Below, in pieces: positions 1 through 64,000 of a stretch of DNA of 64,000 nt. The position numbers and the translations under genes are program-made. The stretch covers positions 6,257-70,256 of IMG/VR virus record IMGVR_UViG_3300025276_000031, one strand, 5' to 3'. Source of the stretch: a virus. Positions within the stretch are counted from its first letter, which is position 1, and the number at the start of each line of letters is the position of its first letter. The notes under the pieces were generated by a model that was not told the DNA's origin, did not search any database, and worked only from the letters and a program-made list of their open reading frames with translations.

Positions 1-160
1 AGCCTTTCAAAGCTGCAAGGTGTAGACGAAAGGCTGGTAACTGTCGTGAAGTACGCCATAGGTGTAACCAAGCAAGACTTCAGCGTGATATGCGGCATGA
101 GGACATTTTCAGAACAACAGGAGTTGGTCAGGAAAGGTGCATCTCAAACCATGAAATCAA
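1..160. repeat. Terminal direct repeat (left copy), i.e. circular-genome overlap
   Basis: 34-160 is identical to 63874-64000 (127 nt); 1-33 aligns to 63841-63873 with 7 mismatches. Confidence 0.95.
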
Positions 161-432
161 AACATCTTGATGGTAACGCAGTGGACCTGATGGCTTACTG
201 TGATGGTGGTGGTCGTTGGGAACTTAACCTGTATGACGAGATTGCCGACGCCATGAAAGAAGGCGCAGAGGCTGCAGGTGTTAAGCTACGGTGGGGTGCT
301 GCATGGACTATTGATGATTTAGGTGCCTATGATGGTACAGCAGAACACGCTATGTGTTCGTACATAGATACACGTAGATCACAGGCTCGCAGGCCATTTA
401 TAGACGCACCACACTTTGAGATAATGTTCTAG
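1..432 (+). CDS. Endolysin, M15-family L-Ala-D-Glu peptidase (main body; 5' end lies at 63817 across the circular junction)
   Basis: Frame open from position 1 (SLSKLQGVDERLV...). Zinc-peptidase motifs G-x-R-T, SKHLDGNAVDL and DAPHFE; follows holin-like genes on the circle. Confidence 0.85.
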   Translation, partial: SLSKLQGVDERLVTVVKYAIGVTKQDFSVICGMRTFSEQQELVRKGASQTMKSKHLDGNAVDLMAYCDGGGRWELNLYDEIADAMKEGAEAAGVKLRWGAAWTIDDLGAYDGTAEHAMCSYIDTRRSQARRPFIDAPHFEIMF

Positions 433-443
433 GAGAATTATCT

Positions 444-641
444 ATGAAAAATACTTACAAAGCAGACAGTATTAATACAGCGCATACAATAGAAATTATC
501 TGTGCAGGGTGTGGACATGATCTTGCGACTGATGAGCTGTCTGACATAACTTGCACTGCTTGTGGTGGAGAACTAACACTGCGTCAAAACATTGCAGTAA
601 CAGTTAACGCTTTGCCTAGCATGTCTAATCTTACTTCATAG
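444..641 (+). CDS. Small zinc-ribbon protein
   Basis: AGGAG RBS; CAGCG...CTACGG pairs. Confidence 0.7.
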   Translation: MKNTYKADSINTAHTIEIICAGCGHDLATDELSDITCTACGGELTLRQNIAVTVNALPSMSNLTS

Positions 642-648
642 GTGACTT

Positions 649-2514
649 ATGCCCCTACAAAAACTTCAGTTTGCTCCCGGTATAAACCAAGAAAAAACGC
701 GGTATTCTGCTGAAGGTGGGTGGTATGACTGCGACAAAGTTAGATTTAGACAAGGATTTCCTGAAAAAATTGGAGGTTGGTCTCGTATATCTGTTACCAC
801 GTTTGAAGGAGTGTGTAGATCACTTTGGAATTGGGTTACGCTAGGAGGTCTAAACCTTGTTGGTTTAGGTACAAATTTAAAATTTTATGTTGAATCTGGT
901 GGTGCGTACACAGATATAACGCCGTTACGTGCAACTGTGACCTTGACTAACCCTTTTACAACGCAGACAGGAACAAATGCAAACGTAGTAACGGTTACTG
1001 ATGCAAACGGTGGATACATTGATGGTGATTTTGTAACTTTTACAGGATCAGGAGACGTAGGCGGTGTTGCTGCAAGTGTTTTAAATACCGAACACCAAAT
1101 TACATATACATCTGGTAATACGTACACGATAACACTTCCTCAAAATGCAAGTTCTGTTGCTACAGGTGGCGGTACGGTTACTGCAAAGTATCAGATAAAT
1201 GTTGGTCCTACGGTCTCAGTTCCATTAACAGGGTGGGGTAGTGGTAGTTGGGGTGCAGGTACTTGGGGTTTTGGAGGTACTTCATCATACCCATTACGCA
1301 TATGGAGCCAAGCAAATTTTGGAGAAGACTTAGTATTTGCACAACGTGGTGGCGCTGTTTATTATTGGGACGCTTCTACAGGGCTTGTAAATAATCGTGC
1401 AGTATTATTGTCTAGTTTAAATGCTGGAGGAGCCGTGCCTACAAGCACAAACAGAATATTGGTGTCGGATGTAAGTAGGTTTGTGTTTTGTTTTGGAGCA
1501 AATCCGTTTGGCGGGACTACATTTGATCCTATGTTAGTGCGGTGGTCCGATCAGGGAGATGCAACAAATTGGGTGCCTTCGGCAGTTACACAGGCAGGAG
1601 GACTTTCGTTATCTAGGGGCACTGAAATTGTTGCTGCCATACAATCACGGCAGGAAGTTCTAGTATGGACTGATGCGGCTTTGTATTCCTTGCAGTATGT
1701 AGGCGCAGATTCCGGCGTTTGGGGCGCGCAAACTGTAGGAGAAAACATATCTATTGCTTCACAAAATGCTGTAGCTTTTGCTAATGGTACTTCGTATTGG
1801 ATGGGTAAAGATAAATTCTATAAATACGATGGTCGTACGCAACCGTTACGATGCGATGTAAAACGTAGCGTGTTTAATAACTTTAATTCTTTGCAGTATG
1901 AACAAGTATTTGCAGGTACGAACGAGGGGTTTCACGAAGTATGGTGGTTTTACTGTTCTGCAGAAAGCACTTCGTTAGATAAATATGTTATCTATAACTA
2001 CGTAGAAGATACATGGTATCATGGAAACATGGCGCGCACTGCATGGTTAGACTCAGGATTACGGGATTTTCCTTTGGCTGCTACTTACAGTAATAATTTA
2101 GTAAATCACGAAGAAGGTATAGATGATAACGAACTAGGAGCAAGTACTCCTATTGCGGCTAGTATATCGTCTGGTGAATTTGATATTGAGGACGGCGATA
2201 GGTTTTCGTTTGTGTATCGAGTTGTACCTGACGTTACTTTTAATGGTTCTACTGCAGTTGCTCCTGCTGCTACTATGACGTTAAGCCCGTTAAATAGTTC
2301 AGGATCAGGGTACAACAATCCTGCGTCTGTAGGAGGGTCTAACACTGGCTCTGTTATTCGTACTGCTACTGTTCCTATAGAACAATTTACCGGACAAGTT
2401 AACACACGCGTACGCGGGCGACAGTTATCATTTACAGTATCGTCTAGTGCAGCAGGTGTAACGTGGCAATTAGGGTCTCCACGCATTGATGTACGTCCAG
2501 ATGGTAGACGTTAA
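649..2514 (+). CDS. Tail nozzle / DNA-stabilisation protein (P22 gp10 or T7 gp12-like)
   Basis: 621 aa, beta-propeller-like (VRWSDQ..W.P...AG, EVWWFY), C-terminal RGRQ...DGRR; precedes the internal virion genes. Confidence 0.7.
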   Translation: MPLQKLQFAPGINQEKTRYSAEGGWYDCDKVRFRQGFPEKIGGWSRISVTTFEGVCRSLWNWVTLGGLNLVGLGTNLKFYVESGGAYTDITPLRATVTLTNPFTTQTGTNANVVTVTDANGGYIDGDFVTFTGSGDVGGVAASVLNTEHQITYTSGNTYTITLPQNASSVATGGGTVTAKYQINVGPTVSVPLTGWGSGSWGAGTWGFGGTSSYPLRIWSQANFGEDLVFAQRGGAVYYWDASTGLVNNRAVLLSSLNAGGAVPTSTNRILVSDVSRFVFCFGANPFGGTTFDPMLVRWSDQGDATNWVPSAVTQAGGLSLSRGTEIVAAIQSRQEVLVWTDAALYSLQYVGADSGVWGAQTVGENISIASQNAVAFANGTSYWMGKDKFYKYDGRTQPLRCDVKRSVFNNFNSLQYEQVFAGTNEGFHEVWWFYCSAESTSLDKYVIYNYVEDTWYHGNMARTAWLDSGLRDFPLAATYSNNLVNHEEGIDDNELGASTPIAASISSGEFDIEDGDRFSFVYRVVPDVTFNGSTAVAPAATMTLSPLNSSGSGYNNPASVGGSNTGSVIRTATVPIEQFTGQVNTRVRGRQLSFTVSSSAAGVTWQLGSPRIDVRPDGRR

Positions 2515-2702
2515 TGGCTAATAATCAGTACATAGTAGGGTTTAAAGCCCCCGCACTTCCGTATCCTTCGATGGTATACAATGCTACTGAGTTAGAAGAA
2601 TTTAACAAAGTATTGCGGCTTTACTTTAACCAAGTAGACAATGCACTACGAGACGTATCGGCTACATATGAAGCTGAAGCGCAAGTTTGGTTTTTTAGTT
2701 AA
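2514..2702 (+). CDS. Hypothetical virion-associated protein
   Basis: 62 aa, stop/start overlap with both neighbours; LRLYFNQ motif. Confidence 0.65.
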   Translation: MANNQYIVGFKAPALPYPSMVYNATELEEFNKVLRLYFNQVDNALRDVSATYEAEAQVWFFS

Positions 2703-3022
2703 TGGCTAACTTATATAAAACTGTAGTTGATAATGTGTCTGCAACGGGAAATCGAACGTTGTATACTACTCCTTTGGGTACTACAGCAATATTTAATTCT
2801 CTTCTTGTGTGTAACGATAACGCTGCAGGCGCTGACATGACAATTTCTATACGTGTAAGTAATGTACTACACCCAGTATTTTTTAGTAAAACGTTTAGCG
2901 CAGGAACTACTACACAACTGTTAACCGCACCGTTAGTTGTAGCATCAGGGGATGCTATAATACTTAACGCTGAAACAGCCGGTAGATTGCATGTTGTTGC
3001 CAGCATTTTAGAGGTTACATAA
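2702..3022 (+). CDS. Small beta-sandwich virion protein (similar to 54533-54859)
   Basis: 106 aa, begins MANLYK and ends SILEVT, like MANIFK...SVLEIT at 54533. Confidence 0.65.
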   Translation: MANLYKTVVDNVSATGNRTLYTTPLGTTAIFNSLLVCNDNAAGADMTISIRVSNVLHPVFFSKTFSAGTTTQLLTAPLVVASGDAIILNAETAGRLHVVASILEVT

Positions 3023-3489
3023 TGGCCACTGTAGTTGATAGTAGAGAGAAGCCACTACCTGCACCTACTGTTGTGTTAACTTATATGTCTGAAGCAGATT
3101 TACCTCCTGATATAGACTTAAAAACTGCGTTAGCGATGTGGGTTAAAGAAATGACATTGCCTGACGTTGAGATGGTACAAGTAGGTAATACTGTATTTGT
3201 TGGGCATAGAGGTAAAGACAAAAACAAAAACAAGATTATGGGACGCGTATTTAATGTAGATACCGCACGTAATCTTGTAGCTAACACGGTAAAATATTTT
3301 AAAGTTTTACAGCAAAAGGGCATAACACATTACTCAGTTGCATTTGATAAAGGTACTTTAGAACAGGCAGCTAAAGCAGTTGGCAGGGCACTTAACGGTA
3401 CGGGGATACAAGTAGGGTTGGGGGAAGACGAAAACGAACAGATGATATTGTTTGTACAGTTTCCTACAAACACAAAGAAAAAGGTGTAA
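3022..3489 (+). CDS. Hypothetical protein, possibly GNAT-fold internal virion assembly protein
   Basis: 155 aa in the position where T7-like gp13 precedes the ejection proteins; the fold is inferred. Confidence 0.5.
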   Translation: MATVVDSREKPLPAPTVVLTYMSEADLPPDIDLKTALAMWVKEMTLPDVEMVQVGNTVFVGHRGKDKNKNKIMGRVFNVDTARNLVANTVKYFKVLQQKGITHYSVAFDKGTLEQAAKAVGRALNGTGIQVGLGEDENEQMILFVQFPTNTKKKV

Positions 3490-3492
3490 GCT

Positions 3493-6400
3493 ATGAGTGC
3501 TGTTATAAAAGTAGTAAGTAAAGTTGTCAAACCTGTTCTTAATGTTGCGTCAGACATAGCTAACACCATTATGGAACCCGCGTTTGAAGTTATGGATTTT
3601 GTACGGGACGAGATAGCCGCTCCTGTTTTTGATGTGGCTATAGATAATATAGATATATATGACGCCATTAATATTGGCATTACTGTTGCCTCTGGTGGTA
3701 CAATCCCCCCGTGGGTTATTGGTGTATCATCAGGAGCCGCTACAATAGCTCGGGGCGGTGATTTAAGCGATGCTATTAAAGCAGGAGCTGTAGCTTATGC
3801 AGGGTCTACTGTAGGTAAAACTTTTGACACTAAAATTGCACCTAGACTTACAGACACACTTACAGCCGAAGGTTTTAACCAGACTGTTAGCAATCTAATT
3901 AGCGAAGGCGTTAAATCCTCGGCAAAAGCCTTAGTGTATGGTCAAGACCCGTTAGAAGCGTTTGCTATAGGCGGTATAAACGCGGGTGTAGGCGCTGCGT
4001 TAGGTGCTATTGATGACGCATACACTAATCTTACAGGCGAAGTTAACCTTGATATTGACGGCGTAGAAATTCCTGTGGTTGCTGGATGGGAAAATTTACA
4101 AGACGGTGTTAAAGACGCGATAGCTGCAGGAGTAACTGCAGAATTAAATGGTGGCGATATAAGTAGTGCAGTGCTTACAAACATTGTAAGTAAATATTCT
4201 GGTCTTGCCAAAACCATGAACAACTACATGACTAGTGAAGAAGGTTTAGGGTTAGACGAGGATCGTGCTCGACTGTTAACAACTGCATTAGGTAACGCAG
4301 CGGGGGCCGCTATTGACGGTAATACAGAACTTACGTTTGACGCATTTTTTAAGACTATTGAAGACTACGGATACAAAGGATTAAAAGAAGCGATAGACAA
4401 ACCTGTATACGAAGGTTTGGATAAAATTACAGGGGATTATCAAAAAACTGCAGCTGCTGCTAATACGTTAAATACAGCCATTACAACGGCTCAAAACGTG
4501 GCCGACGAATATAATAGTTTACGCACTACATTACAAAACGAAGTTGATAATGCGCAGGCTCTCTATGGAACGGACTCAGAAGCATATAATGCAGCATATG
4601 CAAGATTACAGGAACGGTATGATACATACTATACTCCTACGTTTAACGCATTACAAAATGAGCATGACGATGTAATGGTTACTGTAAACGATGCTCAGAT
4701 TGAGTACGACGATCAAAACCAGTATTTGATGTCTGATATAAATGATCTCGATATTGCGTTGTCTCCTATATTTAACGAAGTACAACGCGAAATAGTTTTA
4801 GCCTTAAAACCAGATGCAAATTTAGAAGTTATTGCTAACTATCTTGGTGTAGACGAAGTAGATGCTGCTAGTGCATTTTTAAGCACTAACGGATCACTTA
4901 CAAATATGCCTAATACGCAGTCCGAAGCCGATGCTGCGTTAGACCAAACACGACTTCAATATGTTACAGCGGCGTTAAATGCACGAGGTATACCCATTGA
5001 ATCACTAAATCCAAATCAATTAGGTAAATACCTTAATTACGCTAAAGAATTTTTAGGAAATACAAATAATATTTTAAACGCAGACATGAACGAGTTTGCG
5101 GACAGCATGATTTACTCCGCTGAATTATCTCCTGAAATAATAAAGACAGCTAAAGACGCAGGTTTTGTACCCCAAACTGTAGATGACTATGGTATGTTTC
5201 TTACTGGCGAATACATACGGGTTAGCGAAGCAGGAAACACGGGAAACGCTCCTGCATTTTTAGATACTAGAGGGCTAGCAGACGAAAATGTTGAGCAATG
5301 GTTATTTACTAATGGGTACACACAAGATGACGTAACCCATGTTGGTGATGGATATTATAACAGAGATATTACAGATTCAACTACTTATGGCTTTGAAAAA
5401 CCTCCGCTTGAAGAACTGGACAATGCGGTAAGTAATTATAAAGACCCTACAAATTCACGGTTTGGTGAACAACCAGTAGAAGGTCAGCGTGTTCTTGACG
5501 AAGTAGTTTTGGGTGAGGGCGTAGGCGCACAACAGTTATTAGACGGTAGTGCCATCTTAACCAACAATGACGGAGTTCCTACGTGGGAACTACGCACAAC
5601 ACAAGACACAGCTACAGGCGGTGTTGATACGACTGCTGTATTAGAAGATATTACAGGGGTTGCGCCTACATTTACTACGTTTGTAAATCAATACGGCGTA
5701 GAAAACATAGATACATTTTTGTATATGCCGAATGTAATGGAGACCGGAGAAGACGGAGTTCGTCGATTTACAGAGGTTCCGGGCGGTGCAACTGGTGCTT
5801 ATTCTCTTAGCGAAGATAGAACTAGAGTGCTTGACGCCGATGGAAATACGGTTGGTATAATTGAAGCTAGTCCTATGATGCTTGCTACTCTTGTAAACTT
5901 AAATCCTAATGATGGGCAAACTTTTGATGACCTTGTAGGCACACCTATAGCTAAAGCAGCTAAAACTTTTTACAGCCGTATTCGAGATGACCTTTCAACT
6001 GAAGAAAATAAAGAAACTTGGGACAATATGTCTAGTGTGTTTCTTTTAATGAGTGGCGAAATGGTTGACGCTGTTGCTGGAATGGATGTGTTAAAAGGTG
6101 ATTCTCCTGATACCGAGTTAAGTAGATACGCTGATTTTATTCTTTCTTCGGCTTACGATATAAAAAGTGATGAGTGGAGAGAAAACGGCCCTATAATTGA
6201 AGAACTGCGTAGAGCCCCACTAAATGCGTGGTACGAAGCAAATCCCGGTAAAGAGTTATCTGTTATAGATAATACGTTATTACAATTGGAAGGCGTATAC
6301 GGAGCTTACCAACGATTTCCAACACAAGTTTTAGCTGAAACTATAGGTAAAGAAGTATTACAAGAAATACCGTTGTTACTGACGGGGGCGGCAGTTGCCA

Positions 6401-8538
6401 GAATTGGTTACAAATCTACGGTTAACATTGCTGGTAAAGAATGGGCCGCAAAATTTAGTTCTAAATTAGGAATAACTACTGCAGGCGGACTTAATGTTGC
6501 CGAAGCATACGGAGCTACTGCTTCTAGTACGTACGACACAATCTATGCAACTGCGCTACGAAAAGAAGGTGTAACTGAAGAAACTGCTACAGACGCACAA
6601 AAAGATGCCGCACATAATTTAGCAGTTCCTGCGGCACAAAATGCAGCCGCCGCTGCAGCGGTAGTCACTGGTGCATTGTATGTAACAGGCATGGGTAGTT
6701 CGCTGGAAAAAACTTTTCTTGGGGCAGGCAAATCTACAATTACTACAAATGCAGTAAAACAACTTAGCAGTAGTATATTAAATGTTGCTGATATTATGGT
6801 CAAAGAAGGTATATCTGAGTCTATAGAAGAAATTATACCTCAGATGTTAACGGATAAATACCAACGTGAAATAGACCCTGACGCAGTGCGTGGATTCGAC
6901 AACGTAGTTAATGCTGGCATACAAGCCTTTCTAACCGGAGGTGGTACTAGCGGTACTCTTAGTATTCCTAATGTTACTATAGATCAAGCTAAAAGTACCT
7001 TAGCTGCTAGTGATATGCTAGGAACATTAGTTGGAAACAGTGCAACTTCCACAGGAAACGTTATCGCGGATTTGCTCCCTAAAATTAACCCCGGCATAAA
7101 AAATGTATTTGCCACCACGTCTACAGCAGAAGAAGCTACTGCAGCGTTGCAAGAGCTTGGTCTTACCGATAACGTAGTTTTAAATAATGTATTAAACTCA
7201 ACATACGACACCATGTATGTCAGTACAAATGAGGCTGATACTGCGTTTAGCACTGCAAATCCTGATTATAAACCTACGCAAGCTGATATAGATTCTATTG
7301 TTACTGCTAATCCTAGCGCGGATTTAGACACTGCAGTAACCGAGTTTATTAACCCTAAGTTTCTTAGTGCTGACGAAGTAAAAGCGGCGGCGTTGGAAGA
7401 AGGTATAATTCTAACTGACGAACAGGCTGAAGCCTACGTTGGACAAAAAGACGAAGCATCTGCGACTACAGACATTCGTAACGAATACGACCCGTTAGCT
7501 ACTACTAAAGATGAGGCAACACAATATTTTGCGGATACAGGGTACACGGCTACACCAGAAGAACTTGCTGATTTTATTGGCACGTTAAACGAAGAAGTAC
7601 AAAAAACCGCTATCGGTGACTACGTTAATCCACGTCAAGTAACAAAAGACGAAGCAAAACAGTTTCTTGAAGATGTAGGGTATAACGCAGACGAAGATGA
7701 AATTGCCCGATTTATAGGTCAAACTAACGATGATACTTTTCAAGATACGCAAAGAACAGCAATAAACGAATACACTGATCCTCGCGTTGTTACTGGAGAC
7801 GAAGTACGTACTAGGTTTCAAGAATTAGGATTTGATACTCCTACCGAAACAGACATAAACAAATTTACAGGACAGTTTGACCAAACGGCAAAACTTGGTG
7901 AGGTTGAAGAGTATCTACCAACCGCGCAATATAACTCTATTGCTGAATTGCTTGGCAAACCTGCGCGCAATGTAACGCAAGAAGATGTTGATTTTGTTGC
8001 AAATAAAATTGCTTTGGACGAAGTTTTAACTGATCAACAAATAACACGGTATGATGTTAACAGTGACGGTATTGTAGACCAATTTGATAATGATTTATTG
8101 CTGCAAAGGTTAGGTGGAGATACTGACGTACAATTAGCTGACACAGCAATGTTTAACCCTGCCACAGGTATATATGCACAATTAGACACTCAAAATGATA
8201 CACAAGCACAATTAGATGCCGTTATTGATTTAAATACTCAACTAAACACGCAAGTTAATACCTTGGGTAAAAAAACAAACTTTAATCAATTTCAAGATAT
8301 GCTAATGGGAGCAAATGATTTAAGTGGACAACAGGTAGCTGTAAAGTCAGGTGATAAAGTAAATCTTGATTATTTGTATGACTTTGAAAGTGTTTTTGCT
8401 AACCCTCAACAGGAAGCGTTGTTTGGTAGTCCATATGGTGTTGCACCTACAGCAAACTCCCGTGGTGGTAGTTTTGCACAGGGTGGACAAATAGAGGATA
8501 AAAATGATATGTTGTTAAGAATACTTGGAGAAGTGTAA
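3493..8538 (+). CDS. Large acidic internal virion / ejection protein
   Basis: 1681 aa; Gly/Ala-rich hydrophobic segments, ~47-aa repeats, EF-hand-like DVNSDGIVDQFD, C-terminal FAQGG. Confidence 0.7.
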   Translation: MSAVIKVVSKVVKPVLNVASDIANTIMEPAFEVMDFVRDEIAAPVFDVAIDNIDIYDAINIGITVASGGTIPPWVIGVSSGAATIARGGDLSDAIKAGAVAYAGSTVGKTFDTKIAPRLTDTLTAEGFNQTVSNLISEGVKSSAKALVYGQDPLEAFAIGGINAGVGAALGAIDDAYTNLTGEVNLDIDGVEIPVVAGWENLQDGVKDAIAAGVTAELNGGDISSAVLTNIVSKYSGLAKTMNNYMTSEEGLGLDEDRARLLTTALGNAAGAAIDGNTELTFDAFFKTIEDYGYKGLKEAIDKPVYEGLDKITGDYQKTAAAANTLNTAITTAQNVADEYNSLRTTLQNEVDNAQALYGTDSEAYNAAYARLQERYDTYYTPTFNALQNEHDDVMVTVNDAQIEYDDQNQYLMSDINDLDIALSPIFNEVQREIVLALKPDANLEVIANYLGVDEVDAASAFLSTNGSLTNMPNTQSEADAALDQTRLQYVTAALNARGIPIESLNPNQLGKYLNYAKEFLGNTNNILNADMNEFADSMIYSAELSPEIIKTAKDAGFVPQTVDDYGMFLTGEYIRVSEAGNTGNAPAFLDTRGLADENVEQWLFTNGYTQDDVTHVGDGYYNRDITDSTTYGFEKPPLEELDNAVSNYKDPTNSRFGEQPVEGQRVLDEVVLGEGVGAQQLLDGSAILTNNDGVPTWELRTTQDTATGGVDTTAVLEDITGVAPTFTTFVNQYGVENIDTFLYMPNVMETGEDGVRRFTEVPGGATGAYSLSEDRTRVLDADGNTVGIIEASPMMLATLVNLNPNDGQTFDDLVGTPIAKAAKTFYSRIRDDLSTEENKETWDNMSSVFLLMSGEMVDAVAGMDVLKGDSPDTELSRYADFILSSAYDIKSDEWRENGPIIEELRRAPLNAWYEANPGKELSVIDNTLLQLEGVYGAYQRFPTQVLAETIGKEVLQEIPLLLTGAAVARIGYKSTVNIAGKEWAAKFSSKLGITTAGGLNVAEAYGATASSTYDTIYATALRKEGVTEETATDAQKDAAHNLAVPAAQNAAAAAAVVTGALYVTGMGSSLEKTFLGAGKSTITTNAVKQLSSSILNVADIMVKEGISESIEEIIPQMLTDKYQREIDPDAVRGFDNVVNAGIQAFLTGGGTSGTLSIPNVTIDQAKSTLAASDMLGTLVGNSATSTGNVIADLLPKINPGIKNVFATTSTAEEATAALQELGLTDNVVLNNVLNSTYDTMYVSTNEADTAFSTANPDYKPTQADIDSIVTANPSADLDTAVTEFINPKFLSADEVKAAALEEGIILTDEQAEAYVGQKDEASATTDIRNEYDPLATTKDEATQYFADTGYTATPEELADFIGTLNEEVQKTAIGDYVNPRQVTKDEAKQFLEDVGYNADEDEIARFIGQTNDDTFQDTQRTAINEYTDPRVVTGDEVRTRFQELGFDTPTETDINKFTGQFDQTAKLGEVEEYLPTAQYNSIAELLGKPARNVTQEDVDFVANKIALDEVLTDQQITRYDVNSDGIVDQFDNDLLLQRLGGDTDVQLADTAMFNPATGIYAQLDTQNDTQAQLDAVIDLNTQLNTQVNTLGKKTNFNQFQDMLMGANDLSGQQVAVKSGDKVNLDYLYDFESVFANPQQEALFGSPYGVAPTANSRGGSFAQGGQIEDKNDMLLRILGEV

Positions 8539-9176
8539 TGTCTTGGTTTGACAGTATCTTAAATCAGTTAACTGATGACCCGCTTAAAACTGCGGTTTCA
8601 TTGGGTGGATCGTACCTGTTAAATGAATCAGGTATTGGGCAAGCTCAAATACCCCAAACAGGATATCAAGGTAAAATTCCTGAGTTATCTATGTCTAGGC
8701 AAGTAGTACCTAATACATATGATCCTAACAGGAGAGCGGGAAGTGGGGGGCAGCGTTACTTTACTGATGCTCAGTACATACCTAAAAATGCAACGCCTAA
8801 CACACCTATGTCTGCTGAAGGGCTGGCGGCGTTAAATGCTGCCAATCCTGCGCAAGAAGAAATTAAACCTACTACTCCCCCTACGCAACAAATGGCAACG
8901 GGTGGTATTGCAGAATTAAAACAAGGTAAGTACCTTGATGGCAAGACAGACGGTATGGCCGATAAAGTTCCTGCGTCTATAGATGGTATGCAAGAAGCCC
9001 GACTTAGTGACGGTGAATTTGTTATTCCTGCAGATGTTGTAAGTCACCTTGGTAATGGTAATTCTGATGCAGGCGCAAAAGTTCTTGAAAATATGATGGC
9101 TCGTGTTCGTAAAGAACGGACGGGTAATACTAAACAGGGAAAAGAAATTGACCCTAAAAAATTCTTACCTGTGTGA
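8538..9176 (+). CDS. Internal virion protein
   Basis: 212 aa; MATGG followed by G.TDG..D.VPA...ARLSDGEFVIPADVV. Confidence 0.65.
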   Translation: MSWFDSILNQLTDDPLKTAVSLGGSYLLNESGIGQAQIPQTGYQGKIPELSMSRQVVPNTYDPNRRAGSGGQRYFTDAQYIPKNATPNTPMSAEGLAALNAANPAQEEIKPTTPPTQQMATGGIAELKQGKYLDGKTDGMADKVPASIDGMQEARLSDGEFVIPADVVSHLGNGNSDAGAKVLENMMARVRKERTGNTKQGKEIDPKKFLPV

Positions 9177-9184
9177 GGTGAATT

Positions 9185-10078
9185 ATGGCTGAACAAGACA
9201 TTACTTCTGGTGTAACTGCTGGTGACTCGGGAATGCCCGGAAGTTACACAGGTACAGAATCTTCGCTTTCAAATTGGGCAGGTGACTATGTTACCAACAT
9301 GCTTGGTCAGGGTAGAGCACTTGGTGAGGAAGGTTATAACGCGTATTCAGGGCCGTTAACCGCAGGTACTTCTGACCTACAAGATCAAGCATTTGAAGGT
9401 ATTGGAGGTCTTAATTTACCTACAGACCAAATGGGTACGGCTGGGTATACACCTCAAGCGTTTACAGGCGAGAATGTAAACCAGTACATGAATCCATATT
9501 TAATGCAGTCTTTGCAACCACAAATTGACGAAGCGCGCAGGCAGTCAGAGATTGATCGTATTTCTAACGCGGGGCGCATGACCCGTGCAGGGTCGTTTGG
9601 TGGATCACGACAGGCAGTGTTAGATGCTGAAAATCAATTTGGTATGCAACGCAATATTGCAGGCATTACAGGTCAAGGCTACGCAGACGCATATAGAAAT
9701 GCTGTAGATCAGTTTAATGTAGAACAAGATCGTGGTATGACTGCTCAAGACCGTATAAATGAGTACGGGTTTACCGGATTAGGCGCGTTGTCTGATGCAG
9801 GCGCAACGCAACGTGGTATTGAAGCTGAAGGTATTAACGCGGATAGAGCACAATTTGAAGAAGAACGTGACTTCCCGTACAAACAAGTCCAGTACATGCA
9901 GTCTCTGTTACAAGGTCTACCTATTGAAGCGCAATCTTACAACTATGCACAACCTAGTGTGTTGTCAGAACTTGCTAGTACGTCTGGCGGTCTTAGTGCG
10001 CTGTACGATAAACTGTTTCCGAATGAGAGTAAAACTGCTCCAGAAACATCTCCTCGCCCTGTGCTGCGTCCAACATAA
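9185..10078 (+). CDS. DNA ejection/transfer protein
   Basis: 297 aa, Q/G/A-rich with YMNPY and AGSFGGSRQ motifs typical of podovirus pilot/ejection proteins. Confidence 0.65.
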   Translation: MAEQDITSGVTAGDSGMPGSYTGTESSLSNWAGDYVTNMLGQGRALGEEGYNAYSGPLTAGTSDLQDQAFEGIGGLNLPTDQMGTAGYTPQAFTGENVNQYMNPYLMQSLQPQIDEARRQSEIDRISNAGRMTRAGSFGGSRQAVLDAENQFGMQRNIAGITGQGYADAYRNAVDQFNVEQDRGMTAQDRINEYGFTGLGALSDAGATQRGIEAEGINADRAQFEEERDFPYKQVQYMQSLLQGLPIEAQSYNYAQPSVLSELASTSGGLSALYDKLFPNESKTAPETSPRPVLRPT

Positions 10079-10089
10079 GGAAAAAATAA

Positions 10090-12042
10090 ATGGCTATTGA
10101 TCCTACAGGTGGACTTAATTCTTTAGTTTCTAGCGAAGCTGAGAATATGTACGGTATGCCGCAACAGGCACTAGAACAACGCGCTAAAGTTTCTGGCGCT
10201 ACTATGGATGCTATTGTTGCACGTAAAGCGTTGGAAATGAAGAAACAGGCCAAGGCCGCATTAGACGCAGAAACACAACCTAGCCCTGATACTATTGTTG
10301 CGCAAAACGAAAAAGCCTTGATGGAAAGTATCCAACAGGAAACATCAGGTACGTTAGGTGATTTGGCTAAACGTACGCAAGGTACAATGGCACAGAAACA
10401 ACGTGTGCAGGGTCAAAATATGCAACGCGCTGCCGCAGGTACACCACGGCCACCACAACAACCACAGCGCCGTCCTATGCCCCCACAGGCTCAAGGATTA
10501 GCTGGCGCACGTATGGCACAGGCTGCACAAGCAGGTGGCCCTAAAATGATGGCGCAAGGTGGCATTGTTGGTTACGCTGAAGGTAAAAAAGTAGGTTCCC
10601 GTGTTAAAGAACGCGTTAAAGAACTAGGTATGGATTTAGCAACTTTTAATGCGTTACCAGAAGAACAACAACGCGCTATTATGAAACAAATATCTGATCA
10701 AAGCACAGCGGCGGCAGCAGGACAATCACTTGGATATGCTCCTGCACAAATAACAGATAAACTATATCGCAATCCTATGGCAGCAATAGGTAATTTAGGC
10801 ATAGCCGCAGCAGAATCACGCGTGGGACGTGCTATAGGGTTGGGAGATGCTGCAGACCCTATGACCCCATTTGAATACAACCCTAATGTTAAAAAAATAG
10901 ATGCCGCAGTAGAAAAAAATCTTGCGCCCGATGGAACAGATTTTAGAGATTTATTACCCGTAGGATCAAATACAGGTACACCGTTACAAATGCCTCCTGA
11001 AGGTCCAGCTAGTTTAATGCCCCCCAATCCTGACGGGTCTACCGCTGTTCCTCCTCCTCCAGTACCTACTCCTGCACCTGAAATAGCAAGACCTGAAGAT
11101 CAAGGACTTGGTGGATTAGACGCTACGCCACAAACTGCAGGTGCTGTTGAACTGCCTAATATTACTACCGAGAACAGAACAAATGTAGATGAAGCTGTGC
11201 AAGCAGGTTTTGCACAAGCCGATGCAAATTCTAATCGTGATAGTAACATTGCTAGTATGGAAGATCGTCTTGCTGCATTAGATGAATACGATGCAGAAAC
11301 TTATCGAACTCCCGAAGAACAAGCTAGTAGAGAAGTTCAATCGTTCTTAGTTGGTATGGGTAATACAGGTAATTTAGGTTCAGCTATGCGTGGTGGTTTG
11401 GCTGCTATGAGCAACGAGGAACGCATATCTAGGTCTAATGGACGAAAACGTTTAATAGATAAATTTGAGAAACAGAAAGATATAGCTACTACCGACAAAG
11501 ATTTTGCTCAAATGGGCATACAACTAGGTACGCAACTTGCTAGTGACGCTGCTGCAAATGAACGTAATATTCGTGACACTGCTACAAGACTGACTACGGC
11601 ACAAATGACAGCTGCTACTGCAGATGCAGATCGTATTGTTCAACGTGAAAATAATATGTTAGTTGCAGCCGATAAAAAAGTGCAACGTGAAATAGATAAA
11701 GCAAAAAATCAAAGTTACGATGATCGAACTAGACTTACCGCTGCTATTAAAGTTGCAGGCGAAGTAGCTGCTACACGAGATGCTATACGTGCAACCGAGG
11801 TAGAAAATAATCAAGAATTACAAATGCTTGAAATGCAAATGATGGAAGCCAATGAGGACGAAGATACTCAACGTATGCAAGAGATACAGCGAGAAATGAC
11901 TGCAATACGGCGTACCATTGACCTAACTGTAGAAGCTGCTGTTAATGCTGCAAATCTTACGGATAAAGAGTCTACAGCAAACGAAGTTATAGAAGACTTA
12001 ATGGATGATGTGTCCATAACTAATACTACTACAACACCCTAA
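10090..12042 (+). CDS. Internal virion / ejection protein
   Basis: 650 aa, coiled-coil and Pro/Gln-rich, MAQGGIVGYAEG motif. Confidence 0.65.
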   Translation: MAIDPTGGLNSLVSSEAENMYGMPQQALEQRAKVSGATMDAIVARKALEMKKQAKAALDAETQPSPDTIVAQNEKALMESIQQETSGTLGDLAKRTQGTMAQKQRVQGQNMQRAAAGTPRPPQQPQRRPMPPQAQGLAGARMAQAAQAGGPKMMAQGGIVGYAEGKKVGSRVKERVKELGMDLATFNALPEEQQRAIMKQISDQSTAAAAGQSLGYAPAQITDKLYRNPMAAIGNLGIAAAESRVGRAIGLGDAADPMTPFEYNPNVKKIDAAVEKNLAPDGTDFRDLLPVGSNTGTPLQMPPEGPASLMPPNPDGSTAVPPPPVPTPAPEIARPEDQGLGGLDATPQTAGAVELPNITTENRTNVDEAVQAGFAQADANSNRDSNIASMEDRLAALDEYDAETYRTPEEQASREVQSFLVGMGNTGNLGSAMRGGLAAMSNEERISRSNGRKRLIDKFEKQKDIATTDKDFAQMGIQLGTQLASDAAANERNIRDTATRLTTAQMTAATADADRIVQRENNMLVAADKKVQREIDKAKNQSYDDRTRLTAAIKVAGEVAATRDAIRATEVENNQELQMLEMQMMEANEDEDTQRMQEIQREMTAIRRTIDLTVEAAVNAANLTDKESTANEVIEDLMDDVSITNTTTTP

Positions 12043-12060
12043 TCTGCGGAAGTTTATTTT

Positions 12061-15000
12061 ATGGCTACATATGCACTTGATCTGTCCGATGGTTCGCAAA
12101 TTAGTGTAAACGCTCCTAATGGTGCTACTAACGCAGAATTATTAAAATTAGCAAAACAACAACGTCGTGAAACACGAAAAACTGCGGCTAACGAACGTAG
12201 GGATGCCCGTGCTGACGATCTTTACGGGGAAATGGAAAACGTACCTCGACAAGCAATTTCGCAAGATGATGGTTTGTTTACTGATCTAGCCAAAGGTTTT
12301 GGTTCAGGGTTTGTTGGTACAGGCGAAATGGCGGCGTTAGGTGCAGCTACGTTACTAGATGAACAAGCTGAAGTTGTTGCTCGTGATAAAATACAAGGTA
12401 TTGCAGATGCAATAAAACCTAGCGGTGGCGACACTGATGATTTGTCATACAAGATTGGTCAAACATTTGGTTCTATTGCGGGGTTTGCTGTACCGATTGC
12501 TGGTGTAGCCGCAGGTATAGCTGCATTACCCGTTGCTGCTCCCGCTGCAGCCGTAGCTACAGGCGCAGGCGCGTTACTTGGTGTAGGTACAGCCGCTGGT
12601 GAAGCTAGTGAACGTGCCCGTGCCGCAGGCGCTACAGAAGAACAACGTAATACTGCTATTCGCAAAGCCGCACCTTTTGGTTTGTTAGAGGTTGCACCTC
12701 TTGGCAGATTTATGAAGTCGGTAGATGTTCCTGTAATTAACAAACTTATGGACAAACTTGGTCCTGAAGAAGTTGAAACCATAGGACAACGTATTCAAAA
12801 TGCTGCTGTAACAGGTGGCGCAGAAGGCGCACAAGAAGCTACTGCTGAGATTATTCAAAACCTTGCCGAACGTGGATACAATCCAACACGAGACATTTTA
12901 GAAGGATCAGGAGAGTCTGCTGCGTTAGGTGGTGGTGCAGGTGCGGCTATTCAGTTCCTTGTTGATGCGTTTACAAACAGTCGCAAAACTGGACCTGCCA
13001 CGCCAGAATCTGCACAGCTTGAGATGGACTTGCAAGGTGGTAGCGGTGCTGCTCCACGGCCCGGACTTCGCACCAATTTTGAAGGTGAACAAGGTGAGAT
13101 GTTTGCGGATGAGGTTGATTTAGGTCAGGCACCTCAACGTGAAGGCGTTGCTCCAGAACCTGATCCGCGCCAAAAAGAATTTGATTTTGGTCCCGAACCA
13201 GACAGTGAACCTGATCTTGTAGATCGTATGCAACAAAAGTTGCTTACAGGGCCAGATGATCTTGGTATACAATTAGATGATGGCATTTATACTGACGTAC
13301 CATACGCTACTACACGAGATCAACGAACGGCCCGTACCTCTGAAGGAATAGCTAGTTTATCCGCAGCAAATAAAAACAAAGCTGCAGTAATAGAACAAGC
13401 CAAGGCTGAATTACAAAACGACGGCATGATAACGCCTAAAACGCGTAAAGACATAGAGGCTACCCTCACACCAAAAGAGGCTGCTGACGCCTTAAAAGAT
13501 GCACGGTACGAGCCTATATTATCTACACTGGGTCAAGGTCCACTAGCTTCAGCACCAAATGTACCACAGGATAACCGTGCATTTGGTGACGTTCAACGCG
13601 ATCTTGTACCCCCAAAAGAAATACAAAATAAAGAAAATTTTGATGCGGCTGTAGAACGAAGTCGTGAAGGTGGGCTTGGCGCATTAACCAATAAAATTGG
13701 AGTAGAAGAACAAGCTGCACAAGCTAAAGCGCGGGACCGTCAAGGATTAGCCGCTGCAGAACGCGGTGATGTAGAAGCCTTTGAGCAACCTGACCTGTTT
13801 GCAATGGAACGCGAACAAGACGAACGTAAGTACGGCAAACCTGCACCTGCGCCTGAAGCTGTGTCTGAGATGTTAGGACCAATAGATTCAGGTAGGGCAG
13901 CTAATCCCGAGATAGATTTAGTTGATCGTATTGCTGCACTTGAAGCACAAGAGACAGGCGCAAACGTACGTAAAGCTACAGAACAAGCGCGACAAAAACA
14001 AGAAAACATAGACGTAGACACCGAGTTAGGTCTGCGTGATATGCAAGAAAGAGTAGCCCCAAGAGATCGAAGCAAAGCAGAAAAACAAAGGACAGACCCT
14101 GCGTTTGACTTTGTTAATGAAGATTTAGGGCGTAAACCTGAACGTCCTATAATTCCTGTTACCGCAACTAGAGCGCTTAGCGGACCAGATTTACGTGAAG
14201 GTTCAATTAATAAACAACCACAAAATGATGCAGAACAACTAGCGTTTGATTTTGCAGTACCCGAACCGTTGAAAGGACCACAAGATGCAAACAATCAATC
14301 AACTGACGCGGGAACAAGTGGAACTAGCGATGCAAATGCTGGACAACAGCGTGAGAGTGACGGGCAAACCGGAGCCGCTGCAAGTGCCGCTGGAGTTAAG
14401 TCACCTGACGGAAAAGGAGTGGGACGCGCTAGCCGAGGGGCTGGCAAGTCTGGTCGTGGAACAGGCAAGGGCAACGATTCATTAAAGGCAGGCGCTGCGC
14501 CTAAAGCCAAGAAAACCTACAAAGGTAGGGACATCAACACAACTTATTACCACGGCACTACTAAAGCCTTTGAGGGTGTTCCTGATCCTACTAGAGGTAC
14601 AGTAGAAGATAGCGATTACGGTCCTGCAGCGTATCTTAGTAAAAATAAAAATATTGGATTTGGCGAAGGTAAAAAAGGTCGGCTTATTGAAGTCAATATA
14701 GACACTTCTAATTTTGTTGATGTGCAAAATCCTGATGCTATACCTGATACACACCGTGCTAAAGTTATAGAGTATTTACGCAAACGTACGGGTAACGCTA
14801 AATCACCTGTAAATGTTTCTGCAATTACAAAAGATAATACAGTAGAGGTGTCATACACGGGGCCCAGAGCAAGTGTTTTAGAAAAACCTGAAGACAAAAC
14901 TTTTACGTTAGACTTTAGTAGTCACTCTAAGTTTTTAAAATCTTTGCTGCCTGTACTGCGTGGGCTTAGAACTTCGGGTAACAACACTAACACCCAAGAT

Positions 15001-18000
15001 ATACGCGATGCGTTAGTAGCTGCAGGGTTTGATGGTGTAATTACTGACACAGGTTCGACAAGAGGCATGAGCAACATAGCCGTCTACAACAAAGACGTTA
15101 TGACCTTAAAAGGCGCGATGTTTAAAAATAATAGATCAGAAGAAGAAGACAAAGACACAAAAAATAAAAAACCCGCTGAGTTTAATCGTGATGCTGTAGG
15201 TGGAAAAACAACAGGGGCAGCAGGACAAGTAATTCCCGGCGTAGCGCGGTCTAAAACAACTGATAAAAAAATATCAGCAGATACAAAAGAACGGTTTGCG
15301 CCTAAATCTCAAGAAAAAACATCTAACCAACAGTTTGCAAATCAAAGTGCTACACCTGCAAAGAAAAATCGTGCTGAAACTGTTAACTCTAAAGAAGCTG
15401 ATGTTGCACATAAGGCTAGGTTTGAAGCTCAACCTAAAGCTATTCAAGACATTGGTAAGGCTGACACTGAATCAAACGCCCCTAATGCACCTATGACTGC
15501 ATCAGACAAAAATAAAATATTAAAATTGTTAAACGACAAACGTAAAACTGGCAAACTTACAAACGCGGCAAGAAAATATTTTGATTCGTTTCCTACATTT
15601 ACTGGAGCAATAGATGCACTTACTTATGATGTAGGTATGCAAGTGTCACGATCTCGTAGAAACGAAGACTATACAGAAACTACAGCACAAGAACAATTTT
15701 ATTTAGATGATAAATCTAAAAGTATGCCTGCTATGACAGAAAAATCTGCGCGTCTTGTTACGGATTGGATGACTAAAGATGCAGGTATGTCTTCTACGTT
15801 TGTTAAACACGTCAACCAACTTATACAAAATGAAAGTGCAGCTAGGGCAGCACAAAGACAATACCTTAAATCAGATAAGGTAGCAGAAGCAGCTGCAAAT
15901 TTATCGCCCGAAGCGTTAACAATACGTGAAGCAGATTTAGCAAAAGACGCTAAAAAGCCATTACTTGCCGAGGCTACAATAGACACACCTCTACGACCCG
16001 TAGTAAAAACTATGTTACTTAAAGGAGATTTGGGTGGTGCGCTAAGTGCATTAGGACTTACTTCTCCGTCACCTTTAGTGCAGCGTTTAGCTACTAAATT
16101 AGGGAAAAATATTGGTGCTACTAAACTAACAACGGCTGCGAATTTAAAAACTCCTGATGGGGTTTCTGTCGCTGGCTATTTTGATCCTAAGACTAACACC
16201 ATTACGCTAAACAAAACATCTGGTATCAACGCACACACCTTGTTGCATGAGATGATACACGCAGTCACGTCTGCTACAATAGCAAACAAGTCACATCCAC
16301 TTACAAAACAACTGACTAAAATATTTGAGGGTGTGAAAGCGCAGGAATTGGCAACGGGCGAATATGCGGTCACAAACTTAGATGAGTTTGTAGCTGAAAC
16401 TTTGGCTAACCCTGACTTCTCCACACAGATGAAAATAACTACGGTCAACGGACGCAACCCGTTCTATCAAATGGCTCGGTCTATTGCTAATTATGTTAGG
16501 ACATTGCTCGGACGCCCTACAGTGCCGGAACAATCTACCTTTGATGCCGTTGACAACTTAGTACAAGCCCTCATGTCTCCTACACTTGAAGGACGCAACG
16601 CTAGTAAGATGTACGTAATGTCTCAAACTGTTGCAGGATCAAAAGCGATAATTAACAACCTCGCAACAAGCACGATAAAAGTTGACGATAAATACATTGA
16701 CGCTGTCCGTGACGCGATAGGAGATATACCTAGAACTGCACGTAAAGTGTTCCTTAAATTTATGCCTGTAAATGTGTTGGGTAAACTAGCAAGGTCTAAG
16801 ATTGCGGAAGCCCCCGAACTTAACACTATTGTAAATGGTATGAGTAACGCGTTACGTGAGGCCAACGACAAGCTACGCCCCTTGGTCGAAGACATAAGGC
16901 AGATGAAAAAAGACAAAACTCCCAAGGCGGTTAAAGATTATGCCACTCTATCTTATCTCGTACCTAACGCGTCATACTACAGGATCGACCCTCGCGAACC
17001 TAACTTTAAAAAAGCCTACAGCATTAAAAAAGACGCAGCAAAACGGTTAAGTCCTGTAGAGGCTAAAAAAATACATGACGAACTCCGTGCCCAATACTTG
17101 AGCATGGATCAAAATGGGCAGAAACTATATCGCACCATCACCAATATGTTTGAATCCCGTTTGACAGACGCACAGGCCGCAGTTGACGCCGCGATTGCAG
17201 CAAGTATTCCTGATGATGCAGGACGTAAGTCTGCCACCAAACGATTAGCCGAGTTGTTAGAAGCGGAACGTGGCGCTATCAAACCATTTGCGCCGTTAAC
17301 ACGCGCTGGCAACTACAGACTTGAGTATAACACAATAGACCCTAAATCAGGACTACCTGAGTATTTTATTGAATACTTTGACGGTGTATCTGCAAGAGAA
17401 CGTGCAAAGAAAAACGTAACCGAGTACAATGCAAAACTTTTAGCGGGAGGTAGTCTATCTACTGCACAACGTGCGTACATAAACAAACCTATGCAAGAGG
17501 GTGTACGGGGGGCTAACTTTAATTTTGATCAAGCCCCGCAAAACTCGTTTGTGTATAAGTTATTAAAGGAACTAGACGCTGCAGGTGTACCAAAAGAAAC
17601 GTATAATGGTGTTATAGAGTTGGTCCTAGATTCTATGCCCGAACGATCATTCATGCAATCGTTTCGTAAACGTGGGGATAAACGCGGGTTTGCAGGAGAT
17701 GTTACACCTACAGGTATGGCACAAGAGGCGTTTGACTTGCTTGACACTGTGCAAAGCAAAGGTCGTGATTATAACCGACAAATCATACAAATGCAGTACG
17801 GTTCTAAAATACAAAAATGGAAAACTGGTGTTAATGACAAATACAAAACCGAAAATTTAGACGATACAACCGCTGATTACAAAAAGACTTTGTTTAGCAT
17901 CGCTGATTTTGCGCAAAGCCCTAACGTAGCACGTTGGTCACAGAACGCCACATCGTTGGGATATGCGTGGACTATGGGCTTTAACCTATCTTCTGCAGCT

Positions 18001-19617
18001 ACGGCCATATTCGATGTCCCTATGTCTGGCGCACCAAGATTGATGGGTAAGTATGGAGACAAAGCGGCCATCAAAGCGTTGGGTAGGGCTGCAAGCGTTC
18101 TAAAAAATAGCCCCAAAGAACGGCTTATAGAGACATATGGTAGTGAAGTTGACAGCGCGGGTAATGCCATACCCGAAAAACGTAAAATTAACGGCGGCAT
18201 GGCTGGGTTCTCTGTGGTCAACTATAATTTTGACGCGATTCGTAACATGTCGGACGCTGAATTAAAAAAAGCAGGTATGACGAAGGCACAACAAAAGAAA
18301 CTGTTAGACTTGGAAATGTTAGCGGAAGTTGGTAGCGAAAACGCGCAGTTTAGTCAGTCGCTAAACCAAGAACACATGGACGTAACACGGGGCAAAGATC
18401 GTCTTGAGATGTTGAACGCGTATACTAGCTGGTTTTTCCACCACTCCGAGCGTTATAGTCGTGAAGTCCTTATGACAGCTACCTACGAACTAGAATTAGA
18501 CCGTTTACGTAACAATCCCAAACCTGCAGAACGTAATATGTCAGACAGTGAGAAGCAACGCGCTGCTGCACTTGAAGCCGTTAACGAGACAGAGACAACG
18601 CTGGGTGCTACTGCATCTGCAGGGCGTCCTGTTATTGCACAATCTGGCATTGGTAACGTGTTTATGTTGTTCAAGCGGTTTGCCATCAGCAAATACGCCA
18701 TGATGATTGAAATGACTAATGACGCCTTTAAAGGCGCAACTACAGATGCAGAGAAACAAGATCGTGCCATAGCCCGAGGACAGTTGGGTAGGTTTATGGT
18801 ATCTTCTGCTGCGTTTGCGGGTGTGGCAGGTATGCCCCTGATGGGTGCATTGGGCATGATGTACGATATGTATAGTGACGATGATGAGGACAACTTTGAC
18901 GCGGTACTGGACAAAAGTCTTGGCACGACACTTAGCCGAGGATTGGTGAACGCCGCGCTAGGGGCTGATATGGCTAGTCGGATTGAAATGAACAGCCTGT
19001 TGTACCGCCCACCGTTTATTGACAAGGATCAATCGCAGCTTTGGACGTTGGCTGAACAGTTGGGTGGCCCCATTGTTGGTATAACTTTGAGTATGGAGCG
19101 AGGTATCGGGCTGTTTAACGAAGGTGAATTTGTCCGAGGCACGGAAGCGGTAATGCCAGCCGCTGTACGTAACGTGATGAAGGGTGGAAGGTACGCAACC
19201 GAAGGAGCACTAACTCGTCGTGGTGACGCTATCAGCGAGGATATAGGTTTGTTCCAGACGATAATGCAATTTGGTGGGGCGCAGCCTACGGTTATATCCG
19301 ACCAACACCGCATAAACAGAAACAACCGTGGTAAAGACGATCATCTAAAAGAAACACGCACTAAGTTACTACGTAAATTAAACTTTGCGGCCTCACAAAA
19401 CGATGCCCGAGGATACCTTGCGGCATATAAAGAGATTGTAAAATACAACCGCGACTTACCTACTGCAGCGCGGGGGCGTAAAGTCATACTTAAAGAGACT
19501 ATTGATAGGTCACGTAAATCGTACGAGGATCGCACCAAAAAGATGTTAGGTGGCATTGAGTACACACCGTTTATGTTATCCAGTAATCGTGAGTATGGTG
19601 ACGGTTTGTTTGATTAA
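12061..19617 (+). CDS. Giant polyvalent ejected protein with ADP-ribosyltransferase-like and zincin metallopeptidase domains
   Basis: 2518 aa; YYHGT...YGPAAYLS...GFDGVI (ART-like, ~14545-15105); HTLLHEMIHA...DEFVAE (HExxH at 16246-16260); long helical C-terminal region; last gene of the late arm. Confidence 0.8.
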   Translation: MATYALDLSDGSQISVNAPNGATNAELLKLAKQQRRETRKTAANERRDARADDLYGEMENVPRQAISQDDGLFTDLAKGFGSGFVGTGEMAALGAATLLDEQAEVVARDKIQGIADAIKPSGGDTDDLSYKIGQTFGSIAGFAVPIAGVAAGIAALPVAAPAAAVATGAGALLGVGTAAGEASERARAAGATEEQRNTAIRKAAPFGLLEVAPLGRFMKSVDVPVINKLMDKLGPEEVETIGQRIQNAAVTGGAEGAQEATAEIIQNLAERGYNPTRDILEGSGESAALGGGAGAAIQFLVDAFTNSRKTGPATPESAQLEMDLQGGSGAAPRPGLRTNFEGEQGEMFADEVDLGQAPQREGVAPEPDPRQKEFDFGPEPDSEPDLVDRMQQKLLTGPDDLGIQLDDGIYTDVPYATTRDQRTARTSEGIASLSAANKNKAAVIEQAKAELQNDGMITPKTRKDIEATLTPKEAADALKDARYEPILSTLGQGPLASAPNVPQDNRAFGDVQRDLVPPKEIQNKENFDAAVERSREGGLGALTNKIGVEEQAAQAKARDRQGLAAAERGDVEAFEQPDLFAMEREQDERKYGKPAPAPEAVSEMLGPIDSGRAANPEIDLVDRIAALEAQETGANVRKATEQARQKQENIDVDTELGLRDMQERVAPRDRSKAEKQRTDPAFDFVNEDLGRKPERPIIPVTATRALSGPDLREGSINKQPQNDAEQLAFDFAVPEPLKGPQDANNQSTDAGTSGTSDANAGQQRESDGQTGAAASAAGVKSPDGKGVGRASRGAGKSGRGTGKGNDSLKAGAAPKAKKTYKGRDINTTYYHGTTKAFEGVPDPTRGTVEDSDYGPAAYLSKNKNIGFGEGKKGRLIEVNIDTSNFVDVQNPDAIPDTHRAKVIEYLRKRTGNAKSPVNVSAITKDNTVEVSYTGPRASVLEKPEDKTFTLDFSSHSKFLKSLLPVLRGLRTSGNNTNTQDIRDALVAAGFDGVITDTGSTRGMSNIAVYNKDVMTLKGAMFKNNRSEEEDKDTKNKKPAEFNRDAVGGKTTGAAGQVIPGVARSKTTDKKISADTKERFAPKSQEKTSNQQFANQSATPAKKNRAETVNSKEADVAHKARFEAQPKAIQDIGKADTESNAPNAPMTASDKNKILKLLNDKRKTGKLTNAARKYFDSFPTFTGAIDALTYDVGMQVSRSRRNEDYTETTAQEQFYLDDKSKSMPAMTEKSARLVTDWMTKDAGMSSTFVKHVNQLIQNESAARAAQRQYLKSDKVAEAAANLSPEALTIREADLAKDAKKPLLAEATIDTPLRPVVKTMLLKGDLGGALSALGLTSPSPLVQRLATKLGKNIGATKLTTAANLKTPDGVSVAGYFDPKTNTITLNKTSGINAHTLLHEMIHAVTSATIANKSHPLTKQLTKIFEGVKAQELATGEYAVTNLDEFVAETLANPDFSTQMKITTVNGRNPFYQMARSIANYVRTLLGRPTVPEQSTFDAVDNLVQALMSPTLEGRNASKMYVMSQTVAGSKAIINNLATSTIKVDDKYIDAVRDAIGDIPRTARKVFLKFMPVNVLGKLARSKIAEAPELNTIVNGMSNALREANDKLRPLVEDIRQMKKDKTPKAVKDYATLSYLVPNASYYRIDPREPNFKKAYSIKKDAAKRLSPVEAKKIHDELRAQYLSMDQNGQKLYRTITNMFESRLTDAQAAVDAAIAASIPDDAGRKSATKRLAELLEAERGAIKPFAPLTRAGNYRLEYNTIDPKSGLPEYFIEYFDGVSARERAKKNVTEYNAKLLAGGSLSTAQRAYINKPMQEGVRGANFNFDQAPQNSFVYKLLKELDAAGVPKETYNGVIELVLDSMPERSFMQSFRKRGDKRGFAGDVTPTGMAQEAFDLLDTVQSKGRDYNRQIIQMQYGSKIQKWKTGVNDKYKTENLDDTTADYKKTLFSIADFAQSPNVARWSQNATSLGYAWTMGFNLSSAATAIFDVPMSGAPRLMGKYGDKAAIKALGRAASVLKNSPKERLIETYGSEVDSAGNAIPEKRKINGGMAGFSVVNYNFDAIRNMSDAELKKAGMTKAQQKKLLDLEMLAEVGSENAQFSQSLNQEHMDVTRGKDRLEMLNAYTSWFFHHSERYSREVLMTATYELELDRLRNNPKPAERNMSDSEKQRAAALEAVNETETTLGATASAGRPVIAQSGIGNVFMLFKRFAISKYAMMIEMTNDAFKGATTDAEKQDRAIARGQLGRFMVSSAAFAGVAGMPLMGALGMMYDMYSDDDEDNFDAVLDKSLGTTLSRGLVNAALGADMASRIEMNSLLYRPPFIDKDQSQLWTLAEQLGGPIVGITLSMERGIGLFNEGEFVRGTEAVMPAAVRNVMKGGRYATEGALTRRGDAISEDIGLFQTIMQFGGAQPTVISDQHRINRNNRGKDDHLKETRTKLLRKLNFAASQNDARGYLAAYKEIVKYNRDLPTAARGRKVILKETIDRSRKSYEDRTKKMLGGIEYTPFMLSSNREYGDGLFD
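14285..14485 (+). CDS. Putative overprinted 66-aa protein nested in the +1 frame of the giant gene
   Basis: AAAGGA RBS 7 nt before ATG; protein-like amphipathic sequence, while the host frame is low-complexity G/A/S/R over the same span. Confidence 0.6.
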   Translation: MQTINQLTREQVELAMQMLDNSVRVTGKPEPLQVPLELSHLTEKEWDALAEGLASLVVEQARATIH

Positions 19618-19618
19618 C

Positions 19619-19645
19619 AAAAAAACCCCCGCTGTGAGGCGGGGG
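19619..19645 (-). terminator. Rho-independent terminator at the convergence of the two arms
   Basis: Minus strand CCCCCGC-CTCACA-GCGGGGG followed by a T run. Confidence 0.8.
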
Positions 19646-19687
19646 AGTTGAGGGAGAACGGCAATGAAGTCTGCCACCCCTGTGTTA

Positions 19688-19915
19688 TCACATCTTTCGC
19701 CATGTGCGAACCCCAAACATTCCAGCCTCTATTCGCACTCGCGTAATCATACGCCATGACTTTAACTCTGCAATTTTTCTTATTTGGTAGGCAGCACGTA
19801 ACGTGTTTACACATGGTATAAAGACAGACGCTCCTACAACCATAGGTTCCCATGCTACAACAATCTTTATCCCGTCAGGGTTAAGGTCATAAATCGTCTG
19901 CGTCTTCTGGTACAC
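19688..19915 (-). CDS. Hypothetical protein
   Basis: 75 aa, W..M.VG.S.FIPC...G.R.WR pattern; overlaps the primase 3' end. Confidence 0.65.
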   Translation of the reverse strand: MYQKTQTIYDLNPDGIKIVVAWEPMVVGASVFIPCVNTLRAAYQIRKIAELKSWRMITRVRIEAGMFGVRTWRKM

Positions 19916-22565
19916 TACTCAACCCATCCAGTTTTACAGCAATCACACGGATCGGCGGCAGGTTAAAATTAGTGCCTTTAGTCAGCCGTACCTGTATCTT
20001 CTTGGCACCCATCTGTTTTACCAGTTCCTCAACCGTAGAGTTATAGTTTATATGGCGATCATTCAGATGTTTCTTGAACGCCTTGGGCACCATATAAAAC
20101 ATATTAGTGTCTGTCTCCAACCTAGCTACAAACATATTACGTGGGTTCTGTTCGGGTATGACTAGCGGTACTACTCCGTCAACACCTTCACCGCGTTTAT
20201 CCTGAGTGCTTTTAATCTTGAGGATGTTAGTCCAATTCTCTGTGGCAAACTCTGTAACTAATTGTTGAACGGACGCACCACTATCATCGACATATGCTTT
20301 GACTTTCTGTAGTTCCCGCACAACCCAATCAAACAATACATCTGTGTCGTATTGTATAATACCCATCTGTTTTGCCGCCAATGCCCCCAAGATTGTAGCG
20401 GAACATCCTGCAGACCAGAAACGGTTCTCGGCTTGTAGCCCTGCCCTACGATCTAGTTTGGTCTTAATCTTACGGTACAAACTCTCCAAGGCGTCTTTGT
20501 TTCTTATAACGTACTGTATAAACTCGACTGAAATATGCCCGTAGTTTTGCTTGGTGGCGTTAAACAACTCGTCCGTCTTACTCTTGTCTAAGACTGCCTT
20601 TATGTTTTTATCGACCCGTATTTCTAACACCCGTTGCATCTCAGCTTTAGGGTCATCTTTTACGCGCTGCATTTCCTCGTAGAAACTCATATTACCTGTA
20701 GACAGCGCCATAAGCTGCCAAGGCTTACCCCTAATACGTTCTATGTTTCCGCCACCTGCCATACGGTTCTTCTGCTTACCCTCGGCTAATTGGTAAGAGT
20801 AGTCAGATACATCGCCGCCCTTCATGTTTGTCATCTCGTCAGAGTTTAACGGCAGGTTACACATAACCTCGCCACGGTTCATACGCGAGTTCGGCGTATC
20901 TCGTTGCCCCAATGTCAGTCCGTGAGGGTCGCCCCATACACCTGTGTTACAATACATGGCCGTGGTCTTACCTACACCCGTACCACCGTACAGATGCACA
21001 CCAAAACTGTTCAACCCTGTCAACGGCATCAAGATAGAACCAAAACCCATACACACGACAAACTGCTGTAACTCCAATCCACTGCGGTTAAAGAAGTCTA
21101 AATTCTCAAGTTGTTTGTCGCGGGAGCCTTCGGGTTTAAAAAAGTCAATCAGCCCTGCGGTCTTACCTGATGGTGGGTTATATTCCACATCCTGCCCTGA
21201 GACTAATTGATCACCTAACACAAAGGATTTCATATCTTTATCAGCCCACCCGAATTGTTGGTGTGCTTCGCTTGCGGCTGTAGTACGCTGTAACTCGTTA
21301 ATCCATGCTGCCGTGTATGCCATGAGCCTATCCACGTCCTTTCCAAATGAAGTTATACCTTGCATAGCCATATGCTTACGAAATTCTTCTTTTGAAGTTA
21401 TCGCAGTCAACGGGATTGTAAACTCACGAACACCGTCACGCGGTAGGTGGAGGGCAAACGCCACAACCTCACCCAACAACACGTCATGTAGTCGCCTAGT
21501 CACATAGAAATCGTAGTGGTATATACATTCCTCGTCAGGCTCCCCGTCACTGTTGTTTGTACGTATAAACACCCCGCCGTTATGCCCACGAAAATACGGT
21601 TTGGGGAATGTAGGTATAACGTGTTTAGAGGTAGCCTCTACATCCTCCTCTTCGTCATCATCCTCGTAAAAATCTACTTCCTCATGTACGGCGTAACGGT
21701 CTACTAACCCGTCTACTTCTGATTTGTCCAATGGGGGGTCGAACGTGGTGGCATTAAAACCGTGCGCCATGTCACGTATGTCTGCCTCAGACAGATGCCC
21801 CTTAGAACGTAAATGCCCTATGTAAGACAGCATAGCGGGGTTCCTACCGCCTTCACTTACTTCTACAGGTTTCTCATAGGTATCTTGATCCAACAAATCT
21901 TTGAGTATCGCGGCCCCAGCCTTAACCTTAGAAGGCACTGGTATCGGTTCGCCACCGACTAACTCCGAGAACGTATCGTAATCTACAGTTCGCGGTTCCT
22001 CCAACCCAAAAAAGGTTACAGGAGCAGGAGGGTCACTCTTGTAGTTGTGCGTACTCGGAACACGTAACACCCTAGCCAGATCAGCCGTGACGGCGGGGTC
22101 GGCGTGGAAACCACTAGCGGCACATAACTTTTTTAGTCTTAATGCCGTAGTCAACCAATCATCTTTATTAACTGGCGCGTCTAGTACCCAATATACATGT
22201 ACGCCACGCCCCGAATTTATGAGCGTAGGTCTTGGCAACTTATGCTGCTTACAAAACTTTTGTAGTTCAGTTATAGCTGCAGCCTGTGAGGGAAATTTGT
22301 TGTCACCTTCACCGACATCAAGGTCAAGGAAGAACGACCTCAACGAATGAACATTATCTGCTTTGCGTGAACCTGCCTCTGCTAACGTGGCAAGACTGAA
22401 GTAGGCGTCATAGCCGTTACTGTCCAAGTCCCTCGCTGCGTCTATCACATGGTCAACGGACGTGTAGAATTTCTGTTTCCGTTTATCTGTGTCTGCATTG
22501 ACTGCGAATACGCAATAGTTCCCTTCGTGACCTAATACTAGGTCTAAAAATTTCTTAGTTTTCAT
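19887..22565 (-). CDS. Primase (RepB/AEP-like) + PriCT + DUF927 helicase fusion
   Basis: N-terminal FFLDLD, SGRGVHVYW and RVLRVP; EGGRN PriCT motif; Walker A GGTGVGKTT. Confidence 0.85.
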   Translation of the reverse strand: MKTKKFLDLVLGHEGNYCVFAVNADTDKRKQKFYTSVDHVIDAARDLDSNGYDAYFSLATLAEAGSRKADNVHSLRSFFLDLDVGEGDNKFPSQAAAITELQKFCKQHKLPRPTLINSGRGVHVYWVLDAPVNKDDWLTTALRLKKLCAASGFHADPAVTADLARVLRVPSTHNYKSDPPAPVTFFGLEEPRTVDYDTFSELVGGEPIPVPSKVKAGAAILKDLLDQDTYEKPVEVSEGGRNPAMLSYIGHLRSKGHLSEADIRDMAHGFNATTFDPPLDKSEVDGLVDRYAVHEEVDFYEDDDEEEDVEATSKHVIPTFPKPYFRGHNGGVFIRTNNSDGEPDEECIYHYDFYVTRRLHDVLLGEVVAFALHLPRDGVREFTIPLTAITSKEEFRKHMAMQGITSFGKDVDRLMAYTAAWINELQRTTAASEAHQQFGWADKDMKSFVLGDQLVSGQDVEYNPPSGKTAGLIDFFKPEGSRDKQLENLDFFNRSGLELQQFVVCMGFGSILMPLTGLNSFGVHLYGGTGVGKTTAMYCNTGVWGDPHGLTLGQRDTPNSRMNRGEVMCNLPLNSDEMTNMKGGDVSDYSYQLAEGKQKNRMAGGGNIERIRGKPWQLMALSTGNMSFYEEMQRVKDDPKAEMQRVLEIRVDKNIKAVLDKSKTDELFNATKQNYGHISVEFIQYVIRNKDALESLYRKIKTKLDRRAGLQAENRFWSAGCSATILGALAAKQMGIIQYDTDVLFDWVVRELQKVKAYVDDSGASVQQLVTEFATENWTNILKIKSTQDKRGEGVDGVVPLVIPEQNPRNMFVARLETDTNMFYMVPKAFKKHLNDRHINYNSTVEELVKQMGAKKIQVRLTKGTNFNLPPIRVIAVKLDGLSSVPEDADDL

Positions 22566-22577
22566 TGTCACCACTCA

Positions 22578-22613
22578 ATAAAAGTAAGCCACGGCTAACT
22601 TAATAACCGTGGC
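22578..22613 (-). terminator. Probable terminator between SSB and primase
   Basis: Minus strand GCCACGGTTA...TAGCCGTGGC followed by TTACTTTT. Confidence 0.6.
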
Positions 22614-22622
22614 GCAGGATCG

Positions 22623-23357
22623 TTAATCGTCCCAGTTGTCTACGATTGTGTCCAAGTCTCCGCTGTCCTTGCTACCACTGCTGCTTGATTTTTTCGCAGT
22701 CTTTTTGATAGGTTCTTCGATAACGTCATCATCATCATCGCCATCATCGGCATCAGCTAACACGTTATTACTTTTGGGAGGCGGGGCGCTCTTTGCAAAC
22801 GGGTTATCGCCTGCATCTTTAAACACAAATCCCCCGTCTACCTTACCAAACGGATTACGCACTTCCAACGGAACGTACTTAATAACCTGCACGGCCTTTA
22901 ACCGCAACGAGACGCCACTCTCCCAATCTTTACCGAGTTTCATGCGGTAAGGAATAAGGTTCACGGCTACATTGACCGTACTGCCTGTGGTTAGTTGGAA
23001 CCCTTCAGGTAGCGGCATACCCTGACTATCTACCTCTAACGGCTTGGTAGTAGTCTCACCGTTGTACGCGCCTTTTAAGTTGGCTTTATGCGTGTATGTA
23101 CCGTTATCGTCTTTGACAAACGGATTAGTAAGTTTCTCGTCCCAATCGTCTTCACGATTGTCTTCATAGGCAACTCGCATTGCCTTGAACAGTGCCTTCG
23201 CAATCGGCCCGTCCATACGAAACGCAATAGAGTACGCTGCGTTCTGATCCCGTGGGTCGCAAGGTTCACTACGTTTAATTTTAGAGTTAAACGAATAGGT
23301 GCGGTCCACTTTGGGCCATAGGGCTTCAATACCCTGAATTATATAGGCTTCTGCCAT
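22623..23357 (-). CDS. Single-stranded DNA-binding protein (T7 gp2.5-like)
   Basis: GSTVNV...GVSLRLKAVQVI OB-fold pattern with acidic tail ending NWDD; AGGAG RBS before MAEAY. Confidence 0.75.
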   Translation of the reverse strand: MAEAYIIQGIEALWPKVDRTYSFNSKIKRSEPCDPRDQNAAYSIAFRMDGPIAKALFKAMRVAYEDNREDDWDEKLTNPFVKDDNGTYTHKANLKGAYNGETTTKPLEVDSQGMPLPEGFQLTTGSTVNVAVNLIPYRMKLGKDWESGVSLRLKAVQVIKYVPLEVRNPFGKVDGGFVFKDAGDNPFAKSAPPPKSNNVLADADDGDDDDDVIEEPIKKTAKKSSSSGSKDSGDLDTIVDNWDD

Positions 23358-23376
23358 TTGTCGTTCTCCTAATATG

Positions 23377-23604
23377 TTACACGTCTTGATCAGCGTCGAG
23401 GTCAAATTCTAGCTGGGTTTCTTTCGTTAACGCTTCTGCAGTTAAAGCCTCAACTACGGCGGGTAGTTTAAACCGATAGGTGTTACCGATTTTAACGTAG
23501 GTATGTTTAGGGATGTGACCCTGCCGCAACCATGCGCGGATAGTAGATATAGACACAGCAAAATGCTTTGCCACACCTTCGATTGGTACGAACGGCTCTG
23601 CCAT
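23377..23604 (-). CDS. Excisionase/MerR-like helix-turn-helix protein
   Basis: VAKHFAVSISTIRAWLRQGHIP...KIGNTYRF. Confidence 0.75.
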   Translation of the reverse strand: MAEPFVPIEGVAKHFAVSISTIRAWLRQGHIPKHTYVKIGNTYRFKLPAVVEALTAEALTKETQLEFDLDADQDV

Positions 23605-24005
23605 TACTTTTTCCTAACTGAGATTACGTACTCGTTATCGACATTCAAACCCTTGGGTAGAACATCGGGATTCTCCTCCAAAAACTGTTTCAAGTTTGTC
23701 TGGTTCAACCGCTTGTCAAGAAGTTCGGGCACGTCATGTTCTAGTATAAACTCGTACATACGCTCCCAATCGCTTGTCCAATATTTGGTCTTTGACGTTC
23801 TAAAAAACAGTCCTTCGGAAGTCCTAACACTTTCGACATTGTGACTTTCACAGTAGTCTAGTAGTGCGTTCTTTAAGATGGTTTGTTGTCGTGCTAACGC
23901 CCCATCTTGTTCTTTAAAGTCTGCCGACAAAGCCGCCCGTTCTGCACGTATCTTAATATATGCTTTGGTAAGTCTGTCTGCGGGTATCGTAGAAGTATCG
24001 TCCAT
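23604..24005 (-). CDS. Conserved coiled-coil replication-module protein
   Basis: 133 aa; AAGGAGG RBS; DW..MY.FI..H...LL.KR motif. Confidence 0.7.
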   Translation of the reverse strand: MDDTSTIPADRLTKAYIKIRAERAALSADFKEQDGALARQQTILKNALLDYCESHNVESVRTSEGLFFRTSKTKYWTSDWERMYEFILEHDVPELLDKRLNQTNLKQFLEENPDVLPKGLNVDNEYVISVRKK

Positions 24006-24034
24006 CTGCCCTCCTTCGAGATAACGAGAGTTAC

Positions 24035-24063
24035 TTAATACTTACTTGTGATGGGCTAGTCAA
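24035..24063 (-). promoter_or_regulatory. Possible sigma70-type promoter
   Basis: TTGACT-17 nt-TATTAA just upstream of the RBS of 24005. Confidence 0.45.
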
Positions 24064-25591
24064 GTAGTTCTTTGTATAAATCAATCATTTTTGTGTGTAC
24101 GTCTATTCTGTTATCTAACAATGAGTAAATACGCCGTTCCACAGGTGATCCTTGAAGTTGTACAACAGTACACTTATGCTTCTGACCAGACCTGTGAACC
24201 CTAGCGTTAGCTTGCAGGTACGTTTCTAATGACGAGGTTGGCCCCCACCATACGACTGTATTTGCTGCTGTTAACGTAACACCGTGTGCCGCTGACTGCG
24301 GCTGAATAACTAGGACGCGTGGGTTGTCCTGTTCTTGGAACCGTTTAAATATATCAGTCCGTCTTGCTACAGGTACATCCCCCCTAATTACTTCTGTAGC
24401 GATCCCGTCATTACGCAATTTTTCGGTCAGTATGTCAATGGCGTGTTTAAAAGGTACGAATACAAGCACCTTCTGGCTGCTCTCGTCTATTACTTCACGT
24501 AACACTTTATACCTATGAGATATATCAAACTCCAACGTGTCACCTTCATCGGTGTAGACTGCGCCACAGGATATTTGCAGTAGTTTGTTCATAAGTACGG
24601 CAGCGTTTACGCTTGTTATCTCATCCCCGTCAACGGTCATAGTCATACGTTTCTTCAACAGTTGATAATACTTTAGCTGTTGGCGTGTTAACTCCACCTT
24701 ACGTTTCACGTACACCATTGGTGGTAGGTCAAGACATTCCTCTTTAGTAAAGCGTATCGCGGGTTGCAAGATTGCATGTACTAAGTCACTAGCACCATCT
24801 TTCACTACCCACCTGAACTGCGTCACCTTCATCATAACCATGTCACGAAACGACCCGAAAAACCTCGGTACGGCGGTAAAGTCTACGAGTTTCGCAAGTC
24901 CATACGCGTCTAGCGGCGACTGCGCGGCGGGTGTACCTGTCATCAACCACAACCACGTTTTATCGGTGATTAGTTTGTTTAGGGTCTTCCACCGTTTAGA
25001 CTGCGCGTTCTTATAATGCGTAGCCTCGTCCACAATAATCAGATCAAATTTACCGTTTAAGATTTCATCACGTACAATGTCTACACCGTCATAGTTTATT
25101 ATAACAAAGTCTGCACCTTGTCCTAGTATGGCCTTACGTTTAATGGGGGTGCCATGCGCTACGTCTACTGTTCGATGAGGGGCAAAAGTTTCTAAATCCC
25201 CGCGCCATGCACTATCCATGATAGACAACGGACATATCACTAGGGCGCGTCTAACCTTACCTTGTTGCATTAAAAAGTCGGTTGCCCAAATTGCACTGGC
25301 TGTTTTACCTGTACCCTGCTCATTAAAACAGAACGCTTTACGGTTCATAGTTAAAAACGCAGCGGTGGTTTTTTGGTGCGCGAAAGGTTTGTGTTTACCC
25401 GACCACTGGTATCGAGTTTCTATAGGCGATGGAGATTTTATACCCAAAGTTTTTAAGGTGTGCGCCTCGTCAATACCAAGGTTAACTTTTACCTCATGTT
25501 TGTTAACCTGTACGCTGTTAGGTATTGTACTGGTGACACGGCTTGGATTGCGTAGCTTTAAAAGCAACGCCTTACCATCTATTAACTTCAT
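24056..25591 (-). CDS. SNF2-family helicase
   Basis: QGTGKT, DEAT, TGTP and QANARVHRSGQ motifs. Confidence 0.9.
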   Translation of the reverse strand: MKLIDGKALLLKLRNPSRVTSTIPNSVQVNKHEVKVNLGIDEAHTLKTLGIKSPSPIETRYQWSGKHKPFAHQKTTAAFLTMNRKAFCFNEQGTGKTASAIWATDFLMQQGKVRRALVICPLSIMDSAWRGDLETFAPHRTVDVAHGTPIKRKAILGQGADFVIINYDGVDIVRDEILNGKFDLIIVDEATHYKNAQSKRWKTLNKLITDKTWLWLMTGTPAAQSPLDAYGLAKLVDFTAVPRFFGSFRDMVMMKVTQFRWVVKDGASDLVHAILQPAIRFTKEECLDLPPMVYVKRKVELTRQQLKYYQLLKKRMTMTVDGDEITSVNAAVLMNKLLQISCGAVYTDEGDTLEFDISHRYKVLREVIDESSQKVLVFVPFKHAIDILTEKLRNDGIATEVIRGDVPVARRTDIFKRFQEQDNPRVLVIQPQSAAHGVTLTAANTVVWWGPTSSLETYLQANARVHRSGQKHKCTVVQLQGSPVERRIYSLLDNRIDVHTKMIDLYKELLD

Positions 25592-25605
25592 TGTGTTCTC
25601 CTGAT

Positions 25606-25623
25606 TTCGGGCACCTGCCCGAA
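25606..25623. repeat. 18-bp palindrome copy 1 (TTCGGGCACCTGCCCGAA)
   Basis: Lies between the TAA of the HNH-like gene and the RBS of the helicase. Confidence 0.95.
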
Positions 25624-25905
25624 TTACTTTTTCTTTTGGTAGTTACGGGCGCGGTTCTTGCTCGAACTCTCTATCCGTATGCCGTCTTTATTCTTGCCGC
25701 CTTTCACCAAAGCCTTCTTGTGGCTAACGTCTTTGCCTTCCCGCTTGTCTGCCTTACCATTGCCGTTTCGATCTGCACTTTCACGGTCTACCTTGCGGCG
25801 CGCGCGTTGACGTTCCATCCTACGTTCAAACGTAGCAGACCCAACAGGTGCGTTGATCTGCTTCTTCCGCTTGGCTTTCTTCGCTTGTTTTTTATTTTCG
25901 CTCAT
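25624..25905 (-). CDS. Basic HNH-like protein
   Basis: GKDVSHKK.L.KGG.N...NRARN; ATGA overlap with the upstream gene. Confidence 0.65.
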   Translation of the reverse strand: MSENKKQAKKAKRKKQINAPVGSATFERRMERQRARRKVDRESADRNGNGKADKREGKDVSHKKALVKGGKNKDGIRIESSSKNRARNYQKKK

Positions 25906-26573
25906 GCGTTCGCTCCATTGTGGACACACTCAATTACAGGGCAATGGCGTCTACATAACCCACTAGGACGTGCGTTCCACACATCGTTGTCTGCGGCTAC
26001 CTTCATCTGGTTGTATTTACTTAGCCACTTGCGCCAAAGCTGTTCCCTATCATACACCGTGTAGGTATCTTTTACCAAGTCCTTAGTTACGACGAACAAC
26101 AGGCCAGCCCTAATATTCTTGATCTGTGGGTAGTGCGCGAACACGGACAAAGCCATAAGTTCCAACTGTCCTTTGTCGGCATATTTTGCAGACTTACCCG
26201 TCTTGTAGTCAACGACCCATGCAAGATCACCGTCTAAGATGATAAGGTCAGCTATACCACGGAACCAAACTTCAGGGTCGTAAAACCCACAAGGTTCTAG
26301 GTTTTCGGTAACACCCAATTTTTCTTCGCATAGTTTACGTCCTTGTTTATTCTTTAAAGACGTGAGCGCGCCACGAGCGAACGTAAACTGTTTGGGTACA
26401 GGTACGTTTTTACCTACAAAGTCCTCGGCCATGTTATGAAACGTGGTGCCGTACAACGTGGCCTCAGTCTCCTTGAACGGATGCTCTTTAAGTATTTTCT
26501 CATGGTAAAACTGTTTAGGACATTGCTCAAAGGCTTTGATCCTACTAAACGACCACGGCGCAACTTTTGTCAT
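25902..26573 (-). CDS. PD-(D/E)XK exonuclease (Cas4/RecB-like)
   Basis: WSFS...CPKQ, GT.FH, RGIADL, VDYKTGK, QLELMA, C..CP..C. Confidence 0.85.
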   Translation of the reverse strand: MTKVAPWSFSRIKAFEQCPKQFYHEKILKEHPFKETEATLYGTTFHNMAEDFVGKNVPVPKQFTFARGALTSLKNKQGRKLCEEKLGVTENLEPCGFYDPEVWFRGIADLIILDGDLAWVVDYKTGKSAKYADKGQLELMALSVFAHYPQIKNIRAGLLFVVTKDLVKDTYTVYDREQLWRKWLSKYNQMKVAADNDVWNARPSGLCRRHCPVIECVHNGANA

Positions 26574-28417
26574 TCACAATCCCCATAAGACTTGCCTGTG
26601 CCACTTTCACAGGTGATAGGTAGACCATCGGCCCAATCGGGTTTCTGGCTCATACAATGTTCCACGTACACCTGCGCTTCGGCAACCTCGGCGTCTGGCA
26701 CAGCTACAACAATACTGTCGTGAACTGTTAGCACAACTTTGTATCTCTTAGCAATAAGTATCATCTGGTGACCTATAATGCAACGGGCAATTGCTTGGCA
26801 CACGTTCTCAACCACCTTACCGCCGTATATTCTATTAAGACCTTTGCGGGTTTTATACATATACTCCGTACCGCCATCTCCATCGTACGCACTTACATCA
26901 GTGTAAAACATCGGTAGTCCAGATGGTAACATCACAGCGTTCTTAGACGCATCAACGGCGAGCACACCGTCCCTACCAAACTGTAACGTATCACCACGGG
27001 CCATGTAGTGTATCATGTTGTTTGCGTCCGTCCACAGTTGACTTATCGCGCCGTTCTCTTTCCGATAGATTTGAATAATACGCCGTGCTTCCGTGATAGG
27101 CATATCTACACCCATACCCGCCAGTTGCACTTGAAACTTAACCGCACCCATGCCGTAGCCAGCACCTAGAATTGTAGTCTTACCAACAAACCGTTGTTCG
27201 GAACTTACTTCATCTGCTGGCACGGTGTATATACTAGATGCCATATGTTTATAAACATCATCACCGTTGGCAAACGCAGCGGTAAGATCGTCTTGCCCTG
27301 CCAGCCACGCAAGTACACGCGCTTCGATTTGCGAACTATCACAGTCAATCATCGTGTAGCCTTCGGGGGCAATAATACTACGCTTTAACTTCTTACCGTT
27401 AGCCCCACGGCTAGGTAAATTTTGCAGGTTGATCTTATCGTCACCGCCCCACCGCCCTGTGTGGGCTGCGTAGTATTTTACAGGGACGGGGAGAGTGCCT
27501 CGCGCTGCTATATCTATAAACCGCTGCGTACGTGTCTCTTCAAGAGTAGACTTCGTACCGATACGCGCTGCCGCTAGAGCTTGAACACGCACGTTTTCGT
27601 GATCTAATAACGTCTTAAACCCATCATCGTCTTTAGCGAACGCAAAGGTTTCCTTGCCTGTAGTCGGGCTGATCTTCATCGGTGGGTTCACACCTAGACC
27701 TTTTAGCACTTCGGCAAACTTCGGGTTACTCATTAACTCTTTCTTGTCAATGTTCGCATCCTGCAATAGTTTACCTTTACGAGCCTTAATATCTTCAAGG
27801 TGTGAGTGCAGCAACGGGGTATCCAAACCAAGGGTAGGCTCGGTATACATACGCAACGTGAGGTCAATCAATTTTAGTTCTTCAGTGGGAAATCTATTCC
27901 CCGAAACTACGCCGCTTACCATAAGGTTAAACAGTTGATGTGTTAACTCCACGTCATTTATACAGTAGTCACCGTAGGCACGTAGTTCTTCATCAGTAAA
28001 ATCTAATCGACGTTTTCCCAATGCGTTGAGGACTTCCGTTCCCTTAACGCCAATGCCATACCTTTCAGATAACGCCGCGAGACTTCCACCAGCTTCAGTC
28101 CCATGTATAGCACGGGCAATACACAGAGTATCGGCATACACGCGAGGGCGCAGATCAAAATGCCAACTAAGTATAGCGCCGTCAAACATAGTGTTATGAC
28201 ACAATAGCATACTCTCACCCCAATCGAAATTGTGTGCGAGGTATCTCCTAACCTGTTTTCGTGTGCCACTTGCCCACTCCGTATTACCATCATTCAGTTT
28301 GACGCCTACGCCGATCACCTCAAAACGAGGGTCACGGACGTAGGCTTCGGTGGTCACTTTACGCAGAGAAAAATCTTTGTCGTAAAATGTTTCAAAGTCT
28401 AAGGTTATTAGGTCCAC
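26570..28417 (-). CDS. polA: Family A DNA polymerase with 3'-5' exonuclease
   Basis: Exo DFET and HN.MFD; HTGRW; motif A DSSQIEARVLA, motif B RFVGKTTILGAGYG, motif C VHDS. Start taken at a GTG overlapping the upstream stop. Confidence 0.93.
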   Translation of the reverse strand: MDLITLDFETFYDKDFSLRKVTTEAYVRDPRFEVIGVGVKLNDGNTEWASGTRKQVRRYLAHNFDWGESMLLCHNTMFDGAILSWHFDLRPRVYADTLCIARAIHGTEAGGSLAALSERYGIGVKGTEVLNALGKRRLDFTDEELRAYGDYCINDVELTHQLFNLMVSGVVSGNRFPTEELKLIDLTLRMYTEPTLGLDTPLLHSHLEDIKARKGKLLQDANIDKKELMSNPKFAEVLKGLGVNPPMKISPTTGKETFAFAKDDDGFKTLLDHENVRVQALAAARIGTKSTLEETRTQRFIDIAARGTLPVPVKYYAAHTGRWGGDDKINLQNLPSRGANGKKLKRSIIAPEGYTMIDCDSSQIEARVLAWLAGQDDLTAAFANGDDVYKHMASSIYTVPADEVSSEQRFVGKTTILGAGYGMGAVKFQVQLAGMGVDMPITEARRIIQIYRKENGAISQLWTDANNMIHYMARGDTLQFGRDGVLAVDASKNAVMLPSGLPMFYTDVSAYDGDGGTEYMYKTRKGLNRIYGGKVVENVCQAIARCIIGHQMILIAKRYKVVLTVHDSIVVAVPDAEVAEAQVYVEHCMSQKPDWADGLPITCESGTGKSYGDCE

Positions 28418-28947
28418 TACTTGTGATCCTTCTGCGTAGCCAACTCCCCACCACATGCCATATAACCACACGCGTCAATCCAGTTGTCTGCATTGTCAGG
28501 GTTAGACTTTAACCGTGCGATCTTCAGCAGGGTCATCATCACCGCAACATCAGTAGAGCGTAAGGTGTGTTCAGTGTACTGCGTCCACAACTCCGCGATT
28601 TCTCTAAAGTTATCTTCCATGTCGCCGTGGTCTGCCGCCCGATCTTTGGTGACGTATTGTTCGGCTTGATTTAAGATACCAGTACGCGTCCACGCGTTAG
28701 GGTCTACACCTGCCCTGTTAACAGAGGTGGCAGTACCGTCCTTAGACATACGGTAAGCAAAGTCTGCTACCCAATCATCGCTGCGTGGTACGGGGTTATT
28801 GCCGCGACCACTGCTGTTACGCACTTTGTTAACAAGCGACACGGTACAACCAACATCTTTTGCTATTTCCTTGTCTGTCATTGCCCCTTTCCTCGCTAAC
28901 AGGGTTGAGACCTTGCTGCTCTTATTCTTTTGTTTCTTCTCAGTCAT
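28417..28947 (-). CDS. HTH + DUF6378-like (dNTP pyrophosphohydrolase-like) protein
   Basis: N-terminal DKEIAKDVGCTVSLV HTH; R..DHGD..NF..IA.LW...LLKIAR...DNWIDACGY. Confidence 0.7.
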   Translation of the reverse strand: MTEKKQKNKSSKVSTLLARKGAMTDKEIAKDVGCTVSLVNKVRNSSGRGNNPVPRSDDWVADFAYRMSKDGTATSVNRAGVDPNAWTRTGILNQAEQYVTKDRAADHGDMEDNFREIAELWTQYTEHTLRSTDVAVMMTLLKIARLKSNPDNADNWIDACGYMACGGELATQKDHK

Positions 28948-29212
28948 TGTGGTTCTCCATTATATTTTTTAGGAACGCTTTAGCGTCCTCAGTTGCAGCG
29001 GCTTCACCTTCCGCTTTTTCTTCGACCATAGCATCGGCCAAAATAGTAGTTGCCGCCATCATCATATGCGGCCACTCTTTCTCTTGCTCATATATTAGTA
29101 TGATATTAGCAATGAATAGCGCGGTCATTTCTGGTGACGATTGGTCTGGCAACGCTTCTGCCACGCGGTTCATTGCTGTTAGAAATTCATCCTTGTCCAT
29201 AGCCTTCATCAC
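28940..29212 (-). CDS. Hypothetical protein
   Basis: GGGGAG RBS; ~90 aa, helical. Confidence 0.6.
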   Translation of the reverse strand: MMKAMDKDEFLTAMNRVAEALPDQSSPEMTALFIANIILIYEQEKEWPHMMMAATTILADAMVEEKAEGEAAATEDAKAFLKNIMENHND

Positions 29213-29492
29213 TCCCCTTAAATTTTATCTGATACCGATTTGACTTAGCTATAGCTTCTTCCACAGATATATTTGTGATGCGTGAAGCCTCCGCCAAGCT
29301 AAACCCTTGTTCTGCTAAACGTAGCAGACGTTGTGCGGGTTTTGATCTTTCAATCTCTGCCATACGCGGTCCTCCACACCCACGTACCTTCTGTTTTATT
29401 ATTCCATAGTTAGGTGATACACCGTTAAACGGCTCAAGCATCCGTCCGTTTTCGACCTTGGCTAGGTTCTTCCATTTCTCTAGTTCCGTCAA
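29187..29492 (-). CDS. Hypothetical HTH-like protein
   Basis: LLRLAEQGFSLAEASRITNIS; shares the A..EN.RM motif with 29598-29882. Confidence 0.55.
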   Translation of the reverse strand: MTELEKWKNLAKVENGRMLEPFNGVSPNYGIIKQKVRGCGGPRMAEIERSKPAQRLLRLAEQGFSLAEASRITNISVEEAIAKSNRYQIKFKGSDEGYGQG

Positions 29493-29580
29493 CGCCCTTC
29501 CCTTCCCTGTACGCTTCTAATTCTTTTTTTAACCTGCGGTTCTCCGCACAAACTCTCGCGTATTCTTCACGGTCAATCAT
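29434..29580 (-). CDS. Small coiled-coil protein (48 aa, MIDREEYARVCAENRRLKKKL...)
   Basis: Translated by hand; fills the gap between two same-strand genes and has a GGGA RBS. Confidence 0.45.
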   Translation of the reverse strand: MIDREEYARVCAENRRLKKELEAYREGKGVDGTREMEEPSQGRKRTDA

Positions 29581-29597
29581 ATTAAAATCCCATTTAG

Positions 29598-29882
29598 TCA
29601 TAGCTTGTTATGCTCAAAGACAAACTCGTCATGCAGTTTTCTGCTGGTAAGATACCCGTCCCGTTTTAGTTCTTTTAATATTTGATGCGCGGTTTCACGT
29701 TTAAGCCTTACGCGCTTCGCAAGATCATTTACTGTCCACGCCTCGCGGGTTCTTAGAACGTCGAACACTAACGCCCGTAAATCTACTTTGCTCTTATACC
29801 CACGACCTCTAATCGCTTGGTTGGGGTCTAGGTTAAAAAGCATACGTTCGTTCTCAATCGCTGCCATTTGTTTAGGGGTCAT
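29598..29882 (-). CDS. Winged-helix DNA-binding protein
   Basis: WTVNDLAKRVRLKRETAHQILKELKRDGYL. Confidence 0.7.
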   Translation of the reverse strand: MTPKQMAAIENERMLFNLDPNQAIRGRGYKSKVDLRALVFDVLRTREAWTVNDLAKRVRLKRETAHQILKELKRDGYLTSRKLHDEFVFEHNKL

Positions 29883-30178
29883 ATCTTTTTACCCCACGTA
29901 CGTAGGTCACTTACATAACGTGTTAGTTCTTCCCGCGCTGTCCATAGATTACCCGAGGCGTTAGGTAACGGGTATTTTGCGTGTACTTTGTCTTGCCACA
30001 TATCCACCTGTTGACGCAGGAATTTTAGTTCTGATTGCTGCGCGGGTGTTAGGTTGTCTTGTTCTTTCTCCATGATCTCTGCCCTTTGGTTTCTGATTAA
30101 CTCTTGCTGCTGTTCCAGTTCAAGAAACTGCCTGTCTAAGTCGCTATGCTGTGGGAAGTCTACTATGTTATCGTCCAT
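29879..30178 (-). CDS. Hypothetical protein
   Basis: GGAGG RBS before MDDNIVDFP. Confidence 0.7.
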   Translation of the reverse strand: MDDNIVDFPQHSDLDRQFLELEQQQELIRNQRAEIMEKEQDNLTPAQQSELKFLRQQVDMWQDKVHAKYPLPNASGNLWTAREELTRYVSDLRTWGKKI

Positions 30179-30196
30179 GTTCACCTCCAAAAATTA

Positions 30197-30364
30197 GGTG
30201 CCCCATGCTTTACGGAACACAGGGACTAACCGTATCGTGGTTTCTCCGACAAGATCACAAAGACGAAAGGGTTGTGTTTTCACACGGAGGTTTCTTTGCT
30301 CTTGTTGCTGCGGTTTATGCGGAACTATGCCGAAAACGCGCCCACTCACAGCTTGGGTATCTAA
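30197..30364 (-). ncRNA. Candidate structured intergenic RNA
   Basis: ~170-nt gap with no credible ORF and four stems plus a possible pseudoknot, read by eye (see findings). Confidence 0.35.
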
Positions 30365-30664
30365 TCACAACGCGGGTTTACCGCAGTCCATAAGTTCATC
30401 TCTTACTGTGTGCATATTATCCTCGTTAACAACTAAGTCTAAGCCCCCTGCGTCACGTATTTGTTTGAGGTTTTTGTCTTGCAATGGCGTTGGTTTGTTC
30501 TTGCCAGCCTTACATTCTATCCCAAAGAACACGCCGTGGTAACAGCCTACTACATCAGGCACACCGCTTTGACCGTAGCCGCCTGTCACAGGATAGAAAT
30601 AATATGCGCCTAGTTGTTTTAGTTGTGCAACCACAACCTTTTTAACTTTTGCTTCGGGTGTCAT
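30365..30664 (-). CDS. VRR-NUC nuclease (Holliday-junction resolvase-like)
   Basis: TPE.KVK...GVPD...IECKA...T.LQ. Confidence 0.85.
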   Translation of the reverse strand: MTPEAKVKKVVVAQLKQLGAYYFYPVTGGYGQSGVPDVVGCYHGVFFGIECKAGKNKPTPLQDKNLKQIRDAGGLDLVVNEDNMHTVRDELMDCGKPAL

Positions 30665-30715
30665 GTTGTCCTCCGTTGATACCAGTGGTGAGACAGTGTT
30701 ACCCGCCTCACCACT

Positions 30716-30733
30716 TTCGGGCAGGTGCCCGAA
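30716..30733. repeat. 18-bp palindrome copy 2 (TTCGGGCAGGTGCCCGAA)
   Basis: 1 nt after a stop codon; adjacent to an AGTGGTGAG/CTCACCACT hairpin. Confidence 0.95.
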
Positions 30734-30734
30734 G

Positions 30735-30983
30735 TCAATATACCCAATAACTATTTGGTCCCATTCTGCTGCCTACGTTGTCAACCTCGCAAGTTGGTGG
30801 TGGCAACGATAGCATGGTCAACACAGACAGACGCTCTTGAACCCATTGGGGTAGTTCATCCACAGAATTGTAATAGCTATATAACTCCCCGTCAACCCTA
30901 TCCATACCTAAAGTTGACACGTAAACACTTTTACTATCCTGTGATATGCGTAGATGGTAAACAATATCTTTACCTGTATTCAC
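30735..30983 (-). CDS. Hypothetical protein
   Basis: LPQWVQERLSVL...VDNVG; resembles the C-terminus of the upstream gene (IQGKVAVM...VEGVG). Confidence 0.7.
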   Translation of the reverse strand: MNTGKDIVYHLRISQDSKSVYVSTLGMDRVDGELYSYYNSVDELPQWVQERLSVLTMLSLPPPTCEVDNVGSRMGPNSYWVY

Positions 30984-31891
30984 GTTGTAACATCTTCCAC
31001 ATAGAAGAAGAACGTGGTGTCATCGACCTTGAACCCAACGCCCTCGACAAACTGTTCATCCTCGCACATGGACATGACAGCAACTTTACCCTGTATATCA
31101 TCGGACACGGCATCCGCGTCAAACGTACCAACAAGTAAGTTAGTTACGTTATACGAAGATTTAATGTTCTCCATACTACACACGTCTACACGCTGTTTAC
31201 CAAACCTCTCATATACATACACGTACGTCATAGGTAATGTGCTACCACTGAGCCTGTCACGTTCTTTTTTGGTCTTGAACACTTCCAACAAATCTTTGTG
31301 GTAGTCTGCCTGCGGGAAAACATGGCCTGACTTAACCAGAGAATCCAACGCTGATATAGTACGCTCGGCCTTCATACCATAATATTCCAAGCCAACAGTA
31401 TCTACTGCACTTCTGTACGCTCGTACTGCCTCCTGTTCTAATGCGTTAACAGGTTTAACTACTTTGGAACGTAACGCTTCCGCTACCTCTGTAGGATGAT
31501 AGCTACGGAACGCACCCTTGGCAGCTTTGACAGCGATATCCATATCTTTTGCCATACGCATGTGATGCTGCTTGTTGTGGTCACTGTATTTTAGGTTCTC
31601 GATTGTGCGTGAATACACCACAAATTTATCATCCCCGTTCTTGCTGGTCTGGAAGTCTCCGCTACCGATCCAGCCTAGCGTCATGTAGTCACCTTCCATG
31701 TAGACCCATGCCGATCTCTGGTCACGGTATATTGTCTTAGCCCCACGTATAGACTGCTCCACTGCTTTACGGAACACTCCCAGAAAGGAAGTTGCGCGAG
31801 AATGGTCAAAGCTAGTGCTACCCGCGTTTTCCTGTATCTTGGCGTTGTATTGGGCCTTTGCGAACCGTAGGCTTGTGTGTTGAGTTGACAT
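30980..31891 (-). CDS. Hypothetical early protein
   Basis: 303-aa ORF coupled to its neighbours. Confidence 0.75.
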   Translation of the reverse strand: MSTQHTSLRFAKAQYNAKIQENAGSTSFDHSRATSFLGVFRKAVEQSIRGAKTIYRDQRSAWVYMEGDYMTLGWIGSGDFQTSKNGDDKFVVYSRTIENLKYSDHNKQHHMRMAKDMDIAVKAAKGAFRSYHPTEVAEALRSKVVKPVNALEQEAVRAYRSAVDTVGLEYYGMKAERTISALDSLVKSGHVFPQADYHKDLLEVFKTKKERDRLSGSTLPMTYVYVYERFGKQRVDVCSMENIKSSYNVTNLLVGTFDADAVSDDIQGKVAVMSMCEDEQFVEGVGFKVDDTTFFFYVEDVTT

Positions 31892-32916
31892 TATTTCTTA
31901 CCCTTCTTGATCTTGATGAAGCCACAGACCTGATTGATCTTGGCATTGTATTGCGCTTTCACGCTGCTCTCCGTCACGTTGTCATAGCCCATATATCCGC
32001 GCCCCCCTTGTTCTGTGAGCGCGTCATAGTGTGTGCCATTTATTATCGTAAAGGCTAGTGCTACACGCAGCGGGTGTTCTTCGTCTTTGATAATCTCCCT
32101 TGATAGTTTCGGATTGTCTTTAAACACTTCTGACGATCTGAACCATTTATTGCCTATGTATCTAGACACTTCCTCATTAACTCTACGCACTTGATCGTGA
32201 CTACCGTAGTCCCACAGCGGGGCCATAGTGAACGCCCACTGTCTGAACTTGTCGAGGTACGGTTTCATCTTGGTCTTGGACACCTTGTCGATACGCTGCG
32301 TAGGGGGGATAGGTTTAGCCTTACCGCCGCTATCATAACTTACATCATGGTCTTTGAAGCGGAACGTCAACGCCACTCCATCGTCACGCGAGGTTAGGTC
32401 TTTAGTCCATCGGTTCCTTGTACCTGTCGGCACTGCAAACGCTGCTAACGTGTTACTCTTAGCAAGATAGTACCGTTCCCCACGGCAGTGTATGAACTGT
32501 TTGCCTTGGTCGATACTGAACCTAATGCCACGCGGCAGACAGCGGTGTAAGAAACTATACCTGCTTGTGTGTGCGCTAGTTACACCTGTAGCGTTACGCA
32601 CTGTGATTGTCTCACTGCCGTCTCTGTGTTTGCGCCATACGATAGGGGCCAGCTTAATCACCTCGGCTTCGGTTGGTTTACCTCCCCCCGAACCGTACCA
32701 CGATTTGAACACGTCATCACCTGTGTAATACCCGTCCATCAGCACGTAACAGTTGTCGTTGATCTTCTTGATACGCTCATGTTTACGCGCACGATCACCG
32801 ATAGGACGTATGTCCTGTTCGCGTGTGTGGCATTTCGATACCAGCGGTTTGGTACTTTCGTATAGCGTAGCCACTTTACCAAAGCTGTCTATATTCCATA
32901 AATTTACAAGTGCCAT
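31891..32916 (-). CDS. Hypothetical early protein
   Basis: 341-aa ORF with GGAG RBS. Confidence 0.75.
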   Translation of the reverse strand: MALVNLWNIDSFGKVATLYESTKPLVSKCHTREQDIRPIGDRARKHERIKKINDNCYVLMDGYYTGDDVFKSWYGSGGGKPTEAEVIKLAPIVWRKHRDGSETITVRNATGVTSAHTSRYSFLHRCLPRGIRFSIDQGKQFIHCRGERYYLAKSNTLAAFAVPTGTRNRWTKDLTSRDDGVALTFRFKDHDVSYDSGGKAKPIPPTQRIDKVSKTKMKPYLDKFRQWAFTMAPLWDYGSHDQVRRVNEEVSRYIGNKWFRSSEVFKDNPKLSREIIKDEEHPLRVALAFTIINGTHYDALTEQGGRGYMGYDNVTESSVKAQYNAKINQVCGFIKIKKGKK

Positions 32917-32967
32917 TTTTTAGTCTCCGTTGTTTGGGGGCAGCACCATGCCACCCCCTGTTATGAT

Positions 32968-32985
32968 TTCGGGCAGGTGCCCGAA
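32968..32985. repeat. 18-bp palindrome copy 3 (TTCGGGCAGGTGCCCGAA)
   Basis: Immediately follows the TAA of the gene ending at 32986. Confidence 0.95.
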
Positions 32986-33753
32986 TTAAAATCCTCTACC
33001 CATGAACCAGCCGCACACACCCACGGCTGCGAGTATCGCCCCAGCCACCAACACTTTAGGTATACGCACCGTGATGTGATGCGGGTACGTTGGCTCGGTT
33101 ACGGTACGTCTACTACCCACAGATGCAGCCTTCTGTGTGACACGTTTTGGCTTGGGCTTTACGTACGTATTACCCGGAACAGGTTCGTCCTTACGTATTT
33201 CTTCTACCTCGGCCTCGGGTATATCCTCGTCATCCCCAAAAAATAGGTCATCTAGCTCAAAGTCTATGGATGCGTAGGTAAACGCGGCCCACTGTCCTTT
33301 ACCTTTGCGAGAATGATTGCCATATGCACTAGGGCCATACAAAGCCTCCAATTTTAACCGCTCCTCGCCCTGCACTGTGTCTGGAATGAACCAGCACATA
33401 CCATCCCACAACGCACCTAATTTCTTAGCCTCTTCTTTGTTGTAGTATGTAACCTGTCGTAGGTAGTGTTTTGGTTTAGCTTTGATCGCGGTTGTGGGTT
33501 CGGGAAACAATTCTTCGATTGTCGCCGTTGTTTTGGCTTTCCGCTTGTACGTCATGGTCGGTATGCCCGACACTTGCGTACGCATCTTGGATACTTTTTG
33601 TTGTATCGCTTTCGGTGAACGTCCCAACTCAACGCCAATATCTTCTGATGTTACACCCTCTTTTGCCAAACGGCACAGTGTGGACACGTCAGCACTTGAC
33701 CACCGTAAATTACTTTTTTCAGTTACTACGCTTGCTTGTCTTACTTTATCCAT
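32986..33753 (-). CDS. GcrA/Myb-like HTH + DUF5710-like domain + C-terminal membrane anchor
   Basis: WSSADVSTLCRLAKEGVTSEDIGVELGRSPKAIQQKV; KEEAKKLGALWDG..WFIP; VLVAGAILAAVGVCGWFMG. Confidence 0.6.
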   Translation of the reverse strand: MDKVRQASVVTEKSNLRWSSADVSTLCRLAKEGVTSEDIGVELGRSPKAIQQKVSKMRTQVSGIPTMTYKRKAKTTATIEELFPEPTTAIKAKPKHYLRQVTYYNKEEAKKLGALWDGMCWFIPDTVQGEERLKLEALYGPSAYGNHSRKGKGQWAAFTYASIDFELDDLFFGDDEDIPEAEVEEIRKDEPVPGNTYVKPKPKRVTQKAASVGSRRTVTEPTYPHHITVRIPKVLVAGAILAAVGVCGWFMGRGF

Positions 33754-34081
33754 TTTCGTTCTCCATGTTATCGGCTTGGATTTCACCTAAGCCATTACAG
33801 TTGTCGCAATCTTTCCAATAGGCGCATGGCTCATTGATACCAGCGCCCGACACTTCGAACCTCTCATATTCCACTTGACCCATACGGTCAGAATGTTTGC
33901 ACTCGGGACAAGCAATGAACGGATTGAACTGTTGCTTGTACTTGTCCCACGCAGCGGTAAACTCGGCTTCCTCTGTCTTGTCCCACGGCGGGGGACTTGT
34001 GCTTATCTTCGCCGTTCTGTTTTGTACGGATGCGGTCTGCCTGTTCCGCACCCTGATCGAACCGTCTTTAGCGACATTCAT
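33746..34081 (-). CDS. Zinc-finger protein (DnaJ-like CxxCxGxG)
   Basis: CPECK...CDNCNGLG. Confidence 0.65.
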   Translation of the reverse strand: MNVAKDGSIRVRNRQTASVQNRTAKISTSPPPWDKTEEAEFTAAWDKYKQQFNPFIACPECKHSDRMGQVEYERFEVSGAGINEPCAYWKDCDNCNGLGEIQADNMENENG

Positions 34082-34082
34082 T

Positions 34083-34388
34083 TCAGTTTCTCCCTGCTAT
34101 CTTCAGGTAGCTGTTCAGCATATCCCTTAGTTGCATTGCGTGTTCTGGGCGTAGGTCAGTGATCCAGATACCCGTATGATCTTCGTTCTCAGGTACGGAT
34201 CGTTGACCTATTTTTAAATCCCACAGGGATAGTTCACCGTCTGCAAACCCATCTGCCGTGATAGTCCATTCTTTGTCTTGGACTTGATCCTGTACGTTGT
34301 GCGTTATGGTGACGCCTTTAGATGGACACTTCCGATCCACAGGTTTTAGCCATTCACGCCATTGGTCTATCTCAACTATATCAGCCAT
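34083..34388 (-). CDS. Hypothetical protein
   Basis: AGGAG RBS; 101 aa. Confidence 0.7.
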   Translation of the reverse strand: MADIVEIDQWREWLKPVDRKCPSKGVTITHNVQDQVQDKEWTITADGFADGELSLWDLKIGQRSVPENEDHTGIWITDLRPEHAMQLRDMLNSYLKIAGRN

Positions 34389-34400
34389 TTCAGTTCTCCT

Positions 34401-34589
34401 TTACTCTTTGAGTTTTTGTAGAAGTTGGTTCGCTTCTTTAATGGTCACTAACGCTTGTGTTCGTGTTGAACCGTTGTCTGCGTGACCTGATACGTAGTGT
34501 TCCAACATAGCCTTGAGGTCTACGATGACGTTGTAGATATCTTCCTCTGTTTGGATCATTTCATTAACTTCATGATTGATAGTTGTCAT
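34401..34589 (-). CDS. Hypothetical protein
   Basis: GGAGG RBS; ATGA overlap with the vWA gene. Confidence 0.65.
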   Translation of the reverse strand: MTTINHEVNEMIQTEEDIYNVIVDLKAMLEHYVSGHADNGSTRTQALVTIKEANQLLQKLKE

Positions 34590-35794
34590 ACTAAGTCCTC
34601 CGTACTTACGTATATCGCCTTACCCACATCAGGCTTGGCACTCTTGTTATCCAAGATAACCCACAACACAGGATGATCCCACGTACCCCAGCCGCCGTAC
34701 AAGTAACCATCTGTAAACACGATAGATGCTTGCGGGTGTATGTCATGCTCCTTCAGGTACTCAGGCACACAGCGCACGTCCGTACCACCACCACCGACAG
34801 GATTAGTACGCTCGGCTACGTGATCTATTTCTTCACGTACGTACTTCTCGTACCCACATACTTTGGTGTCCCAATAGCTTACGTGTAACTCGTCAGGGTG
34901 TACTGTCTTACAGATACCAACCAACTCGCTAATCATAACCTGCTGTTCACGCGCACCGATAGAACCAGACATATCGTTGTGTTCCGCGATACACTTGACC
35001 TTCTCGCTCACACCAGACGGACGGTACTCATTCGACTGCAGATAGCGTTTGTTAGGGCGTCGATACGTTGAGTAGTCAGACCCAGCACACGTTTCTTGGA
35101 TGAACTCACGCAACTCGTCACGCCAATTTATCTTATGCTTCAACAGTCCTTCGATGTCACGATTGCCACCGCTACCTGTCTTACCTGCTATGATACTACC
35201 TTGACGTACCGCCTCGTCAATCTCACGTTCCAACTCACGCTGTTCTTCGGCGTCCATTTCTTCCGCGCCTTCCCAATCGTGATCGTCTAACGGCGTACCA
35301 TCACCGTCACCATCTTCGGGCCGACCTTTGGGATTGTCTTTTTGTTGTTGGTACAGATGCCAGAATATCTTGGCCGTACCCCAACCACGGAAGTCATAGT
35401 TGAGACAGCCGCCTTCGATGAACTCCACCCAACCATCTTGACCATACTCGTCCATGATCTTGATGTTGATGTCGTGATCCATCGACACGTTGGCGAGGTG
35501 GCTGTCTATAGCCCACAGGTGTTTCCACGTTATCAGGTGGCGATACATCTTGTGATAGTTTTCGTGGATCACCACGAACCGTAGCTTGGCATCGTTCAAC
35601 GGCTCCATGAAAGTTGCGGAATACCATTCGTCTTTGCCGTTGGTACACGCGGTTCTGACCTTGGGATTGTCGTACACCACCTCCCGCTTGCCAATCATAA
35701 TGATACCAGCGAGTGCATGACACTTCGCCATCACGTCAACGACGGCTTTGGACAGCCGCTGCTCTGGGGTTAACGTCTTACCTATTGATAACAT
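34586..35794 (-). CDS. DUF2201-type metallopeptidase + vWA domain protein
   Basis: TACTNG, HENYH (HExxH), MIDAS DMSGS, GGGGTD and FTDG. Confidence 0.85.
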   Translation of the reverse strand: MLSIGKTLTPEQRLSKAVVDVMAKCHALAGIIMIGKREVVYDNPKVRTACTNGKDEWYSATFMEPLNDAKLRFVVIHENYHKMYRHLITWKHLWAIDSHLANVSMDHDINIKIMDEYGQDGWVEFIEGGCLNYDFRGWGTAKIFWHLYQQQKDNPKGRPEDGDGDGTPLDDHDWEGAEEMDAEEQRELEREIDEAVRQGSIIAGKTGSGGNRDIEGLLKHKINWRDELREFIQETCAGSDYSTYRRPNKRYLQSNEYRPSGVSEKVKCIAEHNDMSGSIGAREQQVMISELVGICKTVHPDELHVSYWDTKVCGYEKYVREEIDHVAERTNPVGGGGTDVRCVPEYLKEHDIHPQASIVFTDGYLYGGWGTWDHPVLWVILDNKSAKPDVGKAIYVSTEDLV

Positions 35795-35930
35795 TTTTCT
35801 TACCTTTCGTTGTTGCTATCGCACGTCTCGCTGAACGATTGACGGGCTTCATATTTTCTACATCCCGCTTACGGGGTTTATTGCTTCCATGCCCTAGATT
35901 TTTAAAGGCTTTAAAATTTGTTTCTCTCAT
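35778..35930 (-). CDS. Small basic protein (50 aa, MRETNFK...NRSARR...)
   Basis: Translated by hand; AAAGGT RBS directly after palindrome copy 4. Confidence 0.5.
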   Translation of the reverse strand: MRETNFKAFKNLGHGSNKPRKRDVENMKPVNRSARRAIATTKGKKNVINR

Positions 35931-35947
35931 CGACTTACCTTTCTACT

Positions 35948-35965
35948 TTCGGGCAGCTGCCCGAA
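35948..35965. repeat. 18-bp palindrome copy 4 (perfect TTCGGGCAGCTGCCCGAA)
   Basis: Immediately follows the TAA of the AAA gene. Confidence 0.95.
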
Positions 35966-37072
35966 TTACTTTTTGTCAGCGGAGAACATGTAGTTGTTGT
36001 CCATTGCCCACTGAGTGAATTTTTTGTTGGTCATAACGATTGACTGTTTGCCGTACTTCGGCGCACGTACGCCATTGGCAAACATGCCTTGCGCTTCGAT
36101 ATCCAACCGCTGCATATACGTCATCCAAGGGTCAACCCAATCGCGTTCGATGCTGGCAAGCGTACGGAACACAACCATACAAGTGGCAGACGCAGACGTT
36201 GGTACTAACGCGTTAGCAGGGTCTTTCTTGATACTCTCGGTTGTCGGCAGTTGATTGGACAGCTTCACATACGCCATCAAGTCCAAGCCAGCGCGTGTAC
36301 CGATAGCACCCATCAGTGCGGTAGTTAGTGTCGTATCATCAATCAGGTGACGTGTTTTGAGTATATCGGAAGCCAGCTTACCTGAGCGAGGCGTAAACAC
36401 TGCATCCTGTGTGACACGGCGCGGATGATGGATGTACGGGTTATCATCAGGGTCAGCCACTTCATCGAATGTCTGCAACACTTGCGGGTTGTCTTTGACC
36501 CAACCAAGTAAGATAGGATCACCGCCGTTGTTCAACATCCAGCCAAGGTATTCTTCCACGCTTGGCTTGCGTGTAGGAACCACGACCATAGCATTACGTT
36601 GGTGTGCAGGTAACGCGTCACCCAGACCCTCGCTGCCCATGTTAGTCGTGCCATAGATAATAGAACCCTCGGGCAATGTGATATTGCCAACCTTACGTTC
36701 CAGCATGATACGTCTTACACCCTTCTTTACAGGGTCAGGGGCTTTGAAGAACTCGTCGAAGTTAATAATCACAGGTACACCGAGGTGTGCGCCCAATTCT
36801 GCATTGGGTACAAACTCAACATAGTCGGAGATCATGTTCTCCATTTTCTTCATAAACTTAGGTGCAGACAGGTCTTGGATGTCTTTGTTGGTACAATCAA
36901 ATTCGATGTACACATGGTTTGGTAGGGCTTGTTCCAGTTCAAATTTGATACCAGAGGTTTTGCCTGTACCCATGTAACCTTGGGCAATCACGGTCAGGCT
37001 ATGACCCACTGCTTTGATAAGGGCTGCGGTCTGTTCGATGCTTAGACTGTAAGCTGCCATTGTATTACTCAT
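35966..37072 (-). CDS. MoxR-like AAA+ ATPase
   Basis: Walker A GYMGTGKT, Walker B INFDE, sensor TTN, TPRS; adjacent to the vWA gene. Confidence 0.85.
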   Translation of the reverse strand: MSNTMAAYSLSIEQTAALIKAVGHSLTVIAQGYMGTGKTSGIKFELEQALPNHVYIEFDCTNKDIQDLSAPKFMKKMENMISDYVEFVPNAELGAHLGVPVIINFDEFFKAPDPVKKGVRRIMLERKVGNITLPEGSIIYGTTNMGSEGLGDALPAHQRNAMVVVPTRKPSVEEYLGWMLNNGGDPILLGWVKDNPQVLQTFDEVADPDDNPYIHHPRRVTQDAVFTPRSGKLASDILKTRHLIDDTTLTTALMGAIGTRAGLDLMAYVKLSNQLPTTESIKKDPANALVPTSASATCMVVFRTLASIERDWVDPWMTYMQRLDIEAQGMFANGVRAPKYGKQSIVMTNKKFTQWAMDNNYMFSADKK

Positions 37073-37088
37073 GTTAGTTCTCCGTGTT

Positions 37089-37106
37089 TTCGGGCAGCTG
37101 CCCGAA
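37089..37106. repeat. 18-bp palindrome copy 5 (perfect)
   Basis: Directly before the ACGGAG RBS of the AAA gene. Confidence 0.95.
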
Positions 37107-37113
37107 TGTTAAG

Positions 37114-37212
37114 TTATCGTATTGGATTGACTGTCACGCCGTGGGCAATGAACAGTAGGATTATAAGGGCTATGAATATACACAGCCCCCCGCGAATGTT
37201 TCCGTTGCCCAT
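37114..37212 (-). CDS. 32-aa single-pass membrane peptide (MGNGNIRGGLCIFIALIILLFIAHGVTVNPIR)
   Basis: Translated by hand; TGATG coupling to the upstream stop; strong hydrophobic core. Confidence 0.5.
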   Translation of the reverse strand: MGNGNIRGGLCIFIALIILLFIAHGVTVNPIR

Positions 37213-38114
37213 CAGAAGTCCAGACTTGGCAGGGCTGCGATAGCTGCGGTCAGTTCTTTCTGTTTGTTTTCGCGCAAGGTGGGGCTGTTCTTTACCTGCC
37301 CAAGCGTAAGACCATGAAAGGTTTGTTCAAGACGTTGGCGCATCGCTTCCATCTGGCTGTCACCTGTCACGTTACACGTACCCAGCATGTCAGTCAGTTC
37401 GAGCGCACGATCAAACACGGTATCGTATAACTTGTTACCTTTGCCTTCGTCGTTCACATCCAACTGTCGGACAAGCGTCTGCAAATTGTCATGCAGCTTT
37501 TGCCATATGTCTTTCATGGCTGCATTTATAGATGACGTGAAATGCTGCTCGTACTGTGTTTTGATTTGGGTCAGGGCTTCGGTGCCGATGTCTATACGAA
37601 AGTCACCACTCTCAGGCAACGGGACATAGCTAACACGGAACCCGAACTTGTCCTCAAGAGCAGAACGTGACGGATACTCGTCACCGTTCCACATAGCACC
37701 CAATGAGGCTTGCGCGTCCATGATCTTCCATTCGTACACGGTCAGGAAGCCGTCAACTAGCCGTGTGAACTCGTTTTGCAGGTCGGTCATAACTTCGTGG
37801 TATTTGAAGTATTGCGCTGTTGTGAGCAGGCGCGACCCGTTGTCAGACCACGGCATAGTCATAGAATAGTGTATGTTACGGGTGTTGGCTGCGAACTTTT
37901 GAACCGCTTTTAGTTCTTGGCAGTCACCTAGTAGGTTCTTAGATACAGACGCAACGCCTTTGTCGGCTTGGTTTGCATCAGTCACTTCGGCAGATGCCTT
38001 GTGATCTTTTTTACGTGCTGTCCAGACAGACGCGTTGAAGTCAACGGTCATGGCCGATGAACTAATTGATGGCGCATTTGATACCAGCGCCGAGGTGTTT
38101 AACATGTCTTGCAT
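37212..38114 (-). CDS. DUF3150-like early protein
   Basis: W.ARKKD...K.LL...T.PW...G.RLL...EYPS...KF.F...P.P..GDFR pattern; ACGGAG RBS. Confidence 0.7.
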   Translation of the reverse strand: MQDMLNTSALVSNAPSISSSAMTVDFNASVWTARKKDHKASAEVTDANQADKGVASVSKNLLGDCQELKAVQKFAANTRNIHYSMTMPWSDNGSRLLTTAQYFKYHEVMTDLQNEFTRLVDGFLTVYEWKIMDAQASLGAMWNGDEYPSRSALEDKFGFRVSYVPLPESGDFRIDIGTEALTQIKTQYEQHFTSSINAAMKDIWQKLHDNLQTLVRQLDVNDEGKGNKLYDTVFDRALELTDMLGTCNVTGDSQMEAMRQRLEQTFHGLTLGQVKNSPTLRENKQKELTAAIAALPSLDF

Positions 38115-38121
38115 TGTCTTA

Positions 38122-38167
38122 CTCCGTTTGTGTTTCGGGCAGCTGCCCGAAAAGGTTGGTTGAGGTT
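38122..38167 (-). repeat. Duplicated leader containing palindrome copy 6 (38134-38151)
   Basis: CTCCGTTTGTGTTTCGGGCAG.TGCCCGAAAAGGTTGGTTGAGGTT is repeated at 38921-38966. Confidence 0.9.
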
Positions 38168-38191
38168 GATAGTCTATCGTGTCGTACCTAT

Positions 38192-38220
38192 ACAATACCA
38201 TAGGTAGCGAGGTATGTCAA
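38192..38220 (-). promoter_or_regulatory. Early sigma70 promoter
   Basis: TTGACA-TACCTCGCTACCTATGG (17 nt)-TATTGT, with extended -10 TG. Confidence 0.85.
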
Positions 38221-38225
38221 GTAAT

Positions 38226-38378
38226 TTACTTTGGTGGTGTTTGTTTGGCTAAGATGGCTTTCACTATCTTAATCTTCATGGGTGGATCGAACACGCGGGG
38301 CTTTACGATTTCCACTGCGTACTGCATCTTGGACTTGTCCACCTTGGGCAGACACTTGCCTCTACCGATTAATGCCAT
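38226..38378 (-). CDS. Small basic protein (50 aa, MALIGRGKCLPK...)
   Basis: Translated by hand; AGGA RBS; fills the gap. Confidence 0.45.
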   Translation of the reverse strand: MALIGRGKCLPKVDKSKMQYAVEIVKPRVFDPPMKIKIVKAILAKQTPPK

Positions 38379-38387
38379 CTCTATATC

Positions 38388-38603
38388 CTATCTTGTTTTC
38401 TGGTTGAGGCTGAGTAGATCAGCCTTACGGGTGACGAGGGTGTAATGACCCTTCGGGGTTGGCACTATGCACCAGCTTGCGCGTTGGCTCTTAGCCTGAT
38501 AGTCGCCGCAATCTAGGCACACGTTATATCCTAGTCGGGCACGTCTCACGCTAAAAGTCTCGCCACACCCGATGCACTCGGGACGGTAACGGCTGCTGCT
38601 CAT
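38388..38603 (-). CDS. C4 zinc-finger protein (DksA/TraR finger-like spacing)
   Basis: CIGCGETFSVRRARLGYNVCLDC; ATGA coupling. Confidence 0.65.
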   Translation of the reverse strand: MSSSRYRPECIGCGETFSVRRARLGYNVCLDCGDYQAKSQRASWCIVPTPKGHYTLVTRKADLLSLNQKTR

Positions 38604-38914
38604 GGCCGTAGTTCCCCCCAACTCGTTACAGCCTTTAACGGTCCCGTACCTTGGTCTTGACGTTCCATTTGCGCTAATCGTCTGTCGGCAGCTGCCCGAA
38701 CTTCGGGAATATCTTGACAACTTGCAAGTAGGCTGTCGAGGAGACACTGATCGTTGTTCATCATAATCATCAGGTCTGCGAGGATGCGTTTGTTGCGCTG
38801 GATGTACGCTTGCGCTTCGACACGGTTGGCGTGTTCTGTGATTACACTTTCGGAATGTGTGCGGGACTTTGGGCACCAAGCGTAACCTTGGACGGTGACT
38901 GTTGTGTGTTGCAT
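38600..38914 (-). CDS. Hypothetical early protein; contains degenerate palindrome copy 7 (38683-38700)
   Basis: ACGGAG RBS before MQHTT. Confidence 0.65.
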   Translation of the reverse strand: MQHTTVTVQGYAWCPKSRTHSESVITEHANRVEAQAYIQRNKRILADLMIMMNNDQCLLDSLLASCQDIPEVRAAADRRLAQMERQDQGTGPLKAVTSWGELRP

Positions 38915-38920
38915 TTGTTT

Positions 38921-38966
38921 CTCCGTTTGTGTTTCGGGCAGGTGCCCGAAAAGGTTGGTTGAGGTT
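38921..38966 (-). repeat. Duplicated leader containing palindrome copy 8 (38933-38950)
   Basis: Matches 38122-38167 with one mismatch at the palindrome centre. Confidence 0.9.
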
Positions 38967-39000
38967 GGTTTGGACTGTGTGATCTCTTGACTGTCCTTAT

Positions 39001-39029
39001 AGTATAGCATGGGTAGCGAGGTATGTCAA
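39001..39029 (-). promoter_or_regulatory. Strong early sigma70 promoter
   Basis: TTGACA-TACCTCGCTACCCATGC (17 nt)-TATACT, with extended -10 TG. Confidence 0.9.
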
Positions 39030-39064
39030 GGAATTGCATATGGTGTTGTTTGGTGGTGGTTGGT

Positions 39065-39340
39065 GTAATGTACTGTAATGTACCACTGTGTAGGTCTGCA
39101 AACCATTGATTTTAAAGGAATGTACCAATGTCTGCAATGTACCACCTATATATACCTAGATTTTAAAAGTGGTTTTCCGCGCCTCCCCCCCTCTTACTCC
39201 CTCCCTTTCTTAGGTTGATATATATATATATATTTATGGTACATTAGCTACATTACTTTGTTTTCAATGACTTAACCCCGTTTTCGGGTGGTACATTCGT
39301 GGTACAAATGGTACTTTCTTTTAAAATCAATGGGTTAGAT
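39065..39340. other. Origin-like locus: converging AATGTAC iterons, (TA)n core, IHF-consensus sites
   Basis: AATGTAC at 39067, 39077, 39119 and 39136; GTACATT at 39239 and 39291; (TA)n at ~39218-39233; WATCAANNNNTTR at 39099-39111(-) and 39325-39337(+). Confidence 0.6.
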
Positions 39341-39348
39341 GTAGGCCA

Positions 39349-39646
39349 CTACTCGTCTTACTGGTATCCAAACTTTCGGGCAGTTGCCAGAAATGTGTTA
39401 TGACACGCTGCGCTGTGCTGTACTAGTGGTACAATGCTGTAACGTGTGATGCAGTAAGCTACTCGTATTACTGGTATCTAAACTTTCGGGCATCTGCCCG
39501 AATAAAAAAAGGCCCACCGAAGCGGGCCTAGTAGTGGTGTATTGAGTGGTGTGGTAACGTGCTAACACATGCGATGTGCTGATGCAACAAGCGATGTGCT
39601 ACGCTACACCGATTACTGGTATCGAACTTTCGGGCACCTGCCCGAA
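39349..39646. repeat. Three 43-44-bp composite repeats containing palindrome copies 9-11
   Basis: CTACTCGT.TTACTGGTATC.AAACTTTCGGGCA..TGCC.GAA at 39349-39392 and 39459-39502; more diverged copy at 39604-39646. Confidence 0.9.
39504..39528 (-). terminator. Rho-independent terminator
   Basis: GGCCCGC-TTCG-GTGGGCC followed by T7. Confidence 0.85.
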
Positions 39647-39666
39647 AACCACACGAAAATTTGGAC

Positions 39667-39696
39667 AAAAAAAAGGGCCAACCCAAAGGCTGGCCC
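39667..39696 (-). terminator. Rho-independent terminator of the first early gene
   Basis: GGGCCAGCC-TTTG-GGTTGGCCC followed by T8. Confidence 0.85.
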
Positions 39697-39711
39697 GATA
39701 GTGTGATGTGA

Positions 39712-40317
39712 TTAAAGTAAATCGTCGATTGATTTTGCTTTTGCTGGGACTTTATATTTCTTTTGAGCCGCCAACAAAACCGCGGTACAGTCTGGTGTAT
39801 TGAACCAGTCTGGTAAACCATCGCCCTGCAGGATCTTAAGAGCCGTATCAAAAGCGATACCCAATTTTTCAATTGCCTCTTTCCGATTGTCCGCACCTTT
39901 ATTGCCCGCGTCTGGATTATGCAATTTCTCTTGCGTTTCCAAACCCCGACGAACTGTCTTTAACAATTCAGTCTTGCGATCCTGCAAAGTTTTGCGCGCC
40001 GCTTTCGCCTCGGGTGTGGCATCTTTAGGCAGCTTGCCAGCCAGTTCTTTGCGCTCGGTAACCGTATAACATGCGAGGGCAGCGACCTTGCCGCGCTCTT
40101 CATACTGTTCTTTTGACGCGGTGCTTTCCTTGTTCTTATAGGAAAGGTAATCGCTCGGGCGAACGTCAGCTGCCCACATTGCCGTATAGATGTTTTCAAG
40201 TTTGGTGCCAAACTCATATGCTTTGCCGATGCCACCAGCCTCAATAGTTGTGAGGGATGTGACGCCCAGCTTTTCGCCAGCGGATGCAAGAGACTTAGTA
40301 AATGTTGCAAGTGTCAT
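39712..40317 (-). CDS. First early gene, helical hypothetical protein (201 aa)
   Basis: GGAAGG RBS before MTLATF; has its own terminator. Confidence 0.75.
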   Translation of the reverse strand: MTLATFTKSLASAGEKLGVTSLTTIEAGGIGKAYEFGTKLENIYTAMWAADVRPSDYLSYKNKESTASKEQYEERGKVAALACYTVTERKELAGKLPKDATPEAKAARKTLQDRKTELLKTVRRGLETQEKLHNPDAGNKGADNRKEAIEKLGIAFDTALKILQGDGLPDWFNTPDCTAVLLAAQKKYKVPAKAKSIDDLL

Positions 40318-40374
40318 GATAGTAACCTTCCGAATATCGTGCCGTCCCATTATGTTCTGGCCTCCGATAGAACC

Positions 40375-40403
40375 TTTATGCCATGTCATAACGTGTTATG
40401 CAA
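40375..40403 (-). promoter_or_regulatory. Possible promoter of the first early gene
   Basis: TTGCAT-17 nt-CATAAA, weak consensus; overlaps a CATAAC-NN-GTTATG dyad. Confidence 0.35.
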
Positions 40404-40420
40404 TAGGACTGCGCAAGAAT

Positions 40421-40465
40421 CGACACGATCCGACACGATCCGACACTTTCGGGCAGCTGCCCGAA
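40421..40465. repeat. (CGACACGATC)x2.6 tandem repeat followed by palindrome copy 12 (40448-40465)
   Basis: Read directly from the sequence. Confidence 0.9.
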
Positions 40466-40690
40466 AACCTGAAATGACCGACCATACCCCCTACCCACCC
40501 CCCGACTTGCACATTGGGACTCCGCGCTACTCTATACATTACTAATACACTCAAATAATCCCTCTATTTTTCGTTCGGGGTAAACTCGCCCATGCTAATT
40601 CTCGGAACCCCCCACCCTTTTTTAAGACCCCTTGTTAAAAATTTTTTGTACTCTATTATTATGTTATCGGTTAACAACCTGCGGTACATT

Positions 40691-41266
40691 ATGACTTTGA
40701 ACGTCACTCCAGAACTAGGCGTGTCCTTAGAGGACGATCTTGGCAAGTTAGATTTGTCTGAGCGCACCGCTGCCCTAGCTGAAACAGTTACAAAACTAGA
40801 AGATCATGGCCTAGACATAACCCCTGACGCCGAGGATAAGGACGTTGCGGCTGCACTTGCCACGTCGTATGCCCAAGACCCAATTAAAACGTCCCAACAA
40901 GTTACCAACCCGAGAGCCGCAGCCCTAACACCACCGTCCATACGGTTAACAAACGACATACTTACCGAGTTTAATCACTCTGTGGTTGAATCTTCTAAGC
41001 AACTACGCAACTTAGTCACGAATAAGTTAATTATTGAGTCAGAAAATCCTGATCCGCGTGTTCGTATGCGCGCTTTGGAGCTTATGGGTAAGATTTCAGA
41101 CGTAGGATTGTTCGCAGAGAAGTCTGAAGTAACCATAACGCACCAGACCACGGACGATATTAAGGAAAGACTGCGTGGTAAGCTGACAAAACTGGTAAAT
41201 CCTGAACCTGAGACAGAAGACGCTATTATCTTAGACGCATCAGACATAGACTTTGACGATGACTGA
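40691..41266 (+). CDS. terS: Terminase small subunit (probable)
   Basis: Directly upstream of TerL; R.RALELMGK...GLF.E motif. Start codon uncertain. Confidence 0.65.
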   Translation: MTLNVTPELGVSLEDDLGKLDLSERTAALAETVTKLEDHGLDITPDAEDKDVAAALATSYAQDPIKTSQQVTNPRAAALTPPSIRLTNDILTEFNHSVVESSKQLRNLVTNKLIIESENPDPRVRMRALELMGKISDVGLFAEKSEVTITHQTTDDIKERLRGKLTKLVNPEPETEDAIILDASDIDFDDD

Positions 41267-42809
41267 GGGTTTAGACTTCACAGCGGAAGACATTGAGTTG
41301 ATGCTGGCTAATCTAGACGCGTTTAGCCCCGAAGAAGCCTTAGAAATTGATCGTATGGTCGATGAGCTTAACACTAGAACTGCAAATGCCAGTGCGTACG
41401 ATGATTTAATTGAGTTTTGTAAGTTGATGCAACCTGATTACATTGTGGGCAAGCACCATCGCATCCTAGCAGACATGCTTATGGCTATTGAGCGTGGCGA
41501 AAAGGATCGTATCTGCGTAAACATCCCTCCACGTCACGGTAAATCGCAACTTGTTTCTATATTCTACCCTGCTTGGTTCTTAGGCCGCAACCCAGATAAA
41601 AAAGTTATGATGGTGTCTCACACGACTGACCTTGCGGTAGATTTTGGTCGTAAAGTACGTAACTTAATAGCCTTAGATGACTACAGGTCTATATTTCCTA
41701 CAGTAAGACTAGCGCAAGATAGTAAATCGGCAGGACGGTGGAACACAAATGTTGGAGGTGAGTATTATGCTTGCGGTATTGGTTCTGCTCTTGCTGGTCG
41801 GGGTGCTGATCTCCTGCTTGTTGATGATCCCCATTCTGAGCAGGATGTCATCAATGGAAACTTTGAAGTCTTCGATAAAGCATACGAGTGGTTCACGTTT
41901 GGAGCGCGAACACGACTAATGCCCGGAGGTCGGGTAGCTATTATCCAGACACGTTGGCATTTAGATGACCTGACAGGACGTGTTACACGGGACATGGCAC
42001 AGAATGACCGCTCCGATCAGTATGACGTGATTGAATTTCCTGCTATAATCGAAGTTAAGAATAAAAAATCTAAGAAAATCACCGAAAAACCGCTGTGGCC
42101 TGAGTTTTTTGACCTTGAAGCCCTGCTGCGTACCAAGGCTTCTATGCCTACGTTCCAATGGAACTCGCAGTACCAACAACAACCTACTGCAGAAGAAGCA
42201 GCGATTGTCAAACGTGAGTGGTGGAACGAGTGGACCTTGGAAGAACCGCCCAGCTGTGAATATGTTATCATGTCGCTAGATGCCGCAGCCGAGAAACATA
42301 ACCGTGCAGACTATACAGCCCTTACTACGTGGGGCGTGTTTATGAACGAAGAGACCACCGCGTACAATATTATATTGTTAAATAGCATAAAACAGCGTAT
42401 GGAGTTTCCAGAACTTAAAACGCTTGCTATGGAAGAATACAATGATTGGGAACCCGACTCGTTCATTGTGGAAAAGAAAAGTTCAGGCACCGCGTTGTAT
42501 CAAGAAATGCGGCGTATGGGTTTGCCAGTGTCAGAGTATACGCCACACAGAGGGTCGGGAGATAAGACAGCGCGCCTAAATGCTGTAGCTGACATAATAT
42601 CGTCAGGTCTATGTTGGGTGCCGCAGACACGGTGGGCAGAAGAAGTTGTGGAAGAGGTTGCAGGATTTCCGTTTATGAGCAATGATGACCTTGTGGATTC
42701 TATGGTTATGGCCCTTATGCGCTTCAGGCAGGGAGGGTTTATACGTCTACCTTCTGACGAACCTGAAGATGTGCGATACTGGAAACAACGCCGAGGCGGG
42801 TTTTATTAG
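41259..42809 (+). CDS. terL: Terminase large subunit
   Basis: PPRHGKS, LLVDDP, IQTRW, YQQ.P, DDLVDS. Confidence 0.95.
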   Translation: MTEGLDFTAEDIELMLANLDAFSPEEALEIDRMVDELNTRTANASAYDDLIEFCKLMQPDYIVGKHHRILADMLMAIERGEKDRICVNIPPRHGKSQLVSIFYPAWFLGRNPDKKVMMVSHTTDLAVDFGRKVRNLIALDDYRSIFPTVRLAQDSKSAGRWNTNVGGEYYACGIGSALAGRGADLLLVDDPHSEQDVINGNFEVFDKAYEWFTFGARTRLMPGGRVAIIQTRWHLDDLTGRVTRDMAQNDRSDQYDVIEFPAIIEVKNKKSKKITEKPLWPEFFDLEALLRTKASMPTFQWNSQYQQQPTAEEAAIVKREWWNEWTLEEPPSCEYVIMSLDAAAEKHNRADYTALTTWGVFMNEETTAYNIILLNSIKQRMEFPELKTLAMEEYNDWEPDSFIVEKKSSGTALYQEMRRMGLPVSEYTPHRGSGDKTARLNAVADIISSGLCWVPQTRWAEEVVEEVAGFPFMSNDDLVDSMVMALMRFRQGGFIRLPSDEPEDVRYWKQRRGGFY

Positions 42810-42818
42810 AGGTGATAC

Positions 42819-45290
42819 ATGGCTATTGAAAAAGGGCTATACGCTGCCCCACTAGGTTTAGACAGTGGTTTAGACGGCGTGGAAGAAATGGACATTCCTG
42901 ATCTGGAGATTGAAGTTATTGATCCAGAAGAAATTACGCTGGCTGACGGTAGTATGGAGATTACTCTAATACCCGGAAATGATCTTAGTAGTGCTGATTT
43001 TGATTCTAACCTAGCCGAGTTTATGGACGAGGACGATATAAAAAAGTTGTCTAAAGACCTTATGGAGTCCGTAGAGTCTGACATTTCTAGTCGCAAGGAT
43101 TGGACTGAAACATACGTCAAAGGTCTAGACATTATTGGGTTTAAATACGAGGAGCGTTCCCAACCGTGGGAAGGTGCCTGCGGCGTTAACTCTACAGTTT
43201 TAGCAGAAGCGGCTATCCGGTTTCAAGCTGAAACTATGTCTGAAACGTTTCCCGCTGCAGGGCCGGTAAAAACTAAAATTCTTGGTAGTGAGACTAAAGA
43301 AAAAGAAGAAGCGGCGGCTCGTGTCAAGGCTGACATGAACTATGAACTTACCGAGAACATGGTAGAGTATCGACCCGAACACGAACGTATGTTATATAGC
43401 CTTGGTCTAGCAGGATCATCGTTTAAGAAAGTCTACTACGACCCGAATCTAGGTCGGCAGGTAGCCCTATATATTTCGGCAGAAGATGTCATTGTACCGT
43501 ACGGTGCGTCTACTATTGAACATGCAGAACGTGTCACGCACATAATGCGTAAGACACAAAACGAGGTTACAAAACTGCAAGTGTCAGGGTTCTACAGGGC
43601 TATAGACCTCGAGGAGCCGGAGCCGTATCACTCTGATATTGAAGAGAAAAAGGCAGAAGAAGGCGGTTATTCGTTAAATGACGATGACCGTTATACTCTG
43701 TATGAAATCCACGCTGACCTTGTGGTTGAGGGATTGGATGACGAAGACGGTATTGCTCGCCCGTATGTTGTCACCATAGAGCGTGGCAGTGACGAAGTGT
43801 TGGCGATCCGTAGAAACTACGAGGAGGATGACCCCCTCACCCTCAAACGTCAACACTTCGTACACTATGTTTATGTGCCGGGATTTGGCTTCTATGGCCT
43901 TGGATTGATTCACATTATTGGTGGGTACGCCCGTGCCGGAACTTCCTTGATACGGCAACTGGTTGACGCGGGAACACTGTCGAACCTCCCCGGCGGTTTG
44001 AAATCGCGTGGGCTTCGTATCAAGGGAGACGATTCACCAATCGAACCCGGAGAGTTTAAAGACGTTGACGTACCATCAGGTAGCATCCGTGACAACATTA
44101 TGCCGCTACCGTACAAAGAACCTAGTCAAACACTTCTCGCCCTCCTGAATCAGATTACGACTGAAGGACGTAGACTAGGTGCCATTAGTGATATGGACAT
44201 CTCGGATATGTCCGCTAATGCCCCTGTGGGCACCACCTTGGCCCTACTAGAACGTACGCTAAAACCTATGGCTGCGGTCCAATCTAGGGTCCACTATTCT
44301 ATGAAGCAGGAGTTTAAGCTACTCAAGTCTATCATGGCTGAGTATGCCCCTGTAGAGTACGCCTACCAGCCTCACAGAGGCGAGGTTACAGCCAAGCGCG
44401 CTGACTACATGATGGTCGATGTCATCCCTGTGAGCGACCCTAACAGCTCTACAATGGCGCAACGTGTAGTGCAGTACCAAACAGTTCTGCAGATGTCAGA
44501 AAAAGCACCGCAGATTTATGATCTACCACAGCTACATCGCCAGATGATTGAAGTGTTAGGTGTTAAGAACGCTGACAAACTTGTGCCAACTAAAGATGAC
44601 GCCAGACCTACAGACCCTGTAAGTGAAAATATGGCCGCACTTATAGGCAAACCGATGAAGGCATTTATTTACCAAGACCATGAAGCGCACATCGCCACGC
44701 ATACATCGTTTATGCAAGACCCGATGATGGCGCAGATGATTGGGCAGAACCCGCAAGCAAAACAGATTATGGCCTCACTGCAAGCGCATGTTGCCGAACA
44801 TCTAGGGTTCTCGTACCGCCAGAAAATTGAAGCTAAACTAGGTGTACCGCTACCTGCACCGAACGAAGAACTGCCAGAAGCCATCGAAATAGAACTTTCT
44901 AGAATGATTGCAGACGCAGGCAAACAGCTTACACAGGCTAATCAGAAACAGGCAGCGCAGCAAAAAGCACAACAACAGGCCAAAGACCCGATCATTCAGA
45001 TGAAACAGGCTGAATTGCAGATTAAACAGGCCGAGGAACAACGCAAAGCGGCAAATGATCAAGCAGACATGCAGATACGGCAAGAACAGCTGAAGCTACA
45101 AAAGGCTAAAGAAGCTACGTCTGCCATGTTGAACGCAGAAAAAATTAAACTTGATCAGGCATCACTAGCTATCGAAGCTGAAGAAAAAGGTGTTCGATTA
45201 GAACAAGCAGGCCGTGCGGAACGTAATAAACTTGGTATTGAGACTGCACGAATGATGCAGTCCCGACAGCCAAAAGGAGATAATAGCTAA
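42819..45290 (+). CDS. Portal protein (P22-like, with C-terminal coiled coil)
   Basis: 823 aa after TerL; GS.FKKVY.D and GFYGLG motifs; Q-rich barrel-like C-terminus. Confidence 0.85.
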   Translation: MAIEKGLYAAPLGLDSGLDGVEEMDIPDLEIEVIDPEEITLADGSMEITLIPGNDLSSADFDSNLAEFMDEDDIKKLSKDLMESVESDISSRKDWTETYVKGLDIIGFKYEERSQPWEGACGVNSTVLAEAAIRFQAETMSETFPAAGPVKTKILGSETKEKEEAAARVKADMNYELTENMVEYRPEHERMLYSLGLAGSSFKKVYYDPNLGRQVALYISAEDVIVPYGASTIEHAERVTHIMRKTQNEVTKLQVSGFYRAIDLEEPEPYHSDIEEKKAEEGGYSLNDDDRYTLYEIHADLVVEGLDDEDGIARPYVVTIERGSDEVLAIRRNYEEDDPLTLKRQHFVHYVYVPGFGFYGLGLIHIIGGYARAGTSLIRQLVDAGTLSNLPGGLKSRGLRIKGDDSPIEPGEFKDVDVPSGSIRDNIMPLPYKEPSQTLLALLNQITTEGRRLGAISDMDISDMSANAPVGTTLALLERTLKPMAAVQSRVHYSMKQEFKLLKSIMAEYAPVEYAYQPHRGEVTAKRADYMMVDVIPVSDPNSSTMAQRVVQYQTVLQMSEKAPQIYDLPQLHRQMIEVLGVKNADKLVPTKDDARPTDPVSENMAALIGKPMKAFIYQDHEAHIATHTSFMQDPMMAQMIGQNPQAKQIMASLQAHVAEHLGFSYRQKIEAKLGVPLPAPNEELPEAIEIELSRMIADAGKQLTQANQKQAAQQKAQQQAKDPIIQMKQAELQIKQAEEQRKAANDQADMQIRQEQLKLQKAKEATSAMLNAEKIKLDQASLAIEAEEKGVRLEQAGRAERNKLGIETARMMQSRQPKGDNS

Positions 45291-45292
45291 AC

Positions 45293-45496
45293 ATGGCAAA
45301 AACCGTCTTTGACGTGCTGAAAGATAAAATCGAGGATGACATATCCTCTGCACAGAGTTTCCTAACCGCAGGTTCGTCTAAGGACTATGCGCATTATAGG
45401 GAAGTTGTTGGCTTAATTCGGGGTCTCGAAGCCAGCAAATCGTATGTTGAAGACCTCTCGCGTAACTATATGGAAGATGACGATGGGAATTACTAA
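45293..45496 (+). CDS. Hypothetical head-module protein
   Basis: 67 aa; DY..Y...VG.I.GL. Confidence 0.7.
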   Translation: MAKTVFDVLKDKIEDDISSAQSFLTAGSSKDYAHYREVVGLIRGLEASKSYVEDLSRNYMEDDDGNY

Positions 45497-45896
45497 AACG
45501 ATGCAGCTTGAAGAGATGGAACGGGAGCACGAAGCACAACGCCTCGCTGATGCTGAACTAGAACTACAGCTACCAAGACCTGCAGGATATCGTGTGTTAG
45601 TAGCACTACCACAGCCTGAAGATAAGTTTGAGGGTACAAACATCCTTAAAACTGAAAAAGCCAAGCAGCAGGACCATATTATGTCTATTATCGGCCTAGT
45701 AGTCGATATGGGGTCTGGCGCGTATGCGGATAAAGAACGTTTTCCCGATGGACCTTGGTGCAAAGAAGGTGATTTTGTCATGTTCCGCATGAACTCGGGT
45801 ACTAGATTCACTATCGCGGGTATTGAGTATCGGCTTATGAACGACGATTCAATAGAGGCCGTTGTGGATGATCCCACAGGTATTCAGAGGGCATAA
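45483..45896 (+). CDS. groES: GroES-like co-chaperonin
   Basis: P.GYRVLV...G.VV.MG...K.GD.V.F...G......EYRLMNDD.I.AVV. Confidence 0.8.
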   Translation: MGITKTMQLEEMEREHEAQRLADAELELQLPRPAGYRVLVALPQPEDKFEGTNILKTEKAKQQDHIMSIIGLVVDMGSGAYADKERFPDGPWCKEGDFVMFRMNSGTRFTIAGIEYRLMNDDSIEAVVDDPTGIQRA

Positions 45897-45898
45897 TC

Positions 45899-46921
45899 AT
45901 GGCTTTTCAAAAAGTAGAGTTTGAGTTTCCAGACGAGGAATCGACAGTTGTTGACATCGAAGATACGAACGCAGTTGAAATCGACGTTTCTGGCAAGAAA
46001 ACTAAAGAAGATTTTGTGGAAGATGCACGTAGCAAGGATAAGTCTGAGCGTAAGGTGGACCCTGTTGAAGACGAACTTGAAATTGAGGTGGTTGACGATA
46101 CTCCGAAGAAAGACCGGAATCGCAAAGCGTCAGACCCCCCCGATGATGTTACTGACGAGGAACTGGAAGACTATTCAGAAAAAGTCCGCAAACGAATCCA
46201 ACACTTTAGCAAAGGTTATCACGATGAACGCCGCGCTAAAGAAGAGGCTTTTAGGCAAAGTCAAGAGCTTGAGCGAGTTACGCAACAGCTTATGGACGAG
46301 AACAAAAAACTAAAAGGTAACGTCAACAAGAATCAAAGTGCGTTACTTGACCAAGCTAAGAAAAACTCAGCCGCTGAAACTGAGGCCGCTAAACGTGAGT
46401 ATAAGGCAGCATATGAATCCGGTGATTCCGACGCTGTAGTAGAAGCACAAGAAAAGTTAACAGCTGCCAAGTTAAAGGCTGATAAGTTAGCAAATTTTAA
46501 GGTGCCTGCTTTACAGGAGGAAGAAACTCCTGTACAGACTCAACCAGAATCCGCCCCGACACCACAAGTCGATACTCGGGCTGCTGATTGGCAAAAGGCT
46601 AATTCGTGGTTCGGTCCCGACGATGAGATGACAAGTTTAGCGTTGGGGTTGCATAATAAACTTGTCAAACAGGGCGTAAGTCCGCAAAGCGATGAATACT
46701 ACGAGACGATAGATACTCGTATGCGTCAAGTATTCCCCGATAATTTCGAGGATGCTGAACCGAAGCGAAAAACATCAGTGGTTGCTCCCGCAACGCGGAG
46801 TACAGCACCGAAAAAAGTGACTTTGACGAGAACTCAAGTCCAACTCGCTAAACGGTTAGGGTTAACCCCACAACAGTACGCCAAACAGGTTGCATTAGAT
46901 ATGAGGAATAACAATGGCTGA
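45899..46921 (+). CDS. Capsid scaffolding protein
   Basis: Acidic coiled coil, W...NSWFG, LT..Q...A.RLGLT..QY; upstream of the capsid genes. Confidence 0.7.
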   Translation: MAFQKVEFEFPDEESTVVDIEDTNAVEIDVSGKKTKEDFVEDARSKDKSERKVDPVEDELEIEVVDDTPKKDRNRKASDPPDDVTDEELEDYSEKVRKRIQHFSKGYHDERRAKEEAFRQSQELERVTQQLMDENKKLKGNVNKNQSALLDQAKKNSAAETEAAKREYKAAYESGDSDAVVEAQEKLTAAKLKADKLANFKVPALQEEETPVQTQPESAPTPQVDTRAADWQKANSWFGPDDEMTSLALGLHNKLVKQGVSPQSDEYYETIDTRMRQVFPDNFEDAEPKRKTSVVAPATRSTAPKKVTLTRTQVQLAKRLGLTPQQYAKQVALDMRNNNG

Positions 46922-47363
46922 AAATCGCCTAGACCGTGAGCTTGATGCTCGTGATAAAAAAGTACGTAGAAAAGCGTGGACGCGCCCGGAGACTTTACCG
47001 TCTCCAAATCCCGAGGCTGGCTATGACTTTCATTGGGTCCGTGTAAGTACACAAGGGCAGATTGATGCCACCAATGTTTCCTCAAAACTAAGAGAAGGTT
47101 GGGAGCCATGTCTGGCTAAAGATCATCCTGAAATTACTATGGTTTCTATTGAACAAGAACGGTTTAAAGAAAACGTAGTTATCGGCGGTCTTTTGCTATG
47201 TAAAGCTCCATCTGAAATGGTCGAAGAGCGCAATGCTTACTATTCTCAGCATACACAAGCGCAGATGCGATCCGTGGATAACAACCTTATGAGAGAGAGT
47301 GACCCGCGTATGCCGTTATTTAATGACCGCAAATCAAAGGTTACTTTTGGCAAAGGAACTTAA
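46914..47363 (+). CDS. Conserved head-module protein
   Basis: 149 aa; WVR...EGWEP...GGLLLCK. Confidence 0.7.
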   Translation: MAENRLDRELDARDKKVRRKAWTRPETLPSPNPEAGYDFHWVRVSTQGQIDATNVSSKLREGWEPCLAKDHPEITMVSIEQERFKENVVIGGLLLCKAPSEMVEERNAYYSQHTQAQMRSVDNNLMRESDPRMPLFNDRKSKVTFGKGT

Positions 47364-47377
47364 TTTAGGAGCTTATA

Positions 47378-48022
47378 ATGGCTTATCCTACAGTTGACGC
47401 CCCCTACGGGCTGAAGCCGGTAAATCTGATCGGAGGTCTTCCCTTTGCAGGGGCGACTCGACAAATGCCGATTGCTAGCGGGTATAACACATCTATCTTT
47501 AATGGTGATGTAGTCCAACTCGCGGCAGGTGGCACTGTCATCATCTCCACTATGGCAGGACAAGCAGCAAACGCTGTTGTTCCCGGCGTAATGGGGGTAT
47601 TTTTGGGCTGTCGGTACACAGACCCAACTTTGGGTTATGAATTGTACAGTCAACACTATCCAGCAAACACAGTAGCGACTGACATTGTTGCGTACATCAG
47701 TGATGACCCTAACGCACTTTACAAGATTGTAAGTGTAACAGCTGCTACCGCAGACAACGCTGCTGGCGGGTTGCTTCCAGCGTTTAAAACACGCGCAGTT
47801 GCAGGCCCACCCAAGAACGCAGTGCTCGTACTAAATACGGGTGTACTTGCTACGGGTAATAGCCGCATGGGTTGTTTTGCAAACAGCGTCACTACCTCGC
47901 TTCCGCTAACTGTCGTAGATGTAGTTCCTGAAACTGCAAATGCTGCGGGTACGGGCTTCATTGAACTTATCGTTAAGTTCAACGTTGGGTATCATCGCTA
48001 TAACGGCCAAATCGGCGTATAA
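47378..48022 (+). CDS. Capsid decoration/cement protein
   Basis: PYGLKPV, IF.GD.V, GVF.GC.Y, DDP motifs; immediately before the MCP. Confidence 0.65.
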   Translation: MAYPTVDAPYGLKPVNLIGGLPFAGATRQMPIASGYNTSIFNGDVVQLAAGGTVIISTMAGQAANAVVPGVMGVFLGCRYTDPTLGYELYSQHYPANTVATDIVAYISDDPNALYKIVSVTAATADNAAGGLLPAFKTRAVAGPPKNAVLVLNTGVLATGNSRMGCFANSVTTSLPLTVVDVVPETANAAGTGFIELIVKFNVGYHRYNGQIGV

Positions 48023-48035
48023 GGGAGAATAACCA

Positions 48036-48941
48036 ATGGCTATTTCACGCGCACAGTTACTTAAAGAACTGCTTCCCGGCCTAAACGCCTTGTTTGGTCT
48101 GGAATACGCAAAGTACGGTGAAGAACACACCGAAATCTTTGAAACCGAAACTTCAGATCGTTCCTTCGAGGAAGAACTGAAATTGAGCGGATTTTCTGCT
48201 GCACCTGTTAAAGACGAAGGCTCTGCCATCGAATATGACAATGCACAGGAAGCATGGACTGCTCGCTATACACACGAAACAGTGGCAATGGGTTTCTCAA
48301 TCACTGAGGAAGCTATTGAGGATAACCTGTATGATTCTTTGTCATCGCGTTATACTAAAGCACTGGCTCGCGCTATGGCGTACACCAAACAGGTTAAAGC
48401 TGCCAACATCCTCAATACTGGATTTGCTGGCCCAACCTACGGTGATGGTCAGACGCTCATGTCTACCGCGCACCCACTGATTTCTGGTGGCGTAAACTCA
48501 AACCGTCCTGCAGTTGCAGCTGACCTTAATGAAACTTCCTTGGAAGCGGCTATTATTCAGATTGCAGCTTGGACCGATGAGCGCGGTTTGTTGATTGCAG
48601 CACAGCCTAAGAAACTTGTAATTCCACCAGCACTGCAATTTGTTGCAACACGCCTGATGGAAACCGAGGGTCGTGTAGGTACTGCAGACAACGATATCAA
48701 CGCACTACGCGCTAACGGCTCAATTCCCGGCGGTTATGCTGTCAACCATTACCTGACAGATGTAAACGCATGGTTTATGATGACTGATGTACCCAACGGT
48801 CTGAAGCACTTTACACGGGCAGCTATGGCTACCTCTATGGATGGTGACTTCGACACAGGTAACAGTCGTTATAAGGCCCGTGAGCGGTATTCGTTCGGTG
48901 TGTCTGATCCGCTGGGTATCTACGGTTCACCCGGAGCGTAA
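48036..48941 (+). CDS. Major capsid protein
   Basis: 301 aa; EG..I.YD, ITEEAIEDNLY, DGQ.L.S.AHP, RERYSFG; strong RBS; followed by a terminator. Confidence 0.9.
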   Translation: MAISRAQLLKELLPGLNALFGLEYAKYGEEHTEIFETETSDRSFEEELKLSGFSAAPVKDEGSAIEYDNAQEAWTARYTHETVAMGFSITEEAIEDNLYDSLSSRYTKALARAMAYTKQVKAANILNTGFAGPTYGDGQTLMSTAHPLISGGVNSNRPAVAADLNETSLEAAIIQIAAWTDERGLLIAAQPKKLVIPPALQFVATRLMETEGRVGTADNDINALRANGSIPGGYAVNHYLTDVNAWFMMTDVPNGLKHFTRAAMATSMDGDFDTGNSRYKARERYSFGVSDPLGIYGSPGA

Positions 48942-48966
48942 AACACGTTACTATTACGTTAAAGTA

Positions 48967-48995
48967 GGGGCAGCTTCGGTTGCCCCTTTCTTTTT
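48967..48995 (+). terminator. Terminator after the MCP
   Basis: GGGGCAGC-TTCG-GTTGCCCC-TTTCTTTTT. Confidence 0.9.
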
Positions 48996-49070
48996 GTTTA
49001 ATATAGTGTATTATACACACATCCCTGACAGGCGTACATGCGCCTGACATAACCCAGACAGGAGACTAAC

Positions 49071-49562
49071 ATGGGTACGACTACATTTTCAGGACCGATT
49101 CGGTCAGGCACAATCCGCACAACTAATGGCATTATTGTAGGCACCGACATTGCTAATGTTGGACAAGTTGTCTTGCATCAACGTGCAGCCATTACACAAG
49201 CGGCTACAATCGCCGCAAACACCCCAGCTACAACCATTGTAATTCCCGGTAATAGCTTAATCATAGCTATAAAGTTATACGTTGTAACTGCTTGGAATGG
49301 CGCTGCTTCTACAGGCGGTATTGGTTACGATGATGGTGCTACTGTAAACGCAACAGCCTTGACTGCTGCTGCAGGCGCAGCAGGTGGTACTATAGGTGTT
49401 ATCAGCATTGGAAGTGGCGCAGATGCTACGCGAGTAGCTAATTGGCTCAATATTGCTGCTGGCGACAAACGTATTAATTTCCTAAGTGCCAATACTGGCG
49501 CAGGTGTAGGTGTTCTTGAAGTTGAATACGTACAAGCCGCCAACATTGCAGTACAACCGTAA
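49071..49562 (+). CDS. Virion structural protein
   Basis: Begins M.TTTFSGP; beta-rich; CAGGAG RBS. Confidence 0.7.
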   Translation: MGTTTFSGPIRSGTIRTTNGIIVGTDIANVGQVVLHQRAAITQAATIAANTPATTIVIPGNSLIIAIKLYVVTAWNGAASTGGIGYDDGATVNATALTAAAGAAGGTIGVISIGSGADATRVANWLNIAAGDKRINFLSANTGAGVGVLEVEYVQAANIAVQP

Positions 49563-49574
49563 AGGAATAGCTAA

Positions 49575-49859
49575 ATGGCTGCTAATTCAGTACGAGCATT
49601 TAACTTTGCTACAGGCGATACTGCCGCCCTTGTTGGGCCTAGTCGTACGCGTATCTTGGGAGTGTTAGTTAACGCTGCCGCCGCTTGTGCGTTTACACTA
49701 CGTAACGGTACTGCCGCAGGTGAGGTGCTTTTGGACCTTACACTGCCCACAGGTTGGAACGATGTATATATTCCTGCAGACGGCATACTAGCAACTAACG
49801 GTTGCTTTGTGTCGGCGCTTACAGGAACAGGAAACAAAATAACCCTAATATTGGAGTAA
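49575..49859 (+). CDS. Small virion structural protein
   Basis: 94 aa, beta-rich; IP..GI...NG motif. Confidence 0.65.
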   Translation: MAANSVRAFNFATGDTAALVGPSRTRILGVLVNAAAACAFTLRNGTAAGEVLLDLTLPTGWNDVYIPADGILATNGCFVSALTGTGNKITLILE

Positions 49860-49863
49860 TTTT

Positions 49864-50172
49864 GTGCGATCATACTTTAAAAAAGGTGGGGGAGTAAAAT
49901 CCCCCGCTTGGACACGTAAGGCAGGCAAGAGTGAGTCCGGTGGACTCAATGCAAAAGGCGTTGCCAGTTATAGAAAGGCCAATCCCGGCAGTAAGTTAAA
50001 AACTGCGGTTACTACCAAACCCAGTAAACTTAAAAAAGGGTCTAAGGCTGCAAATCGGCGTAAGTCGTTCTGTGCCCGTATGAAGGGTATGAAAAAAAGT
50101 AACACAAGTTCTAAGACGGCTAACGATCCCGACAGCCGCATTAACAAGAGCTTGCGGAAATGGAATTGTTAA
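49864..50172 (+). CDS. Small basic protein (DUF6321-like)
   Basis: GGLN.KG..SY...NPGS.LK, RRKSFCARM, LRKWNC. Confidence 0.7.
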   Translation: MRSYFKKGGGVKSPAWTRKAGKSESGGLNAKGVASYRKANPGSKLKTAVTTKPSKLKKGSKAANRRKSFCARMKGMKKSNTSSKTANDPDSRINKSLRKWNC

Positions 50173-50173
50173 C

Positions 50174-50845
50174 ATGCCATACCTGACCAGCAGCATACCA
50201 TACTTTAAAGCGTGGGTACGTAGGGAATACACTAAGAATCTTGAAGATTATCACGGCGAGTTTCTACATGCTATGGTCATAGGTGTTACTACAATGCCCA
50301 ACCGCACTCTTAGCTTCCAAGTAATGTTTACAGGGTGTGAGTCAGACGATACCGAGGACGAGAATGTACATGGCGGGGCAATGTGGGCTAGGATGCCCCT
50401 GACGGCTCTTGTAGCGGATGTACCGCTTGAGGAATGGCCTACGGTTTTACCACCGTATCTTGCACAGCCTTGGGATTGCATGTCTCACTATCACTCGGTG
50501 TATAAACTAGAACGAGCTTCTCCCGCACCATGGATAGCCAAAGTAGATGGTGAGTTTTATCCTGCTAAATATTTGTTTACTGTAGACTACACAGATAGCG
50601 AAGTAGCTGACGATCCTGCACAGCATAAGCAAAGTCACGTACTTGAGTTGTTAGATGCAGGCGAATATACAGGCAATATAGTGGCACTACCAAACAATCG
50701 GGTACGCGTGACGCACCCTGCGTGGTTTGAAACAGGGGAAGGCGCTCCAGACTTTAAACCAAATCAACATATATATGGTTCAAAAGAAGACGTAGAATAC
50801 GTCTGGGACACAGAGCGCGTGTTCAACAACTTGTACAAGGAATAA
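50174..50845 (+). CDS. Conserved phage hypothetical protein
   Basis: 223 aa; GAMWARMP, QPWDC, Y.FTVD, HKQSHV, PNNR. Confidence 0.75.
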   Translation: MPYLTSSIPYFKAWVRREYTKNLEDYHGEFLHAMVIGVTTMPNRTLSFQVMFTGCESDDTEDENVHGGAMWARMPLTALVADVPLEEWPTVLPPYLAQPWDCMSHYHSVYKLERASPAPWIAKVDGEFYPAKYLFTVDYTDSEVADDPAQHKQSHVLELLDAGEYTGNIVALPNNRVRVTHPAWFETGEGAPDFKPNQHIYGSKEDVEYVWDTERVFNNLYKE

Positions 50846-50849
50846 AACC

Positions 50850-51263
50850 ATGAAGATGAAGAAAAAAGGTTACTCTATGGGTGGCATGAAGAAAAAAGGT
50901 TACGCTAAAGGCAAGAAAGTTACGCAGGACGGTATTGACTCTGCTGCTAGAGCCGAGGCTGGGAGTGTTATGGAAGGTCAACGTATCTCTCCAGAAATGC
51001 CCGGGGTAGCAACGTCGTTGCGTCCAAAGATGCGGCCTAAGTCAGTAGAACAAAAGGCAAAGATGCGTAAAGTAAAACCAAAAATGCGCCCTGAAGGTAT
51101 GAAAGCCGGTGGCATGACTAAAAAAATGAAAGCTGGCGGCGGTGTTATGACTAAAAAAATGAAAGCTGGCGGCGGTGTTATGAAGAAAAAAGGTTATGCC
51201 AACGGTGGTAAAGTGCGCGGTTACGGTATGGCTCGTGGCGGCAAACCTGCCAAAATGGTCTGA
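50850..51263 (+). CDS. Lys/Met/Gly-rich basic protein with repeated KK.[YM]xxGG
   Basis: 137 aa; contains a perfect 33-bp tandem duplication at 51114-51179. Confidence 0.7.
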   Translation: MKMKKKGYSMGGMKKKGYAKGKKVTQDGIDSAARAEAGSVMEGQRISPEMPGVATSLRPKMRPKSVEQKAKMRKVKPKMRPEGMKAGGMTKKMKAGGGVMTKKMKAGGGVMKKKGYANGGKVRGYGMARGGKPAKMV

Positions 51264-51436
51264 TGCGAAAATACTACAAATCCAGTGGGTCTTCTTGTAA
51301 TACTAAAGGTTATAAGGAAGGCGGTACAGTCAAGGACGCTTGCTACAAAAAGGTAAAGGCTTCGTACAAAGTCTTTCCTAGCGCGTATGCAAGTGGCGCA
51401 ATTGCGAAGTGTAGAAAGAAAAGGGGCGGCAAGTAA
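51263..51436 (+). CDS. Small basic protein (57 aa, ...KDACYKKVKASYKVFPSAYASGAIAKCRKK...)
   Basis: Translated by hand; TGATG and TAATG coupling on the two sides. Confidence 0.7.
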   Translation: MRKYYKSSGSSCNTKGYKEGGTVKDACYKKVKASYKVFPSAYASGAIAKCRKKRGGK

Positions 51437-51714
51437 TGGCTGTTCGTAAAACAGCAAAGGGTGCTGCCCTAAAACGCTGGTTTAAAGAGGATTGGAAAGA
51501 TGTCCGCACAGGCAAAGAGTGTGGTCGGCAGGAAGGCGAGAAACGCGGTACACCGTACTGTAGACCGTCTAAGCGCGTATCTAGCAAGACTCCTAAAACT
51601 AGCAGCGAGATGACTAAGGCTGAGAAAAGTAAACGTATAGCGCAGAAAAAACGTTTAGGACAACCTGCGGGAAAACCTAAACGTGTAGCTCCTGCAAAAA
51701 GGCGTAAGAAATGA
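51436..51714 (+). CDS. Small basic protein (DUF5872-like)
   Basis: LKRWFKEDW.D...CGR...YCRP.KRVSSKTPKT. Confidence 0.7.
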   Translation: MAVRKTAKGAALKRWFKEDWKDVRTGKECGRQEGEKRGTPYCRPSKRVSSKTPKTSSEMTKAEKSKRIAQKKRLGQPAGKPKRVAPAKRRKK

Positions 51715-52403
51715 CAACATCAGGCACCGCAACGTTCAATATGGACTTCACGGAAATTGCTGAAGAGGCATGGGAACGTGCGGGGCGTGAGCTTCGCAGT
51801 GGCTATGATTTACGTACAGCGCGACGATCCATGAATCTTATGACGATTGAGTGGCAGAACCGTGGCATAAATATGTGGACTATTGATAATCCAACATCCA
51901 TTAATCTAGTACAGGGTCAGTCGGAGTACACGTTACCAGCAGATACCATTGATTTGCTTGAACAACAAATACGTACTAACGCTGCTAATACCAGCACACA
52001 ATCGGACCTTACCATAAACCGCATAAGTGTATCCACGTACTCGGCTATTCCTAACAAGTTAACACAAGGCCGACCTATACAGATATATGTGCAACGGTTG
52101 CAGCCTGCCCCCAAAGTGCTTGTGTGGCCTGTTCCTGACAATAACAACTATCAACTTAATTACTGGCGTATGCGTCGAATTGAAGACGCAGGTAGCGGCA
52201 TACAAACAGCAGACATAAGTTTTAGATTTTTACCGTGCCTCGTCTCGGGACTAGCTTATCATATTGCAATGAAAGTTCCCGAACTTGTAGACCGCGTACA
52301 GATGTTAAAAGCTGTGTACGACGAACAGTTTGAAATGGCTGCTAGTGAAGATAGAGAAAAAACACCTGCACGGTTCGTACCTAGAATAGCAGGTATACAC
52401 TAA
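51711..52403 (+). CDS. Head-tail adaptor protein
   Basis: ARRSMNLM..EW.NRG.N.W, GRP.Q, WPVPD, GLAY. Confidence 0.7.
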   Translation: MTTSGTATFNMDFTEIAEEAWERAGRELRSGYDLRTARRSMNLMTIEWQNRGINMWTIDNPTSINLVQGQSEYTLPADTIDLLEQQIRTNAANTSTQSDLTINRISVSTYSAIPNKLTQGRPIQIYVQRLQPAPKVLVWPVPDNNNYQLNYWRMRRIEDAGSGIQTADISFRFLPCLVSGLAYHIAMKVPELVDRVQMLKAVYDEQFEMAASEDREKTPARFVPRIAGIH

Positions 52404-52750
52404 TGGGTAATAGGTTTGCAGCTGGAAAACGTGCCATCGGAATGTGCGATGTGTGTGGATTTCAGTATAAATTGCATAAACTAAAAGACCTGTTTGTAAA
52501 AGGTACAAACTCGCATGTCAAAGCCTGCCCAACTTGTTGGAACCCTAGTCATCCACAATTACGATTAGGAGAGTTGCCAATAAACGATCCCGAGGCACTA
52601 CGTAACCCCCGCCCAGATCAAGGTTTAACATCAAGCAGAAACTTTCAAGGTGGTTGGAACCCTGTAGGATTAGCCGATCCTTTTAATCTAATGCCAAATA
52701 GGTTAGTTGGTAGTGGATCAATAGGAACAGTAACAGTAGTAACAAACTAG
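52403..52750 (+). CDS. Zinc-binding hypothetical protein
   Basis: CDVCG...CPTCW...HPQL...DP.ALRNPRPD. Confidence 0.7.
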   Translation: MGNRFAAGKRAIGMCDVCGFQYKLHKLKDLFVKGTNSHVKACPTCWNPSHPQLRLGELPINDPEALRNPRPDQGLTSSRNFQGGWNPVGLADPFNLMPNRLVGSGSIGTVTVVTN

Positions 52751-52760
52751 GAGCACGTTT

Positions 52761-52943
52761 ATGGCTAAAAAATTAAACAAAGGACTAACAGAATTAAAGA
52801 AAGAACGCCCTGCTGTTGTTAGAGCTATGGGCTATCAAAAAGGTGGTATGGCTAAAAAAGGTTATGCTAGTGGTGGTAAAGTAAAAGTTCGCGGTACTGG
52901 TGCAGCAACGCAAGGTATCTACGCAAGAGGGCCGATGGGGTAA
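52761..52943 (+). CDS. Small basic protein with YxxGG motifs
   Basis: AGGAG RBS; YQKGG, YASGG, RGTGAA. Confidence 0.65.
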   Translation: MAKKLNKGLTELKKERPAVVRAMGYQKGGMAKKGYASGGKVKVRGTGAATQGIYARGPMG

Positions 52944-52946
52944 ATT

Positions 52947-53576
52947 ATGAATTATACTGCGTTAACAACTAATATACAGGATATCTGCGAAACTACTTTC
53001 ACTGCGGATGTGTTAGCTATGTTTACGCAGCAATCCGAACAGAAAATATACAACTCGGTGCAGATTCCTGCACTGCGTAAAAACGTTGTAGGCACTATAT
53101 CTGGCAGTAATAAATACCTTACTGCACCTTCAGATTTTATATGGGCTTATTCTTTAGCGGTTATAAGCGCAGGAGATGTGTATACGTATCTAATTAATAA
53201 AGATGTTAACTTTATGCGTGAAGCGTATCCTAACCCTAGTGACAAAGGTGTTCCAAAACATTATGCGTATTTTGATGACGATACGTTTATTCTCGGACCA
53301 ACCCCGGAAACAAGTTACAGTACAGAACTGCATTACGGGTACTATCCAGAATCTATAGTTACCGCTGGGACTACATGGTTAGGCGAAAACTTTGATTCTG
53401 CGCTGTTAAACGGTGCTTTAATAGAAGCAATACGTTTTATGAAGGGGGAACCCGATGTAGTTGCAATGTATGAATCATTGTATGCACAGTCGATAACCTT
53501 GTTAAAAAACCTTGGAGATGGTAAGCTGCGTGAAGACGCGTATCGTTCTGGGCAAGTTCGTACCACAGTAAGCTAG
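52947..53576 (+). CDS. Second adaptor / tail tubular protein A-like
   Basis: MNY..L...IQ, G.PK.YA, GPTP, TWL, LL.G.L.EA. Confidence 0.7.
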   Translation: MNYTALTTNIQDICETTFTADVLAMFTQQSEQKIYNSVQIPALRKNVVGTISGSNKYLTAPSDFIWAYSLAVISAGDVYTYLINKDVNFMREAYPNPSDKGVPKHYAYFDDDTFILGPTPETSYSTELHYGYYPESIVTAGTTWLGENFDSALLNGALIEAIRFMKGEPDVVAMYESLYAQSITLLKNLGDGKLREDAYRSGQVRTTVS

Positions 53577-53586
53577 GAGATAAGAA

Positions 53587-54051
53587 ATGGCTTTCACAGG
53601 AAACTTTATGTGTACTTCGTTTAAGAAGGCACTACTCGACGGTGAGATGGACTTTAGTGCCAACACCAACGATACGTTTAAAATTGCACTATACACAAAC
53701 TCTGCCTCGTTAACAGCAGCTACCAATGGCTATGCAAATAGTACCGGAGGAGAAGTGGCTAATGGAAACGGTTATGATACAGCGGGTAAAACACTATCAA
53801 TCAGTCAAGTACCTACATCTACGGGTACGGGTACAACTGTGTTTCTTAGTTTTGGCACGATCAACTGGACCTCTTCGACCATTACCGCACGAGGTGCTTT
53901 GATTTACCGTTCTAGTGGAGCAAATACCAACACTGCAGTTGCAGTATTAGATTTCTTGGCTGATAAATCCTCCTCGAATGGTACGTTTGAAGTTCAGTTC
54001 CCAACTAACAACGCGACAAGTGCTATCATCCGTATTGAAACACCTTCGTAA
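53587..54051 (+). CDS. Virion structural protein
   Basis: SFK..LL, FKIALYT, GY..GG-like, ARGALIY, VLDF. Confidence 0.7.
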   Translation: MAFTGNFMCTSFKKALLDGEMDFSANTNDTFKIALYTNSASLTAATNGYANSTGGEVANGNGYDTAGKTLSISQVPTSTGTGTTVFLSFGTINWTSSTITARGALIYRSSGANTNTAVAVLDFLADKSSSNGTFEVQFPTNNATSAIIRIETPS

Positions 54052-54070
54052 ACTTTAAAGGACATCTGCA

Positions 54071-54526
54071 ATGGCTTTTAAACTAGCAAATAGAGTTAAC
54101 GTACTAACGTCCACTACAGGCACGGGTTCGATAGCTTTAGGTTCTGCGGTAGCAGGATTTCAAACGTTTTCGGCAGCGGGTGTAGCTAATGGTGATACCG
54201 TACGGTACACTATAGAAGATGGCGTTAATTTTGAAATAGGTGTGGGAACGCTTAGTAATTCTGTGGGCACAATGGCGCGCAGTGTTAGTGAAAGTTCCAA
54301 TAGTGATAACGCCATAACCCTATCTGGCAATGCTACAGTGTTTTTAACGGCCACGTCTATAGACATACAGACAGGGGTTAATATTACTGGTGGAGCCGTA
54401 ACGGGTATAACAGACTTGACTGTAGCTGATGGTGGCACCGGAGCATCAACTATTAGTGCGGCTCAAACAAATTTACAAGTAGACCCTGCTGGCACTGCGG
54501 CGGCTCTAGCAATAGCATTGGGGTGA
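54071..54526 (+). CDS. Short tail-fibre-like protein
   Basis: RV...TTGTG, E.G.G, L.VADGGTGA, C-terminal AIALG. Confidence 0.65.
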   Translation: MAFKLANRVNVLTSTTGTGSIALGSAVAGFQTFSAAGVANGDTVRYTIEDGVNFEIGVGTLSNSVGTMARSVSESSNSDNAITLSGNATVFLTATSIDIQTGVNITGGAVTGITDLTVADGGTGASTISAAQTNLQVDPAGTAAALAIALG

Positions 54527-54532
54527 TATATC

Positions 54533-54859
54533 ATGGCTAATATATTCAAAAGTTACATGGTTAGACAAGCTGGAGTAAGTGAAGCTCTTGTCGTTACTGT
54601 AGCTGCAAATACGCAGACAGTTGCGGTTGGAGTAAACCTTGCAAATCTTCTGACCACACAGATCACCGCAAGCGTTTATATTGAACGTGGTGGATCAAAT
54701 GTAGATTACTACATTGTAAAAGACGCGCCCATACCTGCACAGAGTGCGTTGTCTGTGTTAGACGGTAAAATCATTTTAATGGCAGCAGACAAATTGTATG
54801 TTAAATCTAGCGTAAATACGAGTCTAGACGCTATACTGTCTGTGCTTGAAATTACTTAA
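54533..54859 (+). CDS. Small tail structural protein
   Basis: 108 aa; similar to 2702-3022. Confidence 0.7.
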   Translation: MANIFKSYMVRQAGVSEALVVTVAANTQTVAVGVNLANLLTTQITASVYIERGGSNVDYYIVKDAPIPAQSALSVLDGKIILMAADKLYVKSSVNTSLDAILSVLEIT

Positions 54860-54873
54860 ACTGGAGAAACCTA

Positions 54874-56631
54874 ATGGCTGGATATATTGGCGCTAAATCT
54901 TCAGGAATTATCTCAGGTATTGATGCTTCTATTGCTGAACTTAACCTAACAGATAAAGCAGCGGCTAACGGTGTAACCGAAGCGAATAAAGTTCTCACGG
55001 CAGATGCTAACAAAGACGTTACAGCCATCCGCAATCTTGCTGCTACTGGGGCTGTAGCTGCTGGCGGGGTTATAACTGCTGGCGGGGCTATAACTGCTAC
55101 GGGAGCATCGGTAGGCGCACTTGCTAGAGGTGCCATACAAACAGGTAATTCATCAAATGTAGCTGCACCTTTATCTAAAGGAGCAGCAGGTACTGTCCTA
55201 ACCGCTGGTGCTAACGATCTTAGCTGGGTAGCAGCATCAAGCGGTGGTGAACAAGAGTTTACGGCAACAGGTGCAATCACCGCTGGTAAACCTGTTGGCA
55301 TTAATTCGAACGGTACTATTAGCACAGCGGTTGTCATAAAATCGTCTGTTCAAAGACCTACATCATCAAACCTTACTTTTTATGGCGCGGGTTATAACCC
55401 CGCCCAAAATAAATATTTAATGGTTGGGAGACGGAGTACTGGTTCAGGAACTAGTGTTGCAGAGGCAATTGTCGTTACACTAAGCGGCACTACTTTTTCT
55501 TTTAATTCGTCACAGACTCAATTTGAAGGGTTTGAGCCATCCGCCCTTCCTTATAACGTTGTCTATGATGCTGGAAGCCAAAAGAATTTAGTTATTTGGA
55601 CGCGGCAAGATGGTCGAGCAAGGTCAAGGGTTGGGACTATTTCTGGCACCTCAGTGTCGTTTGGTTCAACAGCAACTGCTGCAAGTGGAACGGGCGGTAC
55701 TGAAAAAATCTTTGCAGTAAATGCGGGAAACACTAAAGTTGTTCATATTGCACGGCAAGAATTGAACGGCGATGGAGAACATCATTTGTATGCAACGGTG
55801 AATACTATTTCTGGCACATCCGTGTCAATGGGTTCACCCGTTGATATTTCTGGCGCGCGTACGAACTCAGGTGGGCTTATTGGTCAATACGGACTTTGCT
55901 ACGACAGCAATGCTGGTAAGGTTGTTGTTTTTTATGTGATTCAAGGAAATACAACTTTGTTCTGTAGAGTAGGAACGGTTAGTAACACTACAATCTCGTT
56001 TGGTACAGCAGTCGATACTGGGTATGATATGAGTGTTCTAAGGCCAAAACCTGTTTTTGACCCCTCTACTAATAAAGTGGTTTTAGTATTTGCTGACAGC
56101 GGTAACTTAAATAATTCTAAAGCACTTGTTGGAACAGTTAATGGCAACTCAATTTCGTTTGCTGCTAATCCCACAGAAATGGGAGCTATTGGTAATCCAA
56201 AGGCAGTATACAATTCAACTAACAGCACAATTGTCTTGGATTATGGTAGCTTAGAAGTTGTGAAGCAAACTGGGACAATTGTAGAGCGCGACAGGGTATT
56301 TACGTACACTGATGTGAACTCAACTCAGTCAACGTTAATTTACGATGATGATAACCAATCAATTGTACTTATGGCTGACCAGCTAGGTGATTCTATTGCG
56401 ATTAAAACAGCGTCTCCAAAGTTCGTTGGTCTGGCAAAAGCAAATATTGCAAACGGCGCGACAGGAAAAGTAACCGTAACAGGTGGTATCAACACAAGCC
56501 AATCAGGGTTAGTTTCTGGTTTTGACTATGGTCTTCCATCGGATTCTGCAACGCTAGTTAGCGGTTCGAACAATAAAATTGGCGTAGCGTTATCAGCATC
56601 AACCATATTAGTGACAGAGGGGTCAATATAA
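54874..56631 (+). CDS. Tail fibre / receptor-binding protein 1
   Basis: Begins MAGYIG; repeated VGT.SG.S.SFG blades. Confidence 0.75.
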   Translation: MAGYIGAKSSGIISGIDASIAELNLTDKAAANGVTEANKVLTADANKDVTAIRNLAATGAVAAGGVITAGGAITATGASVGALARGAIQTGNSSNVAAPLSKGAAGTVLTAGANDLSWVAASSGGEQEFTATGAITAGKPVGINSNGTISTAVVIKSSVQRPTSSNLTFYGAGYNPAQNKYLMVGRRSTGSGTSVAEAIVVTLSGTTFSFNSSQTQFEGFEPSALPYNVVYDAGSQKNLVIWTRQDGRARSRVGTISGTSVSFGSTATAASGTGGTEKIFAVNAGNTKVVHIARQELNGDGEHHLYATVNTISGTSVSMGSPVDISGARTNSGGLIGQYGLCYDSNAGKVVVFYVIQGNTTLFCRVGTVSNTTISFGTAVDTGYDMSVLRPKPVFDPSTNKVVLVFADSGNLNNSKALVGTVNGNSISFAANPTEMGAIGNPKAVYNSTNSTIVLDYGSLEVVKQTGTIVERDRVFTYTDVNSTQSTLIYDDDNQSIVLMADQLGDSIAIKTASPKFVGLAKANIANGATGKVTVTGGINTSQSGLVSGFDYGLPSDSATLVSGSNNKIGVALSASTILVTEGSI

Positions 56632-56634
56632 GAC

Positions 56635-58620
56635 ATGTCAGGATATATAGGCACACAGCCCGTACCACAGGCCACACAGAAGCGTCAGGCTTTTACCGCG
56701 ACTAATGGTCAAACATCCTTTGCTACAAGCGGGTACAGCGTAGGCTTTGTTGATGTTTATATGAACGGCGTAAAGCTGGCGGCTGCTGATTATACAGCCA
56801 CTAACGGCTCTGATGTTGTTTTATCTTCAGGTGCTTTGGTTAACGATATTGTAGAGATTGTAGCGTTTACATCTTTTGTAGCTTCTGGCGGCTTACCAGC
56901 TACGGGTGGCACTGTCACAGGTGACATTACTTTTAACGACAGTATTAAATCTAAGTTTGGGACAGGCGCTGATTTACAGGTGTTTCATAACGGCACAGAC
57001 GCCAAGATTAATAATGATACAGGCCACCTAGACCTAAGCAATACCACTGCTGGCTCCTCAATAAGAATACTTGGCTCTGGTGAAAGTCTAGCTGAATTTT
57101 CTGATGATGGTGATGTAGACCTGTTTTTTAACGGAGCGTTAAAATTATCAACAACGAACACAGGCGTAACAGTTGCGGGTGTGTTGGCTGCTACGACCCT
57201 TACGGGTAACGGCGCAGGTATCACGGGTTTGTCAGCGGGTGGTGAGCAGACTTTTACAGCCACAGGCGCAATCACCGCTGGTCGTCCCGTAGGCTTGAAC
57301 TCAAACGGAACGATTAGTTCTCTGATTTCGCCTTTTGGCCCTGCCGGGTCTCAAAGCCCTGCGTTTGCAGCAGAATATAACAACATAGACTATAACTCAT
57401 CAAACAACACAGTTACTGGATTTGTTTCTGACACTTCTGGCGGCAGTGGTGGGTATCTGTTGCAAGTCGCATCTATTGACGCAAGTTTAAATATTACGTC
57501 TGGCACTGCGGTCAGAGTTCCCGGATCAGACAGGGGCGTTTTTACGGCGCAGAATCAAAATGCAAGAGATTTGAGTACAGGTAAATACTTGTGTATCTTC
57601 CAAGAGACAAATCCGGGTTCTAATCTGAGGGCCGCTGTTGCTACCGTCAGCGGTACAAGTGTAAGTTTTGGAGGTGAACAACAATTAGGTTCTTCAAGCG
57701 AGGGACAGGATTTCGAGCTAGTCTACAGCGGCACAGCAAACAAATTTATATCGTTTTATATATCTAGCAGTAACTACATTTATGCTCGTATTTATACTGT
57801 ATCTGGAAACAGTGTTAGCGTATCCGGTCAAATTACTGTCGTAAGCAGTAACACAGGTCGGTTTGACGTAAGGCTTGATCCCAGCACCAGCAAAATTATT
57901 TTGGCGTATTCAGACAATAATGATAGCGGTAAACTAAAGAGTAAGATTTGCTTCCTTAATGGTTCTACAGTTTCATCAGGTTCTGTAGTTACAGTAGATT
58001 CAGGTACGCTAACATCTTCACAACAAATATATTTAACTGAGGACACTAACGCAAATAAAATTGTGGTTTCTTATGTACGAAATAGTCCACAATTAAATTA
58101 CATTGCTATTGGTACGGTCAATGCTGGCAACAACACTATAACCTTCGGTACACCTAAAACGGGAGCCGAAGGTGCAAGCGCAACAGCAGTTCCATTCTTT
58201 GTGTCAACTGACAACACAATAGGTCTGTACAGCTCACAAAATAATAACTTATGCCCTATTAAAATAAGCGGAACGTCTTTTAACTATGGGGATAAAATTG
58301 CAAGTTTTGGTGCAGTTATAGTGTATGTTTCTGGTCGAAGTGGTTTTCATAGTGGCGGTACGCTTCCACAAATAAAAAAACCAGTCTTTCCAAAATATGT
58401 AGGTTTAGCCGCCGAAAATATCTCTAACGGTGCGTCTGGAAAAGTAACAATTATTGGTGGAATTAATACTGCGCAGTCTAATTTAATCGCGGGTCTGCCA
58501 TACGGCATGCCTTTTCTATCAGAATATTCAACCACACTTACTTTAACCAACAGTTTAGTCAACAAGGTTGGAAATGCCATGTCTTCTAGCGCCATCTACG
58601 TCAAAGCAGGGGAAATATAA
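56635..58620 (+). CDS. Tail fibre / receptor-binding protein 2
   Basis: MSGYIG, AT.GQT.F, VYMNGV.L...DY; shares flanking modules with fibre 1. Confidence 0.75.
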   Translation: MSGYIGTQPVPQATQKRQAFTATNGQTSFATSGYSVGFVDVYMNGVKLAAADYTATNGSDVVLSSGALVNDIVEIVAFTSFVASGGLPATGGTVTGDITFNDSIKSKFGTGADLQVFHNGTDAKINNDTGHLDLSNTTAGSSIRILGSGESLAEFSDDGDVDLFFNGALKLSTTNTGVTVAGVLAATTLTGNGAGITGLSAGGEQTFTATGAITAGRPVGLNSNGTISSLISPFGPAGSQSPAFAAEYNNIDYNSSNNTVTGFVSDTSGGSGGYLLQVASIDASLNITSGTAVRVPGSDRGVFTAQNQNARDLSTGKYLCIFQETNPGSNLRAAVATVSGTSVSFGGEQQLGSSSEGQDFELVYSGTANKFISFYISSSNYIYARIYTVSGNSVSVSGQITVVSSNTGRFDVRLDPSTSKIILAYSDNNDSGKLKSKICFLNGSTVSSGSVVTVDSGTLTSSQQIYLTEDTNANKIVVSYVRNSPQLNYIAIGTVNAGNNTITFGTPKTGAEGASATAVPFFVSTDNTIGLYSSQNNNLCPIKISGTSFNYGDKIASFGAVIVYVSGRSGFHSGGTLPQIKKPVFPKYVGLAAENISNGASGKVTIIGGINTAQSNLIAGLPYGMPFLSEYSTTLTLTNSLVNKVGNAMSSSAIYVKAGEI

Positions 58621-58883
58621 TGAAAACTTTAATAAAGGAAGGCGTATCAATTTACATTTTTGAAGATGCTGAAGTTGTAAATATTAGTAGTGACAGCATT
58701 ACCGTTGGAGACCCTTTAACACTAACAATTGCTGATTGCAGTAGTTCAGACACTGTAATGCACACAAGTGTTACACCACCTGATAATTGGGATGGGTGTA
58801 AATATTTATTTGACGGTACAACTTGGTCTGCAAATCCTAACTATGTGGCACCCCCCGCAAAAGAAGAAGAAGAATCGGAGTAA
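58620..58883 (+). CDS. Small fibre-associated protein
   Basis: 87 aa; P..W.G.KY.FDG..W..NP. Confidence 0.65.
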   Translation: MKTLIKEGVSIYIFEDAEVVNISSDSITVGDPLTLTIADCSSSDTVMHTSVTPPDNWDGCKYLFDGTTWSANPNYVAPPAKEEEESE

Positions 58884-58886
58884 GAC

Positions 58887-59996
58887 ATGACCAAAGCTAG
58901 AGACCTTGCAGGATTTGCGTCATCCTCTGTAACAACCACAGCTTCTGACGGCTTGGTTCTCAAGGGCGATGGTAGCAGCACAGACGTTGTAATCAAGAAC
59001 GGCGCTAACGCTACAGTGGCTACGGTAGCTGACGGGACTACTACTTTAGCTGCAACTGCTAACCTAACGGCTGGCGGTACTATAACAGCTACGGGCGCAT
59101 CTGTAGGCGCGTTGGCTAGAGGGGCTATACAAGTAGGCAACTCATCAGGTGTAGCGGCACCACTGACCATAGGCTCTAACACACAATTACTTCAATCTAA
59201 CGGAACGACAGCGGCGTGGGCTACGGTTAGCACAGGATTTGAAGCGATTGTTTTTCCAAGTAATTGGGCAAGCCCAACAACAACCTTCTCGTCATCAGGA
59301 ACATATAGCAAAGGCAGTTTAAGTGACGATGCCTTTGTCTGGGTGTACCTCATTGGCGGCGGCGGCGGCGGCTCTCGGTCTGACAACTCAAACATCTATG
59401 AGGGCGGCGTTGGCGGTAGAGCAATGTTAATTTACGCCAAAGCTGGAATTTTAAATGGCGGGTCATATGTGGTCGGTGCTGGCGCTGCTGGGCGTACCTC
59501 TGCGGGAACTACTCAAAGCACAAACCCAACAGCTTCCAGCTTTACGCTAACAAGCGGAAATGGCGGCAATGCGTTTGCAACGTCAGCGGGTATTAGCCCC
59601 TCATCGGCAAGCTCAGACCTTGGTCCGTTTATGAAAACTGTGTTAATATCATCCTCTGATACTCTTGCTTCTGGCCTAAGTATAACAGGAACAGAAATTA
59701 CAGGCGTTACATTTTCAGGTGTTATACCATCTGGGTTTTCAAGTTTTTTTGCAGGTGCGAACAGTCGAGGTTCTAATCCTGTTGTGTTTGGTGCAGGAAA
59801 CGGTGCGGGTAAACGTTTTAGTGCTGCAATCGGTAGTCACTCAGACGTTCCTAGATGTGATTCATTATTTGCAGGTAATGGTGGGGCATCCACATCTGGC
59901 GCGACAGGAGTTGCACCCGGCGGTGGTGGCACTGTTGGGTTTAATGCAAATGGCGGTGCTGGTGCTGCGGGTTTAGTGAGAGTGTATAATGTTTAG
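58887..59996 (+). CDS. Glycine-rich tail fibre protein 3
   Basis: Begins MTKARDLA; IGGGGGG, VGAG, PGGGG and GAAGLV gly-rich domain. Confidence 0.75.
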   Translation: MTKARDLAGFASSSVTTTASDGLVLKGDGSSTDVVIKNGANATVATVADGTTTLAATANLTAGGTITATGASVGALARGAIQVGNSSGVAAPLTIGSNTQLLQSNGTTAAWATVSTGFEAIVFPSNWASPTTTFSSSGTYSKGSLSDDAFVWVYLIGGGGGGSRSDNSNIYEGGVGGRAMLIYAKAGILNGGSYVVGAGAAGRTSAGTTQSTNPTASSFTLTSGNGGNAFATSAGISPSSASSDLGPFMKTVLISSSDTLASGLSITGTEITGVTFSGVIPSGFSSFFAGANSRGSNPVVFGAGNGAGKRFSAAIGSHSDVPRCDSLFAGNGGASTSGATGVAPGGGGTVGFNANGGAGAAGLVRVYNV

Positions 59997-60005
59997 GAGA
60001 TTGCT

Positions 60006-60287
60006 ATGACTAAAATATTTTACAACAAAACAACAGGTGACCCAGCGGTATTTGATGATGATGCCGATGTATCTGATTGGCCTGAGTTCCAGACATCTGA
60101 GCCTGACACTACCGCAATTAAAGCGGCTGCAATTAGGGAAGAACGTAACAAACTATTATCTGCGTCTGACCACATGGCACTAGCTGACCGTATTACTGAC
60201 GCTTGGAAGACGTATCGTCAGGCACTGCGTGATGTACCCGCACAATCTGGGTTTCCAGACGTAACTTGGCCCGTTGAGCCTAGCTGA
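60006..60287 (+). CDS. Tail fibre assembly chaperone
   Basis: R.ERN.LL..SD...W..YRQALRD.P.Q.GFP.V.WP. Confidence 0.85.
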   Translation: MTKIFYNKTTGDPAVFDDDADVSDWPEFQTSEPDTTAIKAAAIREERNKLLSASDHMALADRITDAWKTYRQALRDVPAQSGFPDVTWPVEPS

Positions 60288-60790
60288 TGTTAGGTTTTTC
60301 TCCCCTAGCTTCTGCCCCCTTAGCATCACTAGGCGCGGCAATAGTATTTGCAGATGCTGTAGTTGCTGATGCGGCGCTGGGTTCAGTTGTTGTTTCTGGT
60401 GCAGCAGTTGCGTTACCTTCAGGGGTGGCTGGAGATGGTGCAGTAGGTGCTGTTACTATCGTAACCGGACAAGGACTGATAGTATCCCCTAAAGGAGTAG
60501 CTGCAGATAACGCTGTAGGTACTGTAAATGTTTCGGGAGCCGCTAATGTACTGCCTTCAGGAGTAGCTGGTGATGTTGCTGTAGGCACTATAACTGTTAA
60601 TATAAATAGTAGAATTATACCTACGCCAGTAAGAGCCTTTTCACAAATAGGCGTAGTTGAAGTTAAGATAAACGCTCCCGTACCCGTAACAGGACTTGCA
60701 GCTAACGGCGCAGTAGGGCAGCTACTAACGTGGCAAGAAATTGATGACGCACAAACGCCGCCAGACCCTAACTGGCTACCTGTGAACTAG
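60287..60790 (+). CDS. Tail structural protein
   Basis: Begins MLGFSPLASAPLA; G/A/V repeats. Confidence 0.65.
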   Translation: MLGFSPLASAPLASLGAAIVFADAVVADAALGSVVVSGAAVALPSGVAGDGAVGAVTIVTGQGLIVSPKGVAADNAVGTVNVSGAANVLPSGVAGDVAVGTITVNINSRIIPTPVRAFSQIGVVEVKINAPVPVTGLAANGAVGQLLTWQEIDDAQTPPDPNWLPVN

Positions 60791-60801
60791 ATGAGGTTAC
60801 A

Positions 60802-62337
60802 ATGGCAACGCAATTTACACCGATATTAAAACTAGCCCTACCTGTTCAAGGTGAATTAACAGGGAACTGGGGTAATACAGTAAACGATAGTATAACGTCT
60901 ATGGTAGAAGAAGCCGTTGCAGGACGGTCTGTAGTAAATACATGGTCTACTAACTCAGCTACCTTATCTGTGGCAAATGGAGCCGCAGCGTCTTCTAGGT
61001 CAGCTATGTTGACTCTTACGGATACCAGTACCTCACTAACAGGTGCGGCTACAGTAATATGTCCTGCGGTTAGTAAAATGTATATTATGCAGAACCTTAC
61101 TGCACAAACAGTCACGTTAAAAACTGCTAGTGGTACAGGCATTGCGATCCCAACAACCAAATCTTCTTTGTTATTTTGTGATGGCACAAATGTAGTTGAA
61201 GCCGTGACCAACGTAACTTCGTTGTCCATTGGTGGTCGTACGTTAACTCTTGCAGGAAATCTTACTACTGCAGGAGCCAATGCGTTAACTCTGACTACCA
61301 CGGGTACAACCAATGTTACGTTTCCTACAACAGGTACATTAGCTACTATTGCGGGTACAGAAACACTTACAAACAAGACATTAACAGCACCTACAATTAA
61401 CGGTGGGTCCATATCGGGTATAACCGATTTAGCTATTGCTGACGGAGGTACAGGCGCAGGTACAGCTACTGCAGCCCTTGCCGCTTTAGGTGGTATAGGT
61501 TCTGTTGCTGCGGACACGTCTCCACAACTAGGTGGTACATTAGACTGTAACGGTAAAAATATAGAGTTTACGACACAAGAAGCTAGGTTTGGTCAGGGTA
61601 ACACGTTTGTAGTATCACATACAGGTGCGGCTACTTTGGTTAATGGTACAGGCAATTTTACCATACAAACTGATAATGACTTTGCCGTAAAATCTGCAAA
61701 CGGTGTAGAAACTATGTTAGCAGCTACTAAAGATGGTGGTGTAGTTTTACGTTTTAACAACGTAGCAAAACTTTCTACTACTTCAGGTGGCGCAACCGTT
61801 GACGGTAATCTAGGTGTTTCTGGGACTGTAGATGGCGTTGACGTAGGCGCTAATATACCGGCTAGTCTGGGCACTGCAGGGCAAGTTCTAACAATCAATG
61901 CAGGGGCTACTGCAGGAGCATGGGCAGACGCAACCTATAAAGGATTGGTAAAATTAGGTATTGCTACTAGTAGTAACTCACTTACAAATCTTACAACTAA
62001 TGGTAGCACTCCCAGCACAAGCAATCAAATTCTACTTCCTGTAAGTACGGCTATGAGTATAACCGGAACTATAGTCATGCGTCAGCAAGTAGGCGGTGGC
62101 ACTAATGTTAGTGCATGGGAAGTCAAAGCCTTGATTCGTAGAGAAGCTAGCGGAGTCTGTGTAATTGTTTCTCAAGGAATCTCTCCAATATCCAACGCAG
62201 GTAGTTACACAAACCCTGTGTTGTTAGCTGCAGGGAACTCTGCGGCAGGAGTATTACAAGTACAAGTTACAGGGAAGTCAGGGCAAAATCTACAATGGAA
62301 CGCTGCATTAACTACTGATAATGCAGTATACGCATAA
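60802..62337 (+). CDS. Tail fibre protein 4
   Basis: GE..G.WG..VN, DGTNV, TETLTNKTLT.P, DGGTGA, DTSPQLGG.LD. Confidence 0.75.
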   Translation: MATQFTPILKLALPVQGELTGNWGNTVNDSITSMVEEAVAGRSVVNTWSTNSATLSVANGAAASSRSAMLTLTDTSTSLTGAATVICPAVSKMYIMQNLTAQTVTLKTASGTGIAIPTTKSSLLFCDGTNVVEAVTNVTSLSIGGRTLTLAGNLTTAGANALTLTTTGTTNVTFPTTGTLATIAGTETLTNKTLTAPTINGGSISGITDLAIADGGTGAGTATAALAALGGIGSVAADTSPQLGGTLDCNGKNIEFTTQEARFGQGNTFVVSHTGAATLVNGTGNFTIQTDNDFAVKSANGVETMLAATKDGGVVLRFNNVAKLSTTSGGATVDGNLGVSGTVDGVDVGANIPASLGTAGQVLTINAGATAGAWADATYKGLVKLGIATSSNSLTNLTTNGSTPSTSNQILLPVSTAMSITGTIVMRQQVGGGTNVSAWEVKALIRREASGVCVIVSQGISPISNAGSYTNPVLLAAGNSAAGVLQVQVTGKSGQNLQWNAALTTDNAVYA

Positions 62338-62348
62338 GGTTTACGAGT

Positions 62349-62522
62349 ATGGATTTAGAAGATCGTGTAGGCGCACTGGAGCGAGATATGACAGCTATAC
62401 AAACAGAGGTTAGAATACAATTTAAAGAAGTATTTACCCGCGTCAAACGGCTTGAAACAGTGCTTATAGCAACGTCTGGTGCAACTATTATTATGCTCCT
62501 AACTATACTTAGTCGTATGTAG
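62349..62522 (+). CDS. 57-aa coiled-coil + C-terminal TM protein (XhlA/holin-like)
   Basis: Translated by hand: MDLEDRVGALERD...VLIATSGATIIMLLTILSRM. Confidence 0.6.
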   Translation: MDLEDRVGALERDMTAIQTEVRIQFKEVFTRVKRLETVLIATSGATIIMLLTILSRM

Positions 62523-62524
62523 TT

Positions 62525-63001
62525 ATGATTGATCCTATCACTGCGTTTGCTGCTGCTAATGCTGCCTTTAAGGGCGTTAAGATGCTGGTCGGTGCGGGGC
62601 GTGAGATAGAAGACGTAAGCAAACAACTCGGTGCATGGTATAGTGCAGTCGCAGATATATCTAAGGCTGAGTCACAACGTAAGAAGCCTACGTTCTTAGA
62701 GAAACAATCTCATTCTGGTGACATAGAGCAAGAGGCTATGGACATTGTTGTCCGTAAGAAGACTCTGTTAGAGCGAGAAAAAGAGATTAAGTTTATGCTT
62801 AATATGAGGTTTGGCCCGTCAACCTATGATGAAATGTTAGGTATGCGTAGGCAAATACGTAAAGAAAGAGAAGATACGGTGTACGCAGCTATGGAAGCAA
62901 AAAGACAAATGGCAAATAATGCGGCTATTGGTGGCCTGTCTTTAGGTATTCTTAGTGTGTTAGGTGGTGGCCTATATTTAATAGTATTGGCTACACAGTG
63001 A
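62525..63001 (+). CDS. Membrane-anchored hypothetical protein
   Basis: Begins MIDPIT; C-terminal TM helix. Confidence 0.7.
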   Translation: MIDPITAFAAANAAFKGVKMLVGAGREIEDVSKQLGAWYSAVADISKAESQRKKPTFLEKQSHSGDIEQEAMDIVVRKKTLLEREKEIKFMLNMRFGPSTYDEMLGMRRQIRKEREDTVYAAMEAKRQMANNAAIGGLSLGILSVLGGGLYLIVLATQ

Positions 63002-63264
63002 TAAATGCGCTAATACTATCAATAACACTTGCGGGAGTTGCTAACCCAACTCATGTGAAGTGTCACCTATGGAAGAGGTTTACAGACGTAAATGACCAAA
63101 AGGTATGTGTGTATAGATTTAGTGCGGGTTTTGGTGGGTTGGGATATCATTACCCCACGCGCAGTTTTTCAGAGTGTCCAAAAGTCTTTAGTTGCGTCTA
63201 TGAAAAAAAGGATAAACGGCCTAGTTTGTCCGAAATATTAGATGGCCTTAAAGGAGGTTTCTGA
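62998..63264 (+). CDS. Exported Cys-containing small protein
   Basis: Signal-like N-terminus; 4 Cys. Confidence 0.6.
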   Translation: MINALILSITLAGVANPTHVKCHLWKRFTDVNDQKVCVYRFSAGFGGLGYHYPTRSFSECPKVFSCVYEKKDKRPSLSEILDGLKGGF

Positions 63265-63464
63265 TGAATATAGCATTTGCTAGGGTACTAGAGTATAAGC
63301 TGTTACCCCGTTTTATGATGTTTACTATGACAGTGGTATATGTTCGCTGCATAGAGTGGGCGTTATCTATGCCTGATTTGTCTACACAACAGGCCAGTTT
63401 AATTTCTGTTGTAACGGGAGCCATGACGGGCGCATTCGCCGTTTGGTTGAGTCACGAAAAATGA
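63264..63464 (+). CDS. Two-TM holin-like protein
   Basis: LPR.MM...W...Q...SVV.GAMTGAFAVW. Confidence 0.65.
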   Translation: MNIAFARVLEYKLLPRFMMFTMTVVYVRCIEWALSMPDLSTQQASLISVVTGAMTGAFAVWLSHEK

Positions 63465-63814
63465 TAACACAACTTATAAGCAGTCTTACAGGTTTAGCTA
63501 CTTCGGTAATAGACGGTAAGACACAGATCAAACTAACCGAAGCAGAGGTGCGTAAAAAGCAACTTACAGGTGAGATTGATTGGGATATTGCAGCTATAAA
63601 GGGCGCTGATAATTCTTGGAAGGATGAATGGATTACCTTACTTTTTAGTATTCCACTAATATTAGCCTTCTGCGGAGATTGGGGAAATGACATAGTTGCT
63701 AAGGGCTTTATGGCTTTGGAAGTTATGCCTCAGTGGTATCAAATTGCATTAGGTGGGATTGTTAGTGCTAGTATAGGTATGCGGTCTGTAAGCAAGTTTT
63801 TTGGAAAGAAGTAG
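63461..63814 (+). CDS. Holin (3TM type)
   Basis: SWKDEW, F.AL..MP.WY, A..G.R; directly before the endolysin. Confidence 0.7.
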   Translation: MITQLISSLTGLATSVIDGKTQIKLTEAEVRKKQLTGEIDWDIAAIKGADNSWKDEWITLLFSIPLILAFCGDWGNDIVAKGFMALEVMPQWYQIALGGIVSASIGMRSVSKFFGKK

Positions 63815-63816
63815 GT

Positions 63817-64000
63817 ATGGGATACAAGTTAGGAAAACGCAGCCTGTCAAGGCTAGAAAGTGTAAACGAAAGTCTGGTAACTGTCGTGAAGTACGCCATA
63901 GGTGTAACCAAGCAAGACTTCAGCGTGATATGCGGCATGAGGACATTTTCAGAACAACAGGAGTTGGTCAGGAAAGGTGCATCTCAAACCATGAAATCAA
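63817..64000 (+). CDS. Endolysin 5' part (MGYKLGKRSLSRLESVNESLV...), runs off the window and continues at position 161
   Basis: ATG at 63817 is in frame with the duplicated terminal segment. Confidence 0.85.
   Translation, partial: MGYKLGKRSLSRLESVNESLVTVVKYAIGVTKQDFSVICGMRTFSEQQELVRKGASQTMKS
63841..64000. repeat. Terminal direct repeat (right copy)
   Basis: Matches 1-160 (7 mismatches in the first 33 nt, then identical). Confidence 0.95.

What the first reader, a model, noticed from the sequence alone, without database searches (positions are those of the whole stretch)
14272..14485. Overprinted gene hidden in the giant ejected protein, directly ahead of its ADP-ribosyltransferase-like domain
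Seen: a +1-frame ORF (MQTINQLTREQVELAMQML...LSHLTEKEWDALAEGLASLVVEQARATIH) with AAAGGA 7 nt before the ATG. It reads as an ordered amphipathic helical protein, while the main frame over the same bases collapses into G/A/S/R low complexity, the usual signature of overprinting. It ends about 60 nt before the YYHGT ART-like motif. Inference: a co-expressed partner, such as an immunity/inhibitor protein or chaperone, that keeps the toxic effector domain quiet during late synthesis and is left behind when the polyprotein is injected. That would be a nested effector-immunity pair that standard gene callers miss.
Basis: partly seen in the sequence, partly recalled or inferred. Interest (0 to 1): 0.75.

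Follow-up and report, generated by a model that had tools for sequence, protein, structure and literature searches.

The report
Conserved gene hidden inside giant phage gene
A 66-codon gene is written in a second reading frame inside the flexible spacer of a 2518-codon marine phage gene, and about sixty related phage sequences keep it intact, so it is a real hidden gene that gene callers miss, though what it does is still unknown.

Summary
From this one sequence it is not beyond chance (an ATG-ORF of this length arises in 126 of 300 synonymous shuffles).

Relatives decide it. All 62 related loci fetched hold the same ORF, nested in the +1 frame of a giant gene. ATG is present in 48 of 48 distinct upstream sequences, and most carry an AAGGAG-type ribosome site. 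Selection acts on the nested frame: pN/pS is 0.22 there against 1.98 in the host frame over the same bases. The host frame is also kept open and hydrophilic.

The product is an acidic two-helix protein. It belongs to an unnamed family: 109 cluster representatives, with no Pfam, NCBIfam or PADLOC match and one stray PHROG hit.

The effector-immunity idea is not supported. The downstream domain differs in 53 of 54 loci, while the small protein stays conserved. A role as partner or chaperone of the giant protein is my inference and was not tested; the complex prediction could not be run.

This scan has noted other small-protein families nested in linkers of giant phage genes on other DNA (unchecked AI notes). 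My paper searches found no description of such an arrangement.

The parts
14272..14277 (+). Shine-Dalgarno-like AAAGGA, 7 nt before the nested ATG
   Evidence: Read. Relatives carry AAGGAG, AAGGAGG, AGGAG or GGAG 5-8 nt before the ATG. The match is at least 5 nt in 40 of 48 distinct upstream sequences and at least 6 nt in 27 of 48. Among out-of-frame internal ATGs of the window the rates are 5.5% and 0.35%.
14285..14485 (+). Nested gene: 66 codons plus TAA, in the +1 frame of the host gene. It encodes an acidic two-helix protein (pI 4.7, net charge -5).
   Evidence: ORF. Conservation of frame, ATG and stop in relatives. Nested-frame dN/dS 0.03-0.43 across the pairs tested. AlphaFold2 model with helices 9-24 and 43-63, pLDDT 82.3. 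Family of 109 cluster representatives.
12061..19617 (+). Host gene: a 2518-aa giant polyvalent-type protein. It has a Gly/Ala-rich conserved N-terminal module, linkers, variable middle domains, an HEMIH motif and a DarB-like/PLxRFG-type C-terminal module.
   Evidence: Translation. PHROG DarB-like, E 2.9e-32, residues 2120-2501. Relatives carry Pfam LPD39, LPD38 or ART-PolyVal. No Pfam hit for the window's own protein.
14284..14487 (+). Host-frame reading of the overlap (host residues 742-809): a low-complexity hydrophilic linker.
   Evidence: Host-frame pN/pS over the overlap is 1.98. The frame is nevertheless open in every locus, although the median chance of that is 0.0115 given the nested protein. 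Hydrophobic fraction is 0.044 against 0.173 expected (0 of 60 shuffles as low).
14500..15180 (+). Domain directly downstream (host residues about 814-1040, YYHGT at 14545-14559). It is weakly ART-PolyVal-like and is a swappable cassette.
   Evidence: Pfam ART-PolyVal E 0.01, 17 bits against a cut-off of 31.2. hhalign against the ART-PolyVal domains of relatives: probability 27.7%, E 6.4e-4, 61 columns. Absent from P0006, L002 and L003. An environmental contig joins 14489 to 15153.

Best explanation
Shown: 14285-14485 is a real protein-coding gene wholly nested, on the same strand and in the +1 frame, inside the linker of a giant phage polyvalent-protein gene. The same DNA is read twice. The nested frame carries the sequence constraint. 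It encodes a conserved acidic protein of about 7.5 kDa, predicted to be two amphipathic helices joined by a Pro-containing loop. The host frame only has to stay open and hydrophilic, and it serves as a flexible spacer between the conserved N-terminal module and the variable middle domains.

Inferred from signals: the nested protein is made by independent internal initiation on the giant gene's mRNA, at a conserved Shine-Dalgarno site and ATG.

Inferred, weakest step: because the gene was never found outside this position in this gene family, its product most likely acts together with the giant protein during late synthesis. I put a chaperone, assembly or packaging factor, or a brake on the embedded peptidase, at about 35%. 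Some other, unrelated function that is merely locked in place by the overlap takes the rest.
For: Presence. The nested ORF is found in all 62 related loci fetched. It shows up in 7 of 10 loci, and the other three (L007-9). It is in 4 of 4 new loci and in 48 of 48. It is always in the +1 frame of an open frame of 552 to more than 2400 aa. One search counts 49 distinct ORF DNAs and 38 peptides. One search finds 14 clusters at 70% identity, with pairwise identity down to 21%.

Start signals. ATG is present in 48 of 48 distinct upstream sequences, and the SD match is at least 5 nt in 40 of 48.

Selection on the nested frame. In the close pairs L002-L003, L002-L012, L004-L005 and L004-L006 all 29 nested-frame changes are synonymous; of the 26 scored in the host frame none is synonymous. 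Summed over ten pairs, nested-frame pN/pS is 0.22, host-frame pN/pS is 1.98, and the baseline from the host N-module is 0.42. Along the whole host gene (window against L002), only the two 60-codon windows over the ORF have more changes at host codon position 1 than at position 3, for example [29,10,8]. Of 13 listed environmental variants inside the overlap, none is synonymous in the host frame, 9 are synonymous in the nested frame, and none lies at a host third position.

Selection on the host frame. It is open in all loci, although given the nested protein the median chance of that is 0.0115 per lineage. Its hydrophobic content is below expectation in 37 of 38 lineages.

Family. A profile search found 109 cluster representatives at E<=1e-3, and 80 of them are 80 aa or shorter. 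Pro35 and Trp46 are invariant in 81 of 81 aligned sequences.

Fold. The AlphaFold2 model has pLDDT 82.3 and pTM 0.66.

Conservation. The nested protein is the most conserved of the parts of the locus that I measured: mean p-distance 0.56 against 0.63-0.81 for four host segments.
Against: There is no expression evidence of any kind. No RNA run holds the stretch, and no proteomic or ribosome-profiling data exist.

From the window alone the ORF and its SD are within chance.

The nested frame's synonymous codon usage is atypical: GC3 is 0.72 against 0.39 for the host gene, and its usage score beats the host frame's in only 9 of 37 lineages. This is expected under overlap, but it means codon usage gives no support.

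The function is unsupported. There is no match in Pfam, NCBIfam, PADLOC, PDB sequence or fold searches, BFVD or the ESM Atlas, and only one stray PHROG hit. Distance correlations do not single out any host module as a partner (rho 0.40-0.49 for all four).

One database protein, P0033, reads from host-frame sequence straight into the small protein. That could point to another way of decoding the frame.

Strict co-location may reflect only that an overlapped gene cannot easily move.
Confidence: 0.85

Rival explanations
1. Effector-immunity pair: the small protein neutralises the adjacent ART-like domain in the producing cell and is left behind at injection.
For: The ORF ends 59 nt before YYHGT. 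The downstream domain weakly resembles ART-PolyVal. Small acidic helical proteins can be inhibitors (own knowledge).
Against: The window's downstream domain type is unique among 54 loci, yet all of them keep the small gene. ART-PolyVal is above cut-off in 4 of 25 hosts, and there it lies about 400 residues away. Immunity genes normally follow their toxin domain and co-vary with it (own knowledge); this gene precedes the domain and does not co-vary. Environmental variants replace 14489-15153 but keep 14272-14489.
Confidence: 0.05
2. The +1 frame is reached by programmed frameshifting of ribosomes translating the giant gene. This would give a truncated N-terminal isoform that ends in the two-helix domain, rather than a free 66-aa protein.
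For: P0033 (180 aa, from one 1.5-kb contig) runs from host-frame-like sequence directly into the small protein. Its residues 24-113 match host residues 583-676 of L047 at E 7e-17. SD-like elements can stimulate frameshifting (own knowledge).
Against: ATG sits at the homologous position in 48 of 48 sequences. A +1-frame stop lies directly before the ATG in L004-type loci (TAG ATG) and in L055 (TAA ATG). In the window a stop lies 4 codons upstream. I noticed no slippery site, by eye only. P0033 is a single short contig and may carry an indel.
Confidence: 0.05
3. Chance ORF: a linker poor in hydrophobic residues has few T at codon position 2, so its +1 frame is automatically open and no product matters.
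For: The +1 frame is stop-free in 26.6% of synonymous shuffles, and an ORF of this size arises in 126 of 300 whole-gene shuffles. The ORF is bounded by the two Leu codons that flank the hydrophobic-free stretch.
Against: It does not explain the conserved ATG, SD and stop, the nested-frame pN/pS of 0.22 against 1.98 in the host frame, the invariant Pro and Trp across sequences down to 21% identity, or the inversion of codon-position variability seen only here.
Confidence: 0.02
4. The conservation reflects a nucleotide-level element (an RNA structure, regulatory site or packaging site) rather than a protein.
For: There is an island of higher nucleotide identity at about 14300-14500 against L002 and L004.
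Against: Variation is concentrated at nested-frame third positions, and amino-acid replacements are conservative. There is no Rfam match. The RNA around the start folds no better than shuffles, z 0.43. No promoter-like site was found.
Confidence: 0.01

Closest known systems
Lambda Rz1 embedded in Rz (two-component spanin genes)
   Same: Same strand, wholly embedded, +1 reading frame, own start. Routinely missed by gene callers (PMC6139136, passages read). The two products of that pair work together.
   Different: Rz1 is a Pro-rich lipoprotein embedded in a structured 153-aa-class lysis gene. Here the nested product is the ordered, more constrained protein, and the host frame is a disordered spacer of a 2518-aa gene. 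It has no lipobox or signal sequence and is not in a lysis cassette. An interaction of the two products is not shown.
Polyvalent proteins of phages and conjugative elements (Iyer et al. 2017, PMC5512222)
   Same: The host gene family fits. These are giant multidomain proteins carrying LPD39, LPD38 or ART-PolyVal domains and a DarB-like C-terminus, with middle domains that are swapped.
   Different: A term search of that paper found 0 occurrences of 'overlapping' and no passage on nested ORFs. Genes hidden in the linkers are not part of the published description as far as I searched.
Other small genes nested in linkers of giant phage genes, noted earlier by this scan (e1-5901425, e1-5984722, e1-5925889, e1-3581702, e1-6095116, e1-5853690)
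   Same: By their own summaries, the same architecture: +1-frame small helical proteins over low-complexity linkers of giant polyvalent genes, with selection on the hidden frame.
   Different: They are on other genomes. Look-ups with P0001 and P0025 found no look-alike sequence, so this appears to be a different protein family. Those notes are unchecked AI notes and I did not test them.
TPR_10/TPR_12-type helical repeat unit
   Same: Five long hits of the first profile are TPR-repeat proteins whose repeat aligns to positions 10-40 of the small protein. Both are helix-turn-helix hairpins.
   Different: With the broad family profile the match is weak (hhalign probability 16%, E 0.0016, 35 columns). 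No TPR model matches the members at Pfam thresholds. This is a lead only.

Membership tests
Embedded same-strand overlapping phage gene (Rz1-in-Rz type architecture) | ORF wholly inside a longer ORF, on the same strand and in a shifted frame | tested here: met
   +1 frame in the window and in all 62 related loci.
Embedded same-strand overlapping phage gene (Rz1-in-Rz type architecture) | Own translation start signals | tested here: met
   ATG in 48 of 48, SD of at least 5 nt in 40 of 48.
Embedded same-strand overlapping phage gene (Rz1-in-Rz type architecture) | Both frames under selection | tested here: met
   Nested-frame pN/pS 0.22. The host frame is kept open (median chance 0.0115) and hydrophilic (37 of 38 lineages).
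Embedded same-strand overlapping phage gene (Rz1-in-Rz type architecture) | Both products shown to be made | not testable with these tools
   No RNA holder is listed, and there are no proteomic or ribosome-profiling data.
Toxin-immunity (effector-immunity) pair with the ART-like domain | The immunity gene co-occurs and co-varies with its toxin domain | tested here: not met
   the window's downstream domain type occurs in 1 of 54 loci. ART-PolyVal in 4 of 25 hosts, and not adjacent.
Toxin-immunity (effector-immunity) pair with the ART-like domain | The immunity protein binds or neutralises the toxin domain | not tested
Pfam ART-PolyVal (PF18760), for the downstream domain | Score above the gathering cut-off of 31.2 bits | tested here: not met
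   17 bits, E 0.01. The whole protein has no Pfam hit.
Pfam ART-PolyVal (PF18760), for the downstream domain | Profile similarity to bona fide members, including the YHG[ST] motif | tested here: inconclusive
   hhalign probability 27.7%, E 6.4e-4, 61 columns covering YYHGT and GRxxEV.
Large polyvalent protein (host gene) | Giant multidomain protein carrying LPD-type or effector domains | tested here: met
   For relatives: LPD39 in 14, LPD38 in 4 and ART-PolyVal in 4 of 25 proteins scanned. The window's own protein has a PHROG DarB-like hit only and no Pfam hit. P0006, 90% identical to it by alignment, carries LPD39 and ART-PolyVal.
Any named small-protein family (Pfam, NCBIfam, PHROGs, PADLOC) | Significant match of family members to a curated model | tested here: not met
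   Searches gave none. In one search, 1 of 76 members hits phrog_17850 (unknown function) at E 1.7e-4.

The most novel reading that the evidence does not exclude
The spacers of giant polyvalent phage proteins are not mere spacers. They are a general hiding place for small partner genes read in the +1 frame. On this reading the family is a dedicated factor, encoded in cis and made from the same late mRNA as the giant protein. It holds the giant protein (its membrane-active N-terminal module or its embedded peptidase) in a packaging-competent, inactive state and is left behind at injection. Such 'single genes' would then be two-frame operons, and the linker reading may have arisen by read-through across a pre-existing small gene.
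Probability: 0.3. Interest if true: 0.85.

Novelty: new variant of a known kind. Interest (0 to 1): 0.72.

Why it matters
Long same-strand overlaps with solid comparative support are rare in tailed phages. Here the support is unusually strong, across 14 clusters and down to 21% identity.

The case reverses the usual picture. The nested frame is the ordered, constrained one, and the annotated frame is the passenger.

It adds a protein family of unknown function (109 cluster representatives, named only 'hypothetical protein' where named at all). In all 62 fetched loci its gene lies inside another gene.

It also shows that a low-complexity linker in a giant virion or effector protein can carry a second gene. 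That matters for phage annotation, for dN/dS and codon-usage analyses of these genes, and for anyone engineering or recoding them.

Tried and rejected
Complex prediction. The job paired the small-protein alignment A7 with host N-module residues 60-330 of alignment A8. The queue was full or the machine gave no answer each time, so it never ran and there is no result.

RNA evidence. No RNA holder is listed.

Structure and family look-ups gave nothing usable:
- Foldseek against the PDB, no hit at E<=0.001.
- BFVD, none.
- VIA-align wide search, best Z 4.9.
- PDB sequence profile, best E 0.37.
- ESM Atlas, no usable hit.
- PADLOC, none meaningful.

Deposited phages. blastn of the region found nothing. 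tblastn with P0001, P0025 and P0020 found no relatives. The giant protein matches 18 records, over only 12-30% of its length towards the C-terminus.

Prokaryote genomes. No relative of the small protein (A3) or the giant protein (A1) turned up. These scans rest on a few peptide patterns, so absence is weak.

First viral scan. A scan with the linker region alone found nothing, and so did one with P0013.

Which frame is older. The codon-usage criterion favours the host frame, while order versus disorder and the pattern of constraint favour the nested frame. This stays unresolved.

Finding a partner module. Mirror-tree distance correlations were not discriminating.

Other elements. Promoter scan, none. 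Rfam, none. Local RNA fold, z 0.43.

Other +1 ORFs of the host gene (12929-13123, 15296-15496, 17672-17860, 18548-18703). None shows the inverted codon-position signal where the sequence is alignable to L002. Host codons 301-360, 661-720 and 781-1050 could not be tested that way.

Supplementary files of the papers were not opened.
Full report
**What is in the window**

The window is part of a 70,256-base virus record. It carries a portal gene, a virion structural protein gene and a replication module with DNA polymerase, helicase and primase. The region 12061-19617 (+) is one open frame of 2518 codons. The C-terminal 400 residues of its product match the PHROG 'DarB-like antirestriction' (E 2.9e-32). 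The window's own protein has no Pfam hit.

The reported ORF is exactly as described. ATG is at 14285, TAA ends at 14485, and the ORF is 66 codons in the +1 frame. AAAGGA lies at 14272-14277, 7 nt upstream, and a +1-frame TGA at 14270-14272 closes the frame. The host frame over it is G/A/S/R-rich. YYHGT follows 59 nt after the stop.

**Is it more than chance from one sequence? No.**

+1-frame stops need T at host codon position 2. The ORF is simply the stretch between two Leu codons in a segment with almost no hydrophobic residues. Synonymous shuffles of the host codons leave the +1 frame stop-free over these 66 codons in 26.6% of 5000 trials. An ATG-ORF of at least 66 codons arises somewhere in the +1 frame of the gene in 126 of 300 whole-gene shuffles. 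An SD match of at least 5 nt precedes 5.5% of out-of-frame internal ATGs in the window's genes (32 of 579).

**Relatives**

- Protein search found four giant relatives of the region (P0003-P0006).
- Pattern scans gave DNA: 10 loci from viral contigs with the giant protein, 4 further loci with the small peptide (its other six loci are the same contigs as), and 48 loci from metagenome contigs.
- Some loci are the same contig held in two collections. For example L011 and L048 share contig length and sequence features.
- I therefore also count distinct sequences. One search gives 49 distinct ORF DNAs and 38 peptides. One search gives 39 different peptides, falling into 14 clusters at 70% identity, with pairwise identity from 21% and a median of 41%.

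**The nested frame is kept everywhere**

- In 7 of 10 loci the homologous +1 frame is open, from an ATG at the same place to a stop at the same place.
- The other three (L007-9) hold it a little upstream, found with a family profile.
- All 4 new viral loci and 48 of 48 metagenome loci have it. In L054 the ORF is cut by the contig end.
- In every case it is in the +1 frame of an open frame of 552 to more than 2400 codons.
- ATG is the start in 48 of 48 distinct upstream sequences. One locus that begins at the ATG was left out of this count.
- The SD match is at least 5 nt in 40 of 48 and at least 6 nt in 27 of 48, mostly AAGGAG(G) 5-7 nt upstream. The start assigned for L063 may be wrong.
- Stops are TAG in 32, TAA in 14 and TGA in 1.

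**Which frame is under selection**

- Window against L002: the 49 differences fall [11,7,31] by nested codon position.
- In the four close pairs all 29 nested-frame changes are synonymous; of the 26 scored in the host frame none is synonymous.
- Nei-Gojobori estimates give nested-frame dN/dS of 0.03-0.43 and host-frame values mostly from 1.2 to about 6, with one close pair (L065-L066) at 0.39 on 2 changes.
- Summed over ten pairs, which are not all phylogenetically independent, pN/pS is 0.22 in the nested frame, 1.98 in the host frame over the same bases, and 0.42 in the host's N-terminal module.
- Scanning the whole host gene (window against L002) in 60-codon windows, only the two windows over the ORF have more changes at host position 1 than at position 3: [26,20,14] and [29,10,8]. 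Three stretches could not be aligned and were not tested.
- Environmental contigs from four runs of four studies give 13 listed variants inside the overlap. None is synonymous in the host frame and 9 are synonymous in the nested frame. The four replacements are I>L, Q>H, T>S and L>M. None is at a host third position.
- Outside the overlap, 12 of 27 listed variants are synonymous in the host frame. The tool withheld 9 further variants.
- The same contigs lose homology to the window exactly at 14272, the first base of the SD, and at 14489, four bases after the stop (joints and loose ends). The SD, the ORF and its stop therefore form a conserved island between two replaceable segments. The identity profile agrees.

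**The host frame is also functional**

Given each nested protein, random synonymous codons leave the host frame open with a median probability of 0.0115 (range 0.0005-0.084; 37 peptides). It is nevertheless open in all of them. Among stop-free shuffles, the observed host-frame peptide has fewer hydrophobic residues than expected in 37 of 38 lineages (0.146 against 0.214). For the window the figures are 0.044 against 0.173, with 0 of 60 shuffles as low. The 'motif' DGxGVGRAxRG in the host frame appears to be the shadow of the nested EEWDALxEAL.

**The product**

A profile of eight nested peptides, searched against 1.84 billion representatives, found 109 proteins at E<=1e-3 and 12 at E<=1e-10.

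- 80 hits are 80 aa or shorter and match end to end.
- 24 are 81-200 aa. The two I examined are an upstream +1-frame extension (P0014) and, for P0033, a host-frame fusion.
- 5 are long TPR-repeat proteins.
- The ten clusters looked up come from ENA, JGI/IMG, Logan and Tara, on contigs up to 52,627 bases. Where they are named at all, the name is 'hypothetical protein'.
- Pro35 and Trp46 are invariant in 81 of 81 aligned sequences. The last residue is His in 65 and Gln in 13 of 80.
- The family is acidic: median pI 4.86 and median net charge -5, n=76.

AlphaFold2 with 76 sequences gives two helices (9-24 and 43-63) and a short turn at 36-38, with pLDDT 82.3 and pTM 0.66. With 8 sequences the pLDDT was 69.8. 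No curated family or solved fold matches. The resemblance to one TPR_10-type repeat is weak (probability 16%).

**What it is not**

It is not tied to the ART-like domain.

- The 250 residues downstream of the ORF fall into 11 clusters among 54 loci, and the window's type occurs only in the window. The 250 residues upstream fall into 6 clusters among 59 loci.
- ART-PolyVal passes Pfam's cut-off in 4 of 25 host proteins scanned (L011, P0006, L033, L049), at about residues 1090-1260, some 400 residues after the ORF. LPD39 is found in 14 of the 25, LPD38 in 4, and 6 have no hit.
- The window's own downstream domain is only weakly ART-PolyVal-like (17 bits; hhalign probability 27.7%).

**How it most likely works**

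Shown: two overlapping frames, both under selection, with the nested frame carrying the sequence constraint.

Inferred from conserved signals: free ribosomes start at the internal SD and ATG on the giant gene's mRNA.

Inferred without direct support: the product acts with the giant protein. In the DNA I could inspect it never occurs elsewhere. It is the most conserved of the parts of the locus that I measured. And the best-known embedded phage pair, Rz and Rz1, encodes interacting partners (PMC6139136, passages read). A frameshift route is a minor rival because of P0033.

**Known or new**

Embedded +1-frame genes are known in phages. The term search of the founding paper on polyvalent proteins turned up no mention of them. 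Four full-text searches found no description of genes nested in such linkers.

This scan's own earlier notes describe the same architecture with other small proteins on other genomes. They are unchecked, and sequence look-ups show no overlap with this family.

I rate the finding a new variant of a known kind.

Noticed in passing
P0033 (database protein, 180 aa) against L047 host residues 583-676: This protein, from a single 1.5-kb contig, reads from sequence homologous to the host frame (38% identity, E 7e-17) straight into the small protein at the SD/ATG junction. It could be an indel error, or a natural form in which the N-terminal protein ends in the two-helix domain.
   Followed up: partly
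window 14045-14272 and 14489-15153: Environmental contigs join or lose homology exactly at these points, skipping 226 and 663 bases. The segments on either side of the nested gene are replaceable cassettes. The 663-base one is the ART-like domain, which is also absent from P0006, L002 and L003.
   Followed up: partly
window about 15390-16110 (host codons about 1110-1350): This stretch is almost identical to L002 (0-2 non-synonymous and 2-4 third-position changes per 60 codons), while the rest of the gene differs by 30-60 changes per window. That suggests recent recombination within the giant gene.
   Followed up: no
P0010, P0035, P0056, P0073, P0103 (hits): The five long hits comprise three TPR-type repeat proteins (two scanned against Pfam, one with a CHAT domain) and two other repetitive proteins. 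In four of the five, the best stretch aligns to positions 10-42 of the small protein. The link is weak with the broad profile (hhalign probability 16%).
   Followed up: partly
L058:1390-4269: In one lineage (L055 and L058) the host open frame is only 960 codons and ends inside the contig, yet it still holds the nested gene at residue 345. The giant gene may be split there.
   Followed up: no
window 13740-14294 (-) and 14295-14510 (-): Antisense ORFs of 184 and 71 codons (TTG starts) lie opposite the linker and the nested gene. Long antisense ORFs are common throughout this gene in the ORF list, so they are probably chance.
   Followed up: no
window 12061-19617, +2 frame: The +2 frame of the host gene holds no ATG-ORF longer than 5 codons. 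All same-strand alternative ORFs of 50 codons or more lie in the +1 frame.
   Followed up: no
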